The notes under the pieces were generated by a model. That model made no database searches. It was not told the DNA's origin and saw only the letters and a list, made by a program, of their open reading frames with translations. From the IMG/VR virus record IMGVR_UViG_3300042923_000601, positions 182,690 through 246,689 of that record: a DNA stretch of 64,000 nt. One strand, 5' to 3'. Numbering within the stretch: the stretch's first letter is position 1; each line of letters begins with the position of its first letter. Shown here piece after piece: positions 1 through 64,000 of the stretch. The position numbers and the translations under genes are program-made.

Positions 1-1
1 A

Positions 2-1996
2 CAGGATAAAACGGACGCCTTGACCAGAAGCACTGGGTCATCGACTCCATTTGGATCGGTTGCTCACTATGTACTGGCCACAGGCTACGATCAAACGAAG
101 AACCGAATCACCGTAAATGATCCATTGTCAAAATCGGGTAGTGACACTTACAACCTGACATCCACATTGGCATCTTCTACCGGCGCGTTCGTCATTCAAT
201 CACGCTCGTCTGGAATGGGAGCCTTCAGCTTGAGAGATATGGACAAATTCCTTCCTGGTTTGACCATGCCTATGCTGGGTAAAGGTGATGATACAGACGC
301 TGGTATCCGTAGTGAATTCGGGTATGCTATCGGTAAGGGTAAGTCTGACATTACCGTAGATGACATCCGAATGATTAAAAAGCTGGGTGCAGAGTACGGC
401 GTTAACCCGCATTTATGGCTTGCACTGGCTGAAGTTGAAAGTGGCTGGAACTCGAAAGCAGAGAACTCCAAGTCTTCTGCTAAGGGTTGGGGTCAAGTTA
501 TTAAGGGTACTGGTAAGTGGTTGTATACTGACAAGCTTAAACTCGGCTCCTACTACGACCATGATACAATGGCTCTTGACAAAGAAACAAATGCTAGAAT
601 GTCGATGTACTACTTGGCATCTAACATCAAGTCCCATAGTGGTAATATTGACCGTGCCTTGATCCGTTACAACGGTAATGAGCTAGGTCAAGAATATCCA
701 AACCGGGTATCCAAATATCTGAGGGAGAACTCTGGTCTGACCTTCGCAGATGTAGGCAACGTTGAAGCCACTGGTGTAAACACCTACAACGGAAGCAGTG
801 ATTCCAGCACTCCAGTAGATGATGGTAAAATCCGTTCAATGTCTGACTTGATGACAAACATCACCAGCACTCTCACATCTCTGACAACGGATCGATACGG
901 TATTGATGTTACGAAGTTGCTGAGTGGCGTGGATGAATTATTTGGCCTCGTTGATCCACTTAACGACGGCACAATGTCATCTGACTCATCCTCTAGCGCT
1001 TCGTCTAGCACTATTGCATGGAACCCTAATGCATCCTCAAGTAGCGATGACGGAAAAGCCGGAGAGTATAAGAACTACATCTTGAGTAAATACACCAACC
1101 TGAAGGGCGATACTGACATGCACGAGTTCTTGGCGCAGCGTATCAGTAATCTGGCTTCAGCATATGGTAAATCCGTCGATGTAACAAGCGGCTGGAGAAG
1201 TGCTCAGGAGCAACAAAGACTGATCACGGAATGGCGTCAACGTAACCCAGGGGCGTCCGATACTGAACGTCGTAAATGGGTTGCTGATCCAGGTCAAAGT
1301 AAGCATGACATTGGCCTTGCAGCAGACTTAGCAGGTTGGATCAAGCAAGTTCCAGCTGCTGAGCTTGCCAAGTATGGTCTCTGGAAGCCAATGTCGAATG
1401 AGGACTGGCACTTTGAACCAATTGAAACGAAGGCTATTGGGCGGGATAAGCAAGAATATCTGCGTTCAATCTTCGGTCAACCTTATAGTCCTGCAACTGG
1501 ATATGAAAAGTATCTACAGGCAGGGTTTGGCAAGGGTGGAACACCTAAGCCTGTTCTTAAAGCCGTCTCGGTTGGTAAAGAACTGCCGGTTGTTGGTAAT
1601 GGTATCGGCGATCCTGACAGTAATCCGGGTGCTGTTGTAAACGGTGCGCCTAGTGCGGCTGAATATGCAGCAAATGCCCAGCTTGCAGCGTCCTACTTCA
1701 TGCCATCCTCATCTTCACGTGCTGGAGGAGGGGACGATCAAGTCGTTGCTCTGCTGAAAACCATCATCGATCGCTTGGATAGTCTGGTTAATATTTCAGC
1801 CGAATCCAAAACCATCTTCAAAAACCTTGCATCATCCCTTATGAATGGAACAATTTCTCAAGAAAGTGGTTCGCCAACGGTAGCCATCATCCGCCCTTCT
1901 AGCCAAACACAATCAACAAATCCTATGATAGATGGGCAGGGACGGTCTCCGTCTAAATCAAGTATTATGGCGGCCATAGCTGCGGGAACAAGATAA
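2..1996 (+). CDS. C-terminal part of a tail-associated multi-domain peptidoglycan hydrolase (tape-measure-like): end of C39-like peptidase, SLT lytic transglycosylase, M15B (VanY-like) peptidase; 5' truncated by the window
   Basis: Frame is open from base 2. HYVLATGYD..ITVNDP (C39-like His region); ALAEVESGWN..AKGWGQV..RYNG (SLT motifs); SGWRS..ADPGQSKHDIGLAAD..EDWHFE (M15B Zn motifs). Confidence 0.85.
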   Translation, partial: QDKTDALTRSTGSSTPFGSVAHYVLATGYDQTKNRITVNDPLSKSGSDTYNLTSTLASSTGAFVIQSRSSGMGAFSLRDMDKFLPGLTMPMLGKGDDTDAGIRSEFGYAIGKGKSDITVDDIRMIKKLGAEYGVNPHLWLALAEVESGWNSKAENSKSSAKGWGQVIKGTGKWLYTDKLKLGSYYDHDTMALDKETNARMSMYYLASNIKSHSGNIDRALIRYNGNELGQEYPNRVSKYLRENSGLTFADVGNVEATGVNTYNGSSDSSTPVDDGKIRSMSDLMTNITSTLTSLTTDRYGIDVTKLLSGVDELFGLVDPLNDGTMSSDSSSSASSSTIAWNPNASSSSDDGKAGEYKNYILSKYTNLKGDTDMHEFLAQRISNLASAYGKSVDVTSGWRSAQEQQRLITEWRQRNPGASDTERRKWVADPGQSKHDIGLAADLAGWIKQVPAAELAKYGLWKPMSNEDWHFEPIETKAIGRDKQEYLRSIFGQPYSPATGYEKYLQAGFGKGGTPKPVLKAVSVGKELPVVGNGIGDPDSNPGAVVNGAPSAAEYAANAQLAASYFMPSSSSRAGGGDDQVVALLKTIIDRLDSLVNISAESKTIFKNLASSLMNGTISQESGSPTVAIIRPSSQTQSTNPMIDGQGRSPSKSSIMAAIAAGTR

Positions 1997-2008
1997 TAAG
2001 GGACGGAG

Positions 2009-2036
2009 GACGGAGGGTTAACACCCTTCGTCTTTC
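2009..2036 (+). terminator. intrinsic terminator-like hairpin
   Basis: gacggagggt-taac-acccttcgtc followed by ttt. Confidence 0.5.
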
Positions 2037-2065
2037 CTTATATTCGAATGAACGAGGTGAGTAAT

Positions 2066-3787
2066 ATGGCTATAAGCATTGTATATCAGGTTGGTGATAG
2101 TACCGTCGTTGGTACGATTGGTACAGCGGCGGGTATCCACACTTCTGCCGACATGACGTCTGTTGTTGTCGGGCAATTAGCCCGAGGTGACAAGGTTACC
2201 GTAACTGAAATTAAGAAAGACCCGATGTTGGCAAAAACCACATGGGGAAAGCATAGTAGAGGATGGACACCTATAACATCATCGGGGATTGTTGTTATGG
2301 TACCTATCACTACCAATCAAGCACCTGCAACTACACCTGTAACAACACCAACGGTGAATGAGACTCAATCTTTCACGGACGATGAAATCACTCAGACGAT
2401 CCGTACCATCAATAATGAGTACAAGATGACATCCGACGTTCAATTTCGGATGAAATCTGCACGATCGATTATGGGACTCCCCCATCAATTCATCAATACA
2501 GCTGATCCTCGTATCAAGAACTCTGGGTTTGGCCGCATGTTTACTGAGAATATTCTTATGGACATGCCGATTGTATCCATTATCCCAGGTGGGCCAAAGT
2601 TCCTTTCGGGTAAAGGAATCAGTAAGAAAGCCAGAGCTGACCTTGTCAACGCTGTCGTTAAAGGGCTTAACGCTCCTACCGAAATGGTCGGTAACATGAT
2701 TGATGACCTGACCGGTGGTAAGAATGCTAAGTATTACTCCTTTGAAACACAGTACTCGGAGTATATGATGTACGTTAACAACCTTACACGTATCATGTCG
2801 ATCTATCTTGGACTCCGAAAGAATGCGCTCTGGGGCGGAAATAAATCCTACGGAGACTTCAACTGGGAAACCAAGAAGACTGAGGTTGATGGTGCAACAT
2901 CTCTGATCGAATTGCTGGGTAGTCACGGTGCCGTTACTTTTTATTATGACAAATCAGGCACAGGAATGAACGAATCCATGAGTAACAGCACGGATAAGTC
3001 CATGCTTGACTCCGCGATGAATAACGCCTCGAACATGGCGAAAGAAGCCGAATTTATCTTCGGTGTCGGAGCCGGTAAGAGCGTAGACTTCATGAATGAG
3101 GCTTTGGCTGAGCAGAAGATCAACACTCTCTCGGAAAATTTGGCTGGGAATAGTAATATTTTCAGTACGTTATGGACAAATCTAAAAGCTGGGATGACCA
3201 CAGTTGTATCTGGTGCCAATATGCTTTTGCCTGAGATTTGGAGAGGTCATACATTCTCCCGTAACTACACGGTGGATATCAACCTCGTATCTCCATATGG
3301 TACACCTGAGGCATTTTATCTCAACATTGGCGTCCCACTATGCTTCCTACTGCCACTTGTTGCTCCTAGACAATTTGGTGCCAATGGCTTCTATTCTCCA
3401 TTCTTGGTACAGGCATTCTCAAACGGGATGTTCAACTGCTCTCTTGGCATTGTAGACTCCATGTCGATTAGCCGATTTGGTACAGGGGATTCGATCTCTA
3501 GAAAGGGATTGCCACTTGAGGTTAAGGTGAGTTTGACCTTTAAGGATATGTATGATGCAATGGGTGTCTCTACTGCTGCTAACATGACAGCCCTTATGAA
3601 TAATACGCCTTTGCTCGACTTTATGGCGAACTTATCCGCCGTTAACCTTAATGACCCTGACTTGGTTCGTAAAATGAGAATCTTCATTTCATCCAAAGCA
3701 GATACGATCACAGACCTACCGGGTAACGTTATCAACCGGATATTTGACGCTGCTCGTGACAATATAAATAATTCAATCACATACTAA
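2066..3787 (+). CDS. virion tail/baseplate structural protein with N-terminal SH3b-like domain
   Basis: GAGGTG RBS before ATG 2066; N-terminal SH3b-like segment (VVGQLARGDKVTV..WGK..GW), Thr/Pro linker, then a tail-tube/hub-like beta region; follows the tail lysin. Confidence 0.6.
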   Translation: MAISIVYQVGDSTVVGTIGTAAGIHTSADMTSVVVGQLARGDKVTVTEIKKDPMLAKTTWGKHSRGWTPITSSGIVVMVPITTNQAPATTPVTTPTVNETQSFTDDEITQTIRTINNEYKMTSDVQFRMKSARSIMGLPHQFINTADPRIKNSGFGRMFTENILMDMPIVSIIPGGPKFLSGKGISKKARADLVNAVVKGLNAPTEMVGNMIDDLTGGKNAKYYSFETQYSEYMMYVNNLTRIMSIYLGLRKNALWGGNKSYGDFNWETKKTEVDGATSLIELLGSHGAVTFYYDKSGTGMNESMSNSTDKSMLDSAMNNASNMAKEAEFIFGVGAGKSVDFMNEALAEQKINTLSENLAGNSNIFSTLWTNLKAGMTTVVSGANMLLPEIWRGHTFSRNYTVDINLVSPYGTPEAFYLNIGVPLCFLLPLVAPRQFGANGFYSPFLVQAFSNGMFNCSLGIVDSMSISRFGTGDSISRKGLPLEVKVSLTFKDMYDAMGVSTAANMTALMNNTPLLDFMANLSAVNLNDPDLVRKMRIFISSKADTITDLPGNVINRIFDAARDNINNSITY

Positions 3788-3793
3788 CAATAA

Positions 3794-3816
3794 ACGGATA
3801 GGGCTCTCCTATCCGT
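3794..3816 (+). terminator. hairpin after structural gene
   Basis: acggatagg-gctct-cctatccgt. Confidence 0.55.
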
Positions 3817-4133
3817 ACTTCATTTATTAAAAAGATAAATGGGTTATGACAAAAAAGTATACCCTAACCAAAATCTCTGAGACAGAGGGGCGGCGGGCGG
3901 GATTAGATAAGAATTAAGAACAAATAACTCGAAGAAGGAAAGAGGAATAGGATAGTGATAATATAACTAGCTTAGATAAAGTAAATCCCCGAAGGGGAGA
4001 GAAGGATAAATAAAAGGTTTAAAAGAATTAAAGACAGGTGGAACCCCCCTCCTGGAAGGACCCGTTAAATTTCGATACATAGGAGAAGCTTTAGGGCTTC
4101 TCTTTTGTCTATGTAAAAACATACCCATCTGGT

Positions 4134-4153
4134 TATATATTATAAAGGTGAAC
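4134..4153 (+). promoter_or_regulatory. early-type phage promoter motif TATATATTATA-N3-GTGAA
   Basis: tatatattataaaggtgaac upstream of GGAGG RBS; the motif recurs upstream of at least 6 non-structural units. Confidence 0.7.
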
Positions 4154-4174
4154 CCTACTAAATAGGAGGTAAAA

Positions 4175-4501
4175 ATGAACACTTATTTAATCGTTGCAAC
4201 TGGTAAAACGTCATATCGATTTTATGTAGGAGCATCATCCTACAAACAAGCTGTTGAAAACGCAGCTGACACTCTGATTGAATCCGTGGTAGACTTATTC
4301 CACGAGGTCACAGACCCTAATCTTGATCCGGTATGCTACTTTGCCATTCAGGATGAAGATGGTGACCAACGCAATGTATTCTTCCTCTATATCGTTAATG
4401 AGGAAAACAGCGCACGGTATAGCTTAAAGACATTCACTAGAGCTACAGATGCGGTGTACCTAGAGAAAAAATTCAATCTGTTAATTAGGAGAGACGTTTA
4501 A
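4175..4501 (+). CDS. hypothetical protein
   Basis: GGAGGT RBS; first gene after the early motif. Confidence 0.75.
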   Translation: MNTYLIVATGKTSYRFYVGASSYKQAVENAADTLIESVVDLFHEVTDPNLDPVCYFAIQDEDGDQRNVFFLYIVNEENSARYSLKTFTRATDAVYLEKKFNLLIRRDV

Positions 4502-4938
4502 TGCCCCATGCACCATTTAATACTGTAGAGTTTGCCAAGTACTATCCTGACAGACGGATGCTGGAATCAATGATGGCCAAGGTCACCTTATCCACGGATT
4601 CAGCAAGCGTTCGTGCTTTGATTGAAGAGTATATGCTGACTCATAAAGAGTTATCAGCTGATACCACAGCACTCTTATCTTTCATTCTGGTTCACCATCG
4701 TACGCTGCTTAAGACGACAGTTGTATCTGACACCAGTTGGTGCAATATTAAATTCTTGGTCAGACCTGAAAAGGTCTACGATCTATCAAATCCTAAATTC
4801 CGTATTGACGGAGACGTGGAACGGAAGCTCGTATGTTATACCCGGAATGCATCCAGAATCTTTATTAATTTATCTTCAATACCAACTGACGTTAATGCCA
4901 ATCAATCGGGGTATCTTGTACACCCTACACTAACCTAG
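4501..4938 (+). CDS. hypothetical protein
   Basis: TAATG overlap with upstream gene; GGAG RBS. Confidence 0.7.
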   Translation: MPHAPFNTVEFAKYYPDRRMLESMMAKVTLSTDSASVRALIEEYMLTHKELSADTTALLSFILVHHRTLLKTTVVSDTSWCNIKFLVRPEKVYDLSNPKFRIDGDVERKLVCYTRNASRIFINLSSIPTDVNANQSGYLVHPTLT

Positions 4939-4952
4939 GAGGAAATTGAATA

Positions 4953-5750
4953 ATGCCACTTATCGGAAAGAAAGAAGATTTGAATAGCTTGATCGCAAGA
5001 CTGGAAAAGTATCCTTACACCTCTAAACCATATAAAGAACTGCTGAAAGCCATCGCTAAACAATGCGAAGGTAAGTATAAGGATCAAGCAATCCTCTGTG
5101 TTCCTAGAGTGGCAGCTACGCCTGGGACACATAATATGAATCCAGCCAACGGGAAGCACAGTGATATTGCAACGTTGTTTGGGATGAAACTGGCGTTTGA
5201 AGAGGAAAGCCTCCTTACGTACAGACCACGTAACGAAGTGGAATATGATATGGCTTACCAGCAGGTTATTGCATGTGCTTACGTAACGGATGGAGACCGT
5301 TACGTATTCCTTCGTAAAAATAACAAGTCGAAACAAGCCAGTATGATTGGTGGGCATGTTGACTTTGATATCTCTGCATATCAGAAGGAACTAGAATTCT
5401 TCATTCTCGACAATCTTCTTCGCGAGCTAGTTGAAGAAGTAAAGGTTGAGGGGAAATGGCAAGATCATATTAAAACAATTTACCCGGAACTCTACATCAA
5501 CGAATACGAAGACTCCTATGATCAATATAACATAGCGGTCGTCTTCTCTATTCATGTAGACAGTCTGGCCAAGCTAAAGCTTTCATCAGGAGAACCTGAT
5601 AAACATGATTTGGTGATGGGTACATTGACAGATATCATGAATCATACTACACCACATTTGTGGGTTAACCGGGTCATCAGCCACATCCAGCAAAATGAAG
5701 ACGCCCTTGCGGCTGAGAAAGGAGAAGAAACTGATGAAGCACATCAATAA
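4953..5750 (+). CDS. NUDIX-family phosphoesterase
   Basis: YQQVI..SMIGGHVD..LLRELVEEV (Nudix box variant); GGAGG RBS. Confidence 0.75.
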   Translation: MPLIGKKEDLNSLIARLEKYPYTSKPYKELLKAIAKQCEGKYKDQAILCVPRVAATPGTHNMNPANGKHSDIATLFGMKLAFEEESLLTYRPRNEVEYDMAYQQVIACAYVTDGDRYVFLRKNNKSKQASMIGGHVDFDISAYQKELEFFILDNLLRELVEEVKVEGKWQDHIKTIYPELYINEYEDSYDQYNIAVVFSIHVDSLAKLKLSSGEPDKHDLVMGTLTDIMNHTTPHLWVNRVISHIQQNEDALAAEKGEETDEAHQ

Positions 5751-6018
5751 ATACATCTTACCACACCCATACCAAACCGTTATAACCATGCCACTTGGGT
5801 CTAAGATCATTTCGGTTAAATTCATTGACGGTGATATCGTACTCTTTGCAATGGCTGATCCGAATGAATCGGTTAATGAATCATATATCGTTCAGAGAAC
5901 TGGACCCGATAAACTCACATTCAGTAATGTTGAGTCGTATACGTTCCTCGATACCGTAGTATGCGGCGACATGCCTATGCATATTTTCTATAAACGCCAG
6001 GTGGAGGAGACTGTATAG
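5734..6018 (+). CDS. conserved phage hypothetical protein (DUF7352-like)
   Basis: INKYILP..ITMPLGSKIISV..LFAMADP..FLDTV..HIF pattern; AGGAG RBS. Confidence 0.6.
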   Translation: MKHINKYILPHPYQTVITMPLGSKIISVKFIDGDIVLFAMADPNESVNESYIVQRTGPDKLTFSNVESYTFLDTVVCGDMPMHIFYKRQVEETV

Positions 6019-6260
6019 TGAAGAAGAAAGTCCTCTTAACGATATCAGCGATTCTTATTGTTGGCGGATGTGGCCCTGGTGGTCCAGTGGACACTGTTGA
6101 CACTTCCGCATATAACACCTTTCAAACGGTTTACAAAAAAGGCAACGTTGTTATCATGGCTGACAAAGACACCGGGTGCCAGTATGTCTATACAGGAGAT
6201 TCACGCAGCTCATTTACGCCAAGGTTAACTGCTGAAGGTGTTCCAATGTGTGGTAAATAG
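6018..6260 (+). CDS. small lipoprotein (DUF6440-like)
   Basis: Signal peptide with IVGGC lipobox; DKDTGCQYV..TPRL..G.P motif. Confidence 0.7.
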   Translation: MKKKVLLTISAILIVGGCGPGGPVDTVDTSAYNTFQTVYKKGNVVIMADKDTGCQYVYTGDSRSSFTPRLTAEGVPMCGK

Positions 6261-6269
6261 CTGTCGATC

Positions 6270-6303
6270 AATATAGCCCTCATATTCGGGGGCTATATTT
6301 TTT
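6270..6303 (+). terminator. intrinsic terminator
   Basis: aatatagccc..gggctatatt followed by T-tract. Confidence 0.75.
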
Positions 6304-6323
6304 GCAAGTAGAGGAGGGACATC

Positions 6324-6767
6324 ATGAGAAAAATTTTAGAATGCCACTCGCAAGGGGATAAGCGGTTCAGTCCGTTTTTCGCAACGATCAGATTCCTTGG
6401 AAAACAAGAAACCATTGAGCGTATTTACCAAACCTCAAAGATTACAGAAGGCGGATTTATTCCTAGCTCTATTCGGGAAGGTAAGGGGAAGCGAGCCATT
6501 GGTTGGAACATCCGAGGGGTTGAATTTAGTGTGGATCGCGCCCCAATCTTCTATCAGACACTGTGGGTATTCTATTTCAAAGCAAATCCAGCACTTTATG
6601 AGTATGCTAAAACATTCGATGACTTCCACGATATGTTTAAAGGCAAGTCCAGAGTCAATCAGGAAGAAACGATTCGCCGGATTGTACGGCTTGGACTTAG
6701 TGAGGCGGCCAGAGAATGTTATCCTTTTATGAAGGAACTGAATGACAAATGGAAAGCACAGCAATGA
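6324..6767 (+). CDS. NADAR-like (DUF6977-type) putative ADP-ribosylglycohydrolase
   Basis: ECHSQGDKRFSPF..TIERIYQTSK..EGG resembles NADAR/DUF6977 motifs; GGAGG RBS. Confidence 0.5.
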   Translation: MRKILECHSQGDKRFSPFFATIRFLGKQETIERIYQTSKITEGGFIPSSIREGKGKRAIGWNIRGVEFSVDRAPIFYQTLWVFYFKANPALYEYAKTFDDFHDMFKGKSRVNQEETIRRIVRLGLSEAARECYPFMKELNDKWKAQQ

Positions 6768-7159
6768 ATTTGACTCGTTTAGTATGGACATATGACGGTG
6801 AACGCACAGGAATCTTTAGAGGCATCGATGATTTCACTTCCTCAGATTTCGCAGATGCGTTCACCGCATTTGCTACAGAGATGCTACCTGTCCCAATTGA
6901 TACTGATATTCTACCGATATTGATGAGGGATCAAGAGGCCAGATGGTTCTTTACTGATCGGGGTATGTCCGAGGTAGGAACAGCATTACTTGCGTTTCTA
7001 CGTGATTATGAGCCAGATTGGTTCGATCATGACGAGCCTAATTTCCCAAGAGTTGATGTCGTAAATTTAACTGCTGACCCAACTAATATATTGTATGAAG
7101 ATGAATTCCAAGTCTTACTAAAAGGAGATGTTTACAATGAAGGTATACATCAACCATAA
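6764..7159 (+). CDS. acidic hypothetical protein
   Basis: ATGA overlap with upstream gene; RWFFTDRG..LYEDEFQV. Confidence 0.65.
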   Translation: MNLTRLVWTYDGERTGIFRGIDDFTSSDFADAFTAFATEMLPVPIDTDILPILMRDQEARWFFTDRGMSEVGTALLAFLRDYEPDWFDHDEPNFPRVDVVNLTADPTNILYEDEFQVLLKGDVYNEGIHQP

Positions 7160-7286
7160 GGAAATTGACGTGGAAAGTTCGTCCAAAGTAACATTCGAGG
7201 TTCGGTACTTTACTCCTATGCAGGTATTAACTGTCCTCGGCGCACTACTCTTTTTCGCTTTGAAGTATTCTGTGGTATTCTGGTAA
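7137..7286 (+). CDS. 49-aa small protein with C-terminal hydrophobic helix (not in ORF track)
   Basis: AAAGGAG RBS; MKVYINHKEIDVE...VLTVLGALLFFALKYSVVFW. Confidence 0.6.
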   Translation: MKVYINHKEIDVESSSKVTFEVRYFTPMQVLTVLGALLFFALKYSVVFW

Positions 7287-7321
7287 CAGGATACTAATCC
7301 TAACTAACGAGGTGTATTATA

Positions 7322-7657
7322 ATGTGTGAGAATTGCGAAAACTGTGACCATCAACATGATGGGCCTACTATTGACATGGATGATCTGCGGGAGTTTATCG
7401 TATCCGGACTCCTGCGCGAAGGCGTTGTTGTAGAGGCTGCTTCTGTCGACACCATCCTTGAGATGGAGGGCGACTTCCTCGAACAGAACGCTGACAATTT
7501 GGAGTATTCGATCGACGACGTTGCACGATATGTCGGTGATCGCCTGAAAACTGAGCACAACATCGAGGTCGGATTTGTTGATTTAGTCCGATTGTTTCAG
7601 TTTGAGGACGCGTACATGATCGAAAAAGGATTCATGACACCTATCGAAGAAGAGTAA
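7322..7657 (+). CDS. highly acidic small protein with Cys/His-rich N-terminus
   Basis: GAGGTG RBS; MCENCENCDHQH then two related acidic helical units. Confidence 0.75.
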   Translation: MCENCENCDHQHDGPTIDMDDLREFIVSGLLREGVVVEAASVDTILEMEGDFLEQNADNLEYSIDDVARYVGDRLKTEHNIEVGFVDLVRLFQFEDAYMIEKGFMTPIEEE

Positions 7658-7700
7658 GGGGATTCCCTTACTCTTTTCTAATGAAATTTGGAGGTATACC

Positions 7701-7952
7701 ATGATTAGATGGACTCGTCGCGCTGTGTTTATTAAAGACGCAGCTAATATGCTTAATACAGGCAGTACGTTCGAAGAGGTGTTGTCACGCTTAGGTGAAT
7801 ATGCGGAACCGGTTGTTGAGGGAACGCCCCTTAACATTGGTACGCAGCAACTAAGTCGTGTGAGAGTGAAGATTTATACACGACTGGGACAACTTCAGAA
7901 GGAGGACGCAAGGTGTATTCATTGTAATCGTAATCCACATATTAAAGGGTAG
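7701..7952 (+). CDS. hypothetical protein
   Basis: GGAGGT RBS. Confidence 0.65.
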   Translation: MIRWTRRAVFIKDAANMLNTGSTFEEVLSRLGEYAEPVVEGTPLNIGTQQLSRVRVKIYTRLGQLQKEDARCIHCNRNPHIKG

Positions 7953-7967
7953 AGGTGTGTTGTTGGC

Positions 7968-8117
7968 ATGGAAATTGTACCCGTATCTAAAATTTATCCA
8001 CCACAAGCGAACACCAAGAAACATGCCAACGAGAAATCGCCTAAACAAAATAAACCAAAGGATACCTCATTTGAAGGTATCCTTTCATCTATATTAAACT
8101 CAGAGGAGAATGAATAA
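7968..8117 (+). CDS. 49-aa hypothetical protein (not in ORF track)
   Basis: GAGGTG RBS; stop TAA overlaps ATG 8117 (TAATG coupling). Confidence 0.5.
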   Translation: MEIVPVSKIYPPQANTKKHANEKSPKQNKPKDTSFEGILSSILNSEENE

Positions 8118-9370
8118 TGGAACAAGAACGTTCATACGAAGCTATGATTAAATTGGCTATGACACAACTCAAAAATAGAGGGCTTGGCGACGATTTTCAA
8201 GTACTATCCCAGTTCCCACATTATACAGTTCTTACGGCTCAACTGGCGCGTGATATTAAGGACGGTATCCTTAATATTATTGGTCCTGTTAGCTCAGACT
8301 ATCCGCTTGCTAGAGCTTTCGAACCTGACCGTATAATTGATGACGCTGACAGAATGGCAATGCGTGAAGCTATACGCCAGCTTAACTACATCGCGCAATA
8401 CCCCGGGTTTGAAAATTTGTACCTTGTGAACTTCCCAATGTACAAAGGTGACACAACGTCGTCAAACGCATTTAATTCTTTCGTTATGATTATCGGGAAG
8501 AATCTGGCCGATGCGGATCGGTTGATTCAATACATGTATGACAGAATACCAGATTCTAAACCTAAATCTCCCCGGCTTGTTGAAGTAAACAGTCGCGGAG
8601 CCTCTATATATGTATATAAAGGATGGGAGCCTTTAAATGTAGACAAGCTTGTTATGGAAGATGCACTTGTAAGTGAAATCTTCGCACACGTCGACCTGTT
8701 CTTTTCAGAAGACCAGACGTTCTATACTGATAATGGTATTCCGCATAAACGCGGAGTCTTATTATGGGGCCCTCCTGGTAACGGTAAGACAACTTTACTT
8801 CGGATACTAGCCACCCGGGTTCTTGAATCAGCTCGTGTCGTTTACTGGCAGGTCAATGAATTTGTGACCAGTGATAGTATACGAGATATATTCAGTAAAT
8901 TAACCGAATACGACGAAAATGTAATGCTTATTATTGAGGATATTGATTCCCTGCCCGAACGGACTCGCTCTACGTTCCTGAATATTTTGGATGGAGCGTC
9001 CCTTAATAAGGGCTTATTTATCGTTGGTACAACCAACTACCCTGAAAAGATCGACCCAGGGTTGTTTGGACGAGCTGGTCGGTTCGATAGAGATTATGAA
9101 ATCAGTAAACCAGATGCTAATGCCCGGGCTCGGTACCTGGAGCTTAAGGGCTTGCGCAAGTTTGTCGATGATACGGAGTTTAACCGGGCTGTCGAGCATA
9201 CAAACGACTTCTCAATCGCTATGCTTAATGAGGTGTACGTGGCCATAGCATTGGCGACACATAGAGGTCAACCTTTAAATATTTCTTCGATCACTGAAGC
9301 TATGAATAGTTCAATGAAGAAACATGCTAAACGGGATTTCCGTGAAAGAGTTAGTATCGGATTCCAATAA
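8117..9370 (+). CDS. AAA+ ATPase (YjoB/BCS1-like)
   Basis: GIPHKRGVLLWGPPGNGKT Walker A; IIEDID Walker B; TTNYPE..RAGRFD SRH. Confidence 0.9.
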   Translation: MEQERSYEAMIKLAMTQLKNRGLGDDFQVLSQFPHYTVLTAQLARDIKDGILNIIGPVSSDYPLARAFEPDRIIDDADRMAMREAIRQLNYIAQYPGFENLYLVNFPMYKGDTTSSNAFNSFVMIIGKNLADADRLIQYMYDRIPDSKPKSPRLVEVNSRGASIYVYKGWEPLNVDKLVMEDALVSEIFAHVDLFFSEDQTFYTDNGIPHKRGVLLWGPPGNGKTTLLRILATRVLESARVVYWQVNEFVTSDSIRDIFSKLTEYDENVMLIIEDIDSLPERTRSTFLNILDGASLNKGLFIVGTTNYPEKIDPGLFGRAGRFDRDYEISKPDANARARYLELKGLRKFVDDTEFNRAVEHTNDFSIAMLNEVYVAIALATHRGQPLNISSITEAMNSSMKKHAKRDFRERVSIGFQ

Positions 9371-9411
9371 TGGAATGTCGATTTCCTTGGCGATCCTCAG
9401 GCATAAACAAA

Positions 9412-9441
9412 AAGACTAGAGCGGGTTTCCGCTCTAGTCTT
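9412..9441 (+). terminator. hairpin terminator
   Basis: aagactagagcgg-gttt-ccgctctagtctt. Confidence 0.7.
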
Positions 9442-9594
9442 TCCTCACTTTATTTTTCTTTAGGTTTAGGACTACCGTGCACCTTGGCTGTATGAGGTAA
9501 ACATGCGTTATATGCTATTAAAAAGGAAATTATAGTTAACCTAATACTATATGTACCTTCTACTACATATTAACTATAAGGGAGAGATTATGAC

Positions 9595-10860
9595 ATGTCG
9601 AACGTAAAGAGGTCACACTTAATGGGACTATTTGAGCCCGGGGTTACCGCTGAAGAGGGTGATACCGTCTCGCACTATAACACATTTATCAAAAATGCGC
9701 TGACGCAAGCGGCATTATTGGTTGAAAATCCAAGAGTGCTACTTATCCCGTCGTACCATAACGAGGTGCAGGCGATTAGAGCCGATATCAAAGATAAAGA
9801 GGTCGAACTTATATCATATTTCTCGATCGCTGTCCCTATCATAGCCTCGGCTTTTGATGATGTTGATGACGTACAACCTCAAAACTTCATGATCTATTAT
9901 CGTGAATTTGATATTATTGTTGTTGATTACGTATACAGTGATGCATTTAGTACAACTAGCAGATATCTATTCATCGGTAATAATGCCGACAATGCAGCTC
10001 GGCTCAGCAAACATCTTCACCTCAAGCATAAAGAACGGCAACGGAAAGCCACTGCCGTCCCTTGGAAGTTTAAGTTTACAAGTCACGGTATGTCGTCCCA
10101 TGAGATGGACAAGTGGGCCCCAGTTTCTATGGATGATGTTGTTATGGATAAAGCATTCAAAGAAGACATAGCCAAGACGACCCACACTTTCTTTTCTGAC
10201 GGCGGCGAGTTCTACAAGACTCATGGCATCCCATATAAAAGAGGTATTCTTCTATATGGTGATCCGGGTAATGGAAAAACGACCCTGATCAGAGCCATAG
10301 TGTCGGCTTGTAAAGTCAAAACGTACTACTGGCAAATGAATGAATACGTTACTAGTGAGGGAGTCGACCAAGCTTTTGCTTACTTCGAAGACGAAGAAGA
10401 CCCAGTCATTCTGGTCATTGAAGATATCGATTCTATCCCTGACAAAACCCGTTCCACATTTTTAAATGCTATTGACGGCGCATCTACGCTTAATGGTGTA
10501 TTTATTATTGCAACAACGAACTACCCGGATCGAATTGACTCTGCACTAATGAATCGTGCTGGGCGGTTTGACCGGACTTACGAGGTTAAGAAACCTGATG
10601 CTGCAAACCGGGAAGCGTATCTCTTACACAAAGGACTTCTCTCTGTGGTAAATCCTGAAATCTTTAGCAGATTCGTTACGCTGACCGAAGGGTTTTCAAC
10701 CTCATCTCTTAACGAAATATACACTACTGCTGCTATTAAGAAATATTACCATGACACTATCGACCCGGATGAAATTGTAAACTCAATGAAGGTAACAATG
10801 GACAAGCAACGTAAGGGAGACTTTTCATCTAAAACTGAGAGACCCGTAGGTTTCTATTAA
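9595..10860 (+). CDS. AAA+ ATPase (YjoB-like), paralog of 8117..9370
   Basis: GIPYKRGILLYGDPGNGKT; VIEDID; TTNYPD..RAGRFD; ends VGFY. Confidence 0.9.
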   Translation: MSNVKRSHLMGLFEPGVTAEEGDTVSHYNTFIKNALTQAALLVENPRVLLIPSYHNEVQAIRADIKDKEVELISYFSIAVPIIASAFDDVDDVQPQNFMIYYREFDIIVVDYVYSDAFSTTSRYLFIGNNADNAARLSKHLHLKHKERQRKATAVPWKFKFTSHGMSSHEMDKWAPVSMDDVVMDKAFKEDIAKTTHTFFSDGGEFYKTHGIPYKRGILLYGDPGNGKTTLIRAIVSACKVKTYYWQMNEYVTSEGVDQAFAYFEDEEDPVILVIEDIDSIPDKTRSTFLNAIDGASTLNGVFIIATTNYPDRIDSALMNRAGRFDRTYEVKKPDAANREAYLLHKGLLSVVNPEIFSRFVTLTEGFSTSSLNEIYTTAAIKKYYHDTIDPDEIVNSMKVTMDKQRKGDFSSKTERPVGFY

Positions 10861-10868
10861 GATTCAAG

Positions 10869-10892
10869 CCAAGACACTTAACGGTGTCTTGG
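10869..10892 (+). terminator. hairpin
   Basis: ccaagacact-taac-ggtgtcttgg. Confidence 0.55.
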
Positions 10893-10919
10893 TATTATAT
10901 ATCAATCGGAGGTTAAAAT

Positions 10920-11162
10920 ATGGCAGTATTTATAAAACACCATATTCATACTGGACTGGTAAGCCATTTCTGTAAGTCTTGCCAGAAACAAGGTAAGTGG
11001 CGTGATGTTGCTAAGAAACACGAACGCCAGCGTTCATTTCTGCGGTGTAGTGGCTGCGGCCGGATTCACTTCATTCGGCACATCCCACACAAAGGATACC
11101 GCACTATACTAATCCCACAGTTGTTTACACGATTCATTCGATCGGAGGTAGGCGGGTTATGA
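10920..11162 (+). CDS. small basic Zn-ribbon protein
   Basis: CKSC...CSGC; GGAGGT RBS. Confidence 0.65.
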   Translation: MAVFIKHHIHTGLVSHFCKSCQKQGKWRDVAKKHERQRSFLRCSGCGRIHFIRHIPHKGYRTILIPQLFTRFIRSEVGGL

Positions 11163-11611
11163 TTGATATTGAACGTACTGCATCGGCAATTGCTGCAGGG
11201 GCCATAGCTTTTGGTGTCCTCTGGGCAGTATATTTCCTAATTGTACCCGTCTTAACGCACCGCGACATGACTCGCACATCTACCAATTACACCGTTAATC
11301 GCACATACAAGGATTTTGTAAAAGCATTCCATCGCTTCAATTGGTCAACTCACGGCTGGAAAGGTTCGCTGTTCGATGACGAGAACAACGCCAAAATCCA
11401 TGCCAGCATCATCATGTTTTCAGGCGTTGGTATGGTTCTTAATAATCCAATTGATTACTACCGCGCTAAACGCTATGTTAGAGCCTATATCAAACGGCTT
11501 GATCAATCTAGCATTACGGCACCATGGGAGCACAACGATAAGCTTGGACATCTTGTGATTCCAGATGATGGACCGCCAGTATATGTAAAGAGAGAAGACC
11601 TCGACAGATAG
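11159..11611 (+). CDS. membrane-anchored hypothetical protein
   Basis: N-terminal hydrophobic helix; GGAGGT RBS; ATGA overlap. Confidence 0.7.
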   Translation: MIDIERTASAIAAGAIAFGVLWAVYFLIVPVLTHRDMTRTSTNYTVNRTYKDFVKAFHRFNWSTHGWKGSLFDDENNAKIHASIIMFSGVGMVLNNPIDYYRAKRYVRAYIKRLDQSSITAPWEHNDKLGHLVIPDDGPPVYVKREDLDR

Positions 11612-11621
11612 GAGATTCATC

Positions 11622-11759
11622 ATGATAGGAATTGTAATTGTGACCATACTGATGATTTTCTGGCTTGCTGTTATACTCTCAGTTCTCGGTATTATCCATT
11701 TGGCCTTTAGTTGGTTCACCCGAGATGCTGATACCTATGACCATAATAATCTAAATTGA
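11622..11759 (+). CDS. 45-aa membrane peptide (not in ORF track)
   Basis: AGGAG RBS; MIGIVIVTILMIFWLAVILSVLGIIHLAFSWF. Confidence 0.6.
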   Translation: MIGIVIVTILMIFWLAVILSVLGIIHLAFSWFTRDADTYDHNNLN

Positions 11760-11803
11760 TTTAAACTTGTAAGTAGTAAATTGTACCCAAGGAGTGATTT
11801 ATA

Positions 11804-12532
11804 ATGTCCAATATTCAACCGCGAGTTCATGACATGCATTTGTATTTTGAAAAAGAAAGAGACCTCAAGGAATTTAAAAATGATATGCAAGAACTACTCA
11901 ACCCTTTCATGTCAGGGAAACGATGTGTCGATGCGTCATTGGAAGAACTCACTGTTGCGCTGAGTGCGTATATCCACCATGAAATGTGGGTTATGGGCAA
12001 GCACTTATCATCGGCGGCATCCATATTTGATAAGTATGATGGATATCAAGACACTGAACTGCGCATTGTTAGCCGGTTTGTTACACCAGTTGGTGACACG
12101 GCAATTATCCCGGGTCAATACACCACGATCCATGAACTGATCGAAGATGTTCAGGATTATGCCTTATATCAATTTGGACACGAGCTGACCCCGATGGTAA
12201 CGCTGGATAACCAGTCCCATAATACTGTGGTAACTGACATCATGCCTGCTATTTTCCCGCTGGGCGGAACCCGTTTATATGCAGGAATACCGCATTATAT
12301 CTATGCTGGTGATACCACACCGCTTAAACCTATCAGCAATAGTTTGTATTACGTTGATAGTCACGGGTTGTACATCGCGGTATATCAACACATGCCGTTC
12401 AGTGCTTCAACCTACAAGAACCTGTACCAGATGACGATCTTTGCTGATGCTACTTCCGTTAATCCGGAAGACTCTGTACGGAGGTTCTTGGAATCCATCA
12501 CCCTTAAGGGAGCGCCCAATCATGAAAATTAA
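11804..12532 (+). CDS. hypothetical protein (paralog of next gene)
   Basis: AAGGAG RBS; shares I.H..W and VQ.YA motifs with 12522..13178. Confidence 0.75.
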   Translation: MSNIQPRVHDMHLYFEKERDLKEFKNDMQELLNPFMSGKRCVDASLEELTVALSAYIHHEMWVMGKHLSSAASIFDKYDGYQDTELRIVSRFVTPVGDTAIIPGQYTTIHELIEDVQDYALYQFGHELTPMVTLDNQSHNTVVTDIMPAIFPLGGTRLYAGIPHYIYAGDTTPLKPISNSLYYVDSHGLYIAVYQHMPFSASTYKNLYQMTIFADATSVNPEDSVRRFLESITLKGAPNHEN

Positions 12533-13178
12533 CGAAATTGTTAATCTGTCTGAGTTTGTGTTTACCAGCCATTCTATTCGGACACTTCAGAGCCGGGTAG
12601 ATAGAGATGACTTTGATACAATGAGCATAGATGACGCTGCTCGTATAGCTATCAATCACTGTCTATGGACTCTCAATATGAATCCGGCATATATCCAGAA
12701 ATTAATAGAGCCCCTGGCTGAATTCAGCGTGGTCAAATATTCATCGACGCTGGTTGCTCCCACCTATGGACGTGCACTTACCACATCCGGTGTCGTTGAT
12801 GATGTTGTCGTCGCAGTTCAGGCATACGCTAAGCACAATCTGAATACCGATGTGTCGCTGGCTTATGTCGTAAATACTGATACTGACGCGTCATCCAGAT
12901 TCTTCGACTACTACGTGTCATTGCATGAACCAAGTATCCGTCTGGTCTCACATATGGTAATGTGCTCATTCAGCGGAAAGGACAGACACTTTGTAGAAGT
13001 ACCATCACATCTGACATACGATGCGCAAACTGGATGCTTGTTCGCTTGTATTACAAACGCAGAGATGACAGTTGAGGATTCGCAGGTTAATTTGATGGTA
13101 TTTGTACCATGTGACAAAGATGCAGCTGAAATACTCAATTTTATTAATAACATACCAGTTTTGGCTAACGGTGAATGA
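12522..13178 (+). CDS. hypothetical protein (paralog of previous gene)
   Basis: AAGGGAG RBS before ATG 12522. Confidence 0.75.
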   Translation: MKINEIVNLSEFVFTSHSIRTLQSRVDRDDFDTMSIDDAARIAINHCLWTLNMNPAYIQKLIEPLAEFSVVKYSSTLVAPTYGRALTTSGVVDDVVVAVQAYAKHNLNTDVSLAYVVNTDTDASSRFFDYYVSLHEPSIRLVSHMVMCSFSGKDRHFVEVPSHLTYDAQTGCLFACITNAEMTVEDSQVNLMVFVPCDKDAAEILNFINNIPVLANGE

Positions 13179-13179
13179 C

Positions 13180-13467
13180 ATGGGCAGAATCATTCACATT
13201 GCTGGCGGTCCGATAACCCAGACTCTACTTGTTGCGGCGGCTAAGAATGCCGCTGCAGTAGGTATGAAATATATGGGAGTACTGACCACGTTGCCAAATA
13301 CGCCTAAGCCTGAGCTTCTGATTGACCCAAGTGAGAATTTCGAAGCCAAGCTGGAGTACATTGCTTCTACATATGATGACAATCTTAGCCATAAATACTC
13401 TAAGGGCGTCACTATCCTCGAAGTAAAGTTCGCTAATAGCTTGTCGGATTTCGAAACTCTGCTCTAA
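13180..13467 (+). CDS. conserved Bacillota-phage small protein
   Basis: KYMGV..PELLIDP.ENFEAKLEY...YDDNL.HK pattern typical of a widespread phage family; start uncertain (GTG 13171 or ATG 13180). Confidence 0.65.
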   Translation: MGRIIHIAGGPITQTLLVAAAKNAAAVGMKYMGVLTTLPNTPKPELLIDPSENFEAKLEYIASTYDDNLSHKYSKGVTILEVKFANSLSDFETLL

Positions 13468-13523
13468 TACCATACCAAGAGACACCCAATAGTCGGGTGT
13501 CTCTATTTTACAGAGGTGATATA

Positions 13524-14048
13524 GTGGATATTCAAGTTACAAGAGTTGTCAACTTGCACAAGGAAGAGTACGATGTTCGAATTGATCGTAAGACTATGTG
13601 GGGTAATCCATTCCCCATTAACAAATTCGCAAAGCCAGCACAGGAAAGAAACCGGGTGTGTGATTTACATGATGAAGATTTCTGGCATGACCACTCTAGA
13701 TGGAGTGAATTACACACTCTTATCGGGAAAAGGCTGGGGTGCCACTGTGCACCTAAGCGATGCCACGGTGATTTCTTAGCCAGGGAAGCAAACCTTCTAT
13801 ACCTATACTCCCAAAAGGAAATGGGCACTGTTAGTATCCAGGAGTTGTTCACTCAACGACATAAAAGGATTAAACTGTATGGTATGATTATGGGTGAGAC
13901 GGTTCCGAGAGTAACGCCCGGCATTATATCATCCGTAACATGGCACCACAGCGGGAGATATTATATCGTCTCACTACAGTCCCTTGCTGATGAGAATGTG
14001 GTATTTGAATTACCATCAGCATGGGTTACAGGCTGGCTACCATTATAA
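13524..14048 (+). CDS. DUF4326 domain protein with C-terminal extension
   Basis: YDVRIDR..WGNPF..L.GKRLGCHCAPKRCHGDFL; GAGGTG RBS before GTG 13524. Confidence 0.8.
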   Translation: MDIQVTRVVNLHKEEYDVRIDRKTMWGNPFPINKFAKPAQERNRVCDLHDEDFWHDHSRWSELHTLIGKRLGCHCAPKRCHGDFLAREANLLYLYSQKEMGTVSIQELFTQRHKRIKLYGMIMGETVPRVTPGIISSVTWHHSGRYYIVSLQSLADENVVFELPSAWVTGWLPL

Positions 14049-14062
14049 AGGAGGAATTATTA

Positions 14063-14470
14063 ATGTCTAATGAAAAAATGGTCGAAGTATATACTCCAAG
14101 CAAGCCGTATCAAAAACCTGTACCTGAATTCTTGTTGCCTAACGGGACGATTGTCACTTTGCACACTGACTTGTACAAGGGTAAGGAGATAAAACGTGAG
14201 ATTAAGGATTCGCTCCCAAGCGATCAATATCCTCATCGATATCACCTTAAAGAGTACGATTATACGTGTGAAGACCACGACTTCGCATCTATTCAGCTAC
14301 CCGATGGTACGGTGTTACGTAAGAGCACGTCGTGGGATAAACTTAAACATATGACGTTAAAAACATTCTTGGAGCATATCTCCAGTGATTACATGGAAGA
14401 TGCACCTGTTGGTGTCAACGCAGGTATGACGCTTGCACGGTATCTCGATGAACTTGTAGACTCAAAATAA
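14063..14470 (+). CDS. hypothetical protein
   Basis: AAGGAGG RBS before ATG 14063. Confidence 0.7.
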   Translation: MSNEKMVEVYTPSKPYQKPVPEFLLPNGTIVTLHTDLYKGKEIKREIKDSLPSDQYPHRYHLKEYDYTCEDHDFASIQLPDGTVLRKSTSWDKLKHMTLKTFLEHISSDYMEDAPVGVNAGMTLARYLDELVDSK

Positions 14471-14480
14471 TTAAATCAGA

Positions 14481-14520
14481 CATACTCTCTTAACCGGGAG
14501 TATGTCCTTTATTTTTTTAG
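14481..14520 (+). repeat. 40-bp direct repeat copy 1 (terminator hairpin + T-tract)
   Basis: catactctcttaaccgggagtatgtcctttatttttttag; 38/40 identical to 15545..15584. Confidence 0.9.
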
Positions 14521-14534
14521 GTTTCCGTCACGTT

Positions 14535-14546
14535 GACATTAATATA
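14535..14546 (+). promoter_or_regulatory. late-type promoter motif GACA-N6-TA
   Basis: gaca-ttaata-ta just upstream of a head-paralog gene. Confidence 0.5.
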
Positions 14547-14560
14547 AAACACACGAGAGG

Positions 14561-15532
14561 ATGGCGGACATGCACCCTATACAATACAAACTTAAGTTGA
14601 TTAAAGAAGGTGTGTCACTAGATACCCTTAGCACAACATCTTCAAATTTTGATGTTATGAATGCTATGCGGTTGTCATTGTATGAGACACTGACACATAC
14701 CGAAGAAGTGAGTGTACTAACCGAGGCTGACGGACCTTCTGCTATGGATAAAATAAAAGATGCTATTAAAGCTCTTATACAACGGATTACAGCTTTTTTC
14801 AGTAAGATGACAGCTCAGCTCAAGGCGAACAATGACCCACGACAAGCGTTCGTTAAAAAGAATTTATCGATCTTAAAGGCGTATAAGGCAGGAGGGCTCT
14901 ACGATACTGGTGATGATCACCTACCCACTATTTCTATTCCGAAGAACCTGAGTAATACGGTGAATTTTTCTAAATTTTATTCAACTGTCGATACTGCCGT
15001 GAAGTATTGTGATGAAATAGTAGCTGGTAAGAGCCCAACGTACCCCTTTAGGTCTGTGGCTGGCAGGCATGAACCACGGCATACGAGCGAACACATCGCG
15101 TCTGATATGATGCAAGCGATATTTGGAGGATTTGCGACAGCTGATAGTGTAATGTCCTCTGTATACGGCAATATCTCTGCAATTAGAGTTGATCGTCTAC
15201 CCGACGTACCTAAACTGGCAGACTTGTTTCTGTCGGATTATGAAAAAGGGCTGGACAAATTGCACGAAATTGCCCCTGCTATTACGACCAGTCTTAATAG
15301 GGCCATAAATGCCTCATCGCAACATGTTCGTGACCCAAAAGACCCAGCTAGTCAAACAGTAGAATATCGGGATCACCGTTCAGCGCTGTATGGAGCGATT
15401 GATGCATACAACGCTATCATCAAATTAGTACACTCATTCATATCGACCGTCATGTACGGGTATAATATGATATATAAAGTATTACACGCGGCGGTTTCAT
15501 ATGTAAAAGGTCATGGTACTGCTGGCAAATAG
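14561..15532 (+). CDS. internal head (inner-body-like) paralog-family protein
   Basis: LYET/LTEA putative cleavage sites followed by amphipathic helix KIKDAIKALIQRITAFF, shared with the 26.7-36 kb paralogs. Confidence 0.65.
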   Translation: MADMHPIQYKLKLIKEGVSLDTLSTTSSNFDVMNAMRLSLYETLTHTEEVSVLTEADGPSAMDKIKDAIKALIQRITAFFSKMTAQLKANNDPRQAFVKKNLSILKAYKAGGLYDTGDDHLPTISIPKNLSNTVNFSKFYSTVDTAVKYCDEIVAGKSPTYPFRSVAGRHEPRHTSEHIASDMMQAIFGGFATADSVMSSVYGNISAIRVDRLPDVPKLADLFLSDYEKGLDKLHEIAPAITTSLNRAINASSQHVRDPKDPASQTVEYRDHRSALYGAIDAYNAIIKLVHSFISTVMYGYNMIYKVLHAAVSYVKGHGTAGK

Positions 15533-15544
15533 GTATAGATCGGG

Positions 15545-15584
15545 CATACTCTCATAGCCGGGAGTATGTCCTTTATTTTTTTAG
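15545..15584 (+). repeat. 40-bp direct repeat copy 2 (terminator hairpin + T-tract)
   Basis: catactctcatagccgggagtatgtcctttatttttttag. Confidence 0.9.
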
Positions 15585-15630
15585 CTTCCGCCAAACCTCC
15601 TATAGAAGAAGTATTATGGAGGAATCATCC

Positions 15631-16323
15631 ATGGCAAATAAAAGAAAGATTAAATCCCGCAAGGATCGTCTCGCCCAATATCATGCTGACATCGTAGATA
15701 TTCCCAGAGGTGATCCGTTCGATAGGCTTGTGCATTGTTTGGGAGACAAATTAACGGAAGACAAGATGTTGAAAATCTTAAAGAGAAAGGAGATTATCGA
15801 GAACCAACTAACCTACTCGTGCTTCAAGATTACATACTACGAGTATCCAATTAACTCGGAACGTCCTCGATCCCGGGCAATGGGCGGGTTTGTTACAAAC
15901 TATGTTCCTAATGCCAAGGAGAACAAGAAGTTCTTAGAGGGCTTAATTAAAGATTTGAAGAAGGAAATCAAGATCATTCATACACCTATTTATTTGAAAT
16001 GTGACTCATATCATCCCATGCCAGAAGCCGCGTCAGTTGAAGAAAAGGTTCTATTCGAAATGGGTATTCTAAACCCGGCGATGAAGCCCGACTTCGATAA
16101 TATGATCAAGGCATATACCGACATGATGATTGAGAAGATTATTCTGGATGATGACCTCATCTACAAAGCACTCATTCAAAAGCATTATTCATTCCTCCCG
16201 AGAGTGGAGATGTCTATTTATTACGAGGATCAATTTGCCTCTAAATATGTATACGACCGTATCCGCAAACGGGAAACATTTAAACGATTGCAAGATCATA
16301 TGGAAGTCGCACATTTATTGTGA
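15631..16323 (+). CDS. rusA: RusA-like Holliday junction resolvase
   Basis: RPR motif; KPDFDNMIKAYTD..ILDDDLI..PRVEMSI catalytic pattern. Confidence 0.8.
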   Translation: MANKRKIKSRKDRLAQYHADIVDIPRGDPFDRLVHCLGDKLTEDKMLKILKRKEIIENQLTYSCFKITYYEYPINSERPRSRAMGGFVTNYVPNAKENKKFLEGLIKDLKKEIKIIHTPIYLKCDSYHPMPEAASVEEKVLFEMGILNPAMKPDFDNMIKAYTDMMIEKIILDDDLIYKALIQKHYSFLPRVEMSIYYEDQFASKYVYDRIRKRETFKRLQDHMEVAHLL

Positions 16324-16335
16324 GGAGGGTCTATA

Positions 16336-16992
16336 GTGACCAAATACATCGCAATTGAGGGCCTCGACGGCTCCGGGAAGGCTACGACATCGGACGAAGT
16401 TGCCCATATCTTAACAATACACGGGTATACCGTCCAAGTCGTGTCGTTCCCCATGTACCAAAAGTGGCATTCGGCACCTATACGAAACCATTTAAACAAT
16501 AAGGAAGGAGGTCTATTTGGGGATAACCCATATCTGATCTCCTTCCTTTATGCTTTTGATCGCGCGTGTTGGGCTTTCACGCATAAGCTTAAAAAGAAGC
16601 CAGACTATGTTATCTTCGATCGGTACGCCACCAGTAATATGGTATATCAGGCGATGAAAGTTGATACCGACGAAAAGAAATACCGACTGATCAAGTTCAT
16701 TAAGGCGCTGGAGTACGGCTTCTTTCGGATACCTAAACCCGATCAAGTATTCATGCTTGAAGTACCGGTAGATGTATCAATCGAAAGACTTAAACAGCGC
16801 GCTGTGCAAGACAGGTACGAGAACGAAGAAACACAGGAACGTGCCCGCCTGAATATGATGAAAGTGGGCAATTGGCTAGGCTGGATTCGTATCCCAACCA
16901 GTTCGTCTAATGGGAAACGATACAGTAAAGAAGTTATCGCCCGTATGATTGTCGGGCCTTTGAAATACAAACACACATCTAATGAGGAGTGA
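16336..16992 (+). CDS. tmk: thymidylate (dNMP) kinase
   Basis: IEGLDGSGKAT P-loop; SFP; DRYATSN; PDQVFML. Confidence 0.9.
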   Translation: MTKYIAIEGLDGSGKATTSDEVAHILTIHGYTVQVVSFPMYQKWHSAPIRNHLNNKEGGLFGDNPYLISFLYAFDRACWAFTHKLKKKPDYVIFDRYATSNMVYQAMKVDTDEKKYRLIKFIKALEYGFFRIPKPDQVFMLEVPVDVSIERLKQRAVQDRYENEETQERARLNMMKVGNWLGWIRIPTSSSNGKRYSKEVIARMIVGPLKYKHTSNEE

Positions 16993-16998
16993 CCATAA

Positions 16999-17367
16999 AT
17001 GAAATTGGCTAATCTTATCACACTGCGGGAGATTGCATACAATAAAACTCCCTTGGCTGAAATCGTAAAGACAGTAGCATCTGAGCGCCCTGCAGACATT
17101 GAAGTTATTTCTGCAGATACAACATCGCACACATATATCCGCACTGTCATGGATAAATCGGAACTGAACCGGCTTATCCTGGCCAGCATTGCAGAGCAGC
17201 TTGGTGAATTGGAATCGCATGAACCGCTAGAGGACCTTAACGTGTCATCAAGCGATGCGGCAGACGCCGTGAGAAATGCTGATCCATTCTTGTTTTTCCA
17301 GCTTGAGCCATCATTCCGTAAATCATGTAATGGTAATGTATATTATGTAGAAGCGTGCAGCGCATAA
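16999..17367 (+). CDS. hypothetical protein
   Basis: GAGGAG RBS; ends at convergent terminator. Confidence 0.65.
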   Translation: MKLANLITLREIAYNKTPLAEIVKTVASERPADIEVISADTTSHTYIRTVMDKSELNRLILASIAEQLGELESHEPLEDLNVSSSDAADAVRNADPFLFFQLEPSFRKSCNGNVYYVEACSA

Positions 17368-17405
17368 GAAAACCGGTAGGGAGCAGATGCCCCTACCGGT
17401 CTTTT
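17368..17405. terminator. bidirectional terminator
   Basis: accggtaggg..ccctaccggt flanked by A- and T-tracts between convergent genes. Confidence 0.75.
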
Positions 17406-17409
17406 ACGT

Positions 17410-19623
17410 TTAATTTGTGCCGTAGTAATAGTCGTTCATCATCTTGTCCAACTTGTGCTTTGGATATTTCTCCAGATTCAGCGTGTTGAACGTCTCATGG
17501 ATGGTATACAGGACAATCGCTTCATTCAGGATCGTTTTCTTATTCTCCAGAATGTCAACGTGTCCGCTGGACGCTGCTTCTTGTACATACTTACGGGAAC
17601 GACTTACTACCATAGCCTCGAACAAGGACTCAGGCTCATTCAGCCCGGTGTTACCAATACGAGCCTTACCAGCCGATTCTTCAAGAGAAGATTTCATCTT
17701 GTTGAGATCAGATGGAGTCAGCTTGTTCAGGAACTCCTGGTTCTCCTTGTCGCGCTTAGTGGCGCGTTTTTCTTCGTTTTCGATGACTTTAACAACCCGT
17801 TTTTTGATGATCTTGGTTGCATCGTCTTTACCGTTTGCCTTCGAGATGGTTTCCAGCAGCTCTCTTTCGTCGCTATCAAGGAAATCCAGCTCAGTAGGAT
17901 ATTGTCCTTCCTGCAGGCGGACGTGGATTGCATGAGGGATATTAGAAGTTGTCAAGCCATGAGTCTGGTCATAGAGAGCAGATTCCAGGCAAGCGCATTC
18001 CAAATTACCTTTCATGCAGGGGTTGGTTTGAATGGTTTTCTGCAGCACGTTCTTATCGGAATCGTCACCGGTGGTATCACGGACGACGGCACCGATAAAC
18101 CCGATTTCGTCAGCTGTTGCTTCAAACAATGTCAGATAGGACGCGCCGTCAAGGGCGGATTCAACCAGTTCTTCCATTGTACCGTGAGCATCTTCACGGA
18201 ATACTTTCTTCCCGTCGCCGTCTTTACCGGCAGCGAGGTAGCCAGAGAGTTTCTTTTTAGCTGCGGTGAGTTTTGCAATCTTCTTCTCGTCACCTTTAGC
18301 TTTCTTAATACCTTTATCCAAAATGGCGATAGCCTTTTCAACTTCACGAATTGCCGCGATGCGGTCAGAATCCTTTGTTGAACGGAGTGCACGTACTGCG
18401 GCATATCCAAAGACTGCAACCAAAGCTGCCAACGCACCTACTGTTTGTGTGTTATACACCACAAAGGATGGCAGTGCATCAATGAATTTTTGCATATACA
18501 GCTTACCCTTAGGGAGGGAGTAGCCTGCTTTAAGGCGTTCAGCATCAGAAGTTAGAGCTGTAATAAGAGCCTCTTCCTTATCCTCAACTTTCCCACCTGC
18601 TTCGGTCACATAGCCGCCGTTTTCAACTGCGAATATGATATCGTCAGCTGTTTCCAAGTTAAGCTCAGTGGATTCCTGAACTATACCAGCCTGAACAGCT
18701 GCTGCGGTGATCAGGTTTTGAACCTCACCTGTTCTGTCAATCAGGCTTTCCAGTCTGCTGAAAAGGTTCTGGTCGCCATTTGCTTCATTCGCTGCAACCA
18801 GTAACCGCGCTTGAATATCCTGAATATGTGCAATATACATCGACGCGTATTGTGCCTGTACTGGGAGTTTGATCGCGTCGGTTACTGCATTCAGGTACAA
18901 GTTCACGGTGAAGAGAACGGAACTAACGGAGAATCCCGGGATATTGAAAGCTTTGAAGCCCAGTGTAATCAAGTTGGCAACAGAGTCGCCCACTGTGATC
19001 GGAGCGTAGCTTTCAGTGTCCTGCAGTTTAGCGTTGATTGCTTTAGCGACATTAGAAACCGATCCCGCTTGATCCACTTCAGCCATATCCGATTCCGTGA
19101 AGGCACGGTAGGCACTGGATACCAGTTTAATGGTGGAGGAATCGCTGTAGTCGTTTTCCAGCAGGTGCTTGTAGAGTGCGCCGCTATGCTGGGCAAGGCG
19201 GTACGCAGATTCTGCAACGGAAGTCACGATAACGTTGGATTCCTGGATGTGCTTGTTGAAATCCTTAAAGGTCTTGATGTTGTTGTCACTTAGCACCTTG
19301 GTAAATGCAGACTCGAACATCGCTTTCAGCGGATGCGCGTAGTAATCCTTAGTCGATTCATCCAGAAGGAGTGAATCATGGAATACGGAGTAAACGGCTT
19401 CCTGTACAGCATAAATGGCAGCAGCGTCAACTGCATCAGCCTCGTTTACCCAACGTGTAAAGGCGTTGTTTTCCAGCATAGCGTATTCAGCTTCAAGTCC
19501 TTTGAGAGACTCGCTGATGAATTTAGCCTGGGCTTCTCCTTTGAGGCGCTGGTTTTCAATATCGGCTTTCTGACGGTTTCTCAAAGTAGATGCTTCGAGA
19601 ATGAATGAATCCATATCAAACAT
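17410..19623 (-). CDS. large head/prohead-core protein with many protease-type sites
   Basis: About 20 hydrophobic-x-E-(A/S/N) motifs (ILEA, ISES, VNEA, VQEA, IQES, VTEA, LFEA, LNEA...); late motif upstream. Confidence 0.6.
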   Translation of the reverse strand: MFDMDSFILEASTLRNRQKADIENQRLKGEAQAKFISESLKGLEAEYAMLENNAFTRWVNEADAVDAAAIYAVQEAVYSVFHDSLLLDESTKDYYAHPLKAMFESAFTKVLSDNNIKTFKDFNKHIQESNVIVTSVAESAYRLAQHSGALYKHLLENDYSDSSTIKLVSSAYRAFTESDMAEVDQAGSVSNVAKAINAKLQDTESYAPITVGDSVANLITLGFKAFNIPGFSVSSVLFTVNLYLNAVTDAIKLPVQAQYASMYIAHIQDIQARLLVAANEANGDQNLFSRLESLIDRTGEVQNLITAAAVQAGIVQESTELNLETADDIIFAVENGGYVTEAGGKVEDKEEALITALTSDAERLKAGYSLPKGKLYMQKFIDALPSFVVYNTQTVGALAALVAVFGYAAVRALRSTKDSDRIAAIREVEKAIAILDKGIKKAKGDEKKIAKLTAAKKKLSGYLAAGKDGDGKKVFREDAHGTMEELVESALDGASYLTLFEATADEIGFIGAVVRDTTGDDSDKNVLQKTIQTNPCMKGNLECACLESALYDQTHGLTTSNIPHAIHVRLQEGQYPTELDFLDSDERELLETISKANGKDDATKIIKKRVVKVIENEEKRATKRDKENQEFLNKLTPSDLNKMKSSLEESAGKARIGNTGLNEPESLFEAMVVSRSRKYVQEAASSGHVDILENKKTILNEAIVLYTIHETFNTLNLEKYPKHKLDKMMNDYYYGTN

Positions 19624-19654
19624 GGAAATTCCCCTTTCTTTGCGTAGAGTAACT

Positions 19655-19666
19655 TAATTGGATGTT
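19655..19666 (-). promoter_or_regulatory. late-type promoter motif AACA-N6-TA
   Basis: minus strand aaca-tccaat-ta. Confidence 0.6.
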
Positions 19667-19687
19667 TTGTTTATCTTTTTGCACGGA

Positions 19688-22345
19688 TTACACTAAGAGA
19701 ATGTCAATCGTGATTTTATCCAAATCAAGCTTAACAAACTCTGCAACGTAGTCAAGAAGCTCGTCCTGTGTCATGGCTGATACGGGCTTAGTGTTATTGA
19801 CCACGGCCTGATACAGTGTCGTGTAGTCATTCACGCCAGCAAGCTCAAATGACAGGATGCGGTTCTGTGTATACTTGAACTCATTCTCAACTTGCGTGAT
19901 GATATTGGAGAAATAGATGCTCTTTGATGTGTCAAGAACGTTAATCTCCTCGACAAGTGGTTTGATAAATGAACGGATGTCAGCCACAATGGTGGTATCT
20001 ACCCGGTTAGAGGATACACGTGCTCTGAATCTAAGACTGATATTTAAGCGATCAAGCAGTGTAGTAGATTCGCCCATAGTGAAGTACTTGGACCGTCCAT
20101 ACGTTGCAAAGAACTTAAAGTCAATGGACGAGTTATTCTTAATGAGCTGTAGCATACTGGTGATAGTTGCATTTGTCCGCTGGATGACTTCCGATATGTG
20201 AGTGATGTTCGACCGAATGTCACTGTACCGAATCAGCGGCAGCTGTTTAAGGCTAAAGGATACATTCCCACCCCCATTGTCCACGAGGGATACAGGAGCG
20301 TTGATCATTTTACTCATATTGAGCATGAATACAGAGCGGTCTTGTGCATTTGAGTACACGTTAACCAGCCCATACGCATCCAGACCCGGGATTAGATCGC
20401 CAAGATCACCTTTATCCACGAACACCCCGTCAGGGTCTTTGAAGTAAATACCAATCCCTAGCCGGACATTTGTTGTCGGTGTAATGAAGTCAAAGGTGTT
20501 TGTGGTTTTAACTTGATACACGGTGTTTATAATACGAAGCTTATCTTCCATTGTAATATAGTCATCGGTAGACATAGTGCCTTGTGCAACAAAGTAGTTA
20601 TCCAGACGATTGTAAGATGTGACCTGCATATTGAAGTAGCCTGTGATCTCGCCATCCACATCTTCTGAGTATACTAATCCAAATACCTTAATAGCATCCG
20701 GATCAAGGATATTACCACCGTCGTCAACAACCCCTGGTGGGATTTCACTCGCTGGGATCAGGTTCATGGTTATAGTGTAATGATTTTCCCCAGCAATGGC
20801 ATTGCGGGTCATGGTCATTCGGTTAATGATAAACTGAATCACCGCATCATCATTCGAGTAATCAAGCTGCATGAGGTTTAAGTTACTCACGCTGTTCATG
20901 TACATCGACGTTGACGGCGGGTCTTCATTGATTACAATCAGATACGGGCAGCCAAATAAAAACTTCGACGTGTCATTCTCAAGCTGTGTGATGAGTGCTG
21001 GGGTTAACGGCGTATTATTTTTCTCAACTACGAAGTGATTACCGGCAGTCAAGGAATACGCCGCCGTTGGTTTGATGATACGACGTTTCGTCTGTACATA
21101 ATGAGCATCAATATCTGCATCAGTCAGACGTGCATTCAGTGAATTGGTAGGAATGATATTCGACTCAGCGTCACGCATAATCATAAACGCGGTGAACTGC
21201 TTCTCGAAAATGTCGATCCGTTTCTTGATGAAAACCATATTATCCACTTCGTCAATGGTGCTGAAATAGTTGTTCAGGTCTAATTCAGTATCCATACTAC
21301 GAAGTGTGGATTTGTAGGTGATGATCAACTTCCGAATATCTTCTGTGCCCAAGGATGCAGTTCCACCTATAGAGTTGGTTGCAACTACAGGGTAGAAGTA
21401 TGACCCGGTGTAATCAATGGTGTCACCATAGGTCTGAGGGATAATACTGACATCACCTGACCGGTACGTAAAGTTCCCTTTATCGCCCAGTGTGGTATAG
21501 ATGTCAACGCGGAACTCAGAGTTAAAGCCCGGCGTGAACGTATCTGGTACATATAGACGTATTAGACCGGGAGTTGCGTTGTCATAATACACATATGTCC
21601 CATTCCCAGTCATCTTTGAGCGATAGTTCATTTTTGAAATCGGAGAATACTCAGTTGAGTCAGCTGCTTTGTAGTAAACGTTGAAGTATGCCAGCTCGCC
21701 TTCATATTTAAAGTCAAACCCGTTCAGGAATAACTGATCGGTTTCAATGACGTTGTAATACTGGTACTGCTTTTCCAGTTGGAAAAGTGTCAAGGTAATC
21801 ATCAGATACTCTGAAGCTTCAATCTTCCGGGTTGTTGCAATCAGCGGGTTGTTACTGGTATACAGTGGGTTATCCCCTGTCATCATGTACTGTGCGCCAT
21901 ACAGGAGTTTACCAGCCGTGTAGCGAGCGCTGATTTTAATATCATACGGAAGCATAAACTTAACGTCAGAAATGGAGATAATGGTGTCTGCTCCAAGGAC
22001 AAACTCCAAGGTAGTAGCTGATGTCATGAAATTTGCACGAAGATATTCCGTCGGGATACCCAGCGCGATTGTGATAACAGCCGGAGTTGCGTTAGGTAGC
22101 GTGAGGTCAGGATAGGTTGCGGCCTCCTGAATAAGTGTTTCACGGGATGCGGTCGCTGTATGCATTTCTCTTGCCCGGATCGCACCCGCAACAACAGAGT
22201 TCTCAAACACGGTACCCAATGTCTCTGCAATAACTGCGAACATCCCTGTACGGGACTTAGTGACCTCAGAGTAGGCATCCGCATCAAAATGCTGTGGTGC
22301 GATGTCATTCATGATCTTTTGGATCAAGTCTGTCTTTAATATCAT
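19688..22345 (-). CDS. baseplate wedge (baseplate J/gp6-like) protein
   Basis: 885-aa beta-rich protein; IYTTLGDKGNF and SIGGT..DIRK..DLNNYF patterns of the baseplate-J family; GGAGG RBS before ATG 22345. Confidence 0.65.
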   Translation of the reverse strand: MILKTDLIQKIMNDIAPQHFDADAYSEVTKSRTGMFAVIAETLGTVFENSVVAGAIRAREMHTATASRETLIQEAATYPDLTLPNATPAVITIALGIPTEYLRANFMTSATTLEFVLGADTIISISDVKFMLPYDIKISARYTAGKLLYGAQYMMTGDNPLYTSNNPLIATTRKIEASEYLMITLTLFQLEKQYQYYNVIETDQLFLNGFDFKYEGELAYFNVYYKAADSTEYSPISKMNYRSKMTGNGTYVYYDNATPGLIRLYVPDTFTPGFNSEFRVDIYTTLGDKGNFTYRSGDVSIIPQTYGDTIDYTGSYFYPVVATNSIGGTASLGTEDIRKLIITYKSTLRSMDTELDLNNYFSTIDEVDNMVFIKKRIDIFEKQFTAFMIMRDAESNIIPTNSLNARLTDADIDAHYVQTKRRIIKPTAAYSLTAGNHFVVEKNNTPLTPALITQLENDTSKFLFGCPYLIVINEDPPSTSMYMNSVSNLNLMQLDYSNDDAVIQFIINRMTMTRNAIAGENHYTITMNLIPASEIPPGVVDDGGNILDPDAIKVFGLVYSEDVDGEITGYFNMQVTSYNRLDNYFVAQGTMSTDDYITMEDKLRIINTVYQVKTTNTFDFITPTTNVRLGIGIYFKDPDGVFVDKGDLGDLIPGLDAYGLVNVYSNAQDRSVFMLNMSKMINAPVSLVDNGGGNVSFSLKQLPLIRYSDIRSNITHISEVIQRTNATITSMLQLIKNNSSIDFKFFATYGRSKYFTMGESTTLLDRLNISLRFRARVSSNRVDTTIVADIRSFIKPLVEEINVLDTSKSIYFSNIITQVENEFKYTQNRILSFELAGVNDYTTLYQAVVNNTKPVSAMTQDELLDYVAEFVKLDLDKITIDILLV

Positions 22346-22356
22346 TATTTTCCCTC

Positions 22357-23445
22357 CTATATCCACCGTAGATAGAATCTACCGTTTGATAATTCAATCT
22401 TTGGAGCATTAACGAGTGGAACGCCTATTGTGTCATTTACCCTGTCATATGATGGGTAGTATGAACCAGTGTCGTCCAGTAATTTCATTACCTCGTCTGA
22501 CCGGGATTTCTTTGCAAATCCGGAGATCGTGTTTAATTCAGATAATACAACAGGGTCGAGAATGCCGCTCTTAGACTTCATTGCGTACTCAAAATTGATA
22601 GTATACTCAGAATGTGAGAGCTGATCCTTTGTCGTTGCAAATGCGCTGTCAGGGCGGTTCTTAGGGAATACACCCTGGAGCTTCTCCCAGTATACCAGCT
22701 CAGATCCGTCTGCTTTTGTTACAAGGTAATACATAGATACAGCATAATCCAGAATACCATGCTCGATGTAGTAATCCTTAGGAGCCATATCGCCCAAGAA
22801 CACCATTTCAATGTAATCTGTCCACAGGGCAATGGTCTTATATACCGGAAGGAATTTGCTATCATGTAAGGTCAGTGAGAAGGAACCCGCCGACCTAGAA
22901 TGTATCGCATGCTTCCCGTACTTGATCTTCATACCATGATGCGTTTCGCCCTTTTCGAGTGTATCCAGTGACTGATCCTCTGGACTAAACCCCGTGCAGA
23001 AGTTTGTGAAGATTGGCATGTATGCATTAGGGAACCCTGTGTTCTGCTGGAGCATAGCAAGGTTCTCTTTATCAACCGCCGTCCCGTTACGAGCAAGTTC
23101 CCTAAAAGCAAGCCGGGATGCTGTCTGTTGGTTCATGTTAAGCTGAGTTAGATTCTTTTCGTCAAAGATATTAAGGTCGGGTCTGGTCATGAAGATGTAT
23201 CCTCGATGTCCACCTGGCCATAGGTATCCTTCCGGTAAATCAAACCGGTTGAACTTCGTTAAGTGATGGAGATACCCATCACCACTAACTGAGTCGTCAG
23301 AGCTGAGCCCTTTACCGGGATATAAAAGCGCCTGACCATCTGCATTCATTGCAAACTGAGCAAGCGTACCGGAGTATTGCACTGGAGCTTTGGGTGTCAT
23401 CATTGATGCAGTACTGACCGTTTTACCGTCTACGATATTAGCCAT
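22357..23445 (-). CDS. virion structural protein (tail-tube-like baseplate component)
   Basis: YIFMTRPDLN and W..GVFP patterns of jumbo-phage tube-fold proteins; adjacent to the wedge gene. Confidence 0.55.
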   Translation of the reverse strand: MANIVDGKTVSTASMMTPKAPVQYSGTLAQFAMNADGQALLYPGKGLSSDDSVSGDGYLHHLTKFNRFDLPEGYLWPGGHRGYIFMTRPDLNIFDEKNLTQLNMNQQTASRLAFRELARNGTAVDKENLAMLQQNTGFPNAYMPIFTNFCTGFSPEDQSLDTLEKGETHHGMKIKYGKHAIHSRSAGSFSLTLHDSKFLPVYKTIALWTDYIEMVFLGDMAPKDYYIEHGILDYAVSMYYLVTKADGSELVYWEKLQGVFPKNRPDSAFATTKDQLSHSEYTINFEYAMKSKSGILDPVVLSELNTISGFAKKSRSDEVMKLLDDTGSYYPSYDRVNDTIGVPLVNAPKIELSNGRFYLRWI

Positions 23446-23529
23446 GTATTCCACTCCTTTCATTGATCTAGGTGGTATTTATGGTATGTCCTGATGATAC
23501 GCATGTGTATAATCATCTATATATTGGAC

Positions 23530-23549
23530 TATATATTATCTTCGTGTAA
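23530..23549 (+). promoter_or_regulatory. early-type promoter motif
   Basis: tatatattatcttcgtgtaa upstream of GGAGGT RBS. Confidence 0.6.
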
Positions 23550-23580
23550 GGCCAAGCAATTCAGGAGGTGTTTCATATAT

Positions 23581-23763
23581 ATGAGTATTAAACTCGTGTT
23601 TAAAGAGGAGTACCTAAGAGGGCGCAAGCAACGGAAGACAGCACGGACTATCGTGAAAACGACAGACGTTGTGCTTGAAACTGTTGAACAAATTGTGCCG
23701 GGTAAAGCTGGTAAAAGTGCCAGACTGCTCCGTGAACTTCTGAGAATTATCTCAGGACAATAG
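23581..23763 (+). CDS. 60-aa basic protein starting MSIKLVFKEEYL
   Basis: AGGAGGT RBS; early motif upstream. Confidence 0.7.
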   Translation: MSIKLVFKEEYLRGRKQRKTARTIVKTTDVVLETVEQIVPGKAGKSARLLRELLRIISGQ

Positions 23764-23922
23764 AGACAAAACTTGCTCATCCCCTGCCCACCTAAAAGTC
23801 AGCCACTATGGCAAATAAACTAAATCAAGCTCGGGGGAGCGGTAAAATCTATGTCTAAACACGAAGTAATTGTGCGCCGTAGTTGTACAGCCCCTCATAA
23901 CCATCCAGAGGGGGATACAACA

Positions 23923-24021
23923 ATGAACGGTATCATAATTATTATTGACGCACTTTTTGGCAAGAAGTCTGACAAGAAGAAACCAAAGAATGATTCCTAT
24001 ACAGTCAAGTTCCATTGTTAA
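23923..24021 (+). CDS. small peptide MNGIIIIIDALFGKK... (may start at ATG 23851)
   Basis: GAGGGG RBS; followed by terminator. Confidence 0.4.
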   Translation: MNGIIIIIDALFGKKSDKKKPKNDSYTVKFHC

Positions 24022-24034
24022 TATATAGCGTTAC

Positions 24035-24073
24035 AAAAGAATACCTGTCCAGGGAGTCAGGTATTCTTTTTTT
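24035..24073. terminator. bidirectional terminator
   Basis: aaaagaatacctg..caggtattctttt + T-tract. Confidence 0.75.
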
Positions 24074-24111
24074 GCTTTTAGCACGAAAAACGTCTAGTAT
24101 TCTGCACGTCG

Positions 24112-24123
24112 AACAAGATAATA
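24112..24123 (+). promoter_or_regulatory. late-type promoter motif AACA-N6-TA
   Basis: aaca-agataa-ta at the start of the head gene cluster. Confidence 0.6.
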
Positions 24124-24151
24124 TACTTAAATACATGAAGGAGGGCACGAC

Positions 24152-25291
24152 ATGATCATCGAACAGCTTATCACGTTCGGTAAGATGATGCAGAAAGAAT
24201 GGTCACTTATCACGAGCAAGACTCATGTCAACTTTGGTCAAAGTCCGACGCGGAATAAATCCATATCGTCACTTGCCAATGACAGTACTTATTTTTACCC
24301 GGTTGTAGGCTCGGAATACCTTTCCGCCGATGAACTGGTTATGCTCACTCGGGCATTTGAACGGTCGTATGCCGTATTCACCCGTACAGCATTCTCTCTC
24401 ATCCCGGCAGTTGAGGTTCCAAGTTTCACGAATGCCACCGTTCGTAACTACCTCACCCAGTTCCATACAAACATGAACACGGTTCCTAACTGGGGCGGTA
24501 CGATTGACAAGAATAATGGATTCACACTCAATGAAACGTCTCTTAATGAGGCATCAACGGGTGGCCCTGACCCTATCGGCGGTCCACTGGGGCCGATTGA
24601 AACAAACGTTAAACGGGCAGAGCCATTTAAAAAGGCAACTACTCTTTTTTCGGATTTGGATTGGAAGAAAGCAAACGATATGTTACCTACCACTATGCAA
24701 GTGCCTGTTAAATTTGTGTCTAGGGACACAAAGGCAGAGGCGGTTGTCGATGTTATGGTAAATATCAAGGCAACAATGCACCGCTCGGCGTCAAGCCCGC
24801 TGGTACAGGACATTGCCAACAGCGTTAACGGCAAGAGAGGACTTCTGAACTTCGTTAAATGGTTCTCCGGTGAACAAAAATCATTGTCGGACTTGCTGTT
24901 TGGTGTTAGCCAGATGAAGTTCGATATTCAGAATAAGAAAGCCAGCCCTTGGGTTGAGGCGTTTAAACGCCGCGCTCGTCTGGCTCAGGGTGGATCGGCT
25001 ATGCTGATGAACAACCTGAAACCAATCGCAACCCTTTGTGTAACCATGAACGAAGTTAACGCTCTGAAAACGCAATACGACATTGATGTTTTTAAAGACG
25101 TTAAGAAAATCATGGACGCTTACTACCTGCTCGGATTCTGCATCGTTGACCAAGTGAACGAAGTCGTATACGTTCGTTACGACTCACAGGTTGACTTTCA
25201 AGAGTTCCCATACAAAACACTGGAACGCGAAGCAGCCAGCCAAGACCGTACCCTTAAGGATATGGTTAAAGCTATGGGCGCACTTCGCTAA
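24152..25291 (+). CDS. virion structural (head) protein
   Basis: AAGGAGG RBS; internal LNET/LNEA sites; biased codon usage. Confidence 0.6.
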   Translation: MIIEQLITFGKMMQKEWSLITSKTHVNFGQSPTRNKSISSLANDSTYFYPVVGSEYLSADELVMLTRAFERSYAVFTRTAFSLIPAVEVPSFTNATVRNYLTQFHTNMNTVPNWGGTIDKNNGFTLNETSLNEASTGGPDPIGGPLGPIETNVKRAEPFKKATTLFSDLDWKKANDMLPTTMQVPVKFVSRDTKAEAVVDVMVNIKATMHRSASSPLVQDIANSVNGKRGLLNFVKWFSGEQKSLSDLLFGVSQMKFDIQNKKASPWVEAFKRRARLAQGGSAMLMNNLKPIATLCVTMNEVNALKTQYDIDVFKDVKKIMDAYYLLGFCIVDQVNEVVYVRYDSQVDFQEFPYKTLEREAASQDRTLKDMVKAMGALR

Positions 25292-25308
25292 TAAAGGAGG
25301 GTTATCCA

Positions 25309-26253
25309 ATGCACGATCAGTTGCTACTCTTTGAGCATATTAAAGAGCATTACGATGCTCCTATGCGGTCACGCTTTATGAGCATGACTGAAGCAGAGCA
25401 GGTTACGGTGGGGCGGAATCTGGTAGACAGAATCTATGTCACCATCGCCGAGAAGTATAATGAAGTCGATTTCGAGAATATTCCGGCATCCAAAGGTGAC
25501 ATCACCAAGCTGCCTGAGTATGCTAACCTCAAAGCGTCTCTTACCCTTCTGGCCGAGATCGAGAAAAGTTCGAATCAATCGATCCCGGAGATTAAGGTCC
25601 TGACTGACGCACTTCAATATTTGGAGATGTTCTCTAGCGACTTCTATATGGGATTCGTTAAGAAGAATGCTTCGATTATCATGACCTATAACCTTCTTGC
25701 AATGTCGGTTATTTGCGGGACATCCTTGATGATCTCCGTTCTGGTTGATTACGTCAACCTGGGTAACACCGACAGCGTACAGGTAATCATCAATACCAAA
25801 TACCGTAAAGGTCAAAAGTACCTACTGATCGATTCTTTGAATCAGTTCTGTGTACAGGCCAGAAACGGTGCATTCAAACGCAACCTTACTGCAATGGCTA
25901 AACCGGCTCCAATCCAAGAAGCTGTGCTTACATCCATTGCATTCTACTCTGCAGCTGTATTTGCAGCCTTCACTATTATCCCTCTGATTAAAGAATTGAT
26001 CTATCTCTTCTACTTCAGCCGGATGAAAATCAGTGAGGCTGCAAAAATTCAGGCTGATCTTCTGAATGCTAACATTCAGTCGGTTCAGGCTTCGGGGAAA
26101 GCGACAGATAAGATGGTTCGCATCCAAAGCTGGTTTGCGGATAAGCTGTCTAAGATTTCCCATGTATTCGCTTTTAACTATGAAAAGAATGAGCGGAAGG
26201 CACAGGCTGAAGCAAAAGCCAAGCTTACCCAATCCGATATCGTTCTCTTCTAA
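25309..26253 (+). CDS. virion protein with hydrophobic (possible membrane) helices
   Basis: MTEA and IQEA sites; IPASKGDITK; hydrophobic segment after IQEA. Confidence 0.6.
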   Translation: MHDQLLLFEHIKEHYDAPMRSRFMSMTEAEQVTVGRNLVDRIYVTIAEKYNEVDFENIPASKGDITKLPEYANLKASLTLLAEIEKSSNQSIPEIKVLTDALQYLEMFSSDFYMGFVKKNASIIMTYNLLAMSVICGTSLMISVLVDYVNLGNTDSVQVIINTKYRKGQKYLLIDSLNQFCVQARNGAFKRNLTAMAKPAPIQEAVLTSIAFYSAAVFAAFTIIPLIKELIYLFYFSRMKISEAAKIQADLLNANIQSVQASGKATDKMVRIQSWFADKLSKISHVFAFNYEKNERKAQAEAKAKLTQSDIVLF

Positions 26254-26260
26254 AACTGTA

Positions 26261-26282
26261 TACGGTCCCTTCGGGGGCCGTA
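26261..26282 (+). terminator. hairpin
   Basis: tacggtccc-ttcg-ggggccgta. Confidence 0.55.
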
Positions 26283-26314
26283 TTCCTCAAAGTTTATAGA
26301 TGAGAGGTGAGATC

Positions 26315-26758
26315 ATGTTTAATACAATCCTCGAAAATGCAACAATGCCCAAGCCATTGGTATTCCTTGGTGGCACGTGCGGCGATTCCAAGTGGCGCGA
26401 GGTACTCATGCCACAATTGGAGATCGATTACTTCAATCCGGTTGTCGATGACTGGAAGCCTGAGGATCAGGAAAAGGAACTTGAGGTTCGTGCTAAAGCG
26501 GACTATCTCCTTTACGTGATCACACCTAAGGCATCCGGTATGTATTCGGCGGCTGAGGTTGCAGATGACAGTAACAAGAGACCTAAGAAAACGATATTCT
26601 GCTATCTGGCAAGTGACGGTGGGTCAATATTCACAGCTGAACAAGTCAAGTCGATGGATTCAATCGGTAGACTGGTTGAGGCTAACGGTGGAACATGGCT
26701 TAAGTCACTGGAAGAGGTCGTCAAGACCTTAAACATGACGCCGTATTTGAATTTGTGA
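26315..26758 (+). CDS. nucleoside 2-deoxyribosyltransferase-like domain protein
   Basis: VFLGGTCGDSKWRE..YFNPVVDDW..E..YSAAEV pattern; N-terminal MFNTILENA extension. Confidence 0.8.
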   Translation: MFNTILENATMPKPLVFLGGTCGDSKWREVLMPQLEIDYFNPVVDDWKPEDQEKELEVRAKADYLLYVITPKASGMYSAAEVADDSNKRPKKTIFCYLASDGGSIFTAEQVKSMDSIGRLVEANGGTWLKSLEEVVKTLNMTPYLNL

Positions 26759-26773
26759 AAGGAGGAGTAACGA

Positions 26774-27727
26774 ATGTTTCATGATATTATCAGAGAAACC
26801 AACCAACTTTTTCATCCAGAAGGTATAACCGAATCTGTAACCGAAAGCCGGTACAATTTGCTTAGCTATCTGTCTGAAATGGCAACACTGCCTTTACATA
26901 CCCACGGGGTACTGTCCGAGGCCGATGTACCCGATATTGTCGGAAAACAGAAAGGTATCATTCGCCGGTTGATTGAATTTTTTGCCCGGATGATTCACAA
27001 TATCAAAACCCGTATTACGGCTCGGTTCCAGTCGGCTGAGGAGCGTCTCAATACGCTTCAGAAGTATCTGAGAACCATCGATCATCGAGCCATTCAAATC
27101 AATACCCGTATGAAGATTAATTCTTTCGATCGGGTTCTGGATACGGTGTTTAAAATCGAAGATGAACTTAGAGCAAACCAGCTCAATAACCTCATGGAGA
27201 CATTCTTTAAAATGGGGAAGGTTGAGAAGGGGATGGAAGTTATCAAAGCCGCTGCAACCAAGGGTAAATCCATTGCAGAACGGTTTTCTGGCTACGTTCC
27301 TTCTATGGTGAAATACAACGGCAAGAATGTGGAGCAAATCCGCGATGAGTTACTCGGTGAGATTGGCCCAACGACCAATATTCAAACCGAGAAATTCTTC
27401 TCCAACCTTGAACGTGGCAAGAAGTTTAAGAACGAACTGGATAAACTAGTGGCTGAATACAGTAAGGTATTGAACGGTCTGTCGGCAGCCGCTGAGGCAT
27501 CTGATAAGATGCAATCAATCGGTCCTAACGGTCAGCACATGTTCAATAGCATTGTAAACACCATGACATCGTTCTTTAACCGCAACGTTCATTTGGTTAC
27601 AAGTCTGGTACTTGAAATTATTGATACAACTCAAACCGCAGCATTTCGAATGGTAGCAACTGCTAACACCCTCGGTCTGGCAGGTGCAGCTGAAGTGTTG
27701 CGCTCAGTAAGACCCGATAAGAAATAG
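26774..27727 (+). CDS. internal head paralog-family protein
   Basis: MFHDIIRET leader; ITES/VTES/LSEA; IIRRLIEFF helix. Confidence 0.65.
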   Translation: MFHDIIRETNQLFHPEGITESVTESRYNLLSYLSEMATLPLHTHGVLSEADVPDIVGKQKGIIRRLIEFFARMIHNIKTRITARFQSAEERLNTLQKYLRTIDHRAIQINTRMKINSFDRVLDTVFKIEDELRANQLNNLMETFFKMGKVEKGMEVIKAAATKGKSIAERFSGYVPSMVKYNGKNVEQIRDELLGEIGPTTNIQTEKFFSNLERGKKFKNELDKLVAEYSKVLNGLSAAAEASDKMQSIGPNGQHMFNSIVNTMTSFFNRNVHLVTSLVLEIIDTTQTAAFRMVATANTLGLAGAAEVLRSVRPDKK

Positions 27728-27741
27728 AAGAGGTGACGATC

Positions 27742-28584
27742 ATGTTCGACTTCAATTCAGGTGAAGTTTACAAAAAGGTTCCAGGGCTTACACTTGAAGA
27801 TGCTATTACAGCTATTCAGGAGAGTAGCTTGTCTCTATCAACTACACCGGCTGGTGACCAGAACACCGGTCAGTCCCTGCTTGTAAGAGTGAAAGAAATC
27901 TTTGAAAAGATTAAAACCAAGGTCATGGCTTTTGTCAACGGATTATTGAAAAAGCTCCGGCTTAATTCTGCGGGCAAGCTTGACTTCATTAAGAAAAATG
28001 AAGCCCGCATTAAGAACTACTCCAAGCCTCATATGATATCCATGCCTAAGAATTTGGCCAATCCACTGAAGCCATACAGTGCAAAGCTAATATGGGCACG
28101 CATTGTGGATGCAGGCCAGCGCATGGGTGTTATTGGCACACTGGCTAGGGATGAAGAAACGATCAGAAAGATGCATGCTAAGTATACCGATGAGATCATC
28201 ATGAATGTACTGGCTGGTATGGTTACTGATCCCGATGCAAAACTCCTTACAGATGAAATCATCTATGCTGAATACGTCGGTAAGGATGCGAGCATTGATA
28301 TCAGTAAACTGAACAAGGAAGCCTTGATCCAACAGGCTGTACAACTCCATGCTGACTTTGAGGAATTTGCTAAGCAGCGCGGCGAATACTCCAAGTTTTT
28401 GGATACCATAACTCGCGATAACAAATTGTTTGAAGCCGAAAACCGGGTGGCGACCAATATGTTGGTAACGCTGGTTTCCCGGTTTGTAACAGCGACTCTT
28501 CGTTTCACATCGGTTATGAGTAGTGTGTTGATGAAGCGATTCAATGTAATCTATTCTATCCTTCACCGCATGGCTACTCACTAA
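27742..28584 (+). CDS. internal head paralog-family protein
   Basis: MFDF leader; IQES; VKEIFEKIKTKVMAF helix. Confidence 0.65.
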   Translation: MFDFNSGEVYKKVPGLTLEDAITAIQESSLSLSTTPAGDQNTGQSLLVRVKEIFEKIKTKVMAFVNGLLKKLRLNSAGKLDFIKKNEARIKNYSKPHMISMPKNLANPLKPYSAKLIWARIVDAGQRMGVIGTLARDEETIRKMHAKYTDEIIMNVLAGMVTDPDAKLLTDEIIYAEYVGKDASIDISKLNKEALIQQAVQLHADFEEFAKQRGEYSKFLDTITRDNKLFEAENRVATNMLVTLVSRFVTATLRFTSVMSSVLMKRFNVIYSILHRMATH

Positions 28585-28604
28585 TCTAAAAAGGAGGAAC
28601 TACT

Positions 28605-29396
28605 ATGTTTAATTTGACATACCAGCCCAATGGTAAAATCTCAGCCATCGACAATAATCTGCGACCTATCAGTATCCAAGAAGCAGTCTTTGAAATCGGG
28701 CAGCTGCGTGTACAACTGATCACAGAAGCCGACGGTGAGGATAAGAAGGCGAAGTTCAAGCGGATCGTCAAAGACCTGATTGCGAAGATCAAAGCCTTCT
28801 TTAAAGGGCTTGCCCTTAAGATTACAAAATCAGCGACTGAACGGGAGAAGTTCGTTCTTGAGAACAAGGGAACGATCCTTAAATACAGCCCTGGTGATGG
28901 CACAGCCAGTATCCCATCGCACCTGTTGAAACCTTCGGTTAAACTAACCACGGGTTTGATCATGTCCGCAACCAGCAAAGTCATTACCCACCCGGACGGG
29001 TTTAACAGTGAGCATGCGATGGAGAACGTACTCAAAATTATCGCCCCATCATACAAAGAAGGGATATCCATATCTGAATTCTTCAGTTTTCTTCATGGGG
29101 AGCAGACGGATGTCCCTCTAAAAAATATTTCTCCGGCGCAATTAATTGATTCATTCCTATCGGACATGAAGTTCCTTAAGGAGCTTGACAAGTGGGAAAC
29201 CAATTTTATTTCATACGCTGAAAGACCAGGCAGTTATGAGATGGATCATGAAAATCCAGAGCTTGTGATTTCGCATATTATTCAATTCGGTATCTCCATC
29301 ACTGATCTTGTATACCGGACTGTCATACATGCGACTAATGTGAAGTTCTCCCTTCTCAAAGCAATGGAATCTGCAGCTAACGATCGCGACAACTAA
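28605..29396 (+). CDS. internal head paralog-family protein
   Basis: IQEA/ITEA; IVKDLIAKIKAFF helix. Confidence 0.65.
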   Translation: MFNLTYQPNGKISAIDNNLRPISIQEAVFEIGQLRVQLITEADGEDKKAKFKRIVKDLIAKIKAFFKGLALKITKSATEREKFVLENKGTILKYSPGDGTASIPSHLLKPSVKLTTGLIMSATSKVITHPDGFNSEHAMENVLKIIAPSYKEGISISEFFSFLHGEQTDVPLKNISPAQLIDSFLSDMKFLKELDKWETNFISYAERPGSYEMDHENPELVISHIIQFGISITDLVYRTVIHATNVKFSLLKAMESAANDRDN

Positions 29397-29416
29397 TATT
29401 AAAGGAGGAAACCAAA

Positions 29417-30499
29417 ATGTTTACTTACGATAAAGAAGTTGTAAACTCCATTCAAGAGACCTCGGGTAACATGTCGCTGTACGAGTCTGTTCTTGCCCTG
29501 CATGAGGCGACTATCAATCCTCTGCTTACAATGAACACCCTCTCCAGTGCATACCGTCTTCAATTGGAGTCTGTTTTGGAAGAAAACGGCCGTGTGTTTA
29601 ACGATGCCGTAAAGGCGGTTTTGACCGAAGCGACAAAGGATATGACGAACCAGCTGACTGCAGATGCTGAGTCGGTGCTGTCTTCTGTGAAGAAGATTAG
29701 ATCGACTCTTTCCACTACCTTGAGTCAGATTAATAAGCAAAACAATGAGGTTGTCACCAAATACGAACCCCTGATTCGCCAGTTGGATGCATCTCGCTCG
29801 GCGTACACGGTTCGTAGTTACAACCTTTCCAACCTTGCAACTAGCGACATCCTTGCTCGGGTTATGTCCTGCGTAGCCAATGATCTGAATCTTGATCCTA
29901 AGCGCATGACAGAACCAACTGCGACCCTTGAGCAGTTGATCGCTGATTACAACAAAATGGGGCAGGATGCTGTACACTGTTTGAAACGCGCCGTCCTTGG
30001 TGTCGCTAATACCGTGGACGTGTCCCAGAACTTCTTCCAAATGGTCACCGATGCGTTGGTTAGCCCAACAGCAACCGAGACCCGTTCGTTCACCAACGAC
30101 ACGTTTGGTACACTGGCAAACATGACAGACGATTTCCAAGCGTCTGAAATGGATGCTGTTGTTGCTGAGCTTGAGAATCACATCAATGAAATCAGAGACC
30201 TGAAGCGCATCAACCTGTCCAGCACAGGTAATGAGTACGGCAACTCTGTCATGGTTCAGTATCTGATTACCCGGAAGATGGCCATTTGCACTGCTCTGAG
30301 TCTGGTTGCTGAGGTTCTTAACACGAAAGCATCCGTCTACGAACAGATGTCAGTTGACTACCGGAAGATCATTATTAACACTTACGAGAAGCTGATTGCT
30401 CCAGCTGGCGGCTTTGTACAGGAAGCATACGATCCACAATCGGATGACCTGATCGGTCTATTCCATATGGAATGTGCTTCCAGTAGCGATTTATTCTAG
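29417..30499 (+). CDS. internal head protein
   Basis: IQET, LYES, LHEA, LTEA and C-terminal VQEA. Confidence 0.6.
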   Translation: MFTYDKEVVNSIQETSGNMSLYESVLALHEATINPLLTMNTLSSAYRLQLESVLEENGRVFNDAVKAVLTEATKDMTNQLTADAESVLSSVKKIRSTLSTTLSQINKQNNEVVTKYEPLIRQLDASRSAYTVRSYNLSNLATSDILARVMSCVANDLNLDPKRMTEPTATLEQLIADYNKMGQDAVHCLKRAVLGVANTVDVSQNFFQMVTDALVSPTATETRSFTNDTFGTLANMTDDFQASEMDAVVAELENHINEIRDLKRINLSSTGNEYGNSVMVQYLITRKMAICTALSLVAEVLNTKASVYEQMSVDYRKIIINTYEKLIAPAGGFVQEAYDPQSDDLIGLFHMECASSSDLF

Positions 30500-30572
30500 T
30501 AACAGTACATTGATCTCTGTCGATGCAAACATACGATAAATCAAATCCATCATTTTTAGGAGGTAAACACAC

Positions 30573-31721
30573 ATGTTCGATTTCTCTACAGCAGCTCCTG
30601 CTGCATCTGCACCTGTGGGTGAGCTGACATTCGAATCTTTCAACTGGGCATTCCCGGAAGAATTCAGCACTATCCTGCAGGAACAAACGTCCCGCATTGA
30701 GCGCACTGTCGGTGACTACCGCTCTGTAATGGCAGCTGTTCTGACTGAAAGCGCTGGCGCTATCAATGAGAACGTTGTTGCTGTCATGGAAGCAGCTAAC
30801 GAAGACGCTCCTAACAAAGTTATGGCCGCCCTTCAAAAGCTGAAAGCCATGATCATCAATCTGGCAAGAAACATCATGACTCGCATTCAGACTATGATTA
30901 CGAGCAATGAAAAAGCTCTTGCTCTGCGTGAAAAGGCTAAGGATTCCGGCGCTGTCGGTAAACTGAAAGCCGAAATGTACGACTACCATCTGGATGCTGT
31001 CAACCTTGACGCACTGGCTGGTAACTGGAGCATCATGTACAAAAACAGCCTGTACGATATCTCCAAACCATACAACGAAGGTAATGCCGCAGCTCTGGAT
31101 GCTGAAATCGCAAAAGTATCCGCTGCTAAGCATCAGGCTATCGTACATGTGGTTGCTGCGAAAGCAGTTAAAGGCACCCTGCCTGAAGGCGACTTCTCCA
31201 AAGAAGTAGCAAAACAACTTCGTGGCGGCGGTGAACGCAAATCCGTAACGTTCGACATGCACTACTTCGACGTTCTGGAACAGTTCCCTAAAATTAAAGA
31301 ATCCATCCAGAAAGCTTTCACCGCAATGGAGAAAGAAGTTGACCTGGCAATGGGTATCGTTAAAGAGAAACTGGGCCAGGTGAAGAAGGATGCCAAAACA
31401 CCGGAAGAGAAGAAACATGCAAGCGGCTATGCTGCATATGCAATTGCGACTCGCAAAGTTCTCTCCGCTGGTCTGGATGGCGCAGTTCTCCTGAACAACC
31501 TGAAACTGCAAGCTGCGGTTCAACAGGCAAACGAAGCTAAAGCATTCATCGTGAAAGCTGCTAACTTCAAAGCCGGTAAAGCTGAAGAAGGTTCGCTGCA
31601 GGAAAGCGTAATCGAGCCATTCCTGCCATACCTGGACCTGCCTGACAATGATGACACTTCCATCAGCGCCATTGCTGGCCTGAACGAAAGTGCAGCAGCA
31701 AAAACACCATTCGCTTGGTAA
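30573..31721 (+). CDS. abundant internal head protein (paralog family)
   Basis: Strong codon bias; LTES, INEN, VMEA, C-terminal LQES/LNES; own AACA-N5-TA motif (30528..30538) and terminator. Confidence 0.7.
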   Translation: MFDFSTAAPAASAPVGELTFESFNWAFPEEFSTILQEQTSRIERTVGDYRSVMAAVLTESAGAINENVVAVMEAANEDAPNKVMAALQKLKAMIINLARNIMTRIQTMITSNEKALALREKAKDSGAVGKLKAEMYDYHLDAVNLDALAGNWSIMYKNSLYDISKPYNEGNAAALDAEIAKVSAAKHQAIVHVVAAKAVKGTLPEGDFSKEVAKQLRGGGERKSVTFDMHYFDVLEQFPKIKESIQKAFTAMEKEVDLAMGIVKEKLGQVKKDAKTPEEKKHASGYAAYAIATRKVLSAGLDGAVLLNNLKLQAAVQQANEAKAFIVKAANFKAGKAEEGSLQESVIEPFLPYLDLPDNDDTSISAIAGLNESAAAKTPFAW

Positions 31722-31739
31722 TCCATCCGCTGTAAATAG

Positions 31740-31767
31740 CACACTGCCCTCCGGGGCAGTGTGTTTT
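31740..31767 (+). terminator. intrinsic terminator
   Basis: cacactgccc..gggcagtgtg + tttt. Confidence 0.8.
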
Positions 31768-31787
31768 AACACGTTTAGCATTCAGGA

Positions 31788-31799
31788 AACAGTCCATTA
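31788..31799 (+). promoter_or_regulatory. late-type promoter motif AACA-N6-TA
   Basis: aaca-gtccat-ta. Confidence 0.6.
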
Positions 31800-31823
31800 A
31801 TACTAGAAGGGAGGCATCGGACC

Positions 31824-32783
31824 ATGTTCGCAGAATATTCAGAACCCACATGGGTATGGGAATCAATAGACGTCTCATCTCTCATAGCGGAAGCCTTTGA
31901 ATCACACGACGAACAGTTCCAGTGTTTTATGGAAACTGCTAATGTTTCAATTATGTATGAGACTTCTTCCATCACCACTCGCTTTACTCAAATTATTGAA
32001 GGTGTTATTCGCCTCATTCGAAAAGCGATTGCACAGTTTATCGCGGGTCTGGATGTTGCCGTCCGGCGAACGGAGGCGCTGATACGAAAATACGAGCCTC
32101 AAATTAAGGCTTTGACTGATGATGATTTAGCAGGTATGGAGTATGACAATGTGACGTATACCATATACCCTGCTGTGCCTGGTGATGTTGACCTGTCTAT
32201 CATCGACTGGGCGTTAAAACAGATGTCATCTGTTATTACCCGAGATACCATGACAACGATCAGGGAACGGGTTGATGCTAAAGTGCCATTTATCCGTGGG
32301 CAGATGATGGGTAAATCCTCACCTGTATCCGAGGTTCAAATTGACAGTACGGTCAAAACCTTATTCAAGAATCCTAGGTTGGTCACTGAAATACCGTTAA
32401 CCAAAGAGGTTCTGGATCGGTTAGTATCCGACCTTAAGATGTATTCCACGGTTCGTTCATCAGTTGAACGTAACGGTGAGGAAGCAGCCAAAACGCTGTC
32501 GAAGTATAAAAAGCTTATTAATTCTATCTACTCTGAGCAGTATACACCTGATGAAAACAAACTGAAGGTGACTGTAAACGGAGTAACATCCGAGGCATCA
32601 GCAAACGGGGCTGTATATCACCGGGAGGCTCAGATGTACTTGACTAACGTGGTACTGGAACTCACATCCTTGTACTCAACTTTAATCAACGAGAAACTTA
32701 TTGCGTTAAAAGATAAGTTTGAGCATGATCAATTAATGCTCAGAGCAGTTATTGTTCTTATTCAAGATGGAGGGAGAAAGTAG
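31824..32783 (+). CDS. internal head paralog-family protein
   Basis: VWES, IAEA, MYET; IIEGVIRLIRKAI helix. Confidence 0.6.
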   Translation: MFAEYSEPTWVWESIDVSSLIAEAFESHDEQFQCFMETANVSIMYETSSITTRFTQIIEGVIRLIRKAIAQFIAGLDVAVRRTEALIRKYEPQIKALTDDDLAGMEYDNVTYTIYPAVPGDVDLSIIDWALKQMSSVITRDTMTTIRERVDAKVPFIRGQMMGKSSPVSEVQIDSTVKTLFKNPRLVTEIPLTKEVLDRLVSDLKMYSTVRSSVERNGEEAAKTLSKYKKLINSIYSEQYTPDENKLKVTVNGVTSEASANGAVYHREAQMYLTNVVLELTSLYSTLINEKLIALKDKFEHDQLMLRAVIVLIQDGGRK

Positions 32784-32785
32784 CT

Positions 32786-33451
32786 ATGTTTAATGACATA
32801 ATTACACCTGAGGCCAAGTATCCTGTATTTGTAATTATGAGCCACAGTGGTTCGCTTGTATCGACTGTTATCCGCCGGGTTACAGGCCAACCATACAGCC
32901 ATGCCTCTGTGTCATTTGACCCGTCTCTTAAAGGGATGTATAGCTTTGGGTCGGGGAAACTATCAAGAGTCAACTACATTGTAGGCGGATTTGCCAAAGA
33001 AAACTTCAAAGACTTCAAGTTGTTTGATCCGGAGACTACGTATTCAATGTACGTTGCCTTTGTTGATCGTTATGCTAAAGACGCAATGATTAGCCGACTT
33101 GAAGAAATCACTGCGGCTAACGCTACACGGGAACTCAAGTACAACTTCATTGGACTTTTATATAATGCATTCGGTAAGGTACACGACAGAGGCGATGTGT
33201 ATTTCTGCTCACAGTTTGTTGATACCATTTTGAAAGCCGGAGACATTGGGTTCAAGAAACACTCCTCGCTGGTTAGACCTGCCGACTTCCGTAACTTGAA
33301 GGGATTTCAGTTTGTTACTAAAGGGTTATCGGCGAATTATGATGAGGTTAAGGTTAGAAATAAAGTCCAGGCTATTTCGGAGAAAGAAAACATCACGCCG
33401 TTGTACGAATCCACTATGCCAGCGAATGGCGGGTTCTTCGAATTGATCTAG
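32786..33451 (+). CDS. permuted papain-like (NlpC/P60, YiiX/YaeF C92-type) enzyme
   Basis: YSHASVSFD (His) precedes YNFIGL..YFCSQFV (Cys), the permuted order. Confidence 0.75.
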   Translation: MFNDIITPEAKYPVFVIMSHSGSLVSTVIRRVTGQPYSHASVSFDPSLKGMYSFGSGKLSRVNYIVGGFAKENFKDFKLFDPETTYSMYVAFVDRYAKDAMISRLEEITAANATRELKYNFIGLLYNAFGKVHDRGDVYFCSQFVDTILKAGDIGFKKHSSLVRPADFRNLKGFQFVTKGLSANYDEVKVRNKVQAISEKENITPLYESTMPANGGFFELI

Positions 33452-33460
33452 CCAAAACGC

Positions 33461-33491
33461 AAAAAAAAAACGACCAGCTAGATGCTGGTCG
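33461..33491 (-). terminator. terminator of the HNH gene
   Basis: cgaccagc..gctggtcg hairpin with A10 on the plus strand (U-tract on the minus strand). Confidence 0.7.
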
Positions 33492-34371
33492 TCGTAGTAA
33501 ACTGGTATTGGGTGTAGGTATGTCCCCAATATTTTAATTCTGCATCTTGACGCGCTCGCACTGCATCTTCTAAAGAATCGTATATGCCGACCTTAGTCAG
33601 CTTAGTGTTCTTATCAACGAAGATACCAACGAGATACGTGCCACCTGGGCGTTCGTATACCCCGGCATACCCAGTTTTACTACGGGTAGCTCTCCTATTA
33701 CGCCCCTGTTCTTGACGTGTTGCCCATACACAATTATCTTTACTATAGTTACCGTTAACATCAAGCCTATCAATCGTGTGATAGCTAGATGGGCGATCCC
33801 CCATGTCACGAATAAAGTCGTCAAATGATTCCCACTCAACACGAATGCCGCGCCCGCCGTAGTACTCATAATCCAAACACTTAGGGTTATTACAACGGTA
33901 ATTAATGGCGTTCCATGTTTTCAGTTCAGGTGTTCTGATGTATTTCCCGTATTGAGATTTCTTCGAGCATCCGCATGTTTTAACAGTACCGGATACTAAT
34001 GAACCACTCGGTACGACAACGATTTCACCGCAGTCACATATGCACTGCCACAAGGCGGCTCCTTTTTTATTTTGACCAACCATCTCAATGACTGTCAGGC
34101 TGTTAAATTTGCGACCGGTGTAATCCTTGATGCGGATGCATCCGCATGATTTAGTATGTCCTATTCGGAACATTACACCCGATACTTCAATCATATTGCC
34201 GCATATGCATCTTGCATACCACATGTGACGGTCTTTCCTTTTACGCGAATAGCCTATAATCGTAAGCTTTTCAAGTTTATGTCCTTTGATATTTTGCATT
34301 TGGCGATATTTTGCAACAGCTCTACTCGTCCTTTCCTCAAGGTAGGACTCTTTAAATGCAAGATTCAACAT
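33478..34371 (-). mobile_element. free-standing HNH-AP2-type homing endonuclease gene
   Basis: Two W.C.C.CG..SCGC-type repeats; RC.NP..YYGGRGI.V.W; TIDRLDVNGNYSKDNCVWAT..Q.RN; C-terminal AP2-like domain; antisense insertion in the head cluster. Confidence 0.85.
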
Positions 34372-34393
34372 GATGCCACCCCTTTATAATGGT

Positions 34394-34413
34394 ATTCATG
34401 TGCATGATATGTA
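34394..34413 (-). promoter_or_regulatory. early-type promoter variant for the HNH gene
   Basis: minus strand tacatatcatgcacatgaat. Confidence 0.45.
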
Positions 34414-34458
34414 CCTCTATTTTATTACAATGACAAGTTATAAAGGAGATGAAGAATT

Positions 34459-35211
34459 ATGTTTAGAGAGTTAATTAGAGAAGCTGTGTCTGATCCGAAT
34501 AATTTCAATCAAGATGGTAAGATCGCTGCACTTGAGAATGAATTTGGGCATGATCCAGTTGCGTTGGCGGTAAGCTATTCTATTGCTACCAGCCATGAAT
34601 ACTCTACACCTAACGTTGCAGCTGCTATTGCGTTCGTTAAGGATTATGACTGGGAGCAAAGTAGCTGGCGGGTTGACGGCTTGCAAGGCATTAACAAGCC
34701 AATTAATGAAGCTAAGGTCAAAGAGATTGCAAATACGATCAGGGAAAAAGGAAACGACTTCCCGTTGGTTACCGTTGATAAGTTCCATGGTATCACACCC
34801 CAGACACCGGGCAAGCTTTTGCTTATGGATGGTCATCACCGGCAGCACGGTCTTGAGGAAGTTGGCCATGAAACCACCCCAATATATAAGGGAACCTATA
34901 AAGGCCATGACCGGTTGAATGAATCCAGTGATATCGTACTGGAAGCCTTCTTCGGTAAGGGCGAAGTTGCAACTAAACTGCGGTACCTCAATGAGGCCGC
35001 TAAACGGAAGAAAACGATCGAAAAACTCCCGTTGTCTGAGGAGGAGCAGGCTGCAGTGACAGCAAAATATGGACAGCCCGAGTGCAGTTTTCATAAGAAT
35101 GCTGCGACCGGCAAGTACTTCTGTATGACACACAGATATAAGTCAGACGAATTCGATTCGCCGACTGACATCCCAGTTTCTGATGTACAGTTTGTATCCA
35201 GTACATCCTGA
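34459..35211 (+). CDS. ParB/Srx-like domain protein with head-type leader
   Basis: KVKEIANTI..PLVTV..LLMDGHHR; MFRELIREA leader; LNES/VLEA/LNEA before a small C-terminal domain. Confidence 0.7.
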   Translation: MFRELIREAVSDPNNFNQDGKIAALENEFGHDPVALAVSYSIATSHEYSTPNVAAAIAFVKDYDWEQSSWRVDGLQGINKPINEAKVKEIANTIREKGNDFPLVTVDKFHGITPQTPGKLLLMDGHHRQHGLEEVGHETTPIYKGTYKGHDRLNESSDIVLEAFFGKGEVATKLRYLNEAAKRKKTIEKLPLSEEEQAAVTAKYGQPECSFHKNAATGKYFCMTHRYKSDEFDSPTDIPVSDVQFVSSTS

Positions 35212-35225
35212 TAGGAGTGAATCAC

Positions 35226-36185
35226 ATGATAACGATATATGAGTCGTATGAAATTGAATCTGCCCGCCGTGCGATCATGTACGAGGCCAGTATTCTTACA
35301 ATGAAATCATCGCTCCTTGAGGCTGCCATCACTGCACAACAGCGTGATCTGCTGACAGAGGAGACCCAAGAATCACGAAATCGGTTAGCCGAAGCCGTTC
35401 AACGAATGATCGAGGCGATCCGTAAGCTTACTCAAAAGTTCCAGCACATTGCAGCTACGATGGTGGCTCGCAATGAAAAGTGGCTGGCATCGGTAAAGAC
35501 TAATATCTCTCCGGAGACAATCCGGGATAACTACTCCTTTACGATGTATCCATACTGGACAAATATCCGCGAGGCTGCGACGATGTCTATCCCGTCTTTC
35601 CGGGAGTCAGATTCCACTCTGCTGGATACGCTTCGCGATGCGACTTCTTTTAAAGAGACGTATTTCAAGAAGCTCTTTGTGAATAGCAAGGAAGGTGGCA
35701 CTAGCTTTGATCCCAAGGGGTATTTCCGGGGCGGGGCTGATAAGGTTAACCTTGATAAGCGAGGATTGATCAGTCGCCACACCCAAATGCTATCCTTCAT
35801 TGAGGGGTATGCGGAGACTGTGAAGCGAGTGACCGAGTCTAATAAGCAAATCATGGAGATTCTGGAGCAGGCTTCGATTAAAATTAAATCGGCTCCTCTG
35901 CAGGAATCCAACTTCTTACTTGAAACGGTCATGATGATCCTTGAGGATGGTAAACCTGTTACATCAGGTGAGGTTGAACGAGACAACCCGGATGATAAGG
36001 ACAAGAAGACCGGTTCAAATGGAATATCCGCAAGAGAACTCGCCACAACACGCCAGACATATGGGCAGGTATGCTACGGTGTAAACGCTGCTCGTATGAT
36101 GATCTTGGAAGAGTGCTATGACAACTATGTCAAGGCACTATCTATGGCGCTTGTGAATAAGGTAAAAACAAAAAAACAAGACTAA
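35226..36185 (+). CDS. internal head paralog-family protein
   Basis: IYES, MYEA, LLEA, LQES; AVQRMIEAIRKL helix. Confidence 0.65.
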   Translation: MITIYESYEIESARRAIMYEASILTMKSSLLEAAITAQQRDLLTEETQESRNRLAEAVQRMIEAIRKLTQKFQHIAATMVARNEKWLASVKTNISPETIRDNYSFTMYPYWTNIREAATMSIPSFRESDSTLLDTLRDATSFKETYFKKLFVNSKEGGTSFDPKGYFRGGADKVNLDKRGLISRHTQMLSFIEGYAETVKRVTESNKQIMEILEQASIKIKSAPLQESNFLLETVMMILEDGKPVTSGEVERDNPDDKDKKTGSNGISARELATTRQTYGQVCYGVNAARMMILEECYDNYVKALSMALVNKVKTKKQD

Positions 36186-36209
36186 GAGGGATTTCCCTCT
36201 TAGTCTTTT
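36171..36209. terminator. bidirectional terminator
   Basis: aagactaagaggg-attt-ccctcttagtctt. Confidence 0.8.
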
Positions 36210-36210
36210 C

Positions 36211-37431
36211 TTATGGTATTTTTATGAACAGTGTACTTGCCCGAAGCGAGAATGCAGAATTCTCAGTTTTCAGGAATATCAAGTGCGCTTCATGGATGCG
36301 GTATTTACCGTTTATCGGATTTAGTTTTTGGAACTTTGCATGAGCATTGATATTGTAGAGTAGGTTTGGTGCAATAGTATCAATGTCAACGTCGAGGAGG
36401 TTGATACCTACCCGATAACGCGCTTCCTTAGAGGCATACTGCAGCTGCTTAGGAACCTTGTTATTGTATACTTGAACCATCTTTTGCATCGCACCATCGT
36501 CGCCTGGGTTCGAGAATACATTCCCGTCAGCATCTACCGCCACGATGTTAGTACCGTCGATGTATTCCCCATGCGTTGCATTCCGGTCAATGATAGGCGA
36601 ACCTGTGATATTAACAATGATCGTTTCATTATCCTTGTAAGAGCCGACGGTTGCCGATTCAGCAGATGCGTATTCTTCCAAGAACATGTTAACCGTGGTT
36701 GGTTTCCCGGCTCTCACAGCCTTACCGGGAGATGATCGGTCCAGTAGATAGTTTTCGTTAATATCCATGTAGAAGATATGCTCTGCATTATAGATACCAT
36801 ATCCAGCGTTTAGATATGACAGTGAATACAGCAGGTTATACGCCGGAATAATGATATTCTGCGCAGCATCACCCGGGATTTTACTCATTAAAAGTGAGCC
36901 GAACCCTCTACTGGAAAACATGTACGCGATCGTTGATGCGATCGTCGTTCCGTTAACAGACACCGACTTTACTTTTTTGTAATTGGTGAGCTTTGTGTTG
37001 TCCATTAAGTAAATCGTAGCATCCATTAACTGCTGAGTGGATGCCCCGTTGATCGTACCGTCGGTGTTATCGGTATCCCCATACATTGCACGGAGTTCAC
37101 TATGCTGCATGTCACTCTCAACCAATATGGAGAATACCTTGGAGAACACCAACTCTTTTGCCTTGATATCAGAGTTATTGATGTATTTATGGATGGAGAC
37201 CTGCATTGTAATCTTGTCAGCACTGGTGGAGAGAAGGCCGTATAACTCCTTCTCCACACCTGCCGTCAGGGTAATGAGCGGAATGATGTTCGTGTCGTAC
37301 TTGTGAAGGATACTGAGTCCTTTAACATGCTCAGCCTGTATGGTGTAGCTGTCGGATGACCCCTTAACCATTACAGCAATGTCCGATATAGAATACCGGA
37401 ACTCGTTTAGTTCTTCTACAGGGCGTAGCAT
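36211..37431 (-). CDS. putative virion (baseplate hub-like) protein
   Basis: 406-aa beta-rich ORF ending GKYRI..F.K; AAGGAGG RBS. Confidence 0.45.
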   Translation of the reverse strand: MLRPVEELNEFRYSISDIAVMVKGSSDSYTIQAEHVKGLSILHKYDTNIIPLITLTAGVEKELYGLLSTSADKITMQVSIHKYINNSDIKAKELVFSKVFSILVESDMQHSELRAMYGDTDNTDGTINGASTQQLMDATIYLMDNTKLTNYKKVKSVSVNGTTIASTIAYMFSSRGFGSLLMSKIPGDAAQNIIIPAYNLLYSLSYLNAGYGIYNAEHIFYMDINENYLLDRSSPGKAVRAGKPTTVNMFLEEYASAESATVGSYKDNETIIVNITGSPIIDRNATHGEYIDGTNIVAVDADGNVFSNPGDDGAMQKMVQVYNNKVPKQLQYASKEARYRVGINLLDVDIDTIAPNLLYNINAHAKFQKLNPINGKYRIHEAHLIFLKTENSAFSLRASTLFIKIP

Positions 37432-37444
37432 TATTCAGCCTCCT

Positions 37445-38518
37445 TTACCATGAGAAAGTATCAATCCGGTTTATACCGCGAGATAGCTCCTCTAACATCA
37501 GGGAATCTTCTCCGGTGTAATACTGATTGTTTAAGTCAATAAGGTCTTTACGGTTATATCGGTCACGGATGTTATCGGACAATGCCTCTTTCTGAGCGAG
37601 CGTCAGTTCATTAAGCTGGAACTGAAGGTCAATTGCTTTGAACGTGTTAATCAGAAGCTCCTGATCAGGGCCATTGTAGATATCATCCAGTATGTTTCGG
37701 ATATTCGTACGCTTGGGTGCTATCAAATTCCGATTGATTGCACTGTCTAAGAGCTTAAGGGATTTAGCAAAGCCATAACCCTGCAGCCCCGTGATATCCC
37801 GAGACTTCACACCTGCAAATGTAGATACGGTTGATAGCATCTCAGGTGGTACATAAGATGGGCGGAATGTGTTTCTGCCCAGAAGATAGTCATAGACGTT
37901 GTCCTGACAGATTAAACACGACTCGTCCCTCTGAAGACGCAAGATGTTCACATCCCGGTCTACGTTAACCAGCTGGAACCAGTGTTCATCCTTGGTAATA
38001 ACAAGGTCTGGAGTATTCGGATATTTGACCATCATATAGCTTGCAGCCACTACCGGCTCCACATTCCCTGTAGGGATGTAATATACCCCAGTAATATACG
38101 GTACGATGATTTCACACAGCTTAAGATTTCGCGCAATGGCCGTGTTCGTAGTGTAGTATTCAGCATTATTGTCCCCATATTTACCAAAGAACTTATGACC
38201 GTAATCAGGCATGTATGAGGTCTGATTTCGAGGCGCTTGATTCCCAAAGTACAGGAAGATACGCGTTGATGTATTATAATTACTTTGGAAAAAAAGACGG
38301 TAATGGGCAGCGAGGTTGATGATACATGACGAGATAACCATATCCTCGTCATCATCAAGCCACCCCATCTCTGATAACCGATCACCCTTATAAAACTCCG
38401 ATAGGACAGAGTTAAGGTCGATATGAAGATTAATTACTGGTACTCCTCGGTACCCATCCAATACCTCTTTGAGTACCGAGAATTTGATTCGATGCATTGT
38501 AATAAGTCTACCAATCAC
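37445..38518 (-). CDS. 5'-3' exonuclease / flap endonuclease (PIN + H3TH)-like protein
   Basis: HIDLNS; ITKDEHWFQL; DITGLQGYGFAKSLKLL helix-hairpin motif. Confidence 0.65.
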   Translation of the reverse strand: MIGRLITMHRIKFSVLKEVLDGYRGVPVINLHIDLNSVLSEFYKGDRLSEMGWLDDDEDMVISSCIINLAAHYRLFFQSNYNTSTRIFLYFGNQAPRNQTSYMPDYGHKFFGKYGDNNAEYYTTNTAIARNLKLCEIIVPYITGVYYIPTGNVEPVVAASYMMVKYPNTPDLVITKDEHWFQLVNVDRDVNILRLQRDESCLICQDNVYDYLLGRNTFRPSYVPPEMLSTVSTFAGVKSRDITGLQGYGFAKSLKLLDSAINRNLIAPKRTNIRNILDDIYNGPDQELLINTFKAIDLQFQLNELTLAQKEALSDNIRDRYNRKDLIDLNNQYYTGEDSLMLEELSRGINRIDTFSW

Positions 38519-38521
38519 AGA

Positions 38522-38929
38522 TTAGTCCTCCCTTGAGATAGGATATAACTTAATACCACCAGCCTCACCGCGTGTATAGTCGCCGTACCCATGCGGATCG
38601 TCTTCTTCATCCATTTCTTGCATCATTCGAGTGATGTCAACCGGCTTACGCTCAATAGGAGTGTTCTCTTTAATGAGACGTGCAGCCACTTCTCTGTCGT
38701 ACTTGACGTCAGGATCACTAAGCAAAGCGTAAACAAGCGCCTCCGTTTCATCAGGAGTGAGGCCAATTCCTTTGAGAAGTGTCTTGTCTACGGTGTTATA
38801 CTGCCGGATGTTGAGCGTCTCCTCGCCGTCGTTCCAAGTAGCAAAGGCTACCGCTTTAACCTCATTACGGCTATTCGGGTCGTTAAGCTCTGCTACAACT
38901 TTACGTATGTCACATTTAATTTTTCCCAT
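38522..38929 (-). CDS. PC4/YdbC-family ssDNA-binding protein
   Basis: WND....NIRQY....KGIGLT.DE pattern. Confidence 0.75.
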   Translation of the reverse strand: MGKIKCDIRKVVAELNDPNSRNEVKAVAFATWNDGEETLNIRQYNTVDKTLLKGIGLTPDETEALVYALLSDPDVKYDREVAARLIKENTPIERKPVDITRMMQEMDEEDDPHGYGDYTRGEAGGIKLYPISRED

Positions 38930-38960
38930 GGAATTTCCTCCTAAGTATATTATACCTTAA

Positions 38961-38972
38961 TAAGAAGTTGTT
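38961..38972 (-). promoter_or_regulatory. late-type promoter motif AACA-N6-TA
   Basis: minus strand aaca-acttct-ta. Confidence 0.55.
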
Positions 38973-39027
38973 TAAAATACAAAAAATAAGACCGTCCCTG
39001 TAAAAAGAGACGGTCTGTAATGAGTTC

Positions 39028-39741
39028 TTAGGCTTCCTTTGTGCTTTGGTCGCCGTTGAACAACTGTTTAAGATAAGTCACAGGTAAATGGTCATCAGGT
39101 AACTTATACAGTTCCAGTGGTAGTATGCGATTATAGAATAGCAGGAATGCCTCAGCCGCATCATCGACACCATACGGTGTGTGATCTACCATCCTATGCA
39201 CTCGGAGCATTAGAACGGATATTGAGCCGGATTTGATCTTAAGATGCTCTATGAACTTGGTGAGGATTAACCGGCGGTGGTCTTTACCTTCATCCGGTAA
39301 AATAGCCGATATTGTGAGATTAAGTATTGGGTAGTACAGGCGCATGAACAGTGCAAGTTCACGTATACCTTCTTCGATCGAACTAGAATCCATTGGGTGG
39401 ATAGGGGCATTGAGAACCCGGCGGATATAATAATCCGTCTCCGGATCAGCTAAGATGTTATCAAATAGCTTCTGGATATCGGCTGCTTCTCTGCCGAACA
39501 AAGTGACAAATCGATTGATCTTGTCAAGGGTAGCAGTGACGTACTTGAAGAACCTAGGAAGCTCAACCCACTCTACGTCGTAGTCCTTTTCTTCAGTATC
39601 CAGTGCGAACTGAAACATGGTATGTTTGAGGAACATCTTGTCCAGCCCGGGAAAAACGTTACTTTTGCCCAGCTCAGAGTCAGCCCAAATAGCCACCCAT
39701 CCCTTTTCTAATCCACTATGAAGCGCGTATCTTTTTTGCAT
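39028..39741 (-). CDS. divergent truncated paralog of the sigma-like RNAP subunit (putative)
   Basis: KGWVAIWADSELG / YDVEWVEL / LFMRLYYPIL colinear with motifs of 61947..63452. Confidence 0.4.
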   Translation of the reverse strand: MQKRYALHSGLEKGWVAIWADSELGKSNVFPGLDKMFLKHTMFQFALDTEEKDYDVEWVELPRFFKYVTATLDKINRFVTLFGREAADIQKLFDNILADPETDYYIRRVLNAPIHPMDSSSIEEGIRELALFMRLYYPILNLTISAILPDEGKDHRRLILTKFIEHLKIKSGSISVLMLRVHRMVDHTPYGVDDAAEAFLLFYNRILPLELYKLPDDHLPVTYLKQLFNGDQSTKEA

Positions 39742-39770
39742 TGTAAATACCTCCTTAATATAGTCAATCA

Positions 39771-39790
39771 GTTCATGGATATAATATGTA
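39771..39790 (-). promoter_or_regulatory. early-type promoter motif
   Basis: minus strand tacatattatatccatgaac. Confidence 0.65.
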
Positions 39791-39834
39791 GCCCAATTAA
39801 TGTCCTTTTACGTTTACAAAAAATAAACCCGCCA

Positions 39835-40674
39835 TTACTGGCGGGCTAATGTATAATTCAATTTAAACCGAGTAGGTTTCACCATCATCTGCCGAGGCTG
39901 ACTAACACCTCTTAGACTTCGGATAACGCAAATCTTTATTTCGTTAAGTACATTCAGCGCAAGGTCAAGCTCTGCAATCGCAGTCGGTATAACCCCGGAA
40001 TCCCTAACGTAAGCCAGTAGCTTATCAGGTGCCATATTGATAATAGGCCCCGTGTAAGGCGGCATATAATATTCCAAAATATAATGTGCAGTAATCTCGT
40101 TAATCGTGCTTAATACAGTGGGATAAATCTTCTGTAAGAAGTGATGGTATGCCCTGCTATACCGGCGGCGAGGCTGAGCATCAGATGCCCTGGCCAGCTG
40201 CACAAATAGCGGTGATGCCAATTTGCATAGTAGTGCACCGGCGTATAAGTCTTCCAGTGAACACACTTTATCCTTGATCTTGGATGTGAGTAGCGCGTAC
40301 TCAGCATCCAGTTTCTTCTTACGGATCGGGCTATACATAAGCTGCCCGAGTGACATACTCATTGCTTTAGATAATAACAGAGAGGTTCCGAATGCGACAG
40401 TGATTCGTGCAACCATCGCATCGAACTCCTCCTCTGTATATGACGTTTTCTGTGTAATCTCCTTCGACAATTTAGTATAAAGCCGGAGGAGTTCCTTTGA
40501 GGTGTCATGTTGCATGGTGAAATAAATGATGTAACGCTTGAGCGAGAATTTTGATTTACTAAGCGTAATGGATTTACGGTTTCCAATGACCAGTTGATCT
40601 ACAAATTCCTCCACTGTGCGGTCAGCCATAAGGACAATATTCCACGTATCAATTGACCGGTTCATAATTGTCAT
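39835..40674 (-). CDS. truncated paralog of the sigma-like RNAP subunit
   Basis: IIYFTMQHDTSKELLRLY..SYTEEEF..KLASPL aligns with INFLMMYYDEDKELLTAY..TYTYNSF..KIAIPI in 61947..63452. Confidence 0.6.
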   Translation of the reverse strand: MTIMNRSIDTWNIVLMADRTVEEFVDQLVIGNRKSITLSKSKFSLKRYIIYFTMQHDTSKELLRLYTKLSKEITQKTSYTEEEFDAMVARITVAFGTSLLLSKAMSMSLGQLMYSPIRKKKLDAEYALLTSKIKDKVCSLEDLYAGALLCKLASPLFVQLARASDAQPRRRYSRAYHHFLQKIYPTVLSTINEITAHYILEYYMPPYTGPIINMAPDKLLAYVRDSGVIPTAIAELDLALNVLNEIKICVIRSLRGVSQPRQMMVKPTRFKLNYTLARQ

Positions 40675-40698
40675 AGTGTATTCGCTCCCTTGGTCAAG

Positions 40699-41019
40699 TT
40701 AGTTCAGGACGACAGCGCGACGATCCTTACACTCATATTGACTGTACCGTTTAGCACGGAGACCGTGTATATGAATGTCGGGAAACTCGAACTGTAGATA
40801 CGCTGCGATTTCTTGACCAAATATACGAATAAGGACGTGAACATCGGTCACATTGAACTTCTTTACGATGTCAGCAGAAGCCTTTAACTTGTCATCAAAC
40901 TTTCCTACGCTAATAATCTCTTCTTCACGGTTCTGGAAATCCAGAACCCGGACGACCATCTCTGATGGCTCATCAAATTCAACATTATCAATTGTCATCA
41001 TAACATGTCTCATGGACAA
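40699..41019 (-). CDS. hypothetical protein
   Basis: AAGGAGG RBS. Confidence 0.65.
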   Translation of the reverse strand: MSMRHVMMTIDNVEFDEPSEMVVRVLDFQNREEEIISVGKFDDKLKASADIVKKFNVTDVHVLIRIFGQEIAAYLQFEFPDIHIHGLRAKRYSQYECKDRRAVVLN

Positions 41020-41073
41020 TGCCCTCCTTTAGTATTAGGGTGACATTGTATAGGGTGAGCGCTTGCTATGGAA

Positions 41074-41724
41074 TTATCCTTGAACCAAATCGTTGTCGTC
41101 GGCAATAGTTGGCATGTAAGTACTTACGAAGTAATCCTCCATGCCCTTAGCGATTGCATACGCGTCTTCATTGGTGACAGTTGTCCCGTTCTTCACGTAG
41201 TTGCGCTGGATGAATTCCATAAAGAAGCGATGCATTGGTGTGAGTGTGTTGATCGCGTCCATTCGAACAACGTCGGGGATTTTCGCATCACCGGCCTTGT
41301 AATATTCATCTAACTGGTCATTACTGGCTTTCACCAGAGCTTTACGTTTGTCTGATACTTCGCCGGTTGGTACAAGTAGTCCCTCACCGTATACTCCTTT
41401 CACAGCAGTATCATACGCTTTTTCGGCCGCAGGCCAGTTTGCCACTGGTAAATCTGCCGTTGGTTGGGTGACATCAACGCTTGTATGCTGATCAAGGAAT
41501 AACTCTTCTGAACTAAGGTCGATGCGAAATCCAGGGTCCTCATCAAGTGTACTTCGATCTGGAGCCCATACTCTGACAATGTTTGTTTCCATGTCGGTAT
41601 CATACTCAACGCGAGCAATATCGCGCTGGTTAAACGCTACCCAGATACCAGGTTTATGCGGGTCAGAATTTTCTCCGACCGTGATATGGCCTTTTGGTGT
41701 TTGAACTGAGAATTGGGTTTCCAC
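41074..41724 (-). CDS. hypothetical two-domain protein
   Basis: GGGAGG RBS before GTG 41724; the upstream extension in the track runs through a terminator. Confidence 0.65.
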   Translation of the reverse strand: METQFSVQTPKGHITVGENSDPHKPGIWVAFNQRDIARVEYDTDMETNIVRVWAPDRSTLDEDPGFRIDLSSEELFLDQHTSVDVTQPTADLPVANWPAAEKAYDTAVKGVYGEGLLVPTGEVSDKRKALVKASNDQLDEYYKAGDAKIPDVVRMDAINTLTPMHRFFMEFIQRNYVKNGTTVTNEDAYAIAKGMEDYFVSTYMPTIADDNDLVQG

Positions 41725-41764
41725 TATTAAAATCCTCCCTGAGTATATGTGTACTTTGGCTCGC

Positions 41765-41803
41765 AAAAATAAAAGGCTAGTGGCGTAAATGCCACTAGCC
41801 TTT
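41765..41803 (-). terminator. intrinsic terminator
   Basis: aaaggctagtggc..gccactagccttt with A-tract on the plus strand. Confidence 0.75.
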
Positions 41804-41823
41804 ATTGATGCTTTGGGCAAAGA

Positions 41824-42474
41824 CTATTCGATATCATCGTCGTCTTCGTCCTGGTCGTCGGAGAAGAATGCGATGACCTGTTGAGGATCAAAGCCTTCGC
41901 TGTCGTGCGACCGGTGGATATGTGAGAATACTACAGTTCTGCGGCTTTCCTTGTACTTCTTGCGGTTACCTTTACCCTTCTTGACACGGACGGTTTCTTC
42001 GACTGTATCCACCCGGAAGTGAATGTCTTGGAAGTTCGTGTCCGTAACGATTGCAGCGGCAATGTCAGTATTGAAGATCAGGTCAACCGTTTTCTTGTTT
42101 TCGATCAGTTCAACCGCATAAGTAGGTCGGCCAGTTTTTTCGTCCGGATGGTAGAAACCCAGATCGCGCAGGACGCCGGTAGCACGGTCGCTCAAACGGA
42201 ATTTGTGCTCTGTGCGACCAAGCATGGTCAAGCCAGCAGAGATCGTTTGTGCTTGGTTGAAGATTTCGGATTCCTTGTCAACTACGACGCGGATTTCAAG
42301 CTTCTTCAGAGCCGTTTGTTCGATGTATGTCTTGCGAATGTCGTCGGGTGTTGCACCCATCATAATCAGCGCCTTAGCAGTAAATTCACTGAATACCTCA
42401 GGGCCGACTTTGAAGACATTAATCTTCGGCTCTTCGGCAAGACCTCTTACTTCATCCAACACTTGGTTACTCAT
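41824..42474 (-). CDS. likely highly expressed early protein with acidic C-terminal tail (possible nucleic-acid-binding protein)
   Basis: Own early motif and terminator; biased codons; Lys-rich loop; DDQDEDDDDIE tail. Confidence 0.65.
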   Translation of the reverse strand: MSNQVLDEVRGLAEEPKINVFKVGPEVFSEFTAKALIMMGATPDDIRKTYIEQTALKKLEIRVVVDKESEIFNQAQTISAGLTMLGRTEHKFRLSDRATGVLRDLGFYHPDEKTGRPTYAVELIENKKTVDLIFNTDIAAAIVTDTNFQDIHFRVDTVEETVRVKKGKGNRKKYKESRRTVVFSHIHRSHDSEGFDPQQVIAFFSDDQDEDDDDIE

Positions 42475-42547
42475 TTAGAATTTCTCCCTTCAAAATAGTT
42501 CTTATTAGAATGTAGAGACTATATTTATTTATTACATATGAGTCTCG

Positions 42548-42567
42548 GTTCACATCTATAATATATA
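42548..42567 (-). promoter_or_regulatory. early-type promoter motif
   Basis: minus strand tatatattatagatgtgaac. Confidence 0.7.
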
Positions 42568-42590
42568 GTCGTATAGTTAATCGAATATAA

Positions 42591-43079
42591 TTATTGCAGC
42601 TGTCGAACTACTGGGACGAACGGATTATCAGCATCTACGATCATCGCTTCTACTTGATCTTTCCATCTTGCACGGCCTACAATAACGTCGTCCTCAATCG
42701 CATCGGCTGTACGGCCCAGCGATATAACACCATGTTCAGCAATACCATCAAGCACGGCCTCAAGGGTTTCAATCGCCCGGATAAACCCACTAGCAATCGG
42801 TGGGTTATCCTCATTAAGACTCAGTTGGCCTACGAGTATCTCGGTCATATCCTTTGCAAATTCTTGCACGTAGGATACGTCGAGTATAAAGTCAGTGTAT
42901 CGGTTAATAGTTGCGTCGATTCGGATCACGTCGGGGAGTCTAGGCACGCCCATGACACAAATGAAGTATGTCCATTTATCCTTAGAAGCCATGGAAGGCA
43001 CAATGCCAATACGCGGTATCCCCGGAAGACTAGACTGTATTTTATGAATGATTTCATTTGCAGTCATTGGGTACTGCAT
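42591..43079 (-). CDS. hypothetical protein
   Basis: GAGGTG RBS; coupled to upstream gene. Confidence 0.65.
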   Translation of the reverse strand: MQYPMTANEIIHKIQSSLPGIPRIGIVPSMASKDKWTYFICVMGVPRLPDVIRIDATINRYTDFILDVSYVQEFAKDMTEILVGQLSLNEDNPPIASGFIRAIETLEAVLDGIAEHGVISLGRTADAIEDDVIVGRARWKDQVEAMIVDADNPFVPVVRQLQ

Positions 43080-43080
43080 A

Positions 43081-43383
43081 TTACTTCACCTCTTCAAGAA
43101 GATGTGGTTCAAGGATATTCCAAAGGATGGAATCCCTAGTACTGATCCGAACAGGTTCTGGTTTAGTAAATGTGCTGTGTGCAACAATATCACTGATGTC
43201 TACGATTGTGTTATCTTTACGCCGAACAGTGGCTTTAAGAGTCCATGCTTCATCGTTCTGAAAATAGAATATATAAGAGAAAAACGTACTTGGCGTTTCT
43301 CCTTTCTCGTCAAAGTCAGGAGCATTAAGAAAACCGAGATCACGGAAGAAACCAAGCGTCTTTTTACCTGTAACTCTAAACAT
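43081..43383 (-). CDS. hypothetical protein
   Basis: Fits the operon between the SLOG gene and 43079. Confidence 0.6.
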   Translation of the reverse strand: MFRVTGKKTLGFFRDLGFLNAPDFDEKGETPSTFFSYIFYFQNDEAWTLKATVRRKDNTIVDISDIVAHSTFTKPEPVRISTRDSILWNILEPHLLEEVK

Positions 43384-43389
43384 AGTAAA

Positions 43390-44016
43390 TCATCCCTTCG
43401 TTTTATTAATTAGAATATCCCGATGTGTCATCGGTTTGATAATAACGACAGGTACATTTCTTGAGTTAGCATAATTAATACAGTGTGACGTTCCACCTTG
43501 GCGGCCATTCCATACAGCAATCATTAAATCAGCCATATTCACCATGTGCTTATTCCGGTCTAGAAGTTTCTTCTTATGAAACTCGCCAAATTCTACACCT
43601 GGTACTTGATATGCAGGTATACCGTCTACATAGATGCAGTTATCTGCTAGGGCCAATTGTTCACGATACCGATCACAATCTTTTGGACCCCATCTGCTAT
43701 CTTGATTCTCAAAAGGGACAGATACGATAATTTTGATCGTATACTTAGCACCCAGTGCTTCGCGCAAATCCCATACGGCTTGAAATGCCATTTGGTCAAT
43801 GCCTATTGCGCCGCCCATGACAAAGTGGAATTCTGTAACGCCATTTAGAGCCTGCTCTTGCATAACCTTTAGAATGGCGTATTTAAGTTGCAGCAAAATG
43901 GCAGCGTATAATGGGCTACCCCATACGACATGCCCCATGTGTTGAGGCCGGTGACCTGTAAACCCAATGACGAACTTCTTCCTATTGGGGTTAAGAATTA
44001 ATCGAATCTGACTCAT
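43390..44016 (-). CDS. SLOG-family (YspA/DUF1273) nucleotide-binding protein
   Basis: FTGHRP..GGAIGIDQ..VPFENQDSRW..RNKHMV..AVWNG..GGTSHCINYA. Confidence 0.85.
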   Translation of the reverse strand: MSQIRLILNPNRKKFVIGFTGHRPQHMGHVVWGSPLYAAILLQLKYAILKVMQEQALNGVTEFHFVMGGAIGIDQMAFQAVWDLREALGAKYTIKIIVSVPFENQDSRWGPKDCDRYREQLALADNCIYVDGIPAYQVPGVEFGEFHKKKLLDRNKHMVNMADLMIAVWNGRQGGTSHCINYANSRNVPVVIIKPMTHRDILINKTKG

Positions 44017-44078
44017 ATCATTCCTCCAGTCGTATAAATTTGAATATAGGAGACCTAAATCTCCTATATTCGCAATGG

Positions 44079-45125
44079 TTATTTACCTAAAAGTACAAGA
44101 CTCAGCATGTTTCGGACGCCTTTGATTTGCTCGCGGTTAATCTTCAGGACAGTCGAGAACGGAGATGCCGCATAGAATTCCTGAAAGTTAAACGTTGAGT
44201 CGTATTCAAGCACAGCTCCGAGATAAAGTTTAAAGGCGCTAAGGATATTAGACCTGAGGTCAATGTGGTCCTTATAAGCAGCCTTCTCTTTTTCCGTCAT
44301 ATGATGGTTGTATAGATATTTCATTTCTATTAGCTCGTTTATGAAGTAGAGTTCCGCCAGATAAGGTTTCATCTCTTCATAGCGCCCACTCTCATTATAA
44401 AGCTTTAAAAGACGATTGACTTTCCGGAATGCATCAGGTAAGTCCGCCTTAAGGTTCTTCTTAATGAGAATCGCGCCTTCCTTATCAATTGTGAACTTGT
44501 ACCGGTTAGGCGTGAGCGCGGTCTTAATCCGCTCAAAGGTTTCCTTCACACCTTCCTCAAGCAGCGTGTCCTTAGTGACCGTCCCTTCCTCCCACTCATA
44601 CGCTTCCGTCAGCGGAGTCGCTGGTTTGTAGGATTCGATGTTATGTGTAATCACAGTAGGACTGTACGGGTCAAGGAATGGATTCCATAAGAAATCTGTC
44701 AGAAGTTGGCCATAAAGTGTGCGTTCATACATCGTGTCACATGTACGAAACTTCTCATACAGCTCAAACACTCTCTTCTGCCAAGCCGGAAACATCACCT
44801 CAGTCTTGAATTTCATTGGAGACCCTTCATTGTCATGTGTCCCATTTAAGTACCCAGTAAGGAAGACATGGAGTGTTTGAATGTCAGACGCATAGACCAT
44901 ATAGTCTGCTGCCAGCTGTGCAATCTTATCACGCTCAAACATGTCGGTTAGCTCAGGTACGGTAAGTAGATAATCAACAAAGCTGTTACGGTCGAGTGTT
45001 AGTCTGTTGTAGAACCCTGACCAACCGAATGCGACGTTCGCCTTGATGATTCGCTCATCGGTGAAGCACGGATAGAAGCCAGTGGATAAGTTAGTTGTAG
45101 GTTCCGTCGAAGTAACTTGTGTCAA
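44079..45125 (-). CDS. putative virion protein
   Basis: LTEA/LLEE sites; co-transcribed with the DUF6582-like gene. Confidence 0.5.
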   Translation of the reverse strand: MTQVTSTEPTTNLSTGFYPCFTDERIIKANVAFGWSGFYNRLTLDRNSFVDYLLTVPELTDMFERDKIAQLAADYMVYASDIQTLHVFLTGYLNGTHDNEGSPMKFKTEVMFPAWQKRVFELYEKFRTCDTMYERTLYGQLLTDFLWNPFLDPYSPTVITHNIESYKPATPLTEAYEWEEGTVTKDTLLEEGVKETFERIKTALTPNRYKFTIDKEGAILIKKNLKADLPDAFRKVNRLLKLYNESGRYEEMKPYLAELYFINELIEMKYLYNHHMTEKEKAAYKDHIDLRSNILSAFKLYLGAVLEYDSTFNFQEFYAASPFSTVLKINREQIKGVRNMLSLVLLGK

Positions 45126-46095
45126 TGTGTCTCACTCCTTTATCAATGAGAGTCGCTTTAATGTCTTTAGCGAAGATGGTGGAGCTTGGGTTGGAATAGT
45201 CCATTGACGGGAGATCGCAATCACCAAGGATTTCATCGTACTTATCATTCAGATTAGAGTCTTGGATCACCTTGTACAGTTCATCCGTCTTGAACCCAAG
45301 GTCAAGAAGCTTCTGAGCATCTTCGAGTGAACGAGATGCATCAAACGACTCCTGCAGGAAGTCACTATACGTTTTCCAAGATTCAATCATCAGACGATCA
45401 TATCCCGGATTACGAACACCTTGCACATAGAGTTCATTCCATTCCCGTAAAAGGGAGCAGAACTGAATGTGCTGAATGTTAGTGGCTGGGCCAATGTGAG
45501 ACGCCTCATTGACTGCTCCGTTATATTTGAGCAGGGGAGAGGTCACACATTCATTCAACCCGCCATTATTAATGCGAAGGTTGGACGTTGGCACCGGGAA
45601 ATCATCATACGCCAGTGTATACCCGTCATATTCAGAGTCCGGGATATCTTCGTTGATGATAAAGGATTTGAGCGTACCCAGAAGCTTGAGTTTACCTTTA
45701 TAGTCATCTGGGATTGCAGAGTCCATATCGTCTACGTCGCTAAGCCCATCCCGCACCATAAGCGATTCGAGATTAAGCATCGCTTCCTCATTCAAAAGAG
45801 GCGATATGTAGCTCAGTGTTCTGAGTGAAATCAGCTCTGTAGACTCGTTAATCATTCTCATCTTCTCAGGTACATACTTCCACAGTGGGTTCTTTTTAGA
45901 GACCTTCAGATCAGAACCCAGCTGCTTATGGCGACGGATGATATTGCTGGCCAGTTCCTTACGATCTTTCTCATCTGCAGTATGGAAGTATGCAACCGCA
46001 GCCTTGAGTCTTTTCTCATCAGGCATTGGGAATTTACGAACATCCGGCAGACCAAATTGACCCAGTGGAATCGACATCAGTTCATTATGCTTCAT
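45091..46095 (-). CDS. virion protein with N-terminal DUF6582-like domain
   Basis: FGLPDVRKFPMPDEKRLKAAVAYF..ELASNI; INES, LNEE, VNEA, LQES sites. Confidence 0.65.
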   Translation of the reverse strand: MKHNELMSIPLGQFGLPDVRKFPMPDEKRLKAAVAYFHTADEKDRKELASNIIRRHKQLGSDLKVSKKNPLWKYVPEKMRMINESTELISLRTLSYISPLLNEEAMLNLESLMVRDGLSDVDDMDSAIPDDYKGKLKLLGTLKSFIINEDIPDSEYDGYTLAYDDFPVPTSNLRINNGGLNECVTSPLLKYNGAVNEASHIGPATNIQHIQFCSLLREWNELYVQGVRNPGYDRLMIESWKTYSDFLQESFDASRSLEDAQKLLDLGFKTDELYKVIQDSNLNDKYDEILGDCDLPSMDYSNPSSTIFAKDIKATLIDKGVRHIDTSYFDGTYN

Positions 46096-46121
46096 TTCAA
46101 ATACCTCCTCAGAGATTTAGA

Positions 46122-47459
46122 TTATCGAATGGTATTAAGTAGAAGATCAGTGTCATCGGCATGACCCGAAAGTCCTTTATTTACACGCATCGTTCTGTAC
46201 TTAATGAAATCTGGGTTCATTGCAATATCGAGAAGCGTATAATGCTTCTTCCGGTCAAAGGTAGCATCAAACACCTTGACAATAGCATCGAGGTCAGTGA
46301 GTACCTCAAACTTTTTCTTGGTCTTAACGGCTTCAACCAGCTCTGCCATGTCCTTATCGAGGCTGAGTTCGCCGATATACTTATATGTGCAGATGAAGGT
46401 GTCTCTGAGGGTTTTTAACTCCTTAGCAGTGACATACTTGAAGGTATGAGTGTTAATGTCGAAGTGAATCATGTTGTCAAAGCTATCTCTTGACGTGATG
46501 CCAATATCAATCTCACCGACAAGGTGCTTATTAACATCCCCGAAGAAGTGGAAGTATACATCATCAGGAGCCTCTTTGCCCATCATTTTCTGACCGGCAA
46601 TCTCCATATCATGCATCCACAGATCAAGAGGATCGCCCGCCTCGGTTAGCAATTGAGCACTCAGAGACGCGTCCATATCGGATTCATTAATCACAACCAG
46701 ACGCTTAGGCGTCTTTTCCTGCTGACGTTCGATGATTTCAAATAGGAACTTCAGGAAAGGGCCGAAGTCGTTATCTGTAATCTTGATGTAGTTGAAGTCT
46801 GTTGTTGCGATGATTGCCTTTTCCTTAGCCTGATCCTTACGAACATCAACGGCTTGGAACTTAGGATGCGTGTTCGGATTCTTCCCACCATGCTTGATCT
46901 CCACAACCGTATTGATAATGTCAATATAGAAGTCGGGAATATGCCAGTGGGTTTCTCCGTCTAGCTCATAATAGACTGTATATGGGCAGGGTGCGAAGAT
47001 CGTATCCACATCAAAGGAGAGGAAGTTATCCAAGAACTCCAAGAATCTTCTCTCATATGAACCGACATACGGTATTGACCGTTTGCCGTTACTCCACATA
47101 TACTCACCGGATATCTTCCGGTTTGCCATCATCTTCGTTTGATGGGCAGGGTCATTGAGAAGGTGGGGTACTCCGAATTTCTTAGTACTGCGCTCACGTG
47201 CCAGTTTAGCCATAGCCTCCCGGCACTTATCTTTGCCGCATAAAATCTTGGTCAACCCTGTTGCCTCGTCAAAGTCTGTTGGATCACTGCACACCCGGCA
47301 TCTGCCATGGGTATCACCCGCATGGTTTAGCGCGTAATAGTACTTGGCAGCCGACATGTGCTCTGGTATCTCATTAAAATGAGATGAATCCATGTGCTGC
47401 AAGACCTTATGTTTCTTATCGAAATACTTATTGCACACTGGGCATTTCATTTGATGCAC
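46122..47459 (-). CDS. C2H2 Zn-finger + PD-(D/E)xK (TnsA/head-completion-like) nuclease
   Basis: CPVC..H..H; CRVC; GSYERRF..IPDFYI..VEIK; INES/LTEA in the C-terminal part. Confidence 0.7.
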   Translation of the reverse strand: MHQMKCPVCNKYFDKKHKVLQHMDSSHFNEIPEHMSAAKYYYALNHAGDTHGRCRVCSDPTDFDEATGLTKILCGKDKCREAMAKLARERSTKKFGVPHLLNDPAHQTKMMANRKISGEYMWSNGKRSIPYVGSYERRFLEFLDNFLSFDVDTIFAPCPYTVYYELDGETHWHIPDFYIDIINTVVEIKHGGKNPNTHPKFQAVDVRKDQAKEKAIIATTDFNYIKITDNDFGPFLKFLFEIIERQQEKTPKRLVVINESDMDASLSAQLLTEAGDPLDLWMHDMEIAGQKMMGKEAPDDVYFHFFGDVNKHLVGEIDIGITSRDSFDNMIHFDINTHTFKYVTAKELKTLRDTFICTYKYIGELSLDKDMAELVEAVKTKKKFEVLTDLDAIVKVFDATFDRKKHYTLLDIAMNPDFIKYRTMRVNKGLSGHADDTDLLLNTIR

Positions 47460-47476
47460 TCCTCTCTAAGTACGTA

Positions 47477-47488
47477 TAATGTAATGTC
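47477..47488 (-). promoter_or_regulatory. late-type promoter motif GACA-N6-TA
   Basis: minus strand gaca-ttacat-ta; divergent AACA-N5-TA at 47514..47524 (+). Confidence 0.5.
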
Positions 47489-47559
47489 GAAAGATACCAG
47501 TTATAATATCAAAAACAATCAGTAAACCTTGTATGTAGAATGAAAAGGAGGTATGAATA

Positions 47560-47922
47560 ATGAGGGATGTCACCCTTGAAATCGACGATTTCTCCCGTAA
47601 CCGTATTATTACGGGTGCAACTGCAATGGCTCAGCAATTATACATTTTGCTAAATATGGACCCGGGTGATTGTGCTGATGATCCTGATAAGGGAATCGGT
47701 CTACGTCAATACAAAGTAGGGATACTTGAGGAAAACGGCCCCGCGTTACAAGAGGCTATTACTCGGCAGGTATCCCTGTATTGTGACTTCGAGACATCCG
47801 AGGTTCAGATCGGTAAACAAAACGGGGAATTGGTGATGGGTATCACATCACCATCGTTTGCAGAGATTCTTGTCTTCCAGACCAACAAGGATACCGTTTT
47901 AGCGTCTATTATCGACGGATAA
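47560..47922 (+). CDS. gp25/GPW-like baseplate (sheath initiator) protein
   Basis: LLNMDPGD..DPDKGIGL..Y pattern; 120 aa. Confidence 0.65.
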   Translation: MRDVTLEIDDFSRNRIITGATAMAQQLYILLNMDPGDCADDPDKGIGLRQYKVGILEENGPALQEAITRQVSLYCDFETSEVQIGKQNGELVMGITSPSFAEILVFQTNKDTVLASIIDG

Positions 47923-47989
47923 TTATTGATGTTAAAAAGTATGCCTGAAACAATCAAGAAATCGATTCTTATCCTTAGGAGGTTTTATC

Positions 47990-49657
47990 ATGGAGGGTCT
48001 CAACAACGACAACCAACAAGCTAAAACGGCAGAAGAACTGTCAAAACAACCAGCTGCTTCACGTGATCTTGACAGCATTATGCGTCAATATACAGACGAG
48101 CGGTTACCAGCAGCGGATGAAACTGGTGCTACCCGCCCAGCATCTGTGCTGCCACCTGAAATTGAAAATAGTGCAGACTTTAAAGCCCTTCCACCGGAAG
48201 AGCAGGCTCGGCTGCGTGCAGGCGGGTCATTCAACCCAATGGGTGCTGAGCTTGATGCGGTTGGAAGCCAGCAAGCTATGTTTGATATGATCAACGCTGC
48301 TCGCCTTCGCGACGGGAAAGAAATGCTTGAACCCGAAGTCGTTAAAGAAGGCGGGATTACCAAAGAGCTTCTCACCGAAGGACTTGCTGAACGCGATGAC
48401 CAGGCCGAAGAAGCCGATCGTGATCTTCAGGAACTGATCGGTGCTGTAACGAACGACCCGACGGCTGGGAGGGATCAAGACCCTGAAGCCGAAATGGAGC
48501 GTACACTCCGTGAATTTGAACGTCACCTTGAAGTGGGTACTCCGGTATACTTCAATGAGGATGATAAACCAACTAATCCAAAGAGCGCGGCTTACCCTGT
48601 TGTCGTGCGTCGGAATGAGGAGTATATTGATACCCTCAAAGACGCCCTTGACGCGAACGGCATCCAGTTCAAAACAAAGAAAAACAATGGCGCGCGCAAG
48701 GCGCTGCTGAAGGGCTTTACTCAGCGTAAAACCCATGTGTCTGTACCACTCGTGAATTCCGGCATCTATGTTACACTGGCCGGTGCGAACATCCCTGAAC
48801 TTATCCAAATGCAAAGTCTGGTGGAATCCGGTGGGGAAACAGTCACTGCTACTGAAATCCGCAAACTTGGTTTCGTTGTTAAACACCTGGTTGACAGCTC
48901 GGTCGGAAGTCATCTGTCCGTAAGCCAATTGACCAAACTGGTGTATTTCAAGGATCAGGATACGCTGTATTTCGATATGGTAGCAGCTACGTTCCCGGGC
49001 GAGAATGATTTCCCAATGACCTGTGAAAACGAAAAGTGCAAAGATTCGCTGATCCTCAAGGTATCCATCAATGACATGATCCTGAATGCTCATGAATTCC
49101 AAGAGGAAGCAAACTTTATCCTGTACGAAAACCAATCGGCTGATGACATCATCAAGAAGTCCGCTGTAAGCCGTGAAAAGCGGATTGTGCTGCCGAATGG
49201 CTTGATCCTTGGGGTGAAAAATCCTACGATCTATGACGTGCTGCACCTGAATACACTGATGGTTAAACTGCATGAGGGTGGTACTAAGCTTGACCAGTAC
49301 ACTAACATTCTCGGCTACCTTCAGTTCGTTAACTATATCGCCATCAAGGCAGAAGACGGGCCACACTATGAGAAGTTTACAGCTACAGCTGATACAGCTG
49401 ACGTTGCTGATCTTCTTGCAGCATGTGATACCGCTGATCTGGCGGCGCTGGATGAAGAAATCGAAGAATTCACGCCTACTAAGGGCTCGGTTCGTTACGG
49501 TTTCAAAGAATATACTTGCCCGAAATGCGGCCACGTGCACAAAGAACGTGCATGGAGCATGTCTGACATGCTTTTTACTTTAGCCAGCATGGAAGCAGCA
49601 AAGGAAAATATAGCGCGGCTGAACAAAAAGAAATTGAAAGACGCGACAACGAAGTAA
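47990..49657 (+). CDS. baseplate hub assembly / tail chaperone (T4 gp26/gp51-like) with acidic N-terminal region
   Basis: D.DTLYF..ATFP..C....C; PTIYD; C-terminal CPKCG. Confidence 0.6.
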   Translation: MEGLNNDNQQAKTAEELSKQPAASRDLDSIMRQYTDERLPAADETGATRPASVLPPEIENSADFKALPPEEQARLRAGGSFNPMGAELDAVGSQQAMFDMINAARLRDGKEMLEPEVVKEGGITKELLTEGLAERDDQAEEADRDLQELIGAVTNDPTAGRDQDPEAEMERTLREFERHLEVGTPVYFNEDDKPTNPKSAAYPVVVRRNEEYIDTLKDALDANGIQFKTKKNNGARKALLKGFTQRKTHVSVPLVNSGIYVTLAGANIPELIQMQSLVESGGETVTATEIRKLGFVVKHLVDSSVGSHLSVSQLTKLVYFKDQDTLYFDMVAATFPGENDFPMTCENEKCKDSLILKVSINDMILNAHEFQEEANFILYENQSADDIIKKSAVSREKRIVLPNGLILGVKNPTIYDVLHLNTLMVKLHEGGTKLDQYTNILGYLQFVNYIAIKAEDGPHYEKFTATADTADVADLLAACDTADLAALDEEIEEFTPTKGSVRYGFKEYTCPKCGHVHKERAWSMSDMLFTLASMEAAKENIARLNKKKLKDATTK

Positions 49658-49875
49658 AGCAAAAAATCGAAGATTATCGAGCGCTCCTAGACACTGCTCG
49701 GGAGATGCTGGCACCCATCATGAGCAGTGCTCAGATCGAAAGTTTACCGTATAAAGACCTCCTATATGAGCTTGAGCGTCGGCGTATCTTCCTTGAAAAG
49801 AATGAGGCGCTTGCTAAGAGTAAGGAGATGGAACGTCAATTGACAGGAAAGAGAAAGTCGCAGAGTAATCGCTAG
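49567..49875 (+). CDS. -1 frame extension ORF (gpT-like), probably reached by programmed frameshift
   Basis: 102 open codons in the -1 frame starting just before GCTTTTTA; no well-spaced RBS/start; MSSAQIESLPYKDL motif. Confidence 0.55.
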   Translation, partial: HAFYFSQHGSSKGKYSAAEQKEIERRDNEVKQKIEDYRALLDTAREMLAPIMSSAQIESLPYKDLLYELERRRIFLEKNEALAKSKEMERQLTGKRKSQSNR

Positions 49876-49907
49876 ATGCGACGAACGAGAGGTGGTGACA
49901 ACACGAT

Positions 49908-50261
49908 ATGGCAGCTAATAGAGCCGAGCTTTTAGTCGAACTCATCTGTCAGCATAATCAAGACACATCTGCGGATGACATGTTTAACCTTCTGGTCCCC
50001 CGAATGCATGGGCAGTTGTACTCACTATACTGCGTATTAGCAGACTCTACAGTGCTGAAGCAGTGTGTGTTCAAAACCCCTCTCGTTGAGGGGGATCAGA
50101 TTACGATCAACATCAGTCTAGATGCGAAGGCGGCAGCCAATTGTATCGATTATATCGGTAAAATGGGCCCGATTCTTAGGTATCTCAGACAATTGCATTA
50201 TAGTATTGAAGGTGTATTGACTTCCGATGGGATGTCCATTACCCTGAGCCCGGCATCATAA
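49908..50261 (+). CDS. hypothetical protein
   Basis: GAGGTGG RBS; terminator follows (50267..50294). Confidence 0.65.
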   Translation: MAANRAELLVELICQHNQDTSADDMFNLLVPRMHGQLYSLYCVLADSTVLKQCVFKTPLVEGDQITINISLDAKAAANCIDYIGKMGPILRYLRQLHYSIEGVLTSDGMSITLSPAS

Positions 50262-50303
50262 AAATAGCCCACTCCTATGACGGGAGTGGGTTTCTATTAT
50301 GGA

Positions 50304-50315
50304 AACAGCTACATA
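50304..50315 (+). promoter_or_regulatory. late-type promoter motif AACA-N6-TA
   Basis: aaca-gctaca-ta upstream of the RNAP subunit gene. Confidence 0.6.
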
Positions 50316-50342
50316 AATCGAAGTATAAGGAGTGTGACAACG

Positions 50343-51926
50343 ATGCAAATCCACCGTGCGAGGATTGACCATATTATTAAACTCAACGGTCTAAAAGAAG
50401 TTAAAGATTTGAATATGCTGGATAAAGGGATGCCTACGCCTGAGGGCCTATTCAGTTATGACATCTTTGGCTGGTCTCAGCATGACCGGCGGTCAATCCC
50501 AGCGTATATCGATCTCAAGGGTAAATTCCTTCACCCACTGGTTTATTCTAACCTGAAAGCTATTAACCGTAAGTTTGAATTTCTTGTGTCGGGTACAAAG
50601 TACTTCAGAGTGAACGAGGCTGGAGCACTTGTGGAAGACCCTAGCGGGGAAACCGGTCTTGACTTCCTTTACCGGGTATGGGATCAGATCAAATACAAAG
50701 ACACGCAGTCTATCTTTGGGTCTGAAAGAGTTAAGAATATCACCAACCAAGAGTATCCGGTATGGATTGATAAATGGCTCTTGCTCCCGGCGTTCTACCG
50801 TGACCTTAACTTCAACCAAGAAGGTCGCCCGTCCTATGATGAGATCAACGAGAAGTATATCAACATCATTCGTAAGGTAAACAGCATTAGCCAGCAGGAG
50901 CAGTATGGCTTCGTATCTAATTTAGCAAAGGCACAGGTTCAGCTGATCATCAATCAAATCCATGACGAGATTGTTGATGCTCATGTTAGAGCCAAACACG
51001 GTACTCTTAAGCGGTCGGTTATGAGTAAGAGTGTAACGGATGGCGCGCGTTTGGTTATCTCGGCCCCTAATATCAAGGGTGAACGATTCAACGATGTGCA
51101 GGTTCGCTATAATCAGATGGGCGTCCCACTGGCGGCAGTCTGCTCAATCTTCCACCCATTTGTAGTGTATGGGGTTCGGGAGTTCTTCCAGCAAGAATTT
51201 GTGACATCGGGTAAGTATGGTTACTGGGATGTAGAGTCGAAAAGTGTTAAATACACTCGATTAATCAACCCAGAGGCTCACTATTCGGATGAGTACATCA
51301 TCAAAATGATCAAGAAGTTCATCTACGGAACATCTACCCGTTACGAGACGATTGACGTGCCTCCGAATGAAGATGGGCTTAAATTAAAGGTGCACATGGA
51401 AGGTCGATTTGGAGACAGTTCTAGTGTGACCCGGTTCATGACCTGGACAGACGTTCTCTATCAGGTGTGCGAAGACATCCTATCGGAAAGACACATCTAT
51501 GCCACACGTTACCCGATCGAAGATCATTTCGGTATCGTGCCATCTAAAATGGCGATCTTAACAACCAAGGATACAACGCCTGCAATCATCGGGGATAAGA
51601 CGTACAAGTTCTACCCTGTCGTTAACCCAGACCAGCCAAGTGACAGAGACTTCATCGATACACTCAACTTGCCTTTGGCGTACTTGACTGGATACGGAGC
51701 TGACTTTGACGGGGATATGATGTCTATCATTGGGGTCTATACAGATGAGGCTAACGCAGACGCTCAGCGACATACGATGGATAAGAAGAATATCCTAACG
51801 AACACGTCCGAGAATATCCGGGTGGCACAGAGAGACTTTGTTCAGACGTATTATGCGCTGACGAAACGGCCTAATATGGACGATGCACCTAAATTCAACA
51901 ACCTGTCTAGAGTTGCTAACTTTTAA
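50343..51926 (+). CDS. phage multisubunit RNA polymerase beta'-like subunit (N-terminal/catalytic half; probably virion RNAP)
   Basis: EGLFSYDIFG; LLPAFYRD; ARLVISAP; TRYP; catalytic GADFDGD; AAGGAG RBS before ATG 50343; late motif upstream. Confidence 0.9.
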   Translation: MQIHRARIDHIIKLNGLKEVKDLNMLDKGMPTPEGLFSYDIFGWSQHDRRSIPAYIDLKGKFLHPLVYSNLKAINRKFEFLVSGTKYFRVNEAGALVEDPSGETGLDFLYRVWDQIKYKDTQSIFGSERVKNITNQEYPVWIDKWLLLPAFYRDLNFNQEGRPSYDEINEKYINIIRKVNSISQQEQYGFVSNLAKAQVQLIINQIHDEIVDAHVRAKHGTLKRSVMSKSVTDGARLVISAPNIKGERFNDVQVRYNQMGVPLAAVCSIFHPFVVYGVREFFQQEFVTSGKYGYWDVESKSVKYTRLINPEAHYSDEYIIKMIKKFIYGTSTRYETIDVPPNEDGLKLKVHMEGRFGDSSSVTRFMTWTDVLYQVCEDILSERHIYATRYPIEDHFGIVPSKMAILTTKDTTPAIIGDKTYKFYPVVNPDQPSDRDFIDTLNLPLAYLTGYGADFDGDMMSIIGVYTDEANADAQRHTMDKKNILTNTSENIRVAQRDFVQTYYALTKRPNMDDAPKFNNLSRVANF

Positions 51927-51929
51927 CGT

Positions 51930-51968
51930 AAAAACGCAGATGAGGATATTCCCTCATCTGCATTCTTT
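51930..51968. terminator. bidirectional terminator
   Basis: gcagatgagg..cctcatctgc between convergent genes. Confidence 0.75.
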
Positions 51969-51969
51969 A

Positions 51970-52593
51970 TTAACGTCTTCTGCGAGTAGTTGTCGAAGTG
52001 GCAGTTGTAGTGTCTTCAGCTACAACGTCTTCGGCTACAGTTTCGGTCGATTCTTCAGTTGCAGCTGCCTCAGCAGATGCCTCAGAAGATTCTTCAGTTG
52101 TAGTCGTGTCAGTAGTTGCTTCATCAGCAGGTTGTGTTTCAGCCTCTACGGCTTCAGCTGTAGCAACATCTTCAACCTTCTCTGCAACAGATTCTTCTGC
52201 AGCAGCGACCGGTTCGATTGGAGTAACAGTTTCAGCCACAGGTTCGGCCACTGGTTCAGTTTTAACCAGCGCTTCAGCTGGTACTGGTGCCGGTGTAGTC
52301 GGAACGGAATAAACCCGTTTAGCCCATGGGAACTCTTTGCCAGGGTTTTGTTCTTCCCAGATTTGCTGGAAGGACTGGCGATAGTTCGATGGTGTCAACA
52401 GAACCTTCATTGAATGATCCTGCTCGAACACCTCATACATTCTTGTCACGCCAGTTTCAGTCAGCAGGCGGCCAATCACCGCGATTCCGAATTTAGATGG
52501 GCGTCTGATTGGGCTTTTCAAACCAAACCCGATTGGGTTGAGGTCACGGCCAATATCATCAACCGTAATCCATTTGTGTGTAATAGATTCCAT
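51970..52593 (-). CDS. protein with small N-terminal domain and long A/E/T/P-rich disordered tail
   Basis: Low-complexity acidic C-terminal half ending TTTRRRR; GGAGG RBS. Confidence 0.7.
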   Translation of the reverse strand: MESITHKWITVDDIGRDLNPIGFGLKSPIRRPSKFGIAVIGRLLTETGVTRMYEVFEQDHSMKVLLTPSNYRQSFQQIWEEQNPGKEFPWAKRVYSVPTTPAPVPAEALVKTEPVAEPVAETVTPIEPVAAAEESVAEKVEDVATAEAVEAETQPADEATTDTTTTEESSEASAEAAATEESTETVAEDVVAEDTTTATSTTTRRRR

Positions 52594-52635
52594 AAGTGTA
52601 AAGCCTCCTATTCCTTTAATGTGGTATTGGTGATA

Positions 52636-52902
52636 CTAGACATTAGCAATGGTGTCTTCAATTTGTTCGCGTGTCATGCTGCTAATGTCTGCATCACCGT
52701 TAATGATTGCGTCCAGAGCCTGATCCAGCTCAGACAATTCATCGTCAGAAACGGTGTCGCCGTCAACCATGGAATCCAGATCATCCATATCAACGTCGTC
52801 ATCACCCAGATCGAGTGCGTCACCAGCGGCTTCAACCATCAAGCCCAGTTGGTCTTTTTCGACTTGGCTTTCATAGAGTGCTTTAGCCAGTTCTCCAAAC
52901 AT
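52636..52902 (-). CDS. small very acidic protein with head-type leader (scaffold-like)
   Basis: MFGELAKALYES..MVEA; Asp-rich. Confidence 0.65.
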   Translation of the reverse strand: MFGELAKALYESQVEKDQLGLMVEAAGDALDLGDDDVDMDDLDSMVDGDTVSDDELSELDQALDAIINGDADISSMTREQIEDTIANV

Positions 52903-52932
52903 GTAAATCCCTCCTTTAATCCGGCGTATTAC

Positions 52933-54162
52933 TTATTTGTTCCCTCTAGTCTGAATCGAGCGAATAAGTATTTTGAGAGAAGCCAGCGCTATTGGGATAA
53001 AGTACATCCGGAAGACATCATCTACATCATAATCATCGATGATTTCCTCGTATTCAGCGACAGTGATGTCCTCTTTATTGATGAACTTAGCCACAACCTT
53101 CTCAAGAGGCGATGCTGTGGTGTAGTCTTTAGATGCAACGATCTCCGAAAACCGATCATTATAAATCTGCACCTGACGATACCCCGGCGTGAAATCCTCA
53201 CCTACAGGGACGACTTGAAAGTCGGTAGACTGTGCAAATTTATCGTCACCCAGTGCTGTGAATACAGTAATAGGTAGCGCACTAAACGTGGTGTACACCG
53301 AACCGGGGTCAAACTTGCCTTTCATGATCCGAAGCAGTGGGAATTTCTGCTGATATAGCTTATTATGACGAGCCTCCCACGGCAACACCATCTCAAAGGC
53401 AAAGATGGTTTCAAGAATCTCATCAAAATAGAGAATCCGATGATCCATCAGGAATCGAATCAGATATTTACACGATCCATGAGCATCAACGCCATTATCC
53501 AGCCATTCTGGTGTGCGGAGATAACTGTAACGAGGGTCAAAGAAATCATCCACATAACGGCTGTGTATCAACCGGTAGCTTTCCAGATAATCTTGCAGAA
53601 CCAAATAGTCCTCAACTTTAATGATGACCTGTTCGGTAGTGCCAATGTTACGGAAGATACACTTATATTCCTGAATGACCTGCTTATCAATCTTCAACAA
53701 GCGAGAGGATTTGACAACCTCATACGTTGCCACGTAGTGATCTTCACCGCGAATTGGGCGAAGTTTAACATCTGTGATGGCAAAGATGATTTCCGGATTG
53801 AATGATGGGAATACCATATGCATCCCCGGGACGGGTTGAATGGTTGACTGTAAGAATAAGCAATCATCCTCAAATTCAGTGTACGTGCCCAAGGTTTCAT
53901 CGTACACAATATTCGCCACAATCGGATTAACCGAATAGACGGGCAATCCTTCGATGCGGTTGAACCGGACCGGAGAATCGTCACCTACATATTGCATGAT
54001 GTCACGAGTGCCGATTTCGGCTGTTGAGTTTGCTGGGTCTGGATCATAGCATACCGCAAATACAGGGGATGAGTCCAAGTGCAAGGTATGCTTAGACAGC
54101 AACCGTTCACGGTGTTTCTGACTCTGTGTTTCAATTAACTTCTCAACGTTTAATACTCTCAT
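52933..54162 (-). CDS. virion structural protein (neck/head-tail-like)
   Basis: SPVRFNRIEGLPVY..TIQPVPG pattern; AAGGAG RBS; late motif at 54183..54193. Confidence 0.55.
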   Translation of the reverse strand: MRVLNVEKLIETQSQKHRERLLSKHTLHLDSSPVFAVCYDPDPANSTAEIGTRDIMQYVGDDSPVRFNRIEGLPVYSVNPIVANIVYDETLGTYTEFEDDCLFLQSTIQPVPGMHMVFPSFNPEIIFAITDVKLRPIRGEDHYVATYEVVKSSRLLKIDKQVIQEYKCIFRNIGTTEQVIIKVEDYLVLQDYLESYRLIHSRYVDDFFDPRYSYLRTPEWLDNGVDAHGSCKYLIRFLMDHRILYFDEILETIFAFEMVLPWEARHNKLYQQKFPLLRIMKGKFDPGSVYTTFSALPITVFTALGDDKFAQSTDFQVVPVGEDFTPGYRQVQIYNDRFSEIVASKDYTTASPLEKVVAKFINKEDITVAEYEEIIDDYDVDDVFRMYFIPIALASLKILIRSIQTRGNK

Positions 54163-54248
54163 TAATCTCACTCCTTTCCATTTATTGTGTGTTTCCACGA
54201 CAAAAAAGAAAAAAGAAGTCGACGGGCTGTCGACTCCTCATTAAACGA

Positions 54249-54677
54249 TCAGCATTCACTGATCTTGAATATTGGTGCACCTTGCGTTAGGATTGCTATG
54301 TTTTCATTAAGGATAGTAGAAAATGCCGCGTTGCGTTCTGTAGCTGATATTCCACGTACACCAGAGGGTTTGATGATCTTACAAACCATTCTAGGTAGCA
54401 CATGATTCGGTTGGTATTTATCAACCGCAAAGACTTCGGTGATTTCAAATGTTAACTCTGCCCGGTGGGATTTCGACGGACGACGTTTCACATAATCAAT
54501 CCGTACAATGTCACCTGGGCGAAGGTGTCTGAACCGGTAGTATGATAGAGTGCCGGTCATGGCCGCATATTGAATCTCCAGCAGTTCCTCTTTGCAATCC
54601 TCAACTCCGGCACCCCAGCAGCTATGCCTCACACCGTTTATGGTAAACCTTAAATACGCATTTGCCATGAATACCAT
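54249..54677 (-). CDS. hypothetical protein
   Basis: GGAGG RBS; downstream of primase. Confidence 0.6.
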   Translation of the reverse strand: MVFMANAYLRFTINGVRHSCWGAGVEDCKEELLEIQYAAMTGTLSYYRFRHLRPGDIVRIDYVKRRPSKSHRAELTFEITEVFAVDKYQPNHVLPRMVCKIIKPSGVRGISATERNAAFSTILNENIAILTQGAPIFKISEC

Positions 54678-54682
54678 TCCTC

Positions 54683-55717
54683 CTACTTGATTCGAGTGGT
54701 TTCAATTTCAATCATTTCCCTTGGCACACCGAAATCATCCGATTTCGTATTATAGTGAACGTAGAGCCGCATTGAATTCGTGTATTGCGACACCCGCCTT
54801 GCCAACTCCTCAAAGTACTCAATGTTGATATTATCATCTGAGTAAATATGGACAATTATATCTGTCAAACCATGCTGTCTAATTAGATGAGTCAGTGCTC
54901 GTTCATAAGTTGATCCTGATACTGCCGCATATATGCGGTTATCATATTCCTTTCCAATGTCAAGATTGAGGAACACAGAGAGAATATCTATCGAGCCCTC
55001 ACTCATATTAATGACGGTTGGGTCAGGAGAAAGAACGTCAATCTTGGTAGGAATGACGTAAAACTTATGTTTTTCCGAATTATCACCCTCCCAGACATCC
55101 ACAACTGTATATCTGTCGGATTTAGATTTAGCAACGGTGTTGCGCACCGTTAAATACTCATTGTACGCGCTGATAAATGCAATCCCTGTCTGAGATAGCT
55201 TCTTATAATACCAAGCTCTCTTCTCTGGGAATACCAGATCGTTATACTTATACAGATTCTCAAAATCCAAGTGAATCTTGAGTTTAAGTAAATCAGCCGG
55301 GGACAGTGATGTCCCCAACCGTTTATTTAGATATTCTAGCTTAGCAAGTGTAAGCTTATTGACGGGGCTAGGGAAATTCTCTAGCTCCCGTTTGTGCTTT
55401 CCTCTAAACCGTTTCTCTTTCTTTGACAGGCGGTTTACTTTATTCAGGTACACATTCGCCTGATGGTTATCTGACCCAAGCATCCGAAGGAACTCCGGAT
55501 TGATTCTACCAGATGCCCGACATTCTGACCGGAAGCAAATGTACAGCCAGTTTGGATTGTCTTCAGTTGGCAAACTAACGTTGAAGCTAGTGACATTCCG
55601 GTCAGATTTACTGTCTAAACAATAAGGACATCGGAATTGTATTTTTGTCTTTTCCAAATTATAATGAGCGCGATCTTGCTGTAAGAGTATATCCAGAATT
55701 ATGTCTTTCCCATCCAT
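54683..55717 (-). CDS. DNA primase (T4 gp61-like Zn finger + TOPRIM)
   Basis: FRCPYCLDS..ICFRSEC; EGSIDILS; YSDDN; DDFG. Confidence 0.85.
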   Translation of the reverse strand: MDGKDIILDILLQQDRAHYNLEKTKIQFRCPYCLDSKSDRNVTSFNVSLPTEDNPNWLYICFRSECRASGRINPEFLRMLGSDNHQANVYLNKVNRLSKKEKRFRGKHKRELENFPSPVNKLTLAKLEYLNKRLGTSLSPADLLKLKIHLDFENLYKYNDLVFPEKRAWYYKKLSQTGIAFISAYNEYLTVRNTVAKSKSDRYTVVDVWEGDNSEKHKFYVIPTKIDVLSPDPTVINMSEGSIDILSVFLNLDIGKEYDNRIYAAVSGSTYERALTHLIRQHGLTDIIVHIYSDDNINIEYFEELARRVSQYTNSMRLYVHYNTKSDDFGVPREMIEIETTRIK

Positions 55718-55734
55718 TATGTAATCACCTCTTG

Positions 55735-56295
55735 TTAGTTGACGATAGGTCTAAATACCGGAGATAGATAAATACCATGAATTGCGAAATCCTTAATCAT
55801 TAATGGTGCATCGTATACGTATGGTCCCTCAGCTACATTTCCTGTCGCCTTGAAGAAAGCTTTCAGTTCTTGAAACTCCGGTACCGGAGCATGAATCTCC
55901 GCAATGATGCCATAGACACCAGCCGGTGACATCCCGAACGCCAGCGTTCGGCCAATAAGGTTTTCGTATCGTATCATCAGTAATTCAGTAAGGTCATTAT
56001 GAATCGATGTCCCAAATTCGATATCCCCCATTCCCATTTTCACCCGCTCTTGATTCTCGTATTTATCGATCTCGGATACAAAGAGATCACGAGGATAGAT
56101 ACGGTTGGTGAGAGTTGGCATATCGGGCTGTACGATCAATTCATACCACTTTACCTGATCAGGCGATACACATTTTGATAGCCTAGCTAACCTCCGTTCC
56201 CGGCGTTCAGTGGTATCGTCTGTCATAACTGCATCAATCACCTCTTTCGAAAATCCCCTTACTTCCAGTACTTCGCTAAGTGCCAAATCCATCAA
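55735..56295 (-). CDS. degenerate prohead-protease (T4 gp21-like) paralog
   Basis: TNRIYPRDLF..EIDKY resembles gp21 NGRIYP; expected His and Ser motifs are replaced. Confidence 0.45.
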   Translation of the reverse strand: MMDLALSEVLEVRGFSKEVIDAVMTDDTTERRERRLARLSKCVSPDQVKWYELIVQPDMPTLTNRIYPRDLFVSEIDKYENQERVKMGMGDIEFGTSIHNDLTELLMIRYENLIGRTLAFGMSPAGVYGIIAEIHAPVPEFQELKAFFKATGNVAEGPYVYDAPLMIKDFAIHGIYLSPVFRPIVN

Positions 56296-56316
56296 TAAAG
56301 CCTCCTTATATTATAA

Positions 56317-56336
56317 CTTCACCTCTATAATATATA
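56317..56336 (-). promoter_or_regulatory. early-type promoter motif
   Basis: minus strand tatatattatagaggtgaag. Confidence 0.7.
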
Positions 56337-56391
56337 CTTATAACGGCATGTTTCACCGGCACGCAAAAAAAATAAGCCCCGAAGGGCTAGG

Positions 56392-56679
56392 TTACCGTAC
56401 CGTATTGTATCTTGGCACAGTATTATTGATCATTGAATCGTACATCCGGTATAGCCGTTGATACGCAGTCAGTGACTCATGGTGAGATGGGTCAATCCTA
56501 CGTTTCATACTCACGTACCATTCCTTTGCTGCATACTTGTCATGGTAGAAATATTCCTGTATACCCAGCTTAGTATGTTGAGCCTCGCCGGATAGTTGGA
56601 AGATATAGAACAGGATTTCATCCGTCTTTGATTTAAAGTACGAGACGTCCTCATGTGCTACGGGATATCTATCAACCAT
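56392..56679 (-). CDS. J-domain-like phage protein lacking HPD
   Basis: YF....ILFYI..L.G....LGI...Y.DK..AKEWY..MKRRIDPS..AYQRL..MY. Confidence 0.45.
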   Translation of the reverse strand: MVDRYPVAHEDVSYFKSKTDEILFYIFQLSGEAQHTKLGIQEYFYHDKYAAKEWYVSMKRRIDPSHHESLTAYQRLYRMYDSMINNTVPRYNTVR

Positions 56680-56711
56680 ATCATCTTATCCTTTCTACCT
56701 TATTAATTGGA

Positions 56712-56990
56712 TTACATCCCGATGATCTTTTCTCGCTGTACTACCCAGCACCCACATCTGCAGTCGAGTTTATGTGCCATTGGGTCCTGTTTAAAGGGAT
56801 CGCCTGCGGGTAGTATTGCTGTAGGTGAAACATATGGCCGGTTAGCGTATTGCAATCGACCCTCCCGATACTCAATCTCGTTGAGTAACCTCCGGAGTTT
56901 CATCTTTAACACGAACCTTCTCAACCAACCAGAGTGATCCATCATACTTCTGTGTCGTAATGCTTCGTATTTGAGTTTAGCGAGTTGCAT
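56712..56990 (-). CDS. hypothetical protein with C-terminal CxCxC
   Basis: AAAGGA RBS before ATG 56990; operonic position. Confidence 0.55.
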   Translation of the reverse strand: MQLAKLKYEALRHRSMMDHSGWLRRFVLKMKLRRLLNEIEYREGRLQYANRPYVSPTAILPAGDPFKQDPMAHKLDCRCGCWVVQREKIIGM

Positions 56991-56991
56991 T

Positions 56992-57624
56992 TCATTTATA
57001 TCCTTTCGTGGGTAAGTTATCAAGCATACGTTTTTCTTTTTGATTCAGTTCACTCTGAACACTCAGGGCCTGCCTACGCTGAGCCACCATAAGCTCGATT
57101 TCGTTTTGCTCATGGGCGCGTTCAAATTCCATGACTTTTTCTTGGTATTCAGTCTCCACATCCATCAGTAGTTGGAACCATCTGATGTCGTTGACCAACC
57201 AGAATGGATGCTGTAAGTACCCCAGTCCATTATTAGGTCTAAGTTCTGGAGGTATAAGAGTCATCCGCCGCGTTACAAGCACGATCATGTCGCGGTTAAC
57301 TTTATCGAAGTATATCACAGAAATATGATTATTCGGACACCCATGGTCAAAAGTAACAATCGTTATATAGTCAAGACTGTACGTTGGTCGGTCGAATGAC
57401 ATAATGTGCTCAGCAAAATGTCCGTTATCTCTATGCATATACGAGATAGATGGGTCTTTTATATTTTGTATACCACGGATTCGATCATATACATAGTCGT
57501 CTGTAATAAGCGTTTTGACAGCATGGCGAAGGTTTGCTTCTGCGGCGAGCCTTAAACGTTCTTCCTTATCAGCCCTGCGCCGATTAAACCCAAGTTTTTC
57601 CTTCAGTGACTCCAGCATCAACAA
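56992..57624 (-). CDS. hypothetical protein
   Basis: GGAGGT RBS; coiled-coil C-terminus. Confidence 0.65.
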   Translation of the reverse strand: MLMLESLKEKLGFNRRRADKEERLRLAAEANLRHAVKTLITDDYVYDRIRGIQNIKDPSISYMHRDNGHFAEHIMSFDRPTYSLDYITIVTFDHGCPNNHISVIYFDKVNRDMIVLVTRRMTLIPPELRPNNGLGYLQHPFWLVNDIRWFQLLMDVETEYQEKVMEFERAHEQNEIELMVAQRRQALSVQSELNQKEKRMLDNLPTKGYK

Positions 57625-58073
57625 CTACCTCCTGTGTATACGTGGTCGATATAATTCATCCAGCTTTTATACCAGTCACGAACAGGACCTTCTTTAAACT
57701 CCCAGAACTTAAGCCATGGTACCATGTTCCCACCAATTACATGATATACATTATAATCTGATGTGGTCAATTCTACTATCGACCCCTCTTTAGACAACCA
57801 GACTTCGATAACTACGCCACCATGATGGAAACGGTTAGCTGCTCGGCGCAGAATACGTCTATCCCTACGACTCATAGACTTGCGTTTAGTGACACGAGTC
57901 CTATCATCCGGCACATTCGATACGGCTGTCAGAGGATTATCATGGGTCTCCACTATCTTCTGGAGGCTTGCTGATGGTTCCCCCATTGCCTCAGCAGTAT
58001 CTGTTATAAATTTTGGTAGTTTGGTAAAGATCAGTCTATAACCTGTGATTGCTGGATTGAATTGTTCAGTCAT
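57618..58073 (-). CDS. hypothetical protein
   Basis: GAGGG RBS before ATG 58073. Confidence 0.6.
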   Translation of the reverse strand: MTEQFNPAITGYRLIFTKLPKFITDTAEAMGEPSASLQKIVETHDNPLTAVSNVPDDRTRVTKRKSMSRRDRRILRRAANRFHHGGVVIEVWLSKEGSIVELTTSDYNVYHVIGGNMVPWLKFWEFKEGPVRDWYKSWMNYIDHVYTGGSC

Positions 58074-58266
58074 TGTCAGCCCTCGTCCTCTCATAATCAA
58101 TCATCTTAAACCTCCAAGTGTTCTTCGTTTTTCTTTTGCCTTTCGTATCTTTAGTCTCAGCAGTTTCAACCTTAATAACTGTCTAGACTTACTTTTCTTT
58201 TTCATGAAATCAACCCCATTGTATTGACGTAAAGAGGAGAGCTGGTTCCCCAGCTCTCCAGTTAGC

Positions 58267-59055
58267 TTACTTTTTCTTTTTCTTGCCGTGCTTCTTATCT
58301 TTCTTGGCTTTCTTTTCAGCCTTAGCATCCTTACGGTCCTGATTAGCTTCCTCTTTCGGTGTCATGATACCCGACAGAGAAAGGTTCAGCATGTACTTCT
58401 CAACGAAGTCATGGTACTTCATTTCTTCTACCCGACCACTGCGATACATGATTTTGCAGACCTTTGTGCAGCCTGTCAAGTCATAGAACCGCGCGGACAG
58501 GTACACCGAGTTAGCACGATCAAACGCTTCTTCGATTACAAACATCTTCAGCAGCTGGTTGATGGAATAGATGGAGTCAATAATGGCATTAGGTGTGAAC
58601 CATTCGCCTGCTTTGCTGAAGCGTTCGTCTTCGTCAAGTCCGAAGAACTCGTATTCACGTTCGAAACTGATGAACTTGATTTTGGTCAACTTCTTAAATG
58701 TCTTGAGCGGTACCATCTGGAAGAGGTTCTTTCCGAGATCGACCATAACGACAGCTTTAGGATACCGGCTATTGAGTTTCTTCAGCTTCTTAGCCGGGAT
58801 TGACCCAACACAGCGGAAGATTTCAGTTGCCGTTTCATCATAGATAACGAAGGTCTTACCTTTAGGATGCTGGTAATCCTCCGGAAGATTACGAGGTTTG
58901 TTATCCTCGTATGCCTTAATAAGCTCCTCTTCAAGAGAGAGCTTACGTTTCTTTTCAATCTTAGTAACCGGCTTAGCACTTGGGTTGTATGACGTACCCG
59001 AAGCCCGCTCGATCATTTTACGTCCAGTTTTGTTAGCTACAAGTTTGATTGTCAT
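58267..59055 (-). CDS. basic hypothetical protein, paralog of 61044..61883
   Basis: VMVDLG..KTFKKL..IKF; SINQL; Lys-rich tail. Confidence 0.7.
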   Translation of the reverse strand: MTIKLVANKTGRKMIERASGTSYNPSAKPVTKIEKKRKLSLEEELIKAYEDNKPRNLPEDYQHPKGKTFVIYDETATEIFRCVGSIPAKKLKKLNSRYPKAVVMVDLGKNLFQMVPLKTFKKLTKIKFISFEREYEFFGLDEDERFSKAGEWFTPNAIIDSIYSINQLLKMFVIEEAFDRANSVYLSARFYDLTGCTKVCKIMYRSGRVEEMKYHDFVEKYMLNLSLSGIMTPKEEANQDRKDAKAEKKAKKDKKHGKKKKK

Positions 59056-59133
59056 GTTTATTTTACCTCCTTGGTATTCTTACCTATTAGTTCGGGGTTA
59101 TCATAAATATTACCGAGATGCTTACGCTCACCA

Positions 59134-59697
59134 TCACTCACCCTTAATTTTACCACCAATAAGTTCAGGATTGTCATGCATATTCCCAATCTTGGTTGGG
59201 TTACCATGACGTCTGGATGCAATATCATCCCAATCTTGAGCAGATTCCTCGATTCCGATTAGTGGTGCAAGCCAGTTTCCCTTCACAATAGGTTGAAAGA
59301 GAAACTGGTTATCTTCACAGACTACAAGGAAGCAGTAGTCGTCTTCTTTGGATCGGTCAGTTTCAATGATATCATCCTCAAACAACATCGCGCCACTGTC
59401 CCGATCCAGTCGATTAATAAACTGACCAACGGTTGTTGGATCAACAGCCCACGCTGCCATGTGGTATTCACCGTCAGTCTCACTTCCTGAATGGATGATA
59501 TACTTGTGATCAGGTTGGTCTTCTTTATTGCGGATGCTGGTCTCCAGTACTCTCTGGATATCGCCATACACCCATTGACCATAGAATTCTCCCTCTGTAA
59601 TACACTTCCCACGCCAGAGATTCGCGCGGGGTTCAAGGTCACCGAAAGGCCCCTTCTTGATTGGAAGGGGTACAAGTCTTAAATACGGTGTACTCAT
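59134..59697 (-). CDS. yopX: YopX-family protein
   Basis: WRGK..WVYGD..VDPTTVGQF..FEDDI..IGNMHDNPEL. Confidence 0.85.
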   Translation of the reverse strand: MSTPYLRLVPLPIKKGPFGDLEPRANLWRGKCITEGEFYGQWVYGDIQRVLETSIRNKEDQPDHKYIIHSGSETDGEYHMAAWAVDPTTVGQFINRLDRDSGAMLFEDDIIETDRSKEDDYCFLVVCEDNQFLFQPIVKGNWLAPLIGIEESAQDWDDIASRRHGNPTKIGNMHDNPELIGGKIKGE

Positions 59698-60236
59698 TAT
59701 TCAACCTCCCCTTCCACCACTGGTAGCAGGTCTGGATTGTCATGACTGTTACCAACGACAATGATACGACCATTATCAGGACTACTAATGAATCCCCATT
59801 CATGGAGATGGTCTTCTTCCTCCGGTACTTCGCCGTCACGTGAGAATGGCTCGAAGTAGAATCCTTCGTCTTCCCACACGGCAAGGTATTGATAACCGGC
59901 AGCAGCACTTAATGCAGTTTCAACGATGTCATCTTCGAAGATCAACTTCTTATTATCATCGTTGCAAGTCGTATACTGGCCGACCGTTTCAGGGTCTACT
60001 GGATACAACTGTACTGAACATTCGGAGCCTTGGAGAACCTGAACTGCGATATACACAGCATCAGAGGACTCTACTCCATCCTCAGTTTCCTTGACGCTGG
60101 ACAAATCCCCATATACCCAGCGAGGATTATCACCAGTTGTTTTACCTCTAAACAAAGGCATCTTACTGACAACTTTTGGTTGGTTATCAAGCCCCTTCTT
60201 TGGAAGGGGCACTAATCTCAAGTATGGAATTGTCAT
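59697..60236 (-). CDS. yopX: YopX-family protein
   Basis: FRGK..WVYGD..VDPETVGQYT..IFEDDI..VGNSHDNPDL. Confidence 0.85.
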   Translation of the reverse strand: MTIPYLRLVPLPKKGLDNQPKVVSKMPLFRGKTTGDNPRWVYGDLSSVKETEDGVESSDAVYIAVQVLQGSECSVQLYPVDPETVGQYTTCNDDNKKLIFEDDIVETALSAAAGYQYLAVWEDEGFYFEPFSRDGEVPEEEDHLHEWGFISSPDNGRIIVVGNSHDNPDLLPVVEGEVE

Positions 60237-60248
60237 TTGTCATTCTCC

Positions 60249-60890
60249 TTATCTTCGGTTAGCCCGAGTTGACTGGTTAGCTAATGCCATTGTGGTTAGC
60301 GCCCTAAGATAAGGGACAGCCTGCGCAACAGCATCGCGGGTTTCAGCAAGTTTAAGCTCAACTACATTGTCTGGCTTTGGCGGTGCAGGCGGGGTACTTT
60401 CCACGATCACCGTCTTTGACTTTGAAGCTTTCTGTTTCTTAGACAGCTTCTTATGCTTGGCTGTCAACTGCTCAACGGTCTTTCTAAGGTCAGTTGCTGT
60501 GGACTCTAGGGTCTGCAGCTTCTGGTTCTGGTCTTTGAAAAGACGATCATACGACCGGCGCAAGCGCTCCATCTCCGACATCTTCATTACAATATAACCA
60601 GCACTGTTTCGAACGTATGGCGCTGGCTTACTGTGGTGATTGTCGAGTCGCCGCATAATCTCTTCGAATACAGCATTGTGATCAACTGCAGGTTCATCGG
60701 TATCATACAGGTACACCTCTCGGACGGTCTTGATATGATCGCCCTGCTGGTCAATGTACTCTACCCGTTTTTCCTTAACTTTTGAAGTGGTAACCGGAGC
60801 CTCAAATCGAGGTTCCGGGCTGTGCGATGGATTACACCGAGCGATCATGGATTGCCCGATAGGTGTCGGGGTTAGTTTTAACATCCGCAA
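60249..60890 (-). CDS. coiled-coil hypothetical protein
   Basis: AAAGGAG RBS; heptad region. Confidence 0.65.
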   Translation of the reverse strand: MRMLKLTPTPIGQSMIARCNPSHSPEPRFEAPVTTSKVKEKRVEYIDQQGDHIKTVREVYLYDTDEPAVDHNAVFEEIMRRLDNHHSKPAPYVRNSAGYIVMKMSEMERLRRSYDRLFKDQNQKLQTLESTATDLRKTVEQLTAKHKKLSKKQKASKSKTVIVESTPPAPPKPDNVVELKLAETRDAVAQAVPYLRALTTMALANQSTRANRR

Positions 60891-61043
60891 TTGCTCCTTT
60901 TCGTTTCATTATTTTCATTTCGATAGGTGCTGCTGTATTACGAGGCCCCGTTAGTGTAATCGGGAAAGGTACAATTCGTGGATGACCATATGGGTCAAAC
61001 GCGTTTGATACCGGTAAATTAAGGTATAGCATGCCACACTTCC

Positions 61044-61883
61044 TTACCCGTAGATTTGATACCGCTGAAGGAATTTATCCAGCGACATCTTCTTAACACT
61101 GTCGTCGTCGAATAGAATACTGACAGATTCTCTGATCTTTTGCTCGGAATACCAACCGTCTCCGGTTTGATACGCCATTGCCATTTCGATGATCCCCTCA
61201 CGCCGGTTAAGGATGTAAAAGAGCTGGTTCATCGATGTGATCTTGTAAGTCTTATTGATAACCTCAACGAAGTAATCATCACCGTCTTGCTTCTGTGACA
61301 CTACAATTCGAAGGGTCATAAACCGAATGTGACGGAGTTTTTGATAGGTCTTATAGTCGAGCATCCGGTACGACTTCATACCAGCATCAACCATGACCGC
61401 ATCATAACTGTGGAAGCCGAGTTGCTTCTCCTCAAATGGAGACATGCCTTCCACAAATTGATACATACCGGCTCTAGACCATGGCTCTCCATTAGGGCCA
61501 ATAGACGGCCTTTGCATAATGAAGTTAGGACTAGTGTCGTGAACGAAATAATAGGAATTGTCGGTATTAGCGTTACGATTCATCTTGTCGACCAGTTTAC
61601 CATGCAGCTTCCGTTCTTTATCATTGAAGCTTGCTCTGATACGCATACGGTCGCCTTCTGACGGGTCAATCCAATCATCAAAGCCGCCATCGTACCGATC
61701 TTTATTCGCGGGTCTTTTCAGGTTGAACAGATAGCCGGGTGCTGTCCCAGCTGCAATCATGTCATTAACCATCATATCGTCGGTTATATTATCATCCGCC
61801 GATTCTTGGTTTGCATATTTCCGGGAAATGGTTACTCCCTTTCTCTGGAGATAATCTTCCCTGAATACCAGTTTAAGTGTCAT
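61044..61883 (-). CDS. hypothetical protein, paralog of 58267..59055
   Basis: VMVDAG..KTYQKL..IRF; SMNQL; N-terminal MTLKLVFREDYL. Confidence 0.7.
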   Translation of the reverse strand: MTLKLVFREDYLQRKGVTISRKYANQESADDNITDDMMVNDMIAAGTAPGYLFNLKRPANKDRYDGGFDDWIDPSEGDRMRIRASFNDKERKLHGKLVDKMNRNANTDNSYYFVHDTSPNFIMQRPSIGPNGEPWSRAGMYQFVEGMSPFEEKQLGFHSYDAVMVDAGMKSYRMLDYKTYQKLRHIRFMTLRIVVSQKQDGDDYFVEVINKTYKITSMNQLFYILNRREGIIEMAMAYQTGDGWYSEQKIRESVSILFDDDSVKKMSLDKFLQRYQIYG

Positions 61884-61946
61884 AAATTTATCACCCTTCC
61901 AATAAAATAGGAGTAGGAGAATGATCTCCTACTCCGGTTAACAGGA

Positions 61947-63452
61947 CTAGATCATCTCCGTAAAGCGGATAAACTCGTCTTCAACGAGCTTCTCGCTTAT
62001 TTCAATATCTTGTCCGAGCAATTCTGGTTTCTTATGATCGACATGTGACATAGGAGAATTGATCAAAGTCGCCAATGGGACCAAAATCAACTTCTCTGTC
62101 ACAAGCGACGCGGCATCGCTATACTGCTCCATGAGCCGTAAATAGCGAGGAGATAGCTTGATCTTATTGAGTGTCTTTGCTCCAATTTTACGAGAGCGAA
62201 TGGTTGTAGACGGCCCACCCGACAATATAGACGGGAGTAGCACGAACCCTTCGCGTTCGAGGATTTTCTTCATGATGATTACCAGTCGGAAGAATCCTCT
62301 TTTCTTAATGTATTTCTGGTTCTCTGTCCCGTCGAAGTCCTCTGCAAAGAACTGAAGAATCAGGTCTTTCTGAGTCGGGCTTAAGTCGCCGAGATGTTCT
62401 TCGTAAAAGTCAACGTGTTTGGATTTAATCTCCACGTTGTACTTTACGGCTAAACGTTTGATCTTGTTGGAACTGCCTTGGCTGGCGATCAGGATGTGTT
62501 GTTCATCGACCTTCGCAGCGTTCATCTCAAGCTGCTCCAGTCCAGACATCTTCTCGCCGTTTGATTTCTTACCACTTGTGTCAACGTAGTCGCGGACATC
62601 TTTACCGGTTGTAATTTCGTTCCCGATCATTTTCTTAATACCCGCGAGGTTGAGATTGATCATTTTCTGTGTGAAGACATACTTGAACATCAAATCCTGA
62701 ATAACCATCTTAGTTAAAACCGTGGTTAGCAGGATTGGAGTTGTCCCTTTGTGTTCGTTACGCTCCCACATTCTCCCGTCTTGATGGACAGAGCTGCTTA
62801 CCTGCTTTTCTGCAGTCGCATAAAGCTTGGCGTACATGTTTGTCCCGTCCTCGAATAGAGGGAAAAGTGAATAGAAGCAGTTGTAGAGATATTCCTTGAG
62901 TGACTTGTCACGCACCATATCCGCACGCGCCATATAATAATGGGAAACAATGGGAATGGCGATTTTCAGTGCTGTGCTAATTGCCATGAGAATCTTCCCA
63001 TGACGGTTAGTGAATTGTTGAGGATTGTCCTTGTATCGTTCGTTGTTCGTGGACGATTCCAAGTTAACCCGGTACTGCTCATCAACCAATGTTTTGATCT
63101 TCTTGACCATTGAATCCGTGAAGAGGGTGTTGACCAGATCATCACGGAAGCTATTGTAAGTATAAGTCATGTTATTCAGATCAATCAACGTCTTCATATT
63201 GAGGTACGCTGTGAGAAGCTCTTTGTCTTCATCATAGTACATCATGAGGAAATTGATCGTGTCGCAAATCAAGTTTGCTTTCGTATAAAATGATGATTTT
63301 ATGATATGAAATACATTTAAGTTGGGTCGGCTAATGCCAAATACCCTGTCAAAGTCACATACTATAATCCCCTTTGACCCTGCGTGGAATATCCGAAATT
63401 TCGGAGGCCGATCAGGGTTTTTTCGCTCAATACGTGCAATATCCGCCCTCAT
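61947..63452 (-). CDS. sigma-like promoter-specificity subunit of non-virion RNAP (AR9 gp226 / phiKZ gp68-like)
   Basis: 501 aa; motifs FDRVFG, KSSFY, KIAIPI, YAKLY, D.RMW, SGLEQLEMN..D, F.LLPSILS match my recollection of AR9 gp226; early motif upstream. Confidence 0.75.
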   Translation of the reverse strand: MRADIARIERKNPDRPPKFRIFHAGSKGIIVCDFDRVFGISRPNLNVFHIIKSSFYTKANLICDTINFLMMYYDEDKELLTAYLNMKTLIDLNNMTYTYNSFRDDLVNTLFTDSMVKKIKTLVDEQYRVNLESSTNNERYKDNPQQFTNRHGKILMAISTALKIAIPIVSHYYMARADMVRDKSLKEYLYNCFYSLFPLFEDGTNMYAKLYATAEKQVSSSVHQDGRMWERNEHKGTTPILLTTVLTKMVIQDLMFKYVFTQKMINLNLAGIKKMIGNEITTGKDVRDYVDTSGKKSNGEKMSGLEQLEMNAAKVDEQHILIASQGSSNKIKRLAVKYNVEIKSKHVDFYEEHLGDLSPTQKDLILQFFAEDFDGTENQKYIKKRGFFRLVIIMKKILEREGFVLLPSILSGGPSTTIRSRKIGAKTLNKIKLSPRYLRLMEQYSDAASLVTEKLILVPLATLINSPMSHVDHKKPELLGQDIEISEKLVEDEFIRFTEMI

Positions 63453-63486
63453 TATAACTTGCCATCTCCCCTGTAGTCGTATTCAA

Positions 63487-63506
63487 TTGCCTGTATATAA
63501 TATATA
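63487..63506 (-). promoter_or_regulatory. early-type promoter motif
   Basis: minus strand tatatattatatacaggcaa. Confidence 0.6.
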
Positions 63507-63531
63507 CTTATGACAGTGATCAATAAAGCGT

Positions 63532-63999
63532 TTATAACCGACGAGTCGTCTTTGCTTTACCAGCCTTCTGAACCTTAGACTTCAGCGGCTTAAGCCTATT
63601 TGAAGTCCGGTCAGTGGTTGAAACCGCCATATTTATCTTTTGTCGTGTAGGTTGTGAAATATTACTCGATGGCACTGTCGGATTATCGGTATCCTCCATA
63701 TCCTCATCCGAGTCAGGCACTCTAGAGCTAGGTGGCTCATAGTCCGACCGGCGAATCCGGTCAGGTTTCTTTTGCTCACGAGCCTTCTTGTTTGCATTCG
63801 TCTTCTTCGCTTGCTCCAGCTTGATCTTATCCATCAGTTTATTGAATTCCTCGAAAGCACCCTTCAGCGCCTTGAGATCAATGGAATGTGAGACGCCATT
63901 TAGCTTATCAATCTGAGACAAGTTCTCTGCTATATACCGGCAAGCATAGTAGATTGTCTTCTCATACCCAACCATCGAGTATGGATTACGAACCTTAGG
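63532..63999 (-). CDS. C-terminal part of a conserved jumbo-phage protein (5' truncated by window end)
   Basis: Frame stays open to the window end: PKVRNPYSMVGYEKTIYYA; basic disordered tail. Confidence 0.65.
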   Translation of the reverse strand, partial: PKVRNPYSMVGYEKTIYYACRYIAENLSQIDKLNGVSHSIDLKALKGAFEEFNKLMDKIKLEQAKKTNANKKAREQKKPDRIRRSDYEPPSSRVPDSDEDMEDTDNPTVPSSNISQPTRQKINMAVSTTDRTSNRLKPLKSKVQKAGKAKTTRRL

Positions 64000-64000
64000 C

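Follow-up and report, generated by a model that had tools for sequence, protein, structure and literature searches.

A conserved, predicted -1 frameshift in a jumbo-phage gene related to baseplate-hub assembly factors

We found that a jumbo-phage gene related to the T4 baseplate-hub assembly factors, a link that holds at fold level only, most likely makes a second, longer protein when the ribosome slips back one base on a short run of T's. The gene lies in a 64,000-nt stretch of IMG/VR record IMGVR_UViG_3300042923_000601 (positions 182,690 to 246,689), hereafter the window. The same unannotated arrangement is present in phiKZ, AR9, SPN3US, Goslar and every other relative examined, with one aberrant contig variant as the only exception. 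Frameshifting is an established strategy in phage tail genes; what would be new is its extension to a gene family and a phage group where it has not been described.

Results

[quoted passage not shown]

A first-pass annotation had proposed, from the sequence alone, that the -1 frame opens after a TGA just before G CTT TTT A, runs to a TAG and fills the gap before the next gene, that C AAA AAG is a second slippery candidate, and that the internal ATGs lack a well-spaced ribosome-binding site. This observation is correct: every coordinate it gave was confirmed (Table 1), and the peptide it quoted from the product is encoded there. No ATG, GTG or TTG occurs in the -1 frame before 49705. A GGGAG stretch directly abuts ATG 49705 and lies 15 nt upstream of ATG 49720, so that the Shine-Dalgarno spacing is poor (0 or 15 nt). 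No alternative genetic code was used.

Table 1. Coordinates of the frameshift locus and its neighbours in the window.
Feature	Position	Strand	Description
Upstream neighbour	47560..47922	+	gp25-like baseplate wedge subunit
0-frame gene (P0001)	47990..49657	+	555 aa; N-terminal half disordered; conserved C-terminal domain (about residues 245-530) with a four-Cys zinc ribbon (C345, C350, C510, C513); fold resembles T4-type baseplate hub assembly proteins
-1-frame TGA	49564..49566		Stop before the open -1 frame
-1 open frame	49567..49872		102 codons
Overlap	49567..49657	+	Both frames open; dual-coding for 27 codons from the T-run to the 0-frame stop
Proposed shift site	49570..49577	+	G CTT TTT A, with CTT and TTT as 0-frame codons (CTT TTT A at 49571-49577); tRNA-Phe on TTT (49574-49576) can re-pair perfectly one base back on TTT (49573-49575)
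-1 frame extension	49576..49875	+	99 codons plus TAG; joined after F529 gives a predicted 628-aa product (529 + 99)
Second candidate site	49624..49630	+	C AAA AAG; present but not conserved, probably not the shift site
0-frame stop	49655..49657		TAA
Small ORF	49705..49875	+	56 aa from the first ATG of the -1 frame, as a gene caller would report; most likely only the tail of the extension
-1-frame stop	49873..49875		TAG
Downstream neighbour	49908..50261	+	Conserved 117-aa gene of unknown function; own ATG with a GAGAGGTGGTG Shine-Dalgarno-like stretch upstream

We next asked whether the open frame could be expected by chance. The -1 frame of the upstream coding region carries 0.135 stops per codon (959 in 7085 codons over 17 loci), or one every 7.4 codons, and in 9 of 17 loci the nearest stop lies only 3 codons before the T-run. 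Across 13 distinct metagenomic relatives, however, no stop occurs in the 356 overlap codons after the T-run, where about 48 would be expected. Contigs from independent soil and silage runs cover the T-run without any indel, showing that the arrangement is not an assembly error.

The T-run and the -1 frame are conserved in related phages

Conservation of the slippery site and of the -1 ORF in related phages had been named in advance as a way to check the proposal, and we examined 13 distinct metagenomic relatives and 13 cultured jumbo phages (BpSp, AR9, S6, phiR1-37, Machias, phiKZ gp77/gp76.4, PhiPA3, Goslar, RSL2, SPN3US, Ea35-70, PCH45 and pir03). All carry the downstream small ORF in the -1 frame, and in all of them that frame is open back to a T-run at the same protein motif (L/F-F-T). 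In the 13 distinct metagenomic junctions the frame is open for 100-110 codons from the T-run. The exception is one contig (L012, identical to L017), which has a TAG in the -1 frame 13 codons after the T-run. Relatives came only from alignment-based scans and the protein databases; blastn of the region against phage records and a single-protein scan of IMG/VR returned nothing.

The T-run is also invariant at synonymous positions. NTT TTT is present in all 13 distinct metagenomic relatives, with Leu encoded by CTT in 12 of 12 cases against a 32% background and Phe by TTT in 14 of 14 against 47%. The heptamer of the window is not a canonical X XXY YYZ site because the CTT tRNA cannot re-pair on GCT, and only the T TTT tetramer allows re-pairing. 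Relatives carry canonical T TTT TTT, TTC or TTG at the same motif, and most of the cultured phages have T TTT TTY. C AAA AAG, by contrast, is not conserved: the closely compared relative L002 (65% amino acid identity to the window, no indels) has C GAA AAG, and the other relatives have unrelated sequence there.

Comparison of the window with L002 revealed that synonymous changes lie in the 0 frame up to 49603 and in the -1 frame from 49633, inside the overlap and upstream of any ATG. Between 49633 and 49704 the -1 frame has 10 synonymous and 3 non-synonymous changes, and every one of these changes is non-synonymous in the 0 frame. In the first 30 nt after the T-run the changes are synonymous in the 0 frame rather than the -1 frame, which fits dual coding but also a shift site somewhat further downstream. 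Furthermore, the -1 ORFs of phiKZ and PhiPA3 align from the first codon after the T-run (36% identity, E 8e-26), including 85 residues upstream of the annotated Met of phiKZ gp76.4.

We also looked for stimulatory elements. No conserved downstream RNA structure or upstream Shine-Dalgarno-like stimulator was found; the 84 nt downstream in the window fold no better than shuffles (z = 0.1), and hairpins occur only in some metagenomic lineages (L006, L015 and L008). Such an element is not obligatory, lambda G/GT lacking one, and these observations do not settle whether one acts here.

The two predicted products and their genomic context

The gene product matches phrog_18873 and phrog_4585, both of unknown function, and its zinc-ribbon cysteines are invariant. 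A structural model (C-terminal domain pLDDT 75-87) gave BFVD hits named baseplate hub assembly protein, subunit or chaperone (E 1e-9 to 3e-4, TM by target 0.5-0.6), and the nearest Atlas clusters partly carry PF12322, the T4_baseplate Pfam family of gp26 and gp51. PF12322 itself does not match above its cut-off; in the genome search the control also stayed silent, so sensitivity is poor. Alignment to the T4 gp26 profile by hhalign gave a probability of 42% (E 2.6e-4) over 83 columns that include the CPxC zinc-ribbon motif, a weak match to the gp26 C-terminus that speaks neither clearly for nor clearly against similarity to gp26 itself. Pfam searches of both products gave no usable hit (DUF7307, at E 0.083, was disregarded), and PDB searches by sequence profile and by fold gave nothing.

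The extension is confidently modelled (pLDDT 84.5). Its first 13 residues have no assigned structure (residues 1-8 have pLDDT below 50), and two long helices follow (14-45 and 59-97), ending in a basic tail. An alignment of the extensions has 9 invariant columns. The 628-aa protein was not assembled or folded as one chain, because no reference exists for it, and its two parts were modelled separately. Similarity between the window's extension and those of AR9 or phiKZ is not significant (E 0.045 and 0.4), although both alignments fall on the same motif, and the extension shows no similarity to gp51, including its C-terminal part.

The upstream neighbour is gp25-like (phrog_120, E 0.0016), and the syntenic gene is annotated as baseplate wedge subunit in AR9 and Machias and as putative baseplate protein in BpSp. 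Syntenic counterparts of the downstream neighbour, of 93-126 aa, occur in the relatives. The neighbours of the locus are an endonuclease, the gp25-like gene, the 117-aa ORF and an RNA polymerase beta subunit. PHROG scans of 17 further ORFs of the window (36211-63452), not every ORF, found no tube or tape-measure gene within roughly 14 kb on either side. In the BpSp virion proteome Gp287 was detected, whereas Gp286, the homologue, and Gp285 were not listed; as absence from virions is known for BpSp only, linkage to gp25 together with a non-virion role is only partly documented.

Discussion

Together, these data suggest that ribosomes translating this gp26-like gene occasionally slip back one base on CTT TTT A, most likely because the peptidyl-tRNA-Phe on TTT re-pairs with the overlapping TTT. 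Ribosomes that slip would leave the 26-residue 0-frame C-terminal tail, modelled as part of a helix, and read the -1 frame to its TAG, giving two proteins with the same first 529 residues: a major 555-aa form and a minor 628-aa form that carries a short linker and a two-helix C-terminal domain with a basic tail. By analogy with lambda G/GT and P2 E/E+E', we propose that the fixed ratio of the two forms serves baseplate-hub or tail assembly, where the shared body would do the gp26/gp51-type job and the extension would tether it to another component. Our analysis shows the two frames, the conserved T-run, purifying selection on the -1 frame upstream of any start codon and conservation of the architecture across AR9-like and phiKZ-like jumbo phages; that the shift is translational, how efficient it is and its role in assembly are inferences. 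Translation of the junction has not been shown directly: there is no direct evidence of the junction peptide or of two protein species, no RNA or proteome data exist for this phage and no RNA run contained the stretch. We nevertheless consider the model likely. The interpretation in the first-pass annotation, a -1 frameshift extending a gp26/gp51-like gene as in tail-assembly genes, is thus supported, with the refinements that only its first candidate site is conserved, that the gp26/gp51 link rests on fold and a weak profile match, and that the comparison with G/GT is one of mechanism and not membership.

We considered other explanations, all of which appear less likely. Insertion of one extra U on the T-run by the phage or host RNA polymerase in a fraction of transcripts would fuse the two frames and give exactly the same 628-aa protein. 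Many relatives have 7-8 T's, a length at which polymerases slip, and these phages transcribe late genes with an unusual multisubunit RNA polymerase. However, the window, L002 and most of its clade, AR9, S6 and phiR1-37 have only 5 T's and Machias has 4 (TTTTC), shorter than known slippage-prone runs, and what is conserved is the reading register (a TTY codon preceded by T), as expected for tRNA re-pairing, rather than run length; we thus regard transcriptional slippage as unlikely. Independent translation of the small ORF, from ATG 49705 or 49720 or by termination-reinitiation after the TAA, is about equally unlikely. In its favour, both ATGs are conserved in L002, gene callers and GenBank annotators treat the small ORF as a gene in all relatives, one metagenomic locus (L005, 3001-3219) carries a free-standing extra copy of the domain with its own ATG, and the L012 variant has a stop between the T-run and the conserved domain. 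Yet the -1 frame is under purifying selection upstream of the ATGs and is kept open from the T-run in 13 of 14 distinct metagenomic junction variants and all 13 cultured genomes, the T-run is constrained at synonymous positions, conserved motifs such as YRxLLD lie upstream of the first ATG in several loci, and the position of the first ATG varies freely, with database relatives called as 52-103-aa proteins from whichever ATG is available.

A real shift downstream of the T-run, for example on A AAG (49627-49630) or elsewhere between 49604 and 49633, would fit the change of synonymous-site phase in the window/L002 pair, and A AAG is a shift-prone tetramer that is kept in L002. This site is absent from the other 11 relatives, the -1 frame is protected from stops right from the T-run, and the -1 peptide directly after it (F-Y-F/V-x-P) is conserved, making this reading very unlikely. 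Although homopolymer runs are classic sites of sequencing error, a miscounted run or a recently broken gene is effectively refuted, because the same offset is seen in independent runs, in 13 other metagenomic lineages and in 13 finished phage genomes with T-runs of 4 to 8.

These results bear first on annotation: the 3' part of one gene is currently annotated as a separate small hypothetical protein in hundreds of jumbo-phage genomes (for example phiKZ gp76.4, AR9 gp229, SPN3US gp40 and Goslar gp82), and the region between the T-run and the annotated start is not annotated at all. Homologues of phiKZ gp77 occur in 219 phage records. Literature searches on frameshifting in connection with gp26, the baseplate hub, jumbo phages, AR9, PBS1, phiR1-37, phiKZ gp77 and SPN3US found no description of this shift, and neither the phiKZ structural atlas nor the BpSp proteome paper mentions it. 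Two forms of one assembly factor in a fixed ratio would give a concrete handle on how giant baseplates and hubs are assembled, and the idea is directly testable in model phages that already have proteomics and genetics. A broader reading, which the data do not rule out but which we regard as doubtful, is that all phiKZ-like (nucleus-forming) and AR9-like jumbo phages make their tail or hub assembly chaperone as a frameshift pair from a gp26/gp51-family gene. These proteins would then be the missing counterpart of lambda G/GT in large myophages, the helical extension would be the module that holds the tape-measure or hub protein, and the separate T4 genes 26 and 51 would be an unlinked version of the same two-protein scheme.

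Comparison with known systems

The closest genes are phiKZ gp77 plus gp76.4 and AR9 gp230 plus gp229, annotated as separate hypothetical proteins. The gene is homologous (phrog_4585 E 1e-197 in phiKZ; BpSp gp286, hhalign 98%), the T-run falls at the same motif and the -1 ORF has the same layout, but phiKZ-type extensions are longer (154-181 codons) and use canonical heptamers. T4 gp26 and gp51 share fold-level similarity through proteins annotated as such, and the gene is adjacent to gene 25. The protein studied here is much longer, with a disordered N-terminal half, and T4 gene 26 has no -1 extension, having instead an internal in-frame start, 26'.

In the T7 gene 10A/10B frameshift (G GTT TTC), as proposed here, a -1 shift occurs on a T-run where only the Phe tRNA re-pairs well and the preceding tRNA cannot, yielding a C-terminally extended minor product. 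In T7 the shift affects a capsid protein and its efficiency depends on distal 3' sequence, whereas here it would affect an assembly-factor gene and no stimulator was identified. The other close parallel is the tail assembly chaperone frameshift of lambda G/GT and P2 E/E+E' (Xu, Hendrix and Duda 2004, cited in PMC9024508). The gene family and fold differ, as this is a gp26/gp51-like zinc-ribbon protein of 390-660 aa and not a TAC of about 100-140 aa, the gene lies next to the gp25-like wedge gene and not between tube and tape-measure genes, and the slip site in the window is non-canonical. In those systems, however, and as proposed here, a -1 shift near the 3' end of a non-structural tail-morphogenesis gene gives a short major form and a C-terminally extended minor form. 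Lambda requires no RNA stimulator, one metagenomic relative (L010) carries T TTT TTG, the heptamer of P2, and the arrangement is conserved across very divergent phages with little sequence conservation.

The -1 frame at the 3' end of the 555-aa gene is open and lacks an early start codon

The window is the last 64 kb of a 246,689-bp IMG/VR virus record, and it belongs to a jumbo phage with multisubunit RNA polymerase genes; ARAGORN found no tRNA genes in it. The 555-aa gene ends at a TAA, and relative to this gene the -1 frame has a TGA shortly before the gene's 3' end and is then open for 102 codons to a TAG. This frame contains no ATG, GTG or TTG upstream of its first ATG, and a GGGAG stretch lies directly against that ATG and 15 nt before the following one. 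The first-pass annotation had proposed two slippery sites, G CTT TTT A and C AAA AAG, and we found both at the positions and in the register it had given. Every element of that observation is therefore confirmed.

Coordinates of the features at the proposed frameshift locus and in relatives
Sequence	Coordinates	Feature
Window	46122-50261	Stretch with gene order compared with cultured phages
Window	47990-49657	0-frame gene, 555 aa
Window	49496-49763	268-nt stretch without substitutions, among those examined, in a silage variant
Window	49564-49566	TGA in the -1 frame
Window	49570-49577	G CTT TTT A (T-run)
Window	49573-49575	TTT on which tRNA-Phe can re-pair
Window	49574-49576	0-frame TTT codon
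Window	49624-49630	C AAA AAG
Window	49655-49657	TAA, 0-frame stop
Window	49705	First ATG of the -1 frame
Window	49720	Following ATG
Window	49873-49875	TAG, -1-frame stop
Window	50277-51926	phrog_2986, RNA polymerase gene
Window	61947-63452	phrog_25005, RNA polymerase gene
L005 (metagenomic contig)	3001-3219	Free-standing second copy of the extension domain
L012 (metagenomic contig)	about 2306-2323	18-nt scrambled patch
L026 (T4)	3803-4429	Gene 26

The coding phase switches inside the overlap

A word-based protein search found one relative of the 555-aa protein, which is 65% identical and is encoded on a 7-kb Logan contig (L002). The two loci align without indels from 49380 to 49875. Up to 49566, differences fall on 0-frame third positions (11 of 15 in 49500-49566), while from 49607 on they fall on -1-frame third positions. 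The last synonymous 0-frame change is at 49601-49603 and the first synonymous -1-frame change is at 49633-49635. Between 49633 and 49704 (i.e., upstream of any start codon), the -1 frame has 10 synonymous and 3 non-synonymous changes, and every one of these changes is non-synonymous in the 0 frame. The -1 frame therefore appears to be translated before the first ATG, although translation of the junction has not been shown directly.

The T-run and the -1 ORF are conserved in metagenomic relatives

Conservation of the slippery site and of the -1 ORF in related phages had been put forward in advance as a test of the frameshift. An exhaustive phmmer search with the -1 ORF found seven short database proteins of 52-103 aa, each of which had been called from whichever ATG was available. 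Their contigs, together with alignment-based scans of IMG/VR and JGI metagenomes, gave 13 distinct junctions. In all of them the small ORF is in the -1 frame of the big gene, overlaps it by 23-33 codons, and is open for 100-110 codons from one conserved point, the T-run inside the protein motif L/I-F-T. In the upstream coding sequence the -1 frame carries 959 stops in 7085 codons (0.135 per codon), and the nearest stop lies only three codons before the T-run in 9 of 17 loci. After the T-run, by contrast, there is no stop in the 356 overlap codons of the 13 distinct junctions, where about 48 would be expected. At the T-run the Leu codon is CTT in 12 of 12 Leu cases (the lineage of contigs L008 and L016 has ATT), and Phe is always TTT, against background usage in the same genes of 32% for CTT and 47% for TTT. 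The second proposed site, C AAA AAG, is not conserved. The -1 peptide aligns over its whole length with 9 invariant columns, starting Y-F/V-x-P directly after the shift point.

One contig is an exception. L012 (= L017; IMGVR_UViG_3300025154_000210) is nearly identical to L016 and L008 but carries an 18-nt scrambled patch just after the T-run, which creates a TAG in the -1 frame 13 codons after the T-run. We take it for a variant or an assembly defect, but it counts as evidence against the frameshift. In contig L005 (JGI Ga0618282_000011, a 257.7-kb contig), the -1 ORF is directly followed by a second, free-standing copy of the extension domain, which is 72 aa long, has its own ATG and lies in another frame. 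It is thus a tandem partial duplication, and it suggests that the domain can also act in trans.

Cultured jumbo phages share the layout

The only tblastn hit of the 555-aa protein in the phage collection was gp286 of Bacillus phage vB_BpuM-BpSp. Profile comparison confirmed the homology (98%, E 4e-14) and aligned the proteins up to the M-x-x-L-F motif. In BpSp the DNA reads CTT TTT TTT ACG, and the -1 frame runs from there through the annotated 46-aa gp285. Relatives of gp286 have the same layout, with CTT TTT or CTT TTC, in AR9 (gp230/gp229), Staphylococcus S6, Machias and Yersinia phiR1-37 (g241/g242). Gene order is also conserved between the window and AR9, S6, Machias and BpSp, with a zinc-finger endonuclease (minus strand), a gp25-like wedge gene, the gp26-like gene with its -1 ORF, and then a gene of about 100 aa. 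The next gene is GroEL in the cultured Firmicute phages but an RNA polymerase beta subunit in the window. These relatives belong to the group named in the literature as uracil-DNA (dU) phages (AR9, PBS1, phiR1-37), and S6 also has dU-DNA.

The second PHROG family hit by the 555-aa protein (phrog_4585) identifies phiKZ gp77 (E 1e-197). The 3' end of gp77 reads ACT TTT TTT ACT, and its -1 frame is open for about 170 codons through the unannotated gap into PHIKZ076.4. We sampled PhiPA3, Goslar, RSL2, SPN3US, Ea35-70, PCH45 and vB_pir03 from 219 records with a gp77 homologue, and all have the small downstream gene in the -1 frame, open back to a T TTT TTY run. The -1 ORFs of phiKZ and PhiPA3 align from the very first codon after the T-run (36% identity, E 8e-26), including 85 residues upstream of the annotated Met, and the parent proteins are about as similar (39%). 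In total, 13 of 13 cultured genomes share the architecture, as do 13 of 14 distinct metagenomic junction variants.

The frame offset is not an artefact

Contigs from an independent soil study and from silage metagenomes cover the T-run with no inserted or deleted letter. One is identical over 49519-49714, while another carries 45 substitutions over 1194 nt. In this variant, from a silage metagenome, none of the substitutions examined lies in a 268-nt stretch that covers the overlap and the start of the extension; not all differences were covered, so this is tentative, but it would fit suppressed synonymous change in a dual-coding region. The same frame offset recurs in finished genomes with T-runs of 4 to 8.

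The T-run is the likely site of ribosomal slippage

In the 0 frame the codons are CTT TTT ACT. A tRNA-Phe on TTT can re-pair perfectly one base back, while the tRNA-Leu on CTT cannot re-pair on GCT. In the window's clade, and in AR9, S6 and phiR1-37, the site is thus a one-tRNA site (T TTT), whereas most phiKZ-type phages, BpSp and metagenomic contig L010 have two-tRNA heptamers (T TTT TTT, TTC or TTG). No conserved downstream structure was found, and the window's downstream 84 nt fold no better than shuffles (z = 0.1), although some metagenomic lineages (L006, L015, L008, L010) do have a significant hairpin. No conserved upstream Shine-Dalgarno-like element was seen when the sequences were inspected by eye. 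A low, constitutive efficiency, as for lambda G/GT, is therefore the most likely regime.

Transcriptional insertion of one U would give the same protein and cannot be excluded, above all for the phages with 7-8 T's, but the 4-5-T sites and the conserved register argue for tRNA slippage. We consider it very likely that a trans-frame fusion protein is made, and likely, with somewhat less confidence, that it is made by ribosomal -1 slippage at the T-run. The comparative evidence thus supports the first-pass interpretation of a -1 frameshift extending the gene, at the first of its two proposed sites. The frames, the T-run and their conservation are read directly from the sequences, while the translational nature of the shift, its efficiency and any role of its product are inferences.

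The predicted 0-frame product resembles baseplate hub assembly proteins at the fold level

The predicted products are 555 aa and 628 aa (529 + 99). The model of the 0-frame protein has a disordered N-terminal half and a confident C-terminal domain (pLDDT 75-87), which has a four-Cys zinc ribbon and ends in a helix (524-554) that begins at the shift site. The extension is modelled with pLDDT 84.5 as two long helices after a flexible linker. A Foldseek search against viral models returned phiR1-37, BpSp and phiKZ-type homologues first, followed by proteins annotated as T4-like baseplate hub assembly protein, subunit or chaperone (E 1e-9 to 3e-4). ESM Atlas neighbours partly carry PF12322, and an hhalign comparison to T4 gp26 is weak (42%) but covers the CPxC motif. 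Pfam itself gave nothing, with poor sensitivity in the genome search, where the control also stayed silent, and no solved structure matched. T4 gp26 ends in KEFFELL right after its CPxC motif, which resembles the L/F-F motif at which the jumbo-phage genes shift; T4 has no -1 extension there and instead has an internal in-frame start (26').

The gene follows a gp25-like wedge gene, as gene 26 adjoins gene 25 in T4. In BpSp the wedge protein Gp287 is in the virion proteome, whereas Gp286 and Gp285 are not listed (PMC4870245), which fits an assembly factor. That the fusion serves hub or tail assembly in the G/GT manner is tentative at best.

Comparison with known frameshift systems

We found no mention of a frameshift in gp77, gp26-like or baseplate-hub-assembly genes of jumbo phages in the full-text literature, although subscription literature was not covered and prior description cannot be excluded. 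The strategy itself is familiar, while the gene family is new, as is the very wide, unannotated distribution, which includes several model phages. The proposed shift works like the tail-assembly-chaperone frameshift of lambda G/GT and P2 E/E+E', and at the level of the site it works like T7 10A/10B. PHROG scans of 17 further ORFs of the window (36211-63452), within roughly 14 kb on either side and not covering every ORF, found no tube or tape-measure gene flanking the locus, and the gene is not a member of the TAC families by sequence, fold or position.
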